A DNA stretch of 60,296 bases, the filler included, from Squatina squatina (Eukaryota), in assembly GCA_031763465.1 (NCBI GenBank). It is 3 parts of 3 records of this genome, joined end to end, with 100 filler letters (N's around TTAATTAATTAA, not from the genome) between each part and the next. Parts side by side here need not be neighbours in the genome. Positions count along the whole stretch, not along the records: positions 1 to 28,511 come from JARFOE010000115.1; 2 more parts are not named here. One strand, written 5' to 3'. Position 1 is the first letter of the stretch, and each line of letters begins with the position of its first letter. The notes under the pieces were generated by a model. That model was not told the DNA's origin. It saw only the letters and a list, made by a program, of their open reading frames with translations, and made no database searches. This document shows positions 1 to 60,296 of this stretch, piece after piece. The position numbers and the translations under genes were made by a program.

Positions 1-919
1 TATCAGATGTGCATCCATTAATAGAAACAGGTGATAATTATTAAGGGGGTGGGGGAGGGGAGGGGAGGGGGGAATGGAAGATTGAAAGCTTCAGCAAATC
101 TTTGATTTCAATTACAAGTTGCTAACTCACTTCCACCACACCGTAACACGTCCCAAACAGTTCTGACAGCCTCATTAGCACTTTCTTAAAAGTTTAGAAA
201 ATAACTTAAATAGAGTTAAGTAGCGAATCAGAAAGCAACTCTAATCGGGATCCCCCTTAATCAGAGACACTGAAAATTCGTTGATACCGCACCCGATTTA
301 CAGGCCTGAAGCGGGCACCTAAGCATTCAATATGGCGTGCAAACGAATTTCCACCCCTGTTCTTTTGAAATCTGTTTTGTTTTACATTTTACCATTGGAC
401 TTTATGGAGAGGATACAAAAGTTAAAGCATTAATATTTATCCTAGACTCTCCTCGGTATAAAAGGATCGGCAGAAATCTACCTGCGGTCTCCAGGTCCCG
501 AGTGTGTAGGCAGTAGCTTGTTACCTGGTAACATCAGAATGATGTCACGCCACTCAGTGGGTGTCAGGTTCAGACGCTGGCAGGGTGAAGAAGTCCCCAT
601 GACTTGAGGCCCTTGGAATGTTTCTCAGCACCAAAGGGGACTTTTATGCCCACGTCTGTTTGGCCCCAGGAAGTTTGAGTCAGGCTGGAAGAATCTCTCT
701 GTTAGGGTACAAATTCAGCAGTGTGGGAAAGAGTTTAGCAACGTTTAGGAAAAATAAAAATTCCTGAGGAGACATTCTTGCACCGAGAGCCTTAACCCTC
801 AGAGGCCGGAATGAAGCTGCATTCTAAAATAACTCACGGCAGTTTTGCTTTCATCCGCTTCTACTCCATCGTGAGCTTTCGCATTTCCTTATCAGGCACA
901 CAGATTATCTTCAGACCTC

Positions 920-1059
920 GCGATGAAAAGCATGATGAGGGGGTTTGATGGAGTAAATAGGGAGAAAATGTTCCCACTGGCAGGAGGGCCTGTCACCAGA
1001 GGACACAGATTTAATGTTTTTGGCAAAAGAACGAGGCCGAGATGAGGAGAATTTTTTTT
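920..1059 (+). mobile_element. CR1/HER1-like LINE fragment (ORF2 C-terminal region)
   Basis: Reads ...MMRGFDGVNREKMFPLAGGPVTRGHRF..., the typical CR1 ORF2 C-terminal 'FPL...TRGH' motif; runs into an N gap. Confidence 0.8.
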
Positions 1060-2640
1060 NNNNNNNNNNNNNNNNNNNNNNNNNNNNNNNNNNNNNNNNN
1101 NNNNNNNNNNNNNNNNNNNNNNNNNNNNNNNNNNNNNNNNNNNNNNNNNNNNNNNNNNNGTATGGGTCGGAAAGAAATTTCCCAGATTTTGTTTCCCCCT
1201 CAAATTGGCCTGAATTTTTTACCTGGTTTTTCGCCGCTCCCAGGAGACCATATGGATTCGGGTGGGGTAGAGAGTTTTTATTGTGATACACAAGGTGTCG
1301 CAATTGTGTGAGCCAGGCTGTATGGGCCAGAGGGTCTTTACCTGCCTGTCACTGTTCGTACGTAGCAACAATGTGGGGACCAAGGGCACTTTGACTTCTA
1401 ACCTAATTCAATTGCAAAATCAGAGCCCTGTCACTAATGCCCAGCCAATAAAAAAAATCCAACCCTGGCGTTCGGGATTTCTAAATCCTTTGTCGCACTG
1501 GCACAGATTCCTAGAGAACTGACACGCAGTTTGCACTTAATGTCCTTCAGCTGTTGTAGACATTGTTGAAAACAATTTAATTGAAGAAGATCAAAGCAAC
1601 AGTGCACACGCTGGCAGCCGCCTCTTTATGAACCCATAAAAGCTAAAGTGTAGCACGTAACCGAGGCTTTTAAAGAAAACACCTGGAACTTTCTCCTTGT
1701 AATGGATGAAATATGTTAAAATGTGCGTGGTGTTGATTTAACGNNNNNNNNNNNNNNNNNNNNNNNNNNNNNNNNNNNNNNNNNNNNNNNNNNNNNNNNN
1801 NNNNNNNNNNNNNNNNNNNNNNNNNNNNNNNNNNNNNNNNNNNNNNNNNNNNNNNNNNNNNNNNNNNNNNNNNNNNNNNNNNNNNNNNNNNNNNNNNNNN
1901 NNNNNNNNNNNNNNNNNNNNNNNNNNNNNNNNNNNNNNNNNNNNNNNNNNNNNNNNNNNNNNNNNNNNNNNNNNNNNNNNNNNNNNNNNNNNNNNNNNNN
2001 NNNNNNNNNNNNNNNNNNNNNNNNNNNNNNNNNNNNNNNNNNNNNNNNNNNNNNNNNNNNNNNNNNNNNNNNNNNNNNNNNNNNNNNNNNNNNNNNNNNN
2101 NNNNNNNNNNNNNNNNNNNNNNNNNNNNNNNNNNNNNNNNNNNNNNNNNNNNNNNNNNNNNNNNNNNNNNNNNNNNNNNNNNNNNNNNNNNNNNNNNNNN
2201 NNNNNNNNNNNNNNNNNNNNNNNNNNNNNNNNNNNNNNNNNNNNNNNNNNNNNNNNNNNNNNNNNNNNNNNNNNNNNNNNNNNNNNNNNNNNNNNNNNNN
2301 NNNNNNNNNNNNNNNNNNNNNNNNNNNNNNNNNNNNNNNNNNNNNNNNNNNNNNNNNNNNNNNNNNNNNNNNNNNNNNNNNNNNNNNNNNNNNNNNNNNN
2401 NNNNNNNNNNNNNNNNNNNNNNNNNNNNNNNNNNNNNNNNNNNNNNNNNNNNNNNNNNNNNNNNNNNNNNNNNNNNNNNNNNNNNNNNNNNNNNNNNNNN
2501 NNNNNNNNNNNNNNNNNNNNNNNNNNNNNNNNNNNNNNNNNNNNNNNNNNNNNNNNNNNNNNNNNNNNNNNNNNNNNNNNNNNNNNNNNNNNNNNNNNNN
2601 NNNNNNNNNNNNNNNNNNNNNNNNNNNNNNNNNNNNNNNN

Positions 2641-2746
2641 GAATGGCGTTGAGATAGAGGATCAGCCATGATCAAGTTGAATGGCGGAGCAGGCTCGAAG
2701 GGTCAAATGGCCTACTCCTGGTCCTATTTTCTATGTTTCTATGTTT
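2641..2746 (+). mobile_element. CR1/HER1-like LINE 3' tail
   Basis: gatcagccatgatc...gaatggcggagcaggctcgaaggg...tggcctactcctg followed by a (TTCTATGT)n tail; the same tail recurs at 6515, 7020, 21925 and 24315. Confidence 0.85.
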
Positions 2747-3584
2747 CAAACCATGCCTCCTGCATCCAGACTCAATTCTGGAGCCCGACCCCTCACCGCA
2801 AATGAACATCGCCACGTGCGAGTTGCTAGTTATACACACGGAGTCCATGCTGAAGTAGTTGAAGTGCTTCACAGAGAATCTCCTGATTCAGGGAAGGCTC
2901 CAAGGGTTGGTACTAGGTCCCGGAATGTACTTCCAGCAACACCAACTTTCAGTTCCTCCACTCAGTGGCATTTGTGATGACTCGGAGTTCAGACATGTCT
3001 CTGCACTCTGGCCTGATTTGATTTCTGAAATCCATAGGCATTTTCTCATGATCCCTCTCGTTGGTAGGTATTATTTGCTGATACCCAGGCAATTCCAACT
3101 ATTAATGTCACAGTTTAAAAACAGCTTCCTACACATGCTATTCAAGTATAAATATTGGGTCTGGTTTTCCATATTTGCCTTGGCACCAGACTGCAGCCAT
3201 TCCATCTTCATCGCCACAAATGGTACTGCTAGTTTTAAAAATGTTTTCATGCTAGTGCTTCGGGAGGGGGTGGAGGAAAGGAAGCGATTGTACTATTTAA
3301 GACTATCATGTAACTATATACTTACATTATCCAGGAGAGGGAACCGAGTGCTGGGGGTAAGATCCTGCTTGAGATGTAGAGGATCAACATGGCTCCTGAA
3401 ACATTAAACCTAGGGTTAATTGAGTGTTGTTTAATGTTTTAGAGAATTACTTTGATAATCTCCCTTTTTACTCTTTTAAGAGGTGTGGTAAAATATGCTC
3501 CTTAACTCCCAGACAGCAGGCTGTCCAATAAGAATCAATATAGACTATCGGTTGTGAACTGCAACAAAGAGCTATTGTGCCAGC

Positions 3585-4050
3585 CAGCTTGATTGAGTGG
3601 TAACGCCCTCGCCTCTGAGTCAGAAGGTCGTGGGCTAGCGCCCACTCTAGGACTTCAAATGCATACACTTCTCATGGCTTCTCTTGATTGGCCGGTGGAA
3701 GATTAGCAAAAACCCCATTTGTGCGGTGTCTCGCGGGCATTCACTGATCTTTTGCCGGAGCTTTTGCTGCCGACCAGCAGAATGCCTGAGGAAATTCCCA
3801 GCGCTAATCTGGGCTGAGTAGTGGAGTGTTGTTTTGGTGGGTGAGACATTAAGCTCATGTCCTTTTCAAATGGATGTAAACAATCCTACTGCACTATTTG
3901 AAGAAGAGCTGGGAAGTTCTCCTGGGATGCTGTTTGTGGGGCCTTGCTGTACACAAATTGATGGCCACATTTTCCTACATAACAATAGTGACGACACTGC
4001 TAAAAATAGTTGGCTTTGAATCACCTTGTAACTTCTTGTATAAATGCAAA
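3585..4050 (+). mobile_element. Degraded SacSINE1/Deu-SINE-like SINE, interrupted at about 3670-3800 by a short element
   Basis: Head (ctcgcctctgagtcagaaggtcgtggg) and Deu-like body (gcactatttgaagaagagc...) match the full-length copy at 39955-40420. Confidence 0.7.
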
Positions 4051-4115
4051 TTCTTTCTTTCTTCCTTCCTTTCTATCTTTCTGTCATCATTCCTTCTTTC
4101 TTTCCTTCCTTCCTT
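4050..4115. repeat. (TTCC/TTTC)n low-complexity microsatellite
   Basis: Directly visible pyrimidine-rich short tandem repeats. Confidence 0.8.
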
Positions 4116-5316
4116 AACCCACCTTGGCACTTTTCCAAAATGCAAAGCAGAGTCCTGCCCAACATTCCTTCCTCAATAAAAACCACCAATACAGATCAAC
4201 TGCTTGTTCATTTCATTGCTGCATGTGGGATCTTTCTGTGCATAAAATGGCGGCTGGCTTGCCTGCATGTCAATGGTCACCTGACTTCCAAGTGATTAAG
4301 TTTACGTGCAACACTCCAGAGATTTCTGAACGACGGGCTCAGGCATTATATAAGTGCAAGACTTTCTTGGCCTTTTTTTAATTTAGTTTTGTCCCATTGA
4401 TATTGGTCCCAAAAACAAAAGGACCACCATGTCCCCTTGAAGAACTTGATCATCTTTGTCTATGTTTGTCCCTAGAACCCGACCATTCCTCACCAAATAT
4501 TTGTCAGGTCCTACTTTCAAGGAGTTAACCAGTAGAACATTAGTGCCTCGTGTTTCAGCTCTTCAAGTCAGTCAGCTTGCACTATCTTTGACAGCCTGCG
4601 TCACCCTGAACCCTGTGCACATTAACTGCTTCAGCAAACACCATGCTTATCTTCACTTGCCCTGTCTCCCGATTCCTTCCACACTTCATTAGTTTCTGGC
4701 TTGGTCACCCTGAGAGCATTCTTATGATGTCTTCAAGTAGATGATTCATAAATTCCAGAGGCATGATCCACTGATCATGTGGATTTCAAAGGGGTGACAT
4801 CACATGTATCCTACAAGCAAGTAAGGTGCTGAGAAAACAATGCCACAAAAGAATTTTAATGATCAGTGGGTTTAGTGATCTCACTCCCGACTGCAACTAT
4901 CTGATGATCTCACTCATTGTAACAGACCCACGACTTCCTGACGATGCTTCAGCAAATTCCATTTGCATTCTGACTACTTTATGGGATTTGTTTGGATCTG
5001 GAGTCACTCACGACATTTTCGTAACCTTTGATTAATCACACGGCATAGTATCTCCAGCATTGGAAGCCATTCTTGTGCCACAATACCACACGGAGGAGTA
5101 GGAAAAACAATCCGAATTAATTAGCTACCCCTTGTACTTGAGCATTGAATGGTTAGATAAATAAGTGCGGTCATATGCTGTTGGCTATTCGCCCAATACT
5201 TCTTGACTGGTGCCTTNNNNNNNNNNNNNNNNNNNNNNNNNNNNNNNNNNNNNNNNNNNNNNNNNNNNNNNNNNNNNNNNNNNNNNNNNNNNNNNNNNNN
5301 NNNNNNNNNNNNNNNN

Positions 5317-5545
5317 ACACTATTCGAAGAAGAGCAGGGGAGTTCTCCTCGGTGTTGTGGACAATATTTATCCCTCAACCAAAATGGATTATCTGGTCAT
5401 TATCACATCGCTGTTTGTGGGGCATTGCTGTGGACAAATTGGCTGCTGCATTTCCTCCATTACAACAGTGACCGATAAAGTGGTTCATGGCTGTAAAGCA
5501 CTTTGGAATGTCCTGAGGGCATGAATGCAATTATATTAATGGAAG
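5317..5545 (+). mobile_element. SacSINE1/Deu-SINE-like SINE, 3' half
   Basis: cactattcgaagaagagcaggggagttctc...aaattggctgctgcatttcc...ggctgtaaagcactttgg matches the copy at 39955-40420. Confidence 0.85.
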
Positions 5546-6514
5546 TTCTTTCTTTCTTTATCTGAATTGGCAGCGGGTTGTCAAACCGATGTTCTTGTCG
5601 CTGTGCCTCCTTGTTTTTCAAGATCTGGCACTGCCACTTTAATATTAGACTTCTAAATGTAGCCTTCTGAATAAGTGTGCATGTTTTCTCTTTAGTATTC
5701 AGCATTACTCAACCGAAGCTAACAAGCTACCTGCTGACAGGCTCATAACTTAAATCTGCGCTGACAGGCAAACACTAAAGTCTTCATAAATAAGCTAAAT
5801 TATTTCCCAGAGCCTATGAAAAGTGGTGAATTCCTGAAACAGACAAACAAAATAGTAATTGAAGTTTATGTGTGTATATCAGGGCCGTACTCATTTCATA
5901 GTACTTACGGATATAATTGGAAACATATTTTATTTTTGCTTTCAATTCCCCAGATTCCTGAGCAGTTGCAAAATTTCCTCAGTGGTCCTATTAAGTGAAT
6001 AAAGTACCTTAACATGACAGATAAAATCTGCAACAAATAAAGCACTAAAACTGGTTTTCATTTGGCATTAACAAAGGATTATCATTCACAGAGGTAAGCA
6101 AGCCCATAAAAGAGTGCAATTTTAATTAGGATCACATTGATTCGTGCATCTCGGGGGAAATGGAATGACAAACAGCACTGGGCAGCAAATGAAGGAGAGC
6201 GACAGCATGGCTGGCCATCTGTGACATTACAGACCGTGTGCCATTTTATCTCTTTAAGTAAACTGATTGCGCCAGCCGAGCCTTTGAAACCCACGATGCG
6301 CCTTAAGTCTGCCAGTTCAGGTGCTGATCTGGCCTCACCAAGCCCGTCGACTATTCGAGCGGATTGGCACGCGGTGCTTGCCGTTCTGTAGTTTGAAGGT
6401 GCGCAGTTTGAAGCTGCGGCATTACATGGCAATATTAGCGAGCCGTTTCTGAAGTCATTGCAGCCCCAAGATGTGCGACAGCTTGTGGAAAGTATCACTA
6501 CAGTAGCTTCAGAA

Positions 6515-6816
6515 TGTAAGAAATAGCGCCTACGGCCCCTCAATTCAATAAGATCATGGCTGATCTTCAACCTCAACTCCACTTTCCCAATCTATCCCCA
6601 TATCCCTTGGTTCCCTTAGTGTCCAAATATCTATTGCTCTCAGCCTTGAATATGCTCAATGACTGAACATCCACAGCCCTCTGGGGTAGAGAATTCCAAA
6701 GATTCAGCACCTTCTGAGGAAAGAAATTTCTCCTCATCTCAGTCCTAAATGGCCTTCCCCTTATCCTGAGTCTATGACCCCTGGTTCTAGACTCTGTAGT
6801 CACAGGAAATAGCCTC
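6515..6816 (-). mobile_element. CR1/HER1-like LINE 3' end
   Basis: Minus strand encodes RLFPVTTESRTRGHRLRIRGRPFRTEMRRNFFPQKVLNLWNSLPQRAV..., the CR1 ORF2 C-terminus, followed by the 3' tail. Confidence 0.9.
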
Positions 6817-6916
6817 NNNNNNNNNNNNNNNNNNNNNNNNNNNNNNNNNNNNNNNNNNNNNNNNNNNNNNNNNNNNNNNNNNNNNNNNNNNNNNNNNNNN
6901 NNNNNNNNNNNNNNNN

Positions 6917-7105
6917 TCATTGAATATATTCAAAGCTGAGATAGGCAGATTTTTGAGCAACAAGGGAGTCAAAGTTTATGGGCGACACGCAGGAAAGTGG
7001 AGTTGAAGCAAATATCAGATCAGCCATGATCTCATTGAATTGTGCAGCAGGTTCAAAGGGCTGAATGGTTTATTCCTGATCCTATTTCTTATGTTCTTAT
7101 GTTGC
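6917..7105 (+). mobile_element. CR1/HER1-like LINE 3' end with (TTCTTATG)n tail
   Basis: aatatattcaaagctgagataggcagatttttg...gatcagccatgatctcattgaat...ttcttatgttcttatg. Confidence 0.9.
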
Positions 7106-7789
7106 CTTATGTATATGAAACTGGAGTCATTCGCGTGTGACGCAGAATTTTATGTGCATAAATATGATATCTATAGTGTGACACCGAAAGTGTGACAGGC
7201 AAACTAGACACAGTGCTTTTATATTCATAGATACTGGCTGGCTATCCAACTGGGACCCCATGGATCCATCCAGCGGTGTCAAGCTTCAGTATCAACCATC
7301 CTTTGGATGCTTGGACACATTGGTTGATCTAACATTGCATTTTTAGATGTAGTCTTGTCTGAAAAGGGACTGACTGCATGTCTGACTAAGACTGACATTA
7401 GCTCTGAAGCAGAAAATGCTCTCCTGTTTGTGAAGGGATTTGAGCAATTGCGCTGAATTCTTTAAACACGACCGTTCTATCTTTAAATAAATGTCGCACT
7501 GACATCTGAGCCATCCATTTTCGCAACGAGCCATCTATTATATAAAATCAGAAATCCAATGAATACAGATCAGGAGGTTTCATTTTTATTTATAAGTGCA
7601 AATTGATTTCTCCCTCCCCTTTATCAGATATTTATCTTTTATTACAGTAACGCTGTCGATACAGAATCAGATCCCACCGTGCCCTCCTAACAAAGAGATA
7701 TGCAGGTGGACTCTCAGTCACACACAGGCCGACTCACACATGCACGTATACTGACACTTCCAAATAATCGGAGGTATAAGCCTCCTGTA

Positions 7790-7946
7790 TTATATAATAA
7801 TTCACTCTGTTAGACGGTATAATACTCCTGTCTGATAATGTGCTGTATGTTACATGGTATAATGCTCCTGTATAATATATTATTACAGTGCGTTACTATT
7901 ATAGAATGCACATGAATTATATAATAGTACACAGTGTAACCCTTCT
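7790..7946. repeat. Degenerate AT-rich minisatellite (TATAAT/CCTGT units)
   Basis: Recurrent 'tataat...ctcctgt' units ending at a gap. Confidence 0.55.
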
Positions 7947-8279
7947 NNNNNNNNNNNNNNNNNNNNNNNNNNNNNNNNNNNNNNNNNNNNNNNNNNNNNN
8001 NNNNNNNNNNNNNNNNNNNNNNNNNNNNNNNNNNNNNNNNNNNNNNCAATCATTATCCTGTCACCCCCTGCTCGAATGTGTGTGTGTGTGCATCAGATGA
8101 CCAAACTTGCATGTGAGGACATTATGGTATAAAGGCCTGCAAACACTCACTGTTTAGGTTCATATATGATGAACGGAAACTTGGGAAATGTACTGGAGGA
8201 CAGCTGCCATCTATGGCACTGTACACCAGCACCATAAGGCAAAGAGGAAAGAAGATTGATGCAAAAACATGAAAACAAG

Positions 8280-8640
8280 AAGCTTCTCTCCTGATGGCTT
8301 AGTTGATAAATTAAATATCTGGTGCGGTTCTGAGACTTGTAGATCAGAAGCTCTGAGAGTTGGTCTCCTTTCTATGCTGAGTTAGCTATCTCTGTTGGGG
8401 CAGTTGAGATGCTACAGTTGGCTTCTGAATCCTTGGGTAGGGATGAAAAAGCAAGTCAGTGATCCTGCTCCTGATTGCTATCTTGTGATCCTTGCTGAAA
8501 AATGTACGAATGTGGGCTTGAATGTCCTGCATTGCACAGTTGACAATAGAAAAATTACCAATTCAGCAAAGTACTGGAGGGCAGCAAGTGTGCTTGAAGA
8601 GTACATAGAGTCACTGCTCTCAGAAGAGTTAGAGAATATT
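8280..8640 (+). mobile_element. Second tRNA-derived SINE family (old)
   Basis: Shares tgctgagttagctatctc...ttggcttc...ccttgggtaggg...cctgctcctgat...tgctg(g)aaa blocks with 32405-32600, 37200-37370, 49265-49600 and 30150-30275(-). Confidence 0.6.
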
Positions 8641-11600
8641 GGCGGTAGAGAAGATTATTCAATTCCAAACCACCCTGAATGAACAAAATAAACATGCTTC
8701 ATTAGTTTAATTTTTAATGTTCAGCAATTTTTTTTTTCTTCAAAGCCTTTTAAACACCATAGAACGTTAAACAGTGCTGTGTTAACTGTCATTTTGTGTT
8801 CAGATGGCTGGCTAAAAGATATCAGTAATCACATTTCCTATGTTGGAGATTTGCTGCTGGTCATGAGCTGGATCAATGAAACTCTATGGAGCCCTCCCAA
8901 AAAGTCTCAGCTCGAGCTTTGGCCATCCATCACCACAGCAGATGCTTGGCAGACTGGCTATGTCCTTAAGGTGGGATGTGAGTTGAATATTTGCTTTTAA
9001 AGGCAATTTGGAAATGAGATTTAATAAGTTCCACTAACTTACGCTCATAACTTTCTTGCAGACTTTCCTTTTAATTAAATATTAATATTAATTTAATATC
9101 AATTATTTATTTGCTATTGCAATCACACTTGTGCATCCTCAAAATTACTGAATGCCTGGATGCATTTTAATTTTATTAATCAATGTCTTGCTAAAGAACC
9201 ACATTGATTACATTGTGGGACTCACATCTGAAAAGGGCATGAGCAATCATAATATGATTATGCACAGTATGCAACTTTTATTTGCTAATTAACTTTGCCA
9301 AGTCACCTTCCACGTGCATAAATTTACAATGTCAAGACCCAAGGGATTAAAGAGAGTTGTTATTTACCACTAACTGGCTTATACTGGAGTGCGGTCCCAC
9401 GGGGTCAGCTGCCCTCCAGTAACTTGTACAAATAGCCATTTTGTTATGTACGATTCGGGAGAGAGAGAGTACAGGAGACCCTTAAACAGTGGGGACCTCA
9501 AGACCCATCCCAATCGTGTCCTCCTTGGTACACATATACATACACATTCACATTCTCCAGCAAACAGTCTTGGATGAGATGTTAAACCGAGGCCCCATCT
9601 GTAAANNNNNNNNNNNNNNNNNNNNNNNNNNNNNNNNNNNNNNNNNNNNNNNNNNNNNNNNNNNNNNNNNNNNNNNNNNNNNNNNNNNNNNNNNNNNNNN
9701 NNNNNTTGCAGACCATTCCCAGCGGAGTGAGTCAATGCACTTGGATGCCTCCCAAGGGCTTGTGTGCCAGGTGGGTGATGCTCTTGTATCCCTGATAGAA
9801 TATGACGGGCATCTCAGGCCGACGGTGAAGAAACTGCAAGAAAGAACAAATTACATTAGCTGATAAGTGCAAATTGTCAAACGCTAGAATCGGATTTCTG
9901 GAACGTGTAATAGATTCTACGGGAGCTAGAGGCAACGCTGATGAAACCTGGGGTGGTTTGACTCAAAATCTAATTTATTCTACATCATTATGAACAATGT
10001 CATATGACAAAAATGATACACACCATAAAAAAAGAATGTTAGTTTTACTAAATTAATATATTCAAATGAAAGTGTTTTCAATTAGTTGGCTTTGTGTCTC
10101 CCTAGATAATGTTATGCCTGGGGCTGGCTGTTGAAGATTCTCTTGTTACATTTCCATGATATTTCCTCATTAATTTACAGCTCTGATCCCTTATGCAGTG
10201 CAGGTCTAAAGAGAGCATAGTAGACTGCAGCTATTACACAAATTTAATAGCTCATCCAATCGGTTTCACGCGTGCAATCAAGACATCTCCATCTTTGTTT
10301 TAGTCAATAACTGGCCTTGTGATTTTCGGNNNNNNNNNNNNNNNNNNNNNNNNNNNNNNNNNNNNNNNNNNNNNNNNNNNNNNNNNNNNNNNNNNNNNNN
10401 NNNNNNNNNNNNNNNNNNNNNNNNNNNNNACTTTGGATCCCTCAGGGACCCCATGGGATTTGTGGATCATCATTTGAAAGTCTATAAAGGCTAACACCGT
10501 AAGGCTCCATTGGTGCACAAGCTCGCTAACCATGAGTGCAGCTCGCACAATGATTACCACACTCACTACTAGTGAGTCTCTATGCCATGGACTTTGCCTC
10601 ACCAAATTAGCCCACAGGCCACAGCCTAAAGCTTTCATAGCCAAAGAGACCCTTTAAATCACTTTATAAAGACATTTTATTTTCCTTTTATTAAAAGCAT
10701 GAGTGAAAACCTATGGTATCCTTCTGTTGTAAGACCAGGATTCAGAATCTTCCTTTATTCTCTTTTTAAAAGGGAAATCTATGGGAGACATGATGCAAAC
10801 ATTTAAAATTATTCAGGAAGCAGATAAAATCAAAGTTAGGAAGCCCTTTATTGCAGATATGTCGAACAGAAAAAAAAAGGGCCAACTTTTTTTTCTCACA
10901 CAATGTAGCTGAATCCTAATAGACAAAGAATTAATTCTGCCAAGAAAGGATCTGCTTGAATTAGAATTGCTTTTGGCTCAAGGTTTCTATAAAAATAGCT
11001 AATTTGTACATTTTTACAACACAGCTTATTAAGCAATTTATTCGGTAATTTTAAAACAAAAGGCATATCCTTTTCACACAAAAGACTATCATTCCAATGC
11101 TACAAAAATGTGCTACCACCAGTAACAGAANNNNNNNNNNNNNNNNNNNNNNNNNNNNNNNNNNNNNNNNNNNNNNNNNNNNNNNNNNNNNNNNNNNNNN
11201 NNNNNNNNNNNNNNNNNNNNNNNNNNNNNNGATTATTTCTTATGTTCTTATGTTAAGTAGAAAATGCATTAAGCAAGAAAAAGAAATAAAGCTATCTTTC
11301 CTTTGTGGAAAGCAACAAATCCACAAGGCATCCAGCAATACGAGATTGGAGATAGTCACACTGAGGCCAAGGACTATATGATGTCAATATCTGTATGGAA
11401 GTCACAGACAAAAAAAAATGATATTTGAATTGCCAGTAGACCAGATTTTCAGAACAGTTAAGGCTACAAATGAGTGCAAAACGCTATGGCAACAGAATGG
11501 AAGCTAAGTCCTTTATTTTTCGATCTGAATACCAAGAAGAGATTTAAATAAATTGGCCGCTTTTTATAAGAGTGAGTAGAGTTGTGAGATATCAACACTG

Positions 11601-13724
11601 AGCTAAAATGCCAATTTATCCTAAAAAGCCTTGGGTTTTTGTTCGCTTGAAGCTGAGGAGCCTCTCATCCAGAAGCATTGAATATTGAATGTGCACCTTA
11701 AATTCACAACGAATAGCATTGAATACACAACAAATCCGAAAATGTCAGGTACAGTGTCTGCTACATCATGCATGTTGAAACAAAGTAAAAAAAAGTCCTC
11801 CCGATATTACATTGCATGTGAGCTGATTTGTCTTCTTATCTCTTCCCTCTACAGCTGTTTCCAGATGTGGAACTGCAGCTGCCAGTAATCTCAGAACCAT
11901 TATTATCTACCAGACATTCCGAAAGATTGGGGTGACAGAATGAATGAGTTGCAGCTAAATCTAGCAAAAAGAAGCAGTACGCATCAGTGATGATGTCCTC
12001 AGAAGCCCAAAGAATCTGTGCATGCAACGAACAAAACCCCTATCTTGTTTAACTGAGGGCTCTAATTCAGTCATAGGGCACGTATTCTACGTGTGGGATC
12101 AATTACGCCCAAGGCCCTGGGGAACCCCAACACTATGATAAATATTTTGTTGCATTTGCTCTTGGTTTTCCTGGGCCGCAAGGTAATAGATAGCACGACC
12201 TGCCTGACTGATCTATGCAGCAGTAACCTGACTAATACAATTACACACTGTAGGCTGGTTGATGTCAGCCACATCACACGCAGAAAGCTGAAAAGAATCT
12301 GCAGCAGAGAGGCTGAATCCAGCTGTCAGATTCACTCTGAATGGCAAGATTTAAACTAATACTTGGCTCGCTCTCCAAATCCACCTGTAATTCAGCCCAG
12401 AAGTCTACAATCCAAACACATTTGTCTAAGAACAATTCTAAAAGATTTCCACATCTCCCCCTTAACGCCTACATTCTTGTAGAATGACACAAAAGCATGC
12501 AGTGTAAAACAATGCTGAAAATCGGATTAACATGTCAGCACTGTAATGGCGATTTATTTTAGTGTTTCTTTCTTCTCTCCTGAAATAGTGACGAAGCAGC
12601 TATCTAAACAATAGGGCCCTTGCGCCCAGGGAGCGCTGATCAGCGGCGCTACCCAGACGTNNNNNNNNNNNNNNNNNNNNNNNNNNNNNNNNNNNNNNNN
12701 NNNNNNNNNNNNNNNNNNNNNNNNNNNNNNNNNNNNNNNNNNNNNNNNNNNNNNNNNNNNACAAGTTGCTTCCAGACATGGGTGGCCTGGTAGAGCTTCC
12801 TCTGGGAATTCATGAGAATCACTGAGATTGACTGAAAGTTAATGGAAAAATACGAAAATTACAGGAAGGAACTGAGGGTGTGTGATTATCTTGGATTTAG
12901 CACACCAGAGGTTCACTTTAGCCCTTGATTTCTCCTATTAAGCAACACCTGTCCCCCCAACCCCAAGGAAAGCACTTGGTTAGTGCTGTTAGTGCCATTA
13001 GTGCCTTCAAAGTCTGTGGGAATTGAATTGTTCTCAAGCAAGAAAATGATCTATGCAATTGGGCAATTCTGTTTGGGCAGCAACTAAAACCTCATTTGCT
13101 GTACATAAATCGTACACAAGACACCCGTATTCTAAGTCTTTGAGCCTTGACACAAAAAAAGATTGTTTCTGTTTATTTAAAATAGTAAATAATGTATGTG
13201 TAGCGCCTGATTTTTTCCCTCCCAGTGAAACACCATCAAAATGGGAAAATAAAAGTGCGCTGCACCCACGGGACTGGCAATGTCGAGTCTCAGCAAAATA
13301 CAGAGCCGTTCAGTCCCCCAGTCCCATCTGTGCGAAGCAGCAGAGGCATTTTGTGTTATTGGAACAATTTATCAGCTCCACGAGAACGCTGTTTATTTCT
13401 GACAAAGTATGTGTTCGACTTCCAAATGATGTCACCGCCGTGGATAAGCATTCTTACCTGCCTTTGCTTGGCCCCAGGGCTCAGAATCAGACTGTGTTTA
13501 TGAAGTGACAACGATGAGGCAATACTTGGGGCTTTAGACTATGTCCTGTAGCCACGGATCATTAAGCCATGCATCTGATACGCAGCGATTATGCTGTGGA
13601 CAAGAAAGCGTTCCTGTTCCTGAGCATTGGCTAAAATTGTGCATAATACTTGCATAAGGATCAGCGTTTTGCAAATAATAACACTGTAATAAAAACACCA
13701 AGCAGTGGAAATAGCCAGCAAGTG

Positions 13725-13850
13725 ACTGTCTGATGAGCGGTCAATGTCGACACATTATTCTATCTGTCAGATGCTGACTGCCCTGCTGTGCAATCCCATT
13801 ATTTTCAGTTTCAAGTTCCGACTTGCAGTATTTATGTTTTTTGACTGATG
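13725..13850 (+). mobile_element. Old, degraded Penelope-like element 3' terminal repeat with decayed hammerhead core
   Basis: CTGATGA (13730-13736)...GACAC...cagatgctgactgccctgctgtg...ttcagtttcaagttccgacttgcagtattt resembles the reverse complement of 14370-14510. Confidence 0.55.
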
Positions 13851-13862
13851 TCTCTCGTATTG

Positions 13863-14330
13863 CATAGAATTACATCGAATTTACAGCATAGAAACAGGCC
13901 ATTCAGCCCAACTGGTCTCTGCCGGTGTTTTTGCTCCACACAGACCTCCTCCCATTCTACTTCATCTTATACTCAGCATAGCCTTCCAATTCTTTCTCCC
14001 ACATGTGCACATTGAGCTTCCCCTGAAACGCATCTATGTTACTCGCCTCTACTTCTCCACGTGGTAGCGAGTTTCACATTCCACCCACTCTGGTTAGAAT
14101 ATAAAAAAGGAAAAAAAAGTTTCTTCTTAAATTCCCTCTTGGATTTATTCGTGACTATCTTCTCCTTATGGTCCTTTGTTTCTGGTCTCCCCCAAAGTGG
14201 AAACATCTTCTCTACGTCAACCCTATCAAACCCAATCATTATCATAAAGACCTCCATTAGCTTACCCTAGAGAAAAAAAGCCCAGCCTGTTCAATCTTTC
14301 CTGCTAGTTAAAATCTCTCCGTGCTTTATG
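13863..14330 (-). mobile_element. CR1-like LINE 3' end (different tail subfamily)
   Basis: Minus-strand ORF remnant EVFMIMIGFDRVDVEKMFPLWG..., with a tail reading catagaattacatcgaatttacagcatagaaacaggccattcagccc on the plus strand. Confidence 0.8.
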
Positions 14331-14369
14331 CTGTATTGCATTAATCAATACTGTACAATGCCCACCTAC

Positions 14370-14840
14370 TGATACAAAAGCAAAACACTGCAGATGCTGG
14401 AAATCTGAAATACAAACAAGAGAATGCTGGAAATACTCAGCAGGTCAGGTAGCATCTGTGGAGAGAGAAACAGAGTCAACGTTTCAGGCCTGTGACCTTT
14501 CATCAGAATGGGAAAAGTTAAAGATGTAACAGTTTTTTACGCAAGAGTAGGGTCAGGGAAAGGGAGGGGAGGAAAGAACAAAAGGGAAGGACCGTGATAG
14601 GGTGGAAGGCAGGAGAGATTAAGAGACAAAGGGATGATGGTGTAAAGCACACGGAGATGGTAATGGGGCAAGTTCAGAAACAAAGGATGAGTCTAGCTAA
14701 GGTGTCAATGAAAATGGCCGAAACATCAACAGCTGCCATGGGAAAGAGAGAACAAAACAGAAAAAAAATATAGAGTCAGGGGCTGCAGTCTGAAATTGTT
14801 GAACTCGACGTTAAGTCCAGAAGGCTGTAATGTGCCTAAA
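14370..14840 (-). mobile_element. Penelope-like retroelement 3' end: GIY-YIG endonuclease C-terminus, 3' UTR and hammerhead-bearing terminal repeat
   Basis: Minus strand from 14839 encodes LGTLQPSGLNVEFNNFR (the L-x-T-x-x-P-x-G-L-N end motif of PLE GIY-YIG domains), then a pyrimidine-rich UTR, then CTGATGA-A-AGGTC-ACA-GGCCT-GAAAC-GTT at 14506-14478. Confidence 0.8.
14472..14510 (-). ncRNA. Minimal type-I hammerhead ribozyme motif (PLE-associated)
   Basis: Core CUGAUGA and GAAA intact; 5-bp stem II (AGGUC/GGCCU) after one extra A; palindromic AACGUU in place of stem III; stem I is degraded in this copy. Confidence 0.65.
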
Positions 14841-16373
14841 NNNNNNNNNNNNNNNNNNNNNNNNNNNNNNNNNNNNNNNNNNNNNNNNNNNNNNNNNNNN
14901 NNNNNNNNNNNNNNNNNNNNNNNNNNNNNNNNNNNNNNNNNNNNNNNNNNNNNNNNNNNNNNNNNNNNNNNNNNNNNNNNNNNNNNNNNNNNNNNNNNNN
15001 NNNNNNNNNNNNNNNNNNNNNNNNNNNNNNNNNNNNNNNNNNNNNNNNNNNNNNNNNNNNNNNNNNNNNNNNNNNNNNNNNNNNNNNNNNNNNNNNNNNN
15101 NNNNNNNNNNNNNNNNNNNNNNNNNNNNNNNNNNNNNNNNNNNNNNNNNNNNNNNNNNNNNNNNNNNNNNNNNNNNNNNNNNNNNNNNNNNNNNNNNNNN
15201 NNNNNNNNNNNNNNNNNNNNNNNNNNNNNNNNNNNNNNNNNNNNNNNNNNNNNNNNNNNNNNNNNNNNNNNNNNNNNNNNNNNNNNNNNNNNNNNNNNNN
15301 NNNNNNNNNNNNNNNNNNNNNNNNNNNNNNNNNNNNNNNNNNNNNNNNNNNNNNNNNNNNNNNNNNNNNNNNNNNNNNNNNNNNNNNNNNNNNNNNNNNN
15401 NNNNNNNNNNNNNNNNNNNNNNNNNNNNNNNNNNNNNNNNNNNNNNNNNNNNNNNNNNNNNNNNNNNNNNNNNNNNNNNNNNNNNNNNNNNNNNNNNNNN
15501 NNNNNNNNNNNNNNNNNNNNNNNNNNNNNNNNNNNNNNNNNNNNNNNNNNNNNNNNNNNNNNNNNNNNNNNNNNNNNNNNNNNNNNNNNNNNNNNNNNNN
15601 NNNNNNNNNNNNNNNNNNNNNNNNNNNNNNNNNNNNNNNNNNNNNNNNNNNNNNNNNNATCATTGTTAATTACGGTGGGATTAATAAAGTTCCACTAATT
15701 GTCAAAGCAAGGAAGTTCCACAGTGCACATTTTTACAAGATGCACATTTATACTGCAGCCTGTGTTTTATAGGCTGACAAACAAGGTAACAGTGGCTGTA
15801 CAATGTCCAGACGTGGACTATAATTTTCAGTTTCTAAATTACAGCGAGGAATGCACAATAATCAACAGCACGCTGCTCATGTAGTGAGCTTTACTTTCAA
15901 TAAAGATATATTGTTCCTACACAGTGTGCCTGGAGATGTATTGTGTCATTTTTGTTTAAGAAATCAGATTTATTGCAGTGCCTTGATACTAGTGACTCAA
16001 CATGGAATAGTTCCTGTTCTCTTTCTCAATGCATATTATGGTCACTAATGAATTTTAATAAGTGACTGCGCTTGGGACTTGGGTGCTGCTAATGTGTGTC
16101 ACAGAATGTAAATTATTGCCAAAGGTCCCTGCCATGGCAAAGAAATTAAAACATACTTACTGCAAAGCCCACATTTCCTGCTAAGACCTCGTCTATGAGC
16201 GCTATATACTGAACTGACCAAACCTACCAGTTTACTGACGCTTAGTACATATGACTACATGTGAGAGGGCAGTNNNNNNNNNNNNNNNNNNNNNNNNNNN
16301 NNNNNNNNNNNNNNNNNNNNNNNNNNNNNNNNNNNNNNNNNNNNNNNNNNNNNNNNNNNNNNNNNNNNNNNNN

Positions 16374-16460
16374 CCCCCCGTTCACTGCTCACAGCCCCCC
16401 GTTCACTGCTCACAGCCCCCCGTTCACTGCACAAAGTCTCTCAGCCCCTGTTCACTACCA
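16374..16460. repeat. 21-bp minisatellite (CCCCCCGTTCACTGCTCACAG)n, followed by (CCCAA)n at about 16500-16530
   Basis: At least 2.5 perfect copies and one degenerate copy abutting a gap. Confidence 0.9.
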
Positions 16461-16675
16461 GGTTTAACTGTTACTGATGTGATTCAGCTCACCCCACTCA
16501 ACCCACTCAACCCAACCCAACCCAACCCACGCAATCGGACTCTTGCGCCAGATTATGTGAGCTGAGGCCTGTGTCCCCGCTGAAAAAAGGCAGGCGTGGT
16601 CACCGCTAGATTGAGTGCACACTGACACTGTGCCATTCTGGGCGGCAAGCGCAATGATGACATCACAGCGCTGCA

Positions 16676-16840
16676 TTTAGACTAACGTCAGCGCCTCGAG
16701 CGTTATGGGCTCTGCACCTGTTTTGCGCCGGCACGAACGGGATCCAAATTTTGCGCCGGGTTTTAGCGCCAATAGTGGCTTAACGCCAGTTTTGCGCCAC
16801 TTTCGCACTAGAAGTTTTACTACAAATTGGCCGCCCCTAA
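16676..16840. mobile_element. GC/CpG-rich non-autonomous DNA transposon remnant
   Basis: Internal ttttgcgcc repeats and an aaattggccgcccc terminus resemble the ends at 31620 and 51800. Confidence 0.5.
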
Positions 16841-19800
16841 GGCCCTGCAAAGGGAATTTCATGAAGTGGGAAATGGATTACAGAGAGAAGTACTTAAACT
16901 CGAGTTATCTGAGCATCACGCCCAAAGAAGTTTCACATAGAAGATTACAGCACTAAATGAGACTATTTGGCCATGCAATAGTCAATACAGGAATACTAAG
17001 AAAAAGGTAAGTGTGTGGTAGGAGAGATGATGTAGAATGAAGGGTTCAGATTCTTGGTACGTTGTGGCCAGTTCTGAGACAGGAGTGGCCTATATACAAT
17101 GGACAGGGACCGGTCTTCTCATTGGAAGAGTAACTAGTGCAGTAACAAAGTTTAAACTAATAAAGCAGGGCGGAATGAAAAAACAGACAATTAGGCAGAT
17201 AGGAAAGCAAAAGAGGTAAGAGCAGAAGAAAGATAAGTGAAACAGGAAAGTAATCAAGAACAGATCAGGCAGAGAATTATAAAAGGCGATTGCCAAATAT
17301 TATTTCCAGACTCAGTACCTTGATGTTTGACTGCTCCTTTTTCAATCGTTATAACAAACCAAAGAATTCAGGTGGAATGAAGTGTGGCAAAAATAGCTAA
17401 TGTTAGGAATGGGGAACAGTCAGGAAACAGCGACCATAAGATAATTAGGTTTGATATCATAATTTTCAGAGGGAGGAGTCAGAAAGAAAGGAACATAATT
17501 GTAAAGAAGCAAATTTCAATAAGATAAAATGGGAGTCCACCCAGATAATTTGGCAGATAACCGTGTGTAAGCAATGGGAAACTTTCTAACAAATGATTGG
17601 GGTACAGATCAGGCATATTTCCACAAGACGTAAAGTGTGCGGCAAAAGCTTGAATTCATTTGATGAATAGGGAAATTAAAATGTGAATAAGAAGGAAAAA
17701 CAAATCACAAAGCTCCATGTTTCGATAGTGTGATTAAATCATTCTCAGTATAAATCACTGTCTTCATGCATTAGTAACAACATAGTTACAAGCAAATTGT
17801 TGGTCTGGAATTCAACCGGTTTCCTCAGGGAACAGTTTGCAGTCCCTGCAATATATGATCTCAACTCTGGTAAATAGGCTGCACAGCATTCCTTCTCATC
17901 ATTTCGCCAAATTATTGAGACATGTTACTGCATTAACGTGGTGTTTAACATATTTCTTTCTTGTTAAGTAAATTTTGCTGCATTGTTAATGAGAACCAGC
18001 CTTGGTTATGAATGATGACTGTGGCTTACTGGGCAACAAAACCGTCACATGTACTTTCCAGGGATAATAAATTGCCTAATTCCTTCTCCTTTTCTCTTTT
18101 AACGACATATTTTATTTTTAACCTTTAATAATCCGCGCCTCTTGTTTTTAAAAGACATACTCCCCCACGCTTCGGATGGAAAGCACATCATCCATGATAA
18201 GCGTTGACCATCGCTGCTCAGTCAGATTTGTTTATCAACTCAACTGAAAATAAAGCCCTCGTGCCGAAGCCATCGCTAATTAAACCATTTTAATGGGGCA
18301 GCCTTTGGGCTATTTCCAGGGGAGGGGAGCTGGTGCCTTCAGTCCTGCTCATTTTCCTACCATCTTATCCTGGAAAGAATAATAATGGGTGAAAGAGGGT
18401 TAGAATTAGGGGACTTGGTAATGCAGTGGTTAAGTTGCGGGATGAGTAACCCAGAGGCTTNNNNNNNNNNNNNNNNNNNNNNNNNNNNNNNNNNNNNNNN
18501 NNNNNNNNNNNNNNNNNNNNNNNNNNNNNNNNNNNNNNNNNNNNNNNNNNNNNNNNNNNNTCCGGGTAGGGCAGTGGAGACCAAATGCCTGGAATCATTT
18601 AAGAGACAATTAGATTGGAGTGATCTATAGGTTGTTTCTGGATAGGTGAGATAGTATGGACTGTCATCTCATGGTGCAACATCTGTATCTATCTTGTGAT
18701 GCCTCTGTCCACTTCTATGTTGTGCAGCATATAGCAAACTACAATGATTCTGTCCATTCTCTCTGGGACATACGGCAAAACATTATTGAATGGCCCAAAC
18801 ATTGCTGAGGTTTGTTTTATGATGCTCTAACTCCACTCATTCGACTCATGATATGCTGCTTCCTTAGGCTATAGAAGCAGGATACCTGAGTCAGCAACCG
18901 TGGTTTGAGTAGGTAACCATGGTTAACTCTGCTGGGAGCCAACATGGTAATCAATTTTCTCCTTCAAATAATAGTGGAATTCAAGATCACTGTCGAATGA
19001 GGGCATCATATGCAATTCCTGAAACTAAGGATTAATAAACATTATTCTTAGGGGAATAATGTCCTTTTCTATTTAGGAACACTAATATGTTTTCCACAGT
19101 GTGAATTGCCACATAGGTGCAGTTGATGAGATCCTGTACATTGGGGATGCCACACTATGGAAACATGTTGCCTCTCCTGCTGCCCTATGTTGACATGGAT
19201 ATATCTCCTGGTGTGCCAAAGTAGGCAATCCTGTTCACTAATGGTCTAGTGTTCAGGAAACTTGCTGACTCCTGTAGAGTTTACAGAGGTGCACAATGTA
19301 GGATACCACCAAGACTGAAAAGAGCAGTAAAGGAAGCAAAATTTATATATATATTCTATATCACCAAGAGCCTTCCAACCTGCTTCACTCTTTGTCCATT
19401 CGCTTCACGTCCAATTTGTACTAAGGAAAAATATAAATTAGTGTCAGATGCGCACCAGTGATTGAGAACGTCGTCAGGTCACCAATCACTTCACAGCACT
19501 GTTCCCCTGTCTCCAGCAAACTGTGGTACAAGACGATTAACTAGGCGACAATGCCTCATTAACCTGGTGTGTAGAGGCGAACCATTTACCCCGTAAGGTG
19601 CCGCAACAAGAAATCATTTCCCTTTGCTTTATTGATCAACTTTTCCTGACTCTTGGGTTCCGATGGTTTCCGCACTATTGACAACGCGAGAAGGCACTGC
19701 TGAAATGCATGGGCCACCCTGGCCTTTAGAAGGGCAATGTGCTCGACTCATTGATCTGGAGACAGAAAAGAAAATAAAGATTGGCTTTCGGGTTTGCTTG

Positions 19801-20629
19801 TCCCAATTATTATGGATTTTGCCTGCTCGCAGCTCAGAAATATTCATAATATTAATAATACCCCTCCCCAAATGATACAGATAATATCAGAGTTAATGAC
19901 CAGTGACATTGTGCAAGTCAAATGTTTGTACAGCATTTCACACAACTCAAATCACCCTGACCTTTTCAACTGCCAGCGCTCCAACCCAAAATAAATGATA
20001 ATATAGTGCTTATTGTAGTTGAATATTAATGAATATGACAGTTCTGTCAGCGAAAGGCAATGAAACGTTGCCTGGCTTAGTAAACAATGTCTGCCCCTAA
20101 CTGTACAATGAATGAATCGCCGGTGTTTGCATGACTTTTTTTTGGCAAGGCAACAAGATAGCGTACTAAAGTTGGAACACATGGTTAGCAAAGCGATACC
20201 AGACTAAAGAGCAAACATATAAATCAGTGGGGGGTTTCAAAAGTAAGACTGACAGCCTCCATTGTTCAGAGCCTGTGAGATTGCTCGCTGCAACAGCTGA
20301 GACGCCAGGTAAATCATCGCCCGTTCGTGATCCAGAACAGGGTGTGCACCGACAGGTCTGAGCGTATTCCTCCACCTCAGCAACTATGGGAGGAATGTGA
20401 CAGGCTGCCACACCCTCGCTTCCCCCCACTCCCCGCCTTTGACTTTGCCACCGCTGCACCTGACATTAACTGTGATCTAGTGAGTGTGTAGGCCCTTCAC
20501 GGGGAAGTGGGCTGGAGGTCATCAGCGGGAGATGCTGCTTTCTGAGCAGCAGGTGTGGAATGTCAGCTATCTTGCAAAGCTCCGGTGTGCTTTCTAACAG
20601 TGAAAAGGGAAAAGAGACTTGCATTCACA

Positions 20630-20987
20630 AAGAAAAAACTTGCATTTACATAGCGTTTTTCATGACCTCAGGACGACCCAGAGCACTTTACAGCCAATGT
20701 AGTACTCTTTTTGAAGTGTAGCCACTGTTGTAATGTAGGAAACGCGGCAGCCAATTTGCGCACAGCAAGATCCCACAAACAGCAATGACCAGATAATCTG
20801 TTTTTCGTGAGGTTGGTTGAGGGATAAATATTGGCCAGGACACTGGGAAGAAATTCCTTGCTCTCCTGCGAAATGGTGCCACGGGATCTTTGATGTCCAC
20901 CTGAGAGGGGAGGCGGAGTTTGACGTCACATCCGAAAGGCAGCACCTCCGGCAGTGCAGCACTCCCTCGGTGTCAGCCTAGGTTTTT
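20630..20987 (-). mobile_element. SacSINE1/Deu-SINE-like SINE (head lost in gap)
   Basis: Close reverse-complement match to 39955-40420, including the L2-type tail (ttgcatttacatagcg on plus). Confidence 0.9.
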
Positions 20988-21809
20988 NNNNNNNNNNNNN
21001 NNNNNNNNNNNNNNNNNNNNNNNNNNNNNNNNNNNNNNNNNNNNNNNNNNNNNNNNNNNNNNNNNNNNNNNNNNNNNNNNNNNNNNNTTTTATTCGTTAA
21101 ACCAGTCGTTACACGCCACACGATCTTGTCACTCCGCCCACTAAATGTCCAAAATATTATAAACATTCCTCATGTTAGAGCCTCGGCAACACATTGAGCT
21201 TCAGGCTGCCTTTAAGCCAGGCTTACTGGTCATGCGGGGGTAAACCGAAAATTCTGTCTCAAATTAGTGTAAATTAAAATACCATTTCTGCTTTCTATCA
21301 AAATGCCGTATCATTTTCTGAAAATGAGCGGTTGCAGCCCGTACGGGTCCCAATGACCCTGCGATTAGAGTGCGACAGTGAGGAAAGAAATGCACAGCTC
21401 TCTTTGGCTACTTCACAAAATACTCTTGACTGTGGTGACTGTAAAAAACAATTATGGGAAAATGATGTGGTTCCTGTAAACTGAAATGTTACAATTATGA
21501 TAGTTAAGAACACAGCTCAGAAGCTGGCAAGCTGCCAGCTGACATTCTTGTAGCATTCCTTTATATGTTGATTATTCTGCACTCACGCTGGTTAACCATT
21601 TGGGGCCCAGTGGTAAATAAGGGACTTTTGTGAGAATACTGAGAATCAAGACTTGGTCTCTCCTCTTTTTGTGATCAGGAACCATTTTTAAGTCAGTTTA
21701 CGGCTGTTCTATTGAAGGGAATTAGCTGTTTTAATCTTGTGAAAGAGCCATTTTGGAGACAATTGTCAATGGCCCAACAGTGTTGAAGTGCTATTTTGCA
21801 TTTGTAAAT

Positions 21810-22039
21810 AGATAGGAACATACCATAATATGAACAGGAACAGGCAATTCAGCCCCTTGAGTCTGCTCCACCATCCAGTTAGATCATGGCTAATGGGCAC
21901 AAGATTGCTGGACAATGCAGTTACATAGAAACATAGAGAATAGGAGCAGGAGTAGGCCATTTGGCCCTTCGAGCCTGCTCCGCCATTCAATATGATCATG
22001 GCTGATTGTCTAATTCAGTACCCTGTTCCTGCTTTCTCC
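21810..22039 (-). mobile_element. Two tandem CR1-like 3' tails
   Basis: Older tail at about 21810-21895 and younger tail from 21922 (acatagaaacatagagaataggagcaggagtaggccat). Confidence 0.8.
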
Positions 22040-22899
22040 NNNNNNNNNNNNNNNNNNNNNNNNNNNNNNNNNNNNNNNNNNNNNNNNNNNNNNNNNNNNN
22101 NNNNNNNNNNNNNNNNNNNNNNNNNNNNNNNNNNNNNNNGACTACAATTCAAAAAATACTTCATTGCACTGTAGGTCATGAAAGGCACTATATCAATGGA
22201 AGTCTTTGTGTTATTGCTTATTACACTGTCAGCATAGAGTCAGGTCACATCTTGCTGATGTAGGCTTTATCCTTGTACTCTGCATCACAATGAGAAGGAA
22301 TCTGTCACTTGCAGTGGAGACGACTGGTCCCAATGAATTGCGCAAAGCTTGGTTCTACGCAAGCTGGCTGGGTTGAATATTCCTCCCCAGTCCTGCCACC
22401 TATAGGGATGTATTGATGGCTGTTAAAACACCATCCGCAAATAGCATTGCAATGACAGAATAGTGCATGACCTCATGGTGTCCCACCGCACACGTGTACA
22501 ACTCCCTGAGAACGTCTGTCTCCGCTGCAAGTGACAGATTCCAGCTCGTTGCAATTCAGAGCACAAGGTTACAGCCTGCATCAGCAGGATGTGACCTGAA
22601 TCCTTGCTGGCTACGTAAATTGGCTCTAAGCAGAATGAAGCACTTGTGGAGGTGGCTCGCTGCTATGAAATTCAGATGGAGCAAAAAGAATAAAGAGTCC
22701 TTCTCTGCTGACAGCTTACCTGCTCAGGCTGAGGTCATTTTGATACAGCCTGCTAGATTCCTGTCAGCATCACTAGCCCCCTGTGGTATTTCTCACCACA
22801 CAGCTAGCCTGCCAAGAGACATTGACTTTGTATCAGACAAGATCCCACGCCCATCTTACAACTCAGCTTCTTCCAGCTAACGTGTGTGGAGATCAAAGA

Positions 22900-23520
22900 A
22901 ACATACCTATCAGAGTGGGATTACAAAGAATTACAAACACAGCACAGAAACAGGGCCTATGGCCCAACACATGCCAACTAAGGTGTTCATCTAAGTTAGC
23001 CCTATTTGCCCATGTTTGACCCATATTCTCCTATCATGTACCTGTCCAACTGTCCTGTAAACGTTGTCCTCGTACCTGCATCTGCCACATCCTCTGGAGC
23101 TCGTTCCACATCCCCCCCTCCCTCTGTGTGAAAAACATGCCCCTCAGGTTACTTCTAAGTATTGCACCTCTCATCCTGAATCCATGACATCTCATTTTGA
23201 ACTCCGCTGTGTTGTTGACCTCACCCTATGTTTACCTCTCATAATTTTAAACGCTTCTGTGAGTTCGGCCCTTATTCTCCTACGTTTCAAGGAAAGAAGA
23301 CCAAGCCTGGCCAAAATCTCCCTCTGTCTTACGGCCTCCAGTCCTTGCAACATCCTTTTAAATATTTTCTGCGCGATTTACAGTTTAATCACATCTTTCC
23401 TGTGACAGCGTCACCAAAGATGGACACAGTACTCCAACTGCGTCCTCAGTCACGGCGTTTTCAACTGCAACATAACGTCTTAACTTTTTTACTCGGATGA
23501 AGGCCAGCGAGCTAAACACC
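22900..23520 (-). mobile_element. Degraded CR1-like LINE 3' region
   Basis: Plus-strand signatures cacagtactccaactg, ataattttaaacgcttctgtgag and a cagcacagaaacaggg tail. Confidence 0.65.
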
Positions 23521-24309
23521 AGTGAAACTCCCAAAACAAACAACTAAAGAGAGTGATTTACACAAATGACCGGGCTGGGTATNNNNNNNNNNNNNNNNNN
23601 NNNNNNNNNNNNNNNNNNNNNNNNNNNNNNNNNNNNNNNNNNNNNNNNNNNNNNNNNNNNNNNNNNNNNNNNNNNNNNNNNNCATTCTGCAGACATCCTA
23701 GTGCCATTTATTCTAGCCCACACCGCAGTGATAATTGCTCTGGCCATTATCCTCTCCCAATAATACCTCTTTCTCTACCCACATGGTAATGTGTAATTAG
23801 AGAATCTTGAAACTACACAACACATCACTGCCAAATGTCACTTCCTAAAGAGGGTGTAATTTGTGGTGTCAATGTTGTGGTTAATTACACATCAGTTTCA
23901 CTTTGGCATTTTATCACTGCACTGTGGAATTAGAAAGGAAGCATAATCAGTGAAGCCACTGAAACAAAACATCAAGGATAAACGGGGAAGATGCTTAAAG
24001 GATTAAAGTTGTATCCAACTCACCAGACACTCTTCCAGCCCCTCGTTCATAGCACTTCTCAGTAATTTACTGCATCAGTTTCAGTGCTTCCCACTCATCG
24101 TACAGCAGCTAATCAGTCTTTTTGAAGAAATCGTTAACAGAATATTCTCACTAATGATGTAGATCTAACAATCTGAGGAGAATATTATGCGAGCGAAGAC
24201 TCAACCAACTGGAGAAATTTACTTAGGATTCAGGGAATGCTCCAGAAACTTGGTGCAGTCTCTTCAGCTACTGAGTGTGACGTACGATATATGAGTAAAT
24301 TAAATACTG

Positions 24310-24767
24310 AGATACATAAGAACATAAGAACCAGGAGCAGGAGTAGGCCATTCAGCCCCTCGAACCTGCTCCGCCATTCAACAAGATCATGGCTGATCTT
24401 CTATCTCAACTCCACTTTCCCACCTGATCCCCATATCTCTTGATTCCCCAAGAGTCCAAAAATCTATCTATCTCATCCTTGACTATAATCAATGATTCAG
24501 CATCCACATCCCTTTGGAGAAGTGATTCCAAAGATTCACAGCCCTCTGAGTGAAGAAATTCCTCCTCATCTCAGTCCTAAATGACCGACCCCTTATCCAT
24601 AAGACTATAAGACCATAAGAAGTAGGAACAGGAGTAGGCCATTCGGCCCCTCGAGCCTGCTCTACCATTCGATTGGACCATGGCTGATCCGAAATTCCTC
24701 AAGTCCACCTTCCTGCCCTTTCCCCATAACCCTTGATTCCCTTACCGATTAGAAATCTATCTATCTC
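24310..24767 (-). mobile_element. CR1-like 3' end interrupted at about 24600 by a second CR1-like 3' end
   Basis: First copy breaks at cccttatcc; a new tail starts with cataagactataagaccataagaagtaggaacaggagtaggcc. Confidence 0.85.
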
Positions 24768-24919
24768 NNNNNNNNNNNNNNNNNNNNNNNNNNNNNNNNN
24801 NNNNNNNNNNNNNNNNNNNNNNNNNNNNNNNNNNNNNNNNNNNNNNNNNNNNNNNNNNNNNNNNNNNTCCACAACATCCACATGTTGAATAAGATCAACT
24901 GACCTGCCCCTAAGAAGTA

Positions 24920-25290
24920 AGCAAAATATTATTTAAATGGAGAAAGACTACAGAATGCTGCAGTACAGAGGGATTTGGGTGTCCTTGTACATGAAACACA
25001 AAAAGTTAGCATGCAGGTAATTGGGAAGGCAAATGGAATGTTGGCCTTTATTCCAAGGGGGATGGAGTATAAAAGTAGGGAAGTCTTGCTACAAATGTAC
25101 AGGGTGTGGGTGAGACCACACCTAGAGTACTGCGTACAGTTTTGTCCCCTCATTTAAAGAAGGATATACTTGCATTGGAGGCAGTTCAGAAAAGGTTCAC
25201 TAGGTTGATTTTGGGTATGGAAGGCTTGTCTTATGAGGAAAGCTTGTGCAAGTTGGGCCTATACTCATTGGAGTTTAGAAGAATGAGACA
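24920..25290 (+). mobile_element. CR1-like LINE ORF2 fragment (post-RT region)
   Basis: DLGVLVHETQK...KANGMLAFI.RGMEYKSREVLLQ.YR..VRPHLEYCVQF; LEAVQKRFTRLI.GMEGLSYEE.L.KLGLYSLEFRRMR with a frameshift. Confidence 0.9.
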
Positions 25291-28200
25291 TAGAAAGAAA
25301 GCTTTGTTCCAACTGCATCATGCTTTTACAGACAAGTTGATCTGGGGTCATCTCTGCATGCCAACAGATGGCATAAATCTATTCACCTAAAGCTACACAA
25401 AAGCGCACGGGGTCCAACCTTAATTGAATTTCTCTTATCACTCTGTCAACACATTTTTAACATTCTGTCACACACTTCTCTTCCCCCGCCCTTCCCCACC
25501 ACTCCAAAACAAAAAACAGTACAGAGCTGCTGAGCTCCATTGAATGCTGCGCGAGAAGATTTGTGCTGNNNNNNNNNNGATCCTTGTGAAAGATGTCGTT
25601 GCTTCATTTTATATGGTTTTTTTTAAAAAACATAGAGCTGCAGCTTCAGGACAAATGCAGTCCTGGTTACAGTACCACATTTGCATGAATAGGTCATAAC
25701 CGTGGCCCTCAAAAGTTCTACCACCACCATGTATTTTTACAGTAACCCTCAAGTAGAAGTACATCCCAGGAGATTACATGACAACTAGTGAGAGGGAACA
25801 CTGGGAGTCATAATGCTTTGTTGCATCATGACTGGGACAGACTTGATGGGCCAGGCAGTCTATTCTGGTCCATCTTTTTGTACGCTTATCTCTTAGTTTG
25901 CACTGTGAATGGGCAAGGAGAACTCGAAGAAGAAAATAGGAAATATCAAAGTGGGGGCAAACGTGAGCTCAAAGAGATAGGGTTGTCAGGTGAGTTTAAA
26001 GGAAAGAAACAATACAACAACTTGTATTTACATAGCGCCCTTAAGTTAGTGCCAGGACCNNNNNNNNNNNNNNNNNNNNNNNNNNNNNNNNNNNNNNNNN
26101 NNNNNNNNNNNNNNNNNNNNNNNNNNNNNNNNNNNNNNNNNNNNNNNNNNNNNNNNNNNTTATTTTTTTCACCCTTCCCTGATGGAAAAGCAGTCAGAAA
26201 TTGTCAGAGACAGAGATTTCTCACTCTCTAATCAGCCCGGGAGATTGTGGCACCATGTATGAATGTGCAGGTCGCGTAACAGAGGAAATCAGGTGTCAAT
26301 TAGCTTAGGGACAGGTAACGCCTTTAGCCTATAATAGCGCTCTAGTTGTGTATTTTGTTATTTTATGATATGAAGAGCAGTAGGGAAACTGAATGCCACG
26401 GTGAAAATTTGTATTTTGTCTATTCACATTTTTCATGTAAAATAAAGTTGGTTTACAATTGGTCTTGTGTCACTAGAGTGAAGACAGGAGAACTCACACG
26501 AGAGCCTGTGCATGATTATAGTATCCAATACTTGCAACAAGCGGTCTATGTTATAATCCCCCAGTTCATGCTATTGGCAAATCAGATATCGGGCAGTAAA
26601 AATGTACTGCTGATCTGAGTGACGTGCGACACTGAGCCTGAGAAAACATCCACTGTAACAAAATTTGTAACGCTACCAAAGATCCAAATATATTGCAACA
26701 ATTTTAAGTTCACATCCTGCCAAACCAGATTGCAAAATGCTGGAAAGTAATTGCTTTTAATGGTTAAGAGGGGAGACTGTTCATCTACTCTAAAGTAATG
26801 TTGGATTATCATCAAGAATTTTTAGCTCATTAAACACAAGTTCCTGCATGAAGATTCAGGTGTCTGCAACATATTGATGGGACAAAAAGCTTGGCTATAC
26901 TATGCAGTATAGCTCTCTACTTTAGAGTTTACAAGCCAAGAATTCCTGGTGATGNNNNNNNNNNNNNNNNNNNNNNNNNNNNNNNNNNNNNNNNNNNNNN
27001 NNNNNNNNNNNNNNNNNNNNNNNNNNNNNNNNNNNNNNNNNNNNNNNNNNNNNNTGAGGATTGCTGGTGCAAAAGCCATTAACATTCAACAGTTTCGTAG
27101 GAATCATCTATCAAGTTCAATTCTTGTAAGGAAATTTCTTTTTAAAAAAACAAGTCTGGAACAGGAGAGTCAGCTGCAGTCACATAATATTGAATATTAA
27201 AAAAAATTATCCTTTTGAGACAATACTGAAACTTTCAACGAGCATCGCCTATGAATATTTCAGATCCTCTTGTCCCCAAAGATTTTCACCGAAGCCAGTG
27301 CAGCAATGATGCTTTCTTCCCCCAGCAGCTGTTTTTCTTTAAAGTACTATGTTCTTGTAGTTAATTATGCAGGCGGAACTATAGGAAATGCAACATACAA
27401 GTACATTAAGTGGAGAGTACGAGGGGTTTCACCTGAGATGCTGTTATAAACCATGTGAGCAAAGTGGTTTACAGCCATCCTCTTGAATCCCCAAGATTAG
27501 ATTATCTGCTTCGCACTCGCTGCAGGAGATGTATTTTAACATTTTATGGAGTGGATTTGCTTAGCCTTGAGTCAGTTTCGATGTCGACAGCTGCTGCCAC
27601 AGCATATTGGCCTTCAGTGTCAGGACTATATCATTGATGTGCAATGGCATTCACACTGCAAGATTAACAATAGTGATACGACAGATTTATTAAGACAGAA
27701 TTTAGAGTTGACTGTGGAAAATGTCATGTAAACTATAGTATAAATTAATAATCTAAATAATGTAATTTACATTCCTTTCCCCCCATGTCCCCCTAGAATG
27801 AGGTGCAGTGTAAGTCCTGGTATTCTGAAGGAGGAGATTTTTCCTTCAAGTTGTGAAGAATGGAGAAAGTGGCTTTGGTTTAGACTTATGNNNNNNNNNN
27901 NNNNNNNNNNNNNNNNNNNNNNNNNNNNNNNNNNNNNNNNNNNNNNNNNNNNNNNNNNNNNNNNNNNNNNNNNNNNNNNNNNNNNNNNNNGGCATTTCTT
28001 TGTGTACTCTGCACCTTTACTAACAAAAATAGGACAGAGGAGTAGTGCATTCACTATTAATAACTCACTGCATAATTTCAACCCCACAATGTGTTAACTC
28101 TCCTTGTAAAAAGCTCAGGAATTGATATCTTGGTTTCTTTTTTTCCCTTTCTGCTCCATGTAGAAATGTACCAGACTGGAAAAGACCATTGGGTCTCATG

Positions 28201-28511
28201 CAGCTCGTTACTCCTGAATTGATCACTTTCCTTGGCTATTGCTTCAGTACAAGTACAGTTTTAATTGCCTTTTAAAAAGCCTAAGGATGCATAATTGGTG
28301 TGCAGCAAAATGGGCTGCAGCATTGAGCTCTCTTTGCCCCGAATACGCCCTACTAGTAGCGGGGCACTGCGGCGTGACCTTGGCCTCTTTGAGGCTGTCA
28401 CGGGCGTGCATTGCCTGGCAATGCAAAATCCGTGTTGCCACGACGCTGACCCAGCCAATGTCATGTCACTTCCAGGTTGCGCCTGGCGCAACCGCACATG
28501 TGCAAGCCCCA

Positions 28512-28611
28512 NNNNNNNNNNNNNNNNNNNNNNNNNNNNNNNNNNNNNNNNNNNNTTAATTAATTAANNNNNNNNNNNNNNNNNNNNNNNNNNNNNNNNN
28601 NNNNNNNNNNN
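28512..28611. other. Artificial scaffold-joining spacer N44-TTAATTAATTAA-N44
   Basis: 12-mer giving stops in all six frames, flanked by exactly 44 N on each side; identical spacer at 44620-44719. Confidence 0.95.
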
Positions 28612-30454
28612 CATCAGGGCAGGTACAAAGCAGACCCATGATGCTGCACTAGACAGAGAGCAAATCAGCCTGAAAGTCACCTTTGGCTGGTCAAACCCTT
28701 CTATTTGAGGCCAGTTACACAACAGTGTAGGACCTGTTGTCTTCACCAAGGAGCAGGGCATAGCTGGGAGGAAAAACAAAGAATGTGAGGGAATTAAAAA
28801 GGTAAACATTTGAAACAAAGCAAAGAGTGAAGATTAACTTCTCTTTAAAATACTACTTTATAAGTTGGAGAACAGCAATAATCATCATATCACAGTCATA
28901 GTAATGATTCTGTTAACGTTCATGGAACTGGTTACTGAGGTAACATGTACTTTTTTCACTAATCAGACAATAGCTAAAGGGCTCCATTGAAGTTGCATCA
29001 ATGAGGATGTGCATAGGAAACTGCAGTTGTAAGGAATGAGAGAGAGAAACAGACACATACAGATTGAACATGAATGACAGACACACAAGTGTAAAGAATG
29101 GAATTCCCGGAGACTGGCTTCATTATAGAGTTTCACCAGACCAGCTTGTTCAGTGTTCTTAAGCATGGAAACCAGACCAAGATGAACAAATTGGCATCTC
29201 AGGGAATAGTTACCAAAATTCCATTGAAGCAAAGAGCTGTGAAATAGACAGATCATGTATTACAGTAGCACCTTTAGTGCTAGTTTTACAGTGTTATACA
29301 TGGGCACATTGCATTTAGATTGTCATCTCAGTTTAATCTTCAGCAAAACATATGCCATAATCAAAAAAGCAGCTGTTGTCAACTGTAGCACCTTTAATTT
29401 AAAAAAAACTATCCTAAAAGTTAATGTTTGACAGTTGCTACCCATTTCCATTGATTTGGTTTGTTATTTTCATTTCAATAGTGATTAGTGAATGTTCCAT
29501 GACATCATCTGGGAAAGTGTCTAGGAGGAGTTTCCATGCCCGGCAGTGTGTGGGAACTGAACTAAAATCAGCAGAATTTGCATAATTTGCTCTGGGTTTT
29601 TCAGTCCTCTTGTCATTATAACTGTGTATTTTCATTTATCTCCTTCATACCAGCAAGCTCTGGAACTCTTCTCAGCCATGACCACCAGTGATAATCAATG
29701 GGAATTGAAAACAGAGGAGGTCTGAAGACAAGATTCTTTCTTTAAAAGTGTAAAGGCAAATAACCAAAAGAATAATAACTAGATGTGTGATTTTTTTTCC
29801 CCTCCTTTTTCAAGTAACCAAATGCTGTGTGTCAAAACACAATAAAACTCATTCCTGGGATAACTTCACCTGAAAATATCATCTTAATTAAAAGCCAACT
29901 GAAAAANNNNNNNNNNNNNNNNNNNNNNNNNNNNNNNNNNNNNNNNNNNNNNNNNNNNNNNNNNNNNNNNNNNNNNNNNNNNNNNNNNNNNNNNNNNNNN
30001 NNNNNNTTTTCTTGTTTCATGCAATTTCCCTCAAATCGAAGAAGATACCAAACATAAAAAAGGCTTTGATATGTACTAATAGGAACATATCTTGTCTTCT
30101 TTCAATTACCTTCGCTTTTCTCCTGGGGTACAATTCCACAAGTGTGAGATGCCCTTGGTTAGTTCACTCAAGTGTCCATTATTCACTTGTGTGTCCAGAC
30201 AGTGAGTTTCGGCAGGCTATTAAACCATGGACGTATCACAGCCAAGCCCGTCTTCTCACTCAACATGCCAAGGTATGTGAGCTGCCTCCTTGAACAAAGA
30301 AGGTAACTCTTCAGCCTAAAGTGACCTGTCGCTCAGTACCCTGAAGAAGGAGTCAGCCTCATATGGCATCTCTTTGGCAAACCCGATTTTATGAGTCCTG
30401 GGTTAAGCAGCTGGTGATGAGTAAATTTGGTATAAAGCTCTGGACTTTTTAACA

Positions 30455-30760
30455 CAGGGACAGGAGTAGGCCATCCAACCCCTCAAGCCTGCTCCGTCAT
30501 TCAATTATATCATGTCTGAGCTTTTTGTGCAGAAGTTCTTCGAGATTTCACTCCAAAATAGTCGACTCTAATTTTAACCTTATGCCCCCTTGTTCTGGGT
30601 TCCCCCACCAGAGAAAATAGTTTCTCTGTCTATCTAACATCTTTATTAGATCACCCCTCAATCTTCTATACTCAATACAAGCCAAGTTTATATAATCTGT
30701 CACCATATTTTAGTCTTTTGAGCCCTGATATTATGTTGGTGAATTTGCATTCTACCCTCT
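30455..30760 (-). mobile_element. Degraded CR1-like LINE 3' end
   Basis: caggagtaggccatccaacccctcaagcctgctccgtcattcaat tail and tatgcccccttgttctgg (TRGH on minus). Confidence 0.75.
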
Positions 30761-31049
30761 CTGTTATGTATCAGGATTGATGTTTTGAGTTTGCCTTGTA
30801 CCAACTACGGTAGCTCAATTGTATGGGTATATAATGATGTGATCTTTGTAAGCCCGCCCATTTTCTCTCTTTCTTCTCTTCTCACCTGTGTTCAGTTGAA
30901 CTTGGAGTTCCATCTTGGAGCTCTTAGTGCTGGAGAAGCCTGCAACTTTGTGAATACAAAGTTTGTTTCAAGTTGCTGAGTCGACTCAATCATTTCCAAC
31001 TCCAACACAAGTAACTCACACAGCAAAAGAGAACAACAAGACATAAAAG

Positions 31050-31632
31050 GCGCAAAGGCCTTTGTGCCTGCCCAGCCGAATTTCGCGGCGGGTTGGCATG
31101 TGGCGTCATAAAGACGCGCGCCGACCCGCACTGCGCAGCTGCAATGCCTTCGTCGCTCTGTTTGCGACCCACGGGAAAATTTGCCCGCGGGAGGCGGCCG
31201 CTGCGAGGGGCGATTGCAGCGACAGGAAAACCTGTCACTGCAACAGGCCCCTTAAAGGCAAGGGCGTCTGCGCCTCCGGCCACCATTTATTTTTATCGGC
31301 CGATAAATGGTGGCCCCTCGGCCGGATCGGGCCACCATCGCCTTGCCTGGCACACCGACTGGCATGCTGGGCTGGTGGCCCGGTCGCCGGCCGTCGTGGT
31401 TGCCCAGGATAGTGCCCTTCAGGATGGCCAATGGCCTTCCCCTTTAAGGGAGGCCCGGCTCTCCTGCTGACATCAGCGTGCTGTGCTGTGATGCGGCGTT
31501 TTGGAGGCTGGTGGCGTGGCGCTGAAGCCCGGAGCAGCGAATTCCGGTAGGGGCGGGGCGGGCGCCAGCGAGCGAAATGCCAGCTCCCGCCCCGTATGTA
31601 TTTTAAACGTGGCACCAGGGAATTTTGGCCCC
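31050..31632. mobile_element. GC/CpG-rich non-autonomous DNA transposon (MITE-like)
   Basis: Abrupt GC-rich island with internal inverted motifs (ccccttaaagg / ccctttaaggg) and terminus gaattttggcccc; no credible coding frame; similar termini at 16820 and 51800. Confidence 0.6.
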
Positions 31633-32404
31633 CATAACTTTCATTTCAACTTGTCCTCCATGATATGCATCATTGTACTACCTTAAGAAAATAACAATCA
31701 CTATCACACATAATTTACCAACTGATATATTGTGTTCCTCCTTCACGTTCTTGCTTCAGTTGCACATATCTCTGAATGGCTTTCTTCAGATCCAGGACAG
31801 TGTCATTTTGAATCACAACTACAGCTGAATAGAGAGAGCATGAATTATAAAGCTGCATAAAAGGTAGACTTTTACAGCAGAGCTTACTGCTACAAAACTC
31901 AATGGGCTACATTCTCCCTTTGAATGTACCTAGGAGGGGTGCTGCAATGACAACTAGGTGGTAGTTTTAAAAAGCTGAAAGGCTCCAATATATGTCCTCT
32001 CTTTTTGTACTGGTGCTAGGTGGATACTGATGAGGCTTCAGTATGATAGACTTCACAGCAGGCGATTCCTTCCATATCTCTCTCCTCTTTGTGCAGAGGT
32101 GCTATTGGAGTTAAGGATGAATCGGCAAACAGAAACTAGCCTAAGCTCCTTTCCAATAGTCTTATTGAGCTCCTTGGGCTCCACTTATGACTAGAAACGT
32201 ATCCTCAACTTACCAGAGCAGAGAAGATTTAATGATTATANNNNNNNNNNNNNNNNNNNNNNNNNNNNNNNNNNNNNNNNNNNNNNNNNNNNNNNNNNNN
32301 NNNNNNNNNNNNNNNNNNNNNNNNNNNNNNNNNNNNNNNNCCATGTCACTGATGAAACATTATTCTGGAAAATTTTCTAACATTAAAATAAATTAGATAG
32401 TTGA

Positions 32405-32600
32405 GCTCTTTGGCAGTCTAGTGGGTAAATGCACCAAACAGTAAGTGCAGCAGTAATGCATACAGATCAGTAGGCCCGAGATTCGATCCTCCGTCAGTGC
32501 TGTTAGGTGTTCTTAGTCAGGACAGTTGCAGGGTTGGTGAAATGGCTTCAGTACTCTGGGCCCAGGAAATCTATCTGGGTTCCTGATTGGAAAGTTCACA
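32405..32600 (+). mobile_element. tRNA-derived SINE head (second family)
   Basis: A-box-like tggcagtctagtgg and B-box-like gattcgatcc; body similar to 8280-8640. Confidence 0.6.
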
Positions 32601-33834
32601 TTAAAGTGCAGCATTTTAATGTGCATTTAGTCAAACTAAAATTCCCAACAGATTCATGAAACATTTGACATACCTCAAGCGGTAGTACATTTACATTATT
32701 TTCTATATTACAAATGTATTGGTTTGAATTATAAAATTGAAGCTGCCACTTGCAGCCCATTCTCCTACCCAGATAATAACTTGCATTTCTGTTTTATATT
32801 GTTATTAATATTAAAATTCTACCTGGATTATAACTAAGTATATGTTTTAAAGACAAAACCCTTTGCATTCATTACATTCAGCATCAAAAGTATGGGAGCT
32901 ATTGTGTGAACTATTTCATTAAAGATAGACAACTCTGTGTTTTGTTGAGAAGTGAGGAGAAGAAGATTGGTCTGAAAGATGATCTTAATTGCCCCATAAA
33001 GTAGTGGGCATATATTGGTATTCAATTATCATTTTTATTTCTAATTGAGAAATTTTCCCGGTTCTTAATAGCTTTTAAAACTTGTCCAAATTCAAACATT
33101 AGAGGATATTGACACATTGTTGCTAATTCATCAGAAGATGCGATTGCACAGATGTTCTGTCACCCCTTCGATCATGTGTTGGGAGCATGTCATGAGGACG
33201 TCATTAACTACGTCTGGCTATCCTTCATCAAATCTGATGCAGTATCTTCAAGTTGCTGGTCTGAATTTATTAATAAAGCTCTCTTCCACCCATGTAGTCT
33301 CCAGCACAGTAGGCCAGATCTAGTCAGGTTTTTGACTGCATCCGTCAGGTTGATTAAGCTGCAATTTTGGGTAAATAAACACGATTTATTTTTCCTATTA
33401 TTTAAATGACCAATAGCTTTCACAGGTGCTCTCAATCTGAGGACACCCACTTAGAATTGGCCTTTTAAAAATAAAATGCCATTAGTTTCATCAGTCTTTC
33501 CAAGTGCAAGTCTCCATTTTACAACAAGATACATTTTGCAAGTGCCATATACTGTGGACAATTAAAAGAATCATAAAATGTATTCCGTGTGCGCAAATGA
33601 CTTGCATGGCATCCTTCCACAATGATTTACTTCAATTAACAAAACTATAAGTAGAGAACATTATCTGTAAAAGGAAAATATCCAAAATAATGTGTTTTGC
33701 TAACCATCAACAACTGCCACATCTAATTAACACCAGTTACTTTCAATACAAAATTGGTGGACACATTAAAATAAAGCATACTGGATAGAAAGAGGTTGGG
33801 CACATGCATAGGTCTTACTATTCCCCTTAAAAAA

Positions 33835-35095
33835 AAACACATTTTTCATTAAATTTATTGTGTTGCATTCACTTATTTTCAAAGCAGACTAAATTTTGTA
33901 ACAATTCTTTGCAATGTCATAATACAAGTTGTACAGTACGAGAAACTAGAGCAAAGTGGAAGTTCACATATGCTGCATAAATTCTTAGCAAAGGCAATAC
34001 TTGCAAGCTGCCAAAAATTGCACGAGCATCAGAGGCATTTTATTACATTTACATTCTGAATATATATCCAAGATTTCTGCACTGTACAATATTTCAAAAC
34101 ACTACTATAAAGAACAAGGAGATCCTGGTACAGTTACCCTGTTGTAACAGACAATTCCCTTTTAATTGGNNNNNNNNNNNNNNNNNNNNNNNNNNNNNNN
34201 NNNNNNNNNNNNNNNNNNNNNNNNNNNNNNNNNNNNNNNNNNNNNNNNNNNNNNNNNNNNNNNNNNNNNTCCTGGTTGTGCATAGGACGAACTTGCCTGA
34301 GGTAAGCGGAAGCACATTGGAACAGAACCCCAACCAATAGTCAGCACCTTCGGGAGAGGAGAGGCAAAGACAGGAAGAGAAAATGTGTCCACACTTGACA
34401 TACAAAAGAAAGCAGAAAAATCATAACATAAAACAGGTTCTGCCCTGGAAACAGGGTGCGTCCTAAACCAAGTCATCATACTCTGCAATCACAATGAGAG
34501 AGTTGCCCCGATCTCTATCTTTGATGCAGCACAAAGATTTTTTTTAAGAGTTCTTTTTACTAAAAATAATCAGCAATGTAAAGGTATCACATCCATAACA
34601 TCGCATCCTCCTCTGTGCACAATCACAATAACATATCTTGCAATACACTTTACTACATTAGGTCCATTAATAGTAAATTCATAAACACACTTTCTCTCAT
34701 GAAACTACCCTTCCGGCCATGTACTTTCATGGGAAGCTCTTTGTGCCAAAACAAACGAAAAACATTTCACAATTCCAGAAGAAATTTGTTTGAAATCCGT
34801 AATGCGGTCCCTGCCTCGATTATCCCCACACCTTCTGGCGTGTGTGTACCTGAGGAAGATCGGTGCTTACACAGACAGGGAGTTCATTTTCCATAATGGA
34901 TTTTTAGAGTCAAAATATTTGCCCAAGAGTGCAAAAACATGGTCATGTGTCATGGCTGTCAGGTTGTTGAGGTGCAGAAAAATGAGATTGTTGACAATGT
35001 TCTCAGATTGTTTGACACTAATCTTTTCTGTGTGGTTAAGAAGGCTTCGTGCTAGACTGACCTGGGCAGACTAACTGTGAGCTAGAGTTTGAGTC
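33835..35095 (-). other. Terminal exon (short coding end plus long 3' UTR) of an unidentified gene
   Basis: Strong acceptor tttcttgtacctccccttcccccAG at 35096; all three frames stop within 60 nt; repeat-free AU-rich UTR-like sequence (spans a gap); AATAAA at 33859-33854 followed by a GU/U-rich element. Confidence 0.55.
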
Positions 35096-35476
35096 CTGGG
35101 GAAGGGGAGGTACAAGAAACCTGGGCAATGTAACAATTGATTTCAGCGCAGAGTGTGTACAACGAATAACCACTTGCATTTATAACAGCAGCTCAAATGT
35201 AGAAAAATATCCTGAGGTACTTCTCGGAGGGAGAACTAAAAGGAAACATGTTCGGAGAGATGTTCAGAGCTTGGTTGAAAAGATGGATTTTGAGACAGCT
35301 TTTAAGGAGNNNNNNNNNNNNNNNNNNNNNNNNNNNNNNNNNNNNNNNNNNNNNNNNNNNNNNNNNNNNNNNNNNNNNNNNNNNNNNNNNNNNNNNNNNN
35401 NNNNNNNNNGCGATTCCCGCATTTTCTGTTTTTATTTCAAAAAGGCCTGTGCCAGTCTCCTGGAGTTAAAACAATG

Positions 35477-35596
35477 GATTAACTTTGACTTTGTGCGCTA
35501 GTTTAAAACGGGCGAATGGCAATAAAAATGGGGAGAGATGGAAAATGGGCTGCCGTCACCCATTTAAGTCTATTGCACAAAGCCAAGATCTATCCC
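35477..35596. mobile_element. Short hairpin MITE
   Basis: Imperfect terminal inverted repeats ggattaactttgactttgtgcgctag / ctattgcacaaagccaagatctatcc. Confidence 0.6.
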
Positions 35597-36320
35597 ACTC
35601 GGTTTAAAAGCCACGTGTAAAATAGCAGCTGTGTTCCTTAGTGCTGCTGATTATTTTACACAGATTTTATTCGTGGCATACTCTCTTATTATAAAATGAA
35701 TGTGCTACATCATTTAACTGAAATCTTAGGTAGTTATAAAGCCTTAACTGTTGATTAAAAACCAGGATTTACCCTTTATTTTCCCTGTGAGGCTTATAAC
35801 GAACATTGGTGATTACAGCACATCCCTGTTTAGAAATCAGCATCGCACTCATTTAGATTCATGTCAAGCATTGCGCTTTATAAGAGTAATGCAATGTGCG
35901 GAAGGAACACACTGAAGCAAGCAGCTACAGTTCAGTTAGATTGAGCTAACTTCTACCACATAAAGGCCATTTTGTTTCCTCAGAAAGGATGTGGCAGTAT
36001 GACCGGGATGTTTTGAATAACTGGCATTCAATAGTTGCCAAACCCCATCACAGAACTGATGTAATGAATGAAAGCAAGCTCAGCTCTCAATGACGTCAGC
36101 TTCCTGATAATGTGAGCCAGCTAGTGGGGCTGTTTTACTGTGAAAACCAGTAACTGCTTGGGTGTACAGTCCCGTGATAACTGGATGGAAATAACAGATT
36201 GGTGCCATCTCGCCCAAGAATGCTACAGACATCTTGGCACCGCCTTTATTAAGACCAGCTTTGATGACTTTGACCTGTGAAAGTAGCAACACAATTGGCC
36301 TACTGTGTTTACACTGTGTG

Positions 36321-36555
36321 ATCACCAACTGATAAAATTGTCTCTCTTTTTGATTTTATCATGAGGCAATTCTCTGCATACATTACATGTTACTGAAGAG
36401 GAAGAGATTGAATTATAACTTGGTTTTTGTCTTTCAGAGACTGGGGAGGAATTGAGAAATATTATCAAGGATTTCATAATTAACTGGTAGCAATCACCAA
36501 CTGATAAAATTGTCTCTCTTCTTGATTGTATCATGAGGCAATTCTCTGCATACAT
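36321..36555. repeat. 63-bp direct duplication with 172-bp period
   Basis: 36321-36383 matches 36493-36555 with 2 mismatches; the second copy ends at a gap. Confidence 0.9.
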
Positions 36556-38985
36556 NNNNNNNNNNNNNNNNNNNNNNNNNNNNNNNNNNNNNNNNNNNNN
36601 NNNNNNNNNNNNNNNNNNNNNNNNNNNNNNNNNNNNNNNNNNNNNNNNNNNNNNNTAAATACTACTGTGAATAGTGTTTCAGAAAACCTATTGCTTGCAT
36701 TCTCTGATGCATTAAGCTTAGAATAACACATTTAATTGGGTGAATAATTTATGTAGTGAGTGGCTGGTAAATCGACCCACCAGCTAAAGATCCTTCTATC
36801 AGTTACAAAGCAACATTAATGTGGCTTCCTCTTCCTGAAACAGTAGATGCACTGCATCAGGCTATAAAAAGAAAATTCCATTTCTCATGGAAAACCTCTT
36901 GTTTATAGTGAGGGAGGAAGTATTATGTTTTTTGGCACAAGTAGGATAATGTGGGTGTTTGGTCATTTTTCTTTCCTGTACTTATGCAGAGGTGGGTAGA
37001 GATATGAGGCCAGAAAACATGATTTTGAATTTTTTAAAGGGTAATGAGGGCTTATTTAAAATGTCAGGAAGCATAATTTGTTTTTCTGAAGTTTGTTTTG
37101 CTTAATTTATGCTTTTGTCTGATTTTCTCCACTCAACCGATCTCTCTGGGAAGCCACTCATGATTCCACTTATCAGCGGCTCTCGGCTACCATTGCCCTC
37201 AGGAGGTCAGGATTCCCACACTTAATCACTTTCCAGTGATCCCTGCTGGAATATATAAACATTGGATTTGGACAGAATCAGGTGTGGTCCTGTCCACAAT
37301 CAAATAAGCTCGCATACACTCACTGTCAAAGCGCACACATGAAGACTTGCCACTCAAACGAGAGATTAACTTGGCACTGAATTGTCAATTTGGAATTTGT
37401 TTTAAAGTTTTGCTCCTCAAATATTTTTCACCTCTAAACATATCAGTGAGATTGCATGTGAATATAGCAGCGAGCTTGGCACATTAATTACAAGTAATTA
37501 TCTGGTACAAGCTTTGCCAATTTCTACCTAGTATTAACTCAGAAAAATAATTTTGAAGAAAGACAGAGGGCAATATAAAAGCAGCATGGATGAGGGATTT
37601 GTTGTGACACATGTGGAAGTAGACAGAAGACCCAGGAGTAGAAGACTNNNNNNNNNNNNNNNNNNNNNNNNNNNNNNNNNNNNNNNNNNNNNNNNNNNNN
37701 NNNNNNNNNNNNNNNNNNNNNNNNNNNNNNNNNNNNNNNNNNNNNNNGGGTTTATTTCCACAGTAACTCCCCCCTAACAGAAATTGGCAGTAATTTTCAA
37801 ACATCAGAATCAGCTCATAGCTCACATTTCATTTCAAGTTTGAAGTCACACCAGGCCTATCAGTATTTCATTAATACTTATTAATTGATTGATGCAACAC
37901 CATTTTCACAATTTGGCAAACATTTCTTACATTTGGGAACAAGAGACATGCATCATTTTCATCACAAATCATCACGCACAAGAGATTAGATGATATACTT
38001 CAACACAATTGCATCATGTAAACAAATGTAAAACAGTTGCCAAGCCTGTTTTTTTCTACAAAGTCAGTGCTGTTTTAATAAATCACAGCTGTGCCAATAT
38101 CTGATAACTACTTCTGTTAAATGAGGAAAGAAGTATTGCGAACCTTCTATTTACTGTCAGTAACTGCAGCCTTTCTTTGTCGTGGCATGCTCTTGCCCAG
38201 ATTACACAATGATTACAGACTGCAGTCTGTTTGCAGCCTAAATTCTGCATCATTGTTGCTGTGGTATTTCTAACTTTCCATAAACACACGGTTTATGTAA
38301 ACTGGAGTGATAACAGAAAATAACTCACATTTTACAGACTGTTTCTCACAGTTAATAGCAGTCCAGTTACTGTAGACTGCTTTAACCCATTGCTATGCTA
38401 TTTTTGTACCAAAGTAAGCTTTTCATAAGGTGGTCTTAACAGAGCTGTAAAGTACAAATGAAACGAGGTTGCAGTGCTGCTGTGTAATGCACTGGCCAGA
38501 ACCCATCTGGAATACTGTGTGTAGTCTGGTCGTCTTGTCATAGAAAAAAATGTTATTACCCTTGAGAACACACAGGGCTAGGCAACCAAAATGAGTTATG
38601 AGAAAAAGTTTTTTTTTAAAGTTGGACTTGTTTTTCTTTGGTTCAGAGGAGACTCTAGTTTAGTACCTAGGATTTAGTACCTGTGTCTGGACAAAGGGCT
38701 TAATTGAAATTTCAAGATGAAAGAACTACTTTTAACCCCGGGGCGGGAAGCGGGGGTGCAGGGGCTGAAGGGGATCATGAATTGTCCTGCCCCCACTGCC
38801 AACTCCCTCCCCCAAGAGCGTGAGGCTCGNNNNNNNNNNNNNNNNNNNNNNNNNNNNNNNNNNNNNNNNNNNNNNNNNNNNNNNNNNNNNNNNNNNNNNN
38901 NNNNNNNNNNNNNNNNNNNNNNNNNNNNNAAAAAGCCAATAAAATTCTTGTTCACAAAAACAAAGGGCGTAATCTAAAGACTTAC

Positions 38986-50275: not shown

Positions 50276-51490
50276 GTAAGAACTAGTAGGTTAAACAATA
50301 ACTGTGGTCCTTTTGCATTGGTATTGCATTGTCTGTCACAGTGAATTGTAACTAGAGTAGATTGAGTTAATACAAAAAGAATCAAGATCAAATTTTTCTA
50401 AATGGATTAAGTACAGCAGTTAACATAACAGGCAATACTGATTCATGCTGCTTTTAGGCATATAGAAGGGTAATTTTAAAAAGTGTGGGGTTGGGAAGAA
50501 TAATATTCTATTATGAAGTCAATACATTTCAAATAAATCCAACTGAAGGTGAGAAAACTTCACAACAGACTGTCAGTACTGAGTCCCAGCAAGACTTGTG
50601 CATTGCACTTGGGCTGGATGTGGTCTGAGCTGATTTTATAGGATATTTTCAGCGGTTTGGCAGCTACTTCACCAGCCAGAATNNNNNNNNNNNNNNNNNN
50701 NNNNNNNNNNNNNNNNNNNNNNNNNNNNNNNNNNNNNNNNNNNNNNNNNNNNNNNNNNNNNNNNNNNNNNNNNNNNNNNNNNACAAGATTATGTCTGCCC
50801 GCCCCCAACCCCCGCATTCCCCCATCAGACCCTGCCCTCTTGGAAATGTCTTTACAAATCTCTCCAGAAGCCTCCTAAAAATACTTCTTTGACCAAGCTT
50901 TCGTTCTCTCAATCCCCTCCACCCCCAATTTTCTTCCAGTGCTTTTACGGGTTAGTTTCTACTTAGTTAAGCACTCAGATGTTTCCTTTTTAGAGAAGCT
51001 TTATGCAAGTTGTTTGCATCAGGAATTTGTACCTAACAAGCCAAAACCTCTGTGACAATTACCCTTAAACATTGACAGAGTGACGGGTAGACTGCCTGAT
51101 CACAGCGATGTGTTATAATAATGTCTGTTGAAGCAGATTTATCACACACTATGATGTGTATGCTAGAAATATATTATCAGGTTGCCAGAGTTGTTAAGAT
51201 TTCAGTCACACTGTGAGGCCTCGGCTTGCACCCAGTCCCCTTGGTGATAGAACCACATTCACAAGCCTCTGCACAGATTGCTGATCTAGGTTACAGTACT
51301 GAAAGAGCAATCATACATAAAAGTGCTTTCCTCAGCACTAGAGATTTAAAGCAGGCTTGAAAACAGAATTTTTCCCCCATTTTGAGTACANNNNNNNNNN
51401 NNNNNNNNNNNNNNNNNNNNNNNNNNNNNNNNNNNNNNNNNNNNNNNNNNNNNNNNNNNNNNNNNNNNNNNNNNNNNNNNNNNNNNNNNN

Positions 51491-51813
51491 AAATAAATAA
51501 ATAAGTGATTAAATTCTATTTTTCAATTTTTTTTAAACTCGTACGCTGCTAAAAGCAGGCCTGTATGCCTGCTTTTATCAATGTAAGAATTTGAAGGGCT
51601 TTTGCTGGGCAATTGTTGGACAAATAGCCCAGCTCTCCGCCCACGGAGGCCCCTCTCCTGGGGATGCGTGCAATCTGTCAAGAGAAATCTTGATAGATTG
51701 CAACTTCCAGGTTTAGGTGCATGCGCCTCGCAGCCCTAAACCACAACTTGCGGGGCCCCCACGGGCACGTGCACGCTTCGTACGCACCCGTAGGGGCTGC
51801 AATTTCAGGCCCA
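51491..51813. mobile_element. GC-rich non-autonomous DNA transposon end
   Basis: Local palindromes (aatctgtcaagagaaatcttgatagatt) and terminus aatttcaggccc. Confidence 0.6.
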
Positions 51814-52247
51814 TTAATGTTTTAGCTGGAGACCTTCCATTGGCTCTGAGGAAGGATTCTCTATGAAATTGCAATCGATCATTTTTCTTTTCAGATCCTG
51901 ATGTTTGCTTAAAAACATTTTTAAAGGCCATATCTAAAGCTGAAAGTTAAATAAACTAACAAAAATTATGGGCTCTTTATTAATCAAAAATATAATTTCA
52001 GTACCAAAGAATATTTTAGAAGAAATACTTCATCCATTGCTAGAAGCAACATTCTAATTTTCCATAACTTATCATATCGCTCAGTATAAATGTTCAGCAT
52101 GAATGCTATTGGCTGTCCTTGTAACAGTGATACTTGGGAATCACAACAATCTAATTAAAGTTTCAAAGTAAAATCTGAGGAAATGCTAGGAGATTCAATG
52201 TGTGGCAGAAACAGCACAGCATAAAGTGACATCAGCAAGTCTCCTAC

Positions 52248-52428
52248 CTCTTCAGTTTCCATGACTGATCTGGCACACTCATGTGCCTGATAGAGCTCAT
52301 GCCTACGGTCAGGTCTGCTCTGGAAACGAGGCTGCTGCTTTGCTGGGTCCTCATCACCAAAACTTGGAGACTGTACTTTAGGGACTGGCTTGACATCATC
52401 TACAAAGACGAAGGGTTTGAAGATGGAC
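52248..52428 (-). CDS. SCRN1: Secernin-1, penultimate coding exon (181 nt)
   Basis: SIFKPFVFVDDVKPVPKVQSPSFGDEDPAKQQPRFQSRPDRRHELYQAH; acceptor tttgcttcAG, donor GTAGGA. Confidence 0.92.
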
Positions 52429-53376
52429 CTGAAGCAAACAAATGGAGGTTTTTGTNNNNNNNNNNNNNNNNNNNNNNNNNNNNNNNNNNNNNNNNNNNNN
52501 NNNNNNNNNNNNNNNNNNNNNNNNNNNNNNNNNNNNNNNNNNNNNNNNNNNNNNNTAAAATTCAGTGGTGTTTGGGGAAAACCGGGCTTCTGGACCATAA
52601 CTCCTCCCCCCCTACCCCACCACAGTAAATATTGGGACCTCAGGCTCTTCACCCTTGAAAGTATACAAATGAGGAGGGCCTTCCAGAGAGATGCAACAAC
52701 TCTAATTTATAGAGCACTGTTAATATAGTAAAATGCCCCAAGTGGCTTGACAGATGAACAATTTAGTAAGATATTAAGTAGAACAGAAAAGGTTAAGCTG
52801 GGGTATTCTCTCAAGTTAAATAACTTAGGGACATAGGCACAAGGCAAGTATGAAACTGATGTCAAGGAGCATATTCTTCACAAAAAATACTAAATACCTA
52901 GAATAATTTTCCAGGTAGGGTAGTGAAGGCAGGAACTTCAGAATCATTCAAGATGCAGAACTATAGATTTCTATGGAGGAACCAGTTAGATGACTCAAAT
53001 GGCTTTCCCTTTCTATTTAATCACCTTTGTGAATTTACAATATTGCAGTCGGAAGCATGAGCCAAGTACATTTTATTTTAAAGTCTGCTACTGAACAGTG
53101 GTTTCATCAGATTTTACAAAATTAATGGACTCTCAGTAGATCACATCAAAGGGAGTAAACACTTTTGTCAACAGGCAATGCCAATTTTCGCAACTCTAAT
53201 ATACAAGTTTTTTTTCGATTGATTTCTATCTCCAAATGATCAAGTATCCCAGTTACCAATGTTATTAAACTGCAACATTCCTAAACTCCCAAAACAAGGC
53301 ATTTTATCAATATTTCAGAGAAGGAATGAATACAAGATGCATTTTCTTTTGACATTCTTTCTAACCTGATTAATTA

Positions 53377-53586
<210 letters not shown>

Positions 53587-53639
53587 TCAGTCATCTGGGC
53601 ACAACAAACCATCCTCCAATATTTCGGATATAAAGAATC

Positions 53640-53995
53640 AAAGTCATTGCTGGGTTGTATCCTAGGTTACAGAGGATCTTCCAATCCTCCTTAGATATGG
53701 AGTGGTGACAGAAGACTGAAAACGTTACACCCCTGTTTAAAAAAGGGAAGAGGAATAAACCCGGCAACTACAGGCCGTCAGCTTAATGTTGGTGGTGGGG
53801 AAACTTTGAGACACAATAAGCCAGGACAAAATTAACTGGCATTTGGAAAAGTATGGGCTAACAAATGAATGTCAGCGTGGATTTGTTAAAGGCAAATCAT
53901 GTTTGACTAACTTGATTTTCTTTGAAGTAATGGAGAGGGTTGATCTGTATATTGGTTTCCAAAAAGGCATTTGACAAAGTACCACATAATAAACT
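53640..53995 (+). mobile_element. CR1-like LINE reverse transcriptase fragment (SCRN1 intron)
   Basis: NVTPLFKKGKRNKPGNYRP.S..., GFVKGKSCLTNL, FQKAFDKVPH motifs, frameshifted. Confidence 0.9.
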
Positions 53996-55026
53996 TCATC
54001 TTGCTCCCAAGAACAGGTTTACATTAACCCTGAATCTTGGAAGAATACTCACTACGCCAGTGACACATACGAACATTCCATTTTTCTNNNNNNNNNNNNN
54101 NNNNNNNNNNNNNNNNNNNNNNNNNNNNNNNNNNNNNNNNNNNNNNNNNNNNNNNNNNNNNNNNNNNNNNNNNNNNNNNNNNNNNNNAGAGCCTAACCCC
54201 ACCATGGAATAATGAGGTTTCCCGATAAAAATCGAGAACAAAAGAAGTTGCACATTTAAAGAATGCTCAGGAGAAAACTCATGTCATTTTTGAGTCACTT
54301 ATCCCAGCACAGTAGTTTATCAGGTAAGAAATTAAGTTTAAATTTACCTAGATTTTACATTAGAATGTTTAATCTGTCAAAGTCCACTCTTGATATCTAA
54401 ATAATTGCAGCCACAATATTTGGAGGACAATGATACTTAAAACAATCTAGGAATGATAGACAATAACTACAGCACTTCAGTGATGAGCGGAGCACTGACC
54501 TCAACATTTTATAGTAACAGGATAGTGCCTTCCCAGTACTTGTGCTTTTACACTTTTCATTAGATGAGAGAAAGAATTGCCCACTGGGAGGGCTCTTTAT
54601 GGACAGAATCACATCAACATTCTGCTCAGCGCTGAAGTCAAATGGGTACCAGACATCAGCATCAAACAATACTACACCATGATCGGAATCCTTTGAACAC
54701 TGACAGTAATACGAGTATAAAGTCCACAATCATTCTGGTAATGGGTCAGCCATTTGAGAATTTAAAAATACAATATGAATGCCAGGTAAGCTTAAATTTA
54801 ATCTCTTATCTATTGAGCTGGAAAGTAATGGGGTGAGGGCAGAATATTCCTCAGTTCTTTCTTTTTAATATGAAAATTGATTCTTCGGATTATTGTAAGT
54901 TATTACAAAACAAACAGAATTTGATCAAGGTGTGGAACATGTGAAATCAGTGTATATTTTATTCTGAAGTAAACGGAACTTAAAAATAACAATTTGAAGG
55001 TGAAGAGAAAAAAAATGTTTTCTTAC

Positions 55027-55185
55027 CTGAACCTTGGATCCTGGTTCATGAGAAACGGCAGGAAAATAAATGACTTCTTGAACTTCATTTTCAGGTCTTG
55101 CTGAATTTTTTCCAAATATTGTATATGCAGCCTCTGTGGCAGGTGGCAGAGCTACAAAGCAGGAACTGGAAGGAGCTATGGCCAT
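55027..55185 (-). CDS. SCRN1: Secernin-1, first coding exon (159 nt)
   Basis: [15 protein letters not shown]...[30 protein letters not shown]; acceptor 1 nt before the ATG (upstream non-coding exon), donor GTAAGA; FGKNSARP rather than FGKNSDRP and synteny indicate SCRN1. Confidence 0.95.
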
Positions 55186-55513
55186 TCTAAAGATTGAGAA
55201 AAAGGTCAAGAGGATCACTCCTAAATATGTGCCATAATTTGCTGTAGCAGGTCATCTAACCGCATCTGCCATTAGTTAGATTTTTCCTTGCACGTTTACA
55301 ATTTTGTGTGGCAAGTTGCTGAAAGTGATATCACAGCAAAGGAAACAGGACATTTGGGAACTGAATAAACAGGGCAAGCCATCTTGCATCTCCTTAACTA
55401 ATCAGAGTGAAGGNNNNNNNNNNNNNNNNNNNNNNNNNNNNNNNNNNNNNNNNNNNNNNNNNNNNNNNNNNNNNNNNNNNNNNNNNNNNNNNNNNNNNNN
55501 NNNNNNNNNNNNN

Positions 55514-56380
55514 AGGATTAGTGTTGAGACCACTACTGTTCTCCTTTACATAAATGACCTTGACCCAGAAACGCAATGTAAAGTGGTCAGATTTACTGAT
55601 GACACCAAACTAGGAGGGGCAGTGTAACCAGTGGAGACAGCTAGAATTTACAGAATGAGTTGGACAAAATATGTGTGTGGGCTGAACAATGGTACATAAA
55701 ATGTTGACAAGTGTAAAGTACTGCATATAGGAAGGAAAATTAGGTAACATACGCATTCCACGAATGGTGTGGGAAGGAAGAATCTGAAAGAGACCTGGGC
55801 GTCTTAGTAGACTTTAATCTTCCACATATCCAACCAATGCAGAGCAGAAATCAACAAAGCTAATACAATGNNNNNNNNNNTAGTCAAAACAGCAGGATAC
55901 AAATCAGAGCTGTGATCAAATTGCCTTGAGTACTGTGTCCATTCTGGTTGCTGAGAAATAAAGGAGGTATTTGAGTTTGCTGGAAGTGGTGCAGCAAAGA
56001 GCCATGAAGTTGATCCCTAGTGTCAAAGGTTTGAGTTATATGGAAAGACTGGAGTAACATGGACTATTCAGACCTGAAAGATGTCTGAGGGGTGGTCTTA
56101 TAGTTTACACAAGGTAGTTAAGGATTGGAAAACATCAATCCAGAATATAACTTCAAATTAAATTGCAAGAGTGGAACAAGATGACCTGGGTTCAAATTAG
56201 TCAAAGGTAAATTTAGGACTTACATCAGGAAGTTCTTCACCCAAAGTACGATCAACACATGGAATGGACTTTCAGATAGAGTAGTGGAGGCAAAAACTCT
56301 GGCACTCAAGAAAAAATTGGATGCAACAATTGATGGACTGCAGAGCCTCCCAGGGTTCGGCCAAATGATCAAACCCATCT
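55514..56380 (+). mobile_element. Degraded CR1-like LINE 3' portion
   Basis: LYINDLD...FTDDTKLGG RT motif, DLGVLVD, LEYCV, WNGL remnants with stops and frameshifts. Confidence 0.9.
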
Positions 56381-57150
56381 GTAATTATCTTGTTGCAACA
56401 ATTTACAAGCAGCGTATTAAATAACATTCGTAAACAAGTCAGACAAAAAAGGTGTTCCAATTGTGGACGTCTAACTGAATTGTGCGTGTGAGTGAGAGAA
56501 AAGAAGAGGTGAGGAGGGAGATGTGCAGAGGGAAGAGAGGTAAACCACCAGTGGGAAAGAAGTTATTTGCCATAGATATTTTCTGCTGTCAAAAAGCCCT
56601 CCTTGTACGTATTTAAATATACACTGGCAATATTTTTATGTATTAAAAAAATTCCAATGACAAAAAAGGTAAGAGGAATGTGCGAGTCACTGGTTAAGTA
56701 CAGACTGGGTTAATATTTTGTTTACCCAACCCCCTCTAACGCCAAATAAACATGCAGCCAGGTGCTGAGGAGACTTTAGCTGTGTACAATTGAAAAGGGC
56801 AGTGCCCCTTTTTAAAATGAATCTGAGCAATCGGCAGTGGCCTGCAATTCCACAGCCCTGCCTCTCCTGATGACTGTCTCACAATTATGATTAATGTCAA
56901 TGCCCACAGACAGGTAGATCAACTTACTTAGTGGATGCCAATACAACCAGGTGAAACATTTAAAAAATGGGAGGTGAACATGCCAGCCGCAGACCAATTC
57001 ATCTCTTTTTTTTTTAAAGCTTTAAAAAGGAATTTTTATATATCTGGCTTACTTTGTAATGGAGTGATTTTTTTTCCTTGTTGAGAAAATAAACCATTAT
57101 CACAATTGCAACATCCAAATACGCTGGTGAGAACAGAACCATGAATTAGT

Positions 57151-57309
57151 TTACAGCTCATCATGCTTATATGTAAATTCTCTAGCAGAAATATATCCAT
57201 CTTCATCTTCATCTTCATTTTTAAAGATGTCATTCACCATAGTCTCCTGTTGGGTGTCATTTTGTGCAACTCCATATTTTTCAAATTCGCTGCGGAGGTA
57301 CTCTTTCAC
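57151..57309 (-). CDS. FKBP14: FK506-binding protein 14 (ER PPIase), last exon with EF-hand and HDEL
   Basis: VKEYLRSEFEKYG...DIFKNEDEDEDGYISAREFTYKHDEL*; acceptor AG at 57311-57310; 53 codons. Not in the supplied ORF track. Confidence 0.95.
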   Translation of the reverse strand: MKEYLRSEFEKYGVAQNDTQQETMVNDIFKNEDEDEDGYISAREFTYKHDEL

Positions 57310-57648
57310 CTAATTTGCACAGATAGCACAGGATTAATTTAGCAGAAACAAACATTCAAAGTCATACAATCCAAAAGAAGAAAGTTGATAGGTAAAAAAT
57401 ATTCTGATATTGGGGAGAAGGAAACTGAATTAAAACAATTTTTTAAAAAAATTCTTCGATTTAAATTCAAAATACTTATGCCTAATACAAAAAGTTAGGC
57501 ACACTCACATTAGCTTTATTTATTGGAAGATCTTACCCGTAGGCAGATNNNNNNNNNNNNNNNNNNNNNNNNNNNNNNNNNNNNNNNNNNNNNNNNNNNN
57601 NNNNNNNNNNNNNNNNNNNNNNNNNNNNNNNNNNNNNNNNNNNNNNNN

Positions 57649-57800
57649 CGGTCACCTACTTTGGTCTTTCGGTGACAGAGGAAAGGCTTTTGCAACACGT
57701 CGATTTTCACTTCAGGCTCTGGTATCAGAGCACTGCTGGCATAATCCAGCACAAAGGTGAAAGTGAGTGCTTGGAAAACGTTGAAACACTTGGCCAACAT
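57649..57800 (-). CDS. FKBP14: FKBP14 exon 1 (signal peptide and start of PPIase domain; truncated by gap)
   Basis: MLAKCFNVFQALTFTFVLDYASSALIPEPEVKIDVLQKPFLCHRKTKVGD matches FKBP14 ALIPEPEVKIEVLQKPF.CHRKTK.GD. Confidence 0.95.
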
Positions 57801-58367
57801 AATATGCAAAATGTCTTTTTAGCCTGACTTTTTGGGAGTTTATCCCTTTCTTTTATTCTCTCCCTCTCCCACTCACTGCCAAACATACGCAGACGTGGCA
57901 CCTACAACTTGCTGCAGCGCTGAGTTCTCAAACAAACGTCACGCCGTCCCCACCCCGGGTTTACTGGGCTCCGTCACAAAGGAATTCGCACACTCGCGAA
58001 TTGTTCCGCTGCGTGATTCCACCCAACGTCATGACGCAACAAACGATCCACCCTTCCAAAGTGGCAGATTTTCTCTCAGCGTAAACGCTGATTGGTGCTT
58101 TTAACCCAGGACGACACAGAGGGCAGGAAGAGCGAGACAGGATCACCAGTCTCCACCTCCGCGACCTTCTGATTGGCTACTCACGGAAAGCATGACGCTC
58201 GTACCTGGGAGCGGCAGCTTCTGGCCAATGGTTTGTTGGCTTGTCAATCAGCGTGCGTCACGCTCCTCTTGCTGTTCCTGGTTCCCGGTTGTGCGAATTG
58301 TTGCATTTCAGTGGTGTGGGACGGGGGGCTGCGAGCGAGTGACTGGCAGGGTGTCTGTGCTGTTATC
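57801..58367. promoter_or_regulatory. Bidirectional CpG-island promoter and 5' UTRs of FKBP14 / PLEKHA8
   Basis: 567 bp between divergent ATGs; CpG-rich; CCAAT boxes at 58091, 58172 and 58225; several TGACG half-sites; GACGTGGCA at 57892; TGTCAATCA at 58242. Confidence 0.85.
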
Positions 58368-58391
58368 ATGGAAGGAATGCTTTATAAGTGG
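58368..58391 (+). CDS. PLEKHA8: PLEKHA8 (FAPP2) exon 1 start, truncated by gap
   Basis: atcATGG Kozak context; MEGMLYKW matches the FAPP PH-domain start MEGVLYKW; head-to-head with FKBP14. Confidence 0.85.
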
Positions 58392-59655
58392 NNNNNNNNN
58401 NNNNNNNNNNNNNNNNNNNNNNNNNNNNNNNNNNNNNNNNNNNNNNNNNNNNNNNNNNNNNNNNNNNNNNNNNNNNNNNNNNNNNNNNNNNNNNNNNNNN
58501 NNNNNNNNNNNNNNNNNNNNNNNNNNNNNNNNNNNNNNNNNNNNNNNNNNNNNNNNNNNNNNNNNNNNNNNNNNNNNNNNNNNNNNNNNNNNNNNNNNNN
58601 NNNNNNNNNNNNNNNNNNNNNNNNNNNNNNNNNNNNNNNNNNNNNNNNNNNNNNNNNNNNNNNNNNNNNNNNNNNNNNNNNNNNNNNNNNNNNNNNNNNN
58701 NNNNNCGAGTAAGCTATAGCGAGGTATCTGGGTCACACGGCAGCAAGTAAAGCTGTTGTCGGGTTAGTCCTAATCTGGTTGGCATTCATTTGACATTAAA
58801 AGTCATTGGGAATATGTTTTATTAAGAAGGCTTAAATAGCTTGCCCTTGCCTTTGCTTATAAAGGCTGCATTTCACCATGCCCAACTGCATGTGCCTTAA
58901 ACAATTCTGTTTATTCTTGGGTCCTTTTACATTTCATGGAAATTAATTTGACTGGGCATGTCAGGCATTCTTGCATTTGATAATTACAAAATGTTTTGGT
59001 GGATGATTTTTATCCAAAAACTGAAGTGAAGGGAAAGTGTTGAAGAAATTCTCCACATCCCATTTCTCCAGCATTGTTAACCCTCCCATAATTAAGCATT
59101 AATTATGCTGCATCTTTCTTTAAAATTATGTTGTAATAGGATGAGACTGATTTGTAAATTAATTTTAGAAGTCTGCACATTGATAGTTATTTAGTTTGAA
59201 ATCAATTGAATAATTACTTTGTACTGAAGCATATTTTGAATTGTAAATGGGTGAACTTAACATGTATTCATATTGCAACTACTAGTCTAAATATTTAGCG
59301 ATTTAGTCTGACAACATTCCATTTACACTGCCTAGGTGACACTCGAATTCTGCTGCCCAGGAAAGAGTTTGGTGCATGTGTGTTTATACGCACACATAGT
59401 TCCTCTCCTAGCAGTTACATCTCAGTTCTTAGACAGTGCAGGCTGTTACCTACAATTAAACTTAATGTTTTAAGTATAAAAAGTGCAAAGGAGGTCTAAA
59501 GGACCCTCTGAGCATTTTTTACCCCTGGCTTTACATTGTACTGCAGTCCACACGANNNNNNNNNNNNNNNNNNNNNNNNNNNNNNNNNNNNNNNNNNNNN
59601 NNNNNNNNNNNNNNNNNNNNNNNNNNNNNNNNNNNNNNNNNNNNNNNNNNNNNNN

Positions 59656-59820
59656 CTGCAGATGCTGGAATCTAGAATATAAACAAAAAATGCTGGAAAA
59701 ACTCAGCAGGTCAGGACCTGTGGAGAGAAAAACAGAGTTAATGTTTCAGGTTGATGACCCTTCGTCAAAACTTTCTGATGAAGGGTCATCGACCCAAAAC
59801 GTTAACGTTTTTCCAGTATT
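59656..59820. mobile_element. Penelope-like terminal repeat with inverted partial duplication (two hammerhead-like cores)
   Basis: Same repeat as 14370-14510; arms 59737-59767 and 59776-59806 are reverse complements (26/31) around an 8-nt spacer. Confidence 0.8.
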
Positions 59821-59958
59821 TTTTGTTAGACACATTTGGCAAGCTGAACCAATGCTTTGTCAATCATGACAATCCACTTTCAATCATTGGACCGCCTAAT
59901 ACAAAATTGTAATCTTATGTCTATTTCTTGTTCCTATTCACGCGCATGCTTGGCGAAG

Positions 59959-60111
59959 ATTGATATGGCAACTCTTCTAAGATCAACTTGCAACACCTTT
60001 ATGAAGACATTGGAAGAATGCATGGAAATTGCAAATGCCACGTTTAGGCCTGAACTATTGCAACCTACTCCTCCAGGTTCCCCGCACGTGGCGGTCATAA
60101 AACCAAACAGA
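59959..60111 (+). CDS. PLEKHA8: PLEKHA8 internal exon (153 nt)
   Basis: IDMATLLRSTCNTFMKTLEECMEIANATFRPELLQPTPPGSP matches PLEKHA8 LLKSTCNTFLKTLEECMQIAN...TPPGSP; AG at 59957-59958, donor GTATGT. Confidence 0.92.
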
Positions 60112-60296
60112 GTATGTTTCTTTTTAAGCAAATAGATTTTTTTTTACATTATATTGTGATTTTGACACATATAATGGGATCTTTTTCAAATCAGCTGATT
60201 CTACATACTAAGTATGTGTGTTTACTTTAACTTGCTGTGTCAGGTTCAGAAGTAGTGCAGGAATCATGAGCAATTTATTAATAATCGCAAGGCAAT

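What the first reader, a model, noticed from the sequence alone, without database searches (positions are those of the whole stretch)
14370..14840. Hammerhead ribozyme core at the 3' end of a shark Penelope-like retroelement
Seen: the minus strand gives a GIY-YIG end motif (LGTLQPSGLNVEFNNFR). About 280 nt later it reads CUGAUGA-A-AGGUC-ACA-GGCCU-GAAA-CG-UU, i.e. both catalytic boxes, a 5-bp stem II, one extra A after A9 and a palindromic AACGUU instead of a true stem III. Known: Penelope-like elements carry minimal type-I hammerheads thought to cleave as dimers through such palindromes. Inference: a very common shark repeat end (4 copies in this 60 kb) is a self-cleaving RNA motif, so shark genomes may hold very large numbers of them, some in introns.
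Basis: partly seen in the sequence, partly recalled or inferred. Interest (0 to 1): 0.7.

Follow-up and report, generated by a model that had tools for sequence, protein, structure and literature searches.

The report
Penelope retroelement hammerhead, decayed copy
This is a worn copy of a very common jumping gene of a cartilaginous fish that carries the small "hammerhead" RNA motif already described for this class of elements; thousands of sister copies keep the motif intact and are predicted to cut weakly, but this copy has lost one of its stems and likely no longer cuts itself.

Summary
Window 14372-14840 (minus strand) is the 3' part of a Neptune-type Penelope-like element (PLE): endonuclease end, 280-nt spacer, minimal type I hammerhead, tail. 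The family fits the published minimal PLE hammerhead (PMC4209133). The genome has 2,792 exact intact cores (control 0), and pair 10.1-11.1 is G-U, A-U or G-C, never A-C, in 110 copies. In four other organisms the frequent variants lie at N7, loop II, that pair and the palindrome's CpG, never at the 12 conserved core bases. This copy keeps only 2 of 4 stem I pairs, and none of the 5 hammerhead-region copies in the window is intact. The motif lies at the junction between element units, 138 nt before the next ORF start. Copy 5' ends cluster at stem I (26 of 44), so it likely sits at the front of the element's RNA rather than only at its 3' end. Cleavage was not shown, and a genomic cut-site footprint was weak to absent. 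Side finding: small DNA transposons insert repeatedly at the predicted cut site (97 matches against 1 and 0 at control sites). The scan has noted this motif in about 1,000 other windows. New member of a known kind.

The parts
14372..14840 (-). 3' part of a Neptune-type Penelope-like element; its upstream end runs into an 818-base N run, so its full length is unknown
   Evidence: 82-87% identical to the 39 other copies scored out of 7,464 candidates; 76% to near-full-length copy L107 over 447 nt; no PLE ORF match beyond the N run
14786..14839 (-). last 18 codons of the GIY-YIG endonuclease; the family stop codon is lost in this copy
14511..14785 (-). pyrimidine-rich 3' UTR / pseudo-LTR between the ORF end and the hammerhead
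14507..14510 (-). 5' strand of stem I, damaged (CAUU; family AGUU); in the family this is the inferred transcription start
14500..14506 (-). catalytic box CUGAUGA (C3-A9), followed by the extra A at 14499
14486..14498 (-). stem II, 5 bp with one U-G and an A10.1-U11.1 closing pair; loop ACA
14478..14485 (-). GAAA box, CG palindrome and UU; predicted cut after 14478; ACGU could form a 4-bp stem III only between two copies
14474..14477 (-). 3' strand of stem I (GACU)
14410..14473 (-). leader after the cut site, up to the first common 3' end of copies
14372..14409 (-). optional 'tail' of about 35-38 nt, up to the second common 3' end; in other copies it continues into the 5' UTR and ORF
   Evidence: 27 of 79 uncensored copies carry it
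13729..13850 (+). older, heavily decayed copy of the same family, core broken
45827..45908 (-). short copy that lacks the CUGANGA box
59652..59806 (.). head-to-head pair: minus-strand copy 59772-59652 and short inverted copy 59773-59806; both cores carry substitutions

Best explanation
The stretch is the 3' part of a Neptune-type Penelope-like retroelement whose terminal repeat carries the minimal hammerhead motif known from this class; intact family members are predicted to self-cleave after GUU only slowly and with help (a second copy or the element's protein), and this copy, with 2 of 4 stem I pairs, likely no longer cleaves on its own. Shown here: the element's domains, the motif, pair-preserving differences between subfamilies, two 3' ends about 35 nt apart, inverted partners, and the continuation of the tail into the next ORF. 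Inferred: the motif is selected only in the few source elements and decays neutrally after insertion. The element's RNA likely starts at stem I, so the ribozyme would lie in the first 37 nt and a cut would remove a 33-nt capped leader, or split tandem transcripts into units of about 3.1 kb. A lone copy is predicted to fold into a helix between the core (UGAYG) and CGUUR that blocks the active form.
For: Element: sister copies hold RT, linker and GIY-YIG on one strand ahead of the repeat (L107, L115); homologues in Mobula, Hypanus and Chiloscyllium at E 1e-34 to 1e-60; inverted 5'-truncated partners in L085 and L136; tail in 27 of 79 copies, as described in PMC8557442 and PMC11167929. Motif: fits the published consensus; 2,792 exact intact cores, control 0. 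Pairing: 10.1-11.1 is GU 57, AU 32, GC 18, AC 0, other 3 of 110 (Fisher p=0.0013); 2.1-1.1 is UA 69, UG 19 of 110. In contigs of four other coded organisms the 10 places that vary at 8% or more within the hammerhead listing fall on 8 positions (N7, three loop II bases, 10.1, 11.1, 15.2, 16.2) and on none of the 12 conserved core bases. Position: tail runs into the 5' UTR in 102 exact matches; ATG 138 nt after the cut site; that frame reads on as the PLE protein start. 5' ends: 26 of 44 defined ends lie within -10..+3 of C3, only 3 between -11 and -110, 9 more copies are long and 39 are cut by N runs (p<1e-12 against a uniform spread). Decay: 24 of 61 keep both boxes, 9 of 61 are fully intact. 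Inactive monomer fold in all 6 sequences folded.
Against: No cleavage was measured. Rfam finds no hammerhead. Across genomic copies the core is no better conserved than its flanks. The pair changes may rest on two or three events inherited by subfamilies, and only one family was found (a loose search for others gave 6 matches against 9 controls). Folding z-scores of single copies are not significant (+1.1 to -0.7), and the active dimer is 10-20 kcal/mol above the best co-fold. Cut-site starts: 32 against 16, 6 and 9 at neighbouring offsets, but about 11 of 30 inspected are stem-I fold-backs or small indels, and 0 of 67 copies that run into the 5' UTR start at the cut. Only 1 of 433 loci holds two intact cores on one strand, in a fragmented assembly. 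GIY-YIG Pfam scores of the homologues are below the curated cut-off (17.7-21.7 against 22.6). The transcription start is inferred from DNA ends only.
Confidence: 0.8

Rival explanations
1. The motif descends from a hammerhead but no longer cuts in this lineage. It is kept as a structure or sequence signal (promoter-proximal element, protein-binding site, priming or fold-back site).
For: No clear cut-site footprint; predicted self-blocking fold; in the anole PLE, core mutants do not affect insertion in vitro and no RNA-seq reads end at the site (PMC11167929); Naiad PLEs thrive without canonical hammerheads (PMC8557442); 8 of 9 Xenopus retrozyme dimers did not cleave (bioRxiv 2026.07.22.740005).
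Against: All 12 core bases and a UH triplet are kept across subfamilies and four other organisms while N7 and loop II change; the anole motif does cleave when protein is added.
Confidence: 0.13
2. The many dispersed copies act as self-cleaving elements inside host transcripts (introns, UTRs) and shape host RNA.
For: At least 2,792 intact cores; 30% of Penelope-like elements are intronic in the whale shark (10.1101/443036).
Against: Most copies are decayed; single minimal motifs showed no cleavage in PMC4209133; this copy lacks stem I; the core decays like its flanks; no host gene found beside this copy (110 frames scanned, one sub-threshold hit).
Confidence: 0.05
3. The likeness to a hammerhead is chance in an abundant repeat.
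For: No Rfam hit; no thermodynamic signal.
Against: Position in the PLE terminal repeat, extra base after A9, palindrome, stems I and II and pair-preserving changes all match an independent published consensus.
Confidence: 0.02

Closest known systems
Minimal type I hammerheads (min-HHR) in the pseudo-LTRs of metazoan Penelope-like elements (Cervera and De la Pena 2014, PMC4209133; main text parts 1-3 of 4 and supplement part 2 of 3 read)
   Same: U-rich lead, short stem I, CUGANGA plus one extra base, stem II, GAAA, two-base palindrome, UH; mostly single dispersed copies; G-C, G-U and A-U closing pairs all occur in the published alignment; thousands per genome (about 4,000 in coelacanth, 9,000 in Xenopus).
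   Different: No shark, skate or chimaera is named in the main text parts read or in the supplement text searched. Here one family dominates, and the window copy lacks stem I.
Neptune clade of endonuclease-bearing PLEs (as defined in PMC8557442; passages read)
   Same: RT followed by a cysteine linker and C-terminal GIY-YIG; pseudo-LTR; inverted 5'-truncated partner; optional 30-40 nt tail.
Poseidon element of the green anole, PAc (PMC11167929; results section part 2 and passages read)
   Same: Hammerhead at the junction of pseudo-LTR and ORF start; two 3' ends that define the tail.
   Different: In PAc the ORF starts inside stem II; here the main ATG is 138 nt past the cut site. PAc cleavage was shown and is protein-assisted; here it is untested.
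Non-LTR retrozymes (PMC7229834, passages; bioRxiv 2026.07.22.740005, parts 1 and 3 of 5)
   Same: Type I hammerheads related to PLE terminal repeats; the preprint reports them in one chondrichthyan genome.
   Different: Retrozymes are short tandem repeats with a hammerhead in each unit; these copies are dispersed and tied to a PLE ORF. The preprint's supplements could not be read, so overlap with this family is unknown.

Membership tests
min-HHR of metazoan PLEs | Both catalytic boxes and a UH triplet | tested here: met
   Window copy; 2,792 exact genome matches
min-HHR of metazoan PLEs | Extra base between A9 and 10.1 | tested here: met
   A in 104 of 110 copies
min-HHR of metazoan PLEs | Stem II, usually closed by G10.1-C11.1 | tested here: met
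   G-C in 1,428 exact matches; G-U and A-U in other subfamilies, no A-C in 110; window copy has A-U
min-HHR of metazoan PLEs | Palindromic 15.2-16.2, no monomeric stem III | tested here: met
   CG in 73 of 110; the rest mostly CA or TG, as CpG decay gives
min-HHR of metazoan PLEs | Stem I of 3-5 bp in the family | tested here: met
   AGUU with RACU
min-HHR of metazoan PLEs | Stem I intact in the window copy | tested here: not met
   2 pairs only
min-HHR of metazoan PLEs | Located in the terminal repeat of a PLE | tested here: met
min-HHR of metazoan PLEs | Self-cleavage as dimer, with forced stem III or with protein | not testable with these tools
   Needs a bench assay; the genomic footprint was inconclusive
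Endonuclease-bearing PLE, Neptune clade | One ORF with RT then C-terminal GIY-YIG | tested here: met
   Order in L107 and L115; Pfam hits on homologues below cut-off
Endonuclease-bearing PLE, Neptune clade | CX2-5CxxC linker before the endonuclease | tested here: met
   CX4CxxC in L068 and the homologues; this linker is shared with Nematis
Endonuclease-bearing PLE, Neptune clade | RT phylogeny groups with Neptune | not tested
Endonuclease-bearing PLE, Neptune clade | Inverted truncated partner and optional 30-40 nt tail | tested here: met
Non-LTR retrozyme | Short tandem units, each with a hammerhead | tested here: not met
   1 of 433 loci has two intact cores on one strand, 1,365 nt apart
Rfam hammerhead models | Covariance-model match | tested here: not met
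   No hammerhead family at E up to 1 in the window

The most novel reading that the evidence does not exclude
In this family the hammerhead is the first 37 nucleotides of the element's capped RNA and works as a switch: a self-blocking helix holds it shut until the element's own protein or a second RNA opens it, and the cut then removes the cap 138 nt before the start codon, moving the RNA from translation to copying or decay. Most of the short genomic copies would be reverse transcripts of this uncut leader.
Probability: 0.3. Interest if true: 0.6.

Novelty: new member of a known kind. Interest (0 to 1): 0.27.

Why it matters
As a motif it extends a known class to cartilaginous fishes, which the papers I read do not describe in their text, apart from a preprint that counts hammerhead tandem repeats in one chondrichthyan. 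Its value is as test material. What hammerheads do for Penelope-like elements is open, and a family with thousands of intact copies, subfamilies with different closing pairs and sharply clustered copy ends gives direct predictions for where the RNA starts and what a cut would remove. The transposon hot spot at the cut site matters as a caution: a DNA end at that position need not come from RNA cleavage.

Tried and rejected
Rfam scan: no hammerhead. Search for other hammerhead families in the genome with a loose pattern: 6 matches, 9 controls; the pattern demanded G10.1, C11.1 and a CG palindrome, so other forms would be missed. Cut-site footprint, a lead from earlier scan notes: 32 starts at the cut, 16 at -1 (about 10 are deletions between two TGA words), 6 at -2, 9 at +1 (stricter pattern, pass rate about 0.20 against 0.31); of 30 cut-site loci about 6 are fold-backs through the stem I word, about 5 small indels, and the 2 with target duplications share 3 bases with the target; 0 of 67 UTR-continuing copies start there. 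Judged inconclusive. Cap-derived G before AGUU: 46 G, 42 A, 19 T (p=2.5e-6 against composition), but in both cases with a visible duplication the G is also in the target; suggestive only. Splicing: several acceptor-like words flank the motif, but the strand is pyrimidine-rich and no GT-AG joint appeared in laid contigs. Sequencing runs: no RNA holder listed; only contigs of uncertain kind were available, so nothing is concluded on expression or RNA ends. Host gene: 110 frames of 48 aa or more between 7,000 and 22,900, one sub-threshold hit. Earlier notes for this genome or look-alike stretches: none. Literature searches for hammerhead with shark, Chondrichthyes or elasmobranch gave 1, 5 and 0 papers; most subscription papers and repeat databases are not covered.

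Full report
Observation. On the minus strand the frame LGTLQPSGLNVEFNNFRL covers 14839-14786, and about 280 nt later come CUGAUGA, an extra A, a 5-bp stem II, GAAA, CG and UU. The upstream end runs into an 818-base N run, and nothing beyond it matches the element's ORF, so the copy is likely 5'-truncated. Four copies, one short inverted partner and a tail fragment lie in the window. Rfam has no matching hammerhead model.

The element. The stretch has 7,464 candidates in the genome; the 39 other copies scored are 82-87% identical. Longer copies carry RT, a CX4CxxC linker and a GIY-YIG domain ahead of this repeat, with homologues named from rays and a bamboo shark. Pfam GIY-YIG scores of the homologues fall just under the cut-off. 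Copies show the PLE hallmarks of PMC8557442 (passages): inverted truncated partners (L085, L136) and an optional tail, present in 27 of 79 uncensored copies. I call it Neptune-type from the linker; no tree was built. Two overlapping copies put the unit at about 3.1 kb.

The motif in the family. A strict pattern with G10.1-C11.1 has 1,428 exact matches and a wider intact-core pattern 2,792, both with 0 controls. The layout is that of the published minimal PLE hammerhead, including the extra base and the CG palindrome (PMC4209133). Among 110 ungapped copies (the 20 segments from loci L031-L060, chosen by the core pattern, were left out), pair 10.1-11.1 is GU 57, AU 32, GC 18, AC 0, other 3, and pair 2.1-1.1 is UA 69, UG 19. 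These are subfamily states and may reflect few events. In contigs of four other coded organisms, frequent variants fall on N7, loop II, 10.1, 11.1 and the palindrome's CpG, not on the 12 conserved core bases. Against this, the core of genomic copies is no better kept than its flanks, as expected of neutral decay, and no second family was found.

This copy. Its stem I reads CAUU against GACU and forms 2 pairs; the family has AGUU against RACU. Stem II has gained a U-G pair. The other window copies have damaged or missing boxes. In 92 copies chosen by a downstream anchor, 61 could be scored: 24 keep both boxes and the UH triplet, 9 are fully intact. That anchor has 8,756 exact matches and is exact in about a third of well-kept copies; 3 hits in 88 kb of random non-N sequence point the same way. 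The family therefore has tens of thousands of copies, most of them broken.

Where the motif sits. The sequence after the motif is also the front of the next unit: in 102 exact matches the tail runs on into a 5' UTR, the ATG lies 138 nt past the cut site, and that frame reads on as the protein's start. Of 44 copies with a defined 5' end, 26 begin within -10..+3 of C3 and only 3 between -11 and -110; 9 more are long and 39 are cut by N runs. Fold-back copies join through the stem I word. A G before AGUU is enriched, but target sequence can explain it. These DNA ends suggest that the RNA starts at stem I. This reading came from earlier scan notes and was tested here. An internal promoter with the start in the terminal repeat is known for Drosophila Penelope (PMC2377424 and PMC8557442, passages).

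Mechanism. Shown: architecture, pairing, position. Inferred: intact RNAs cut after GUU, slowly, through a 4-bp ACGU helix between two copies or with the element's protein, as published for other PLEs. All 6 sequences folded prefer a helix between UGAYG and CGUUR that buries the core, and the active dimer is 10-20 kcal/mol above the best co-fold; this would suit a need for help but is only a prediction. A cut would remove a 33-nt leader or split tandem transcripts. Evidence that cutting happens in the animal is lacking: cut-site starts exceed neighbouring offsets only modestly and have other explanations, none of 67 UTR-continuing copies starts there, and no raw RNA reads were available.

Side finding. 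Of 185 anchored copies without GAAA, about 30 of the 100 listed begin with a G/C-rich end followed by RTT. The matching upstream junction has 97 exact matches, 88 of them with GG after the triplet, against 1 and 0 at two other ATT sites of the same repeat. Of 20 loci read, 3 are point changes and about 15 start with related inverted-repeat ends; one shows both ends (L416). This looks like a target preference of small DNA transposons with a 3-bp duplication, like the ANT type of PMC4482050 (passages); the assignment was not tested.

Literature and verdict. Searches for hammerhead with shark, Chondrichthyes or elasmobranch gave 1, 5 and 0 papers. Of those listed I opened two: a review where 'shark' refers to the name and a 2026 preprint that reports hammerhead tandem repeats in one chondrichthyan (supplements not readable). 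PMC4209133 (supplement search), PMC8557442 and PMC7229834 have no hit for shark. The scan itself holds 1,001 notes with these words in at least 28 genomes. Verdict: a real, known kind of motif in a lineage not described in the papers read, seen here in a decayed copy. Interest 0.27.

Noticed in passing
G000, loci L414-L433 and L187-L209: Small inverted-repeat elements of several subfamilies insert right after the RTT triplet at the hammerhead's predicted cut site: 97 exact junction matches against 1 and 0 at two control ATT sites. ATT targets outnumber GTT although GTT is the family state. Such inserts would break the ribozyme and can mimic a cleavage footprint.
   Followed up: partly
L208, L210, L222, L226, L228, L237; window 59652-59806: Head-to-head fold-back copies; several join through the AACT word shared by the two strands of stem I.
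   Followed up: partly
L231:1-170 (minus): One copy begins at the predicted cut site and runs through the tail into the ORF start; a single case.
   Followed up: partly
L330:1486-1604 (minus): An upstream ATG lies just after the hammerhead; removing about 95 nt between a weak GT and the acceptor-like word before the main ATG would put the two in frame. No such joint was seen in laid contigs.
   Followed up: partly
window 14841-15658: An 818-base N run abuts the element; many copies in the genome also end at N runs (39 of 92), so the assembly under-counts the family.
   Followed up: no
window 10478-10654 (+): Weak Pfam calponin-homology hit (E 0.007, below cut-off); probably chance.
   Followed up: no
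window 20635-20967, 5323-5555, 40075-40423, 49126-49240; 6535-7115, 24310-24767: Other dispersed repeats recur in the window; not classified.
   Followed up: no
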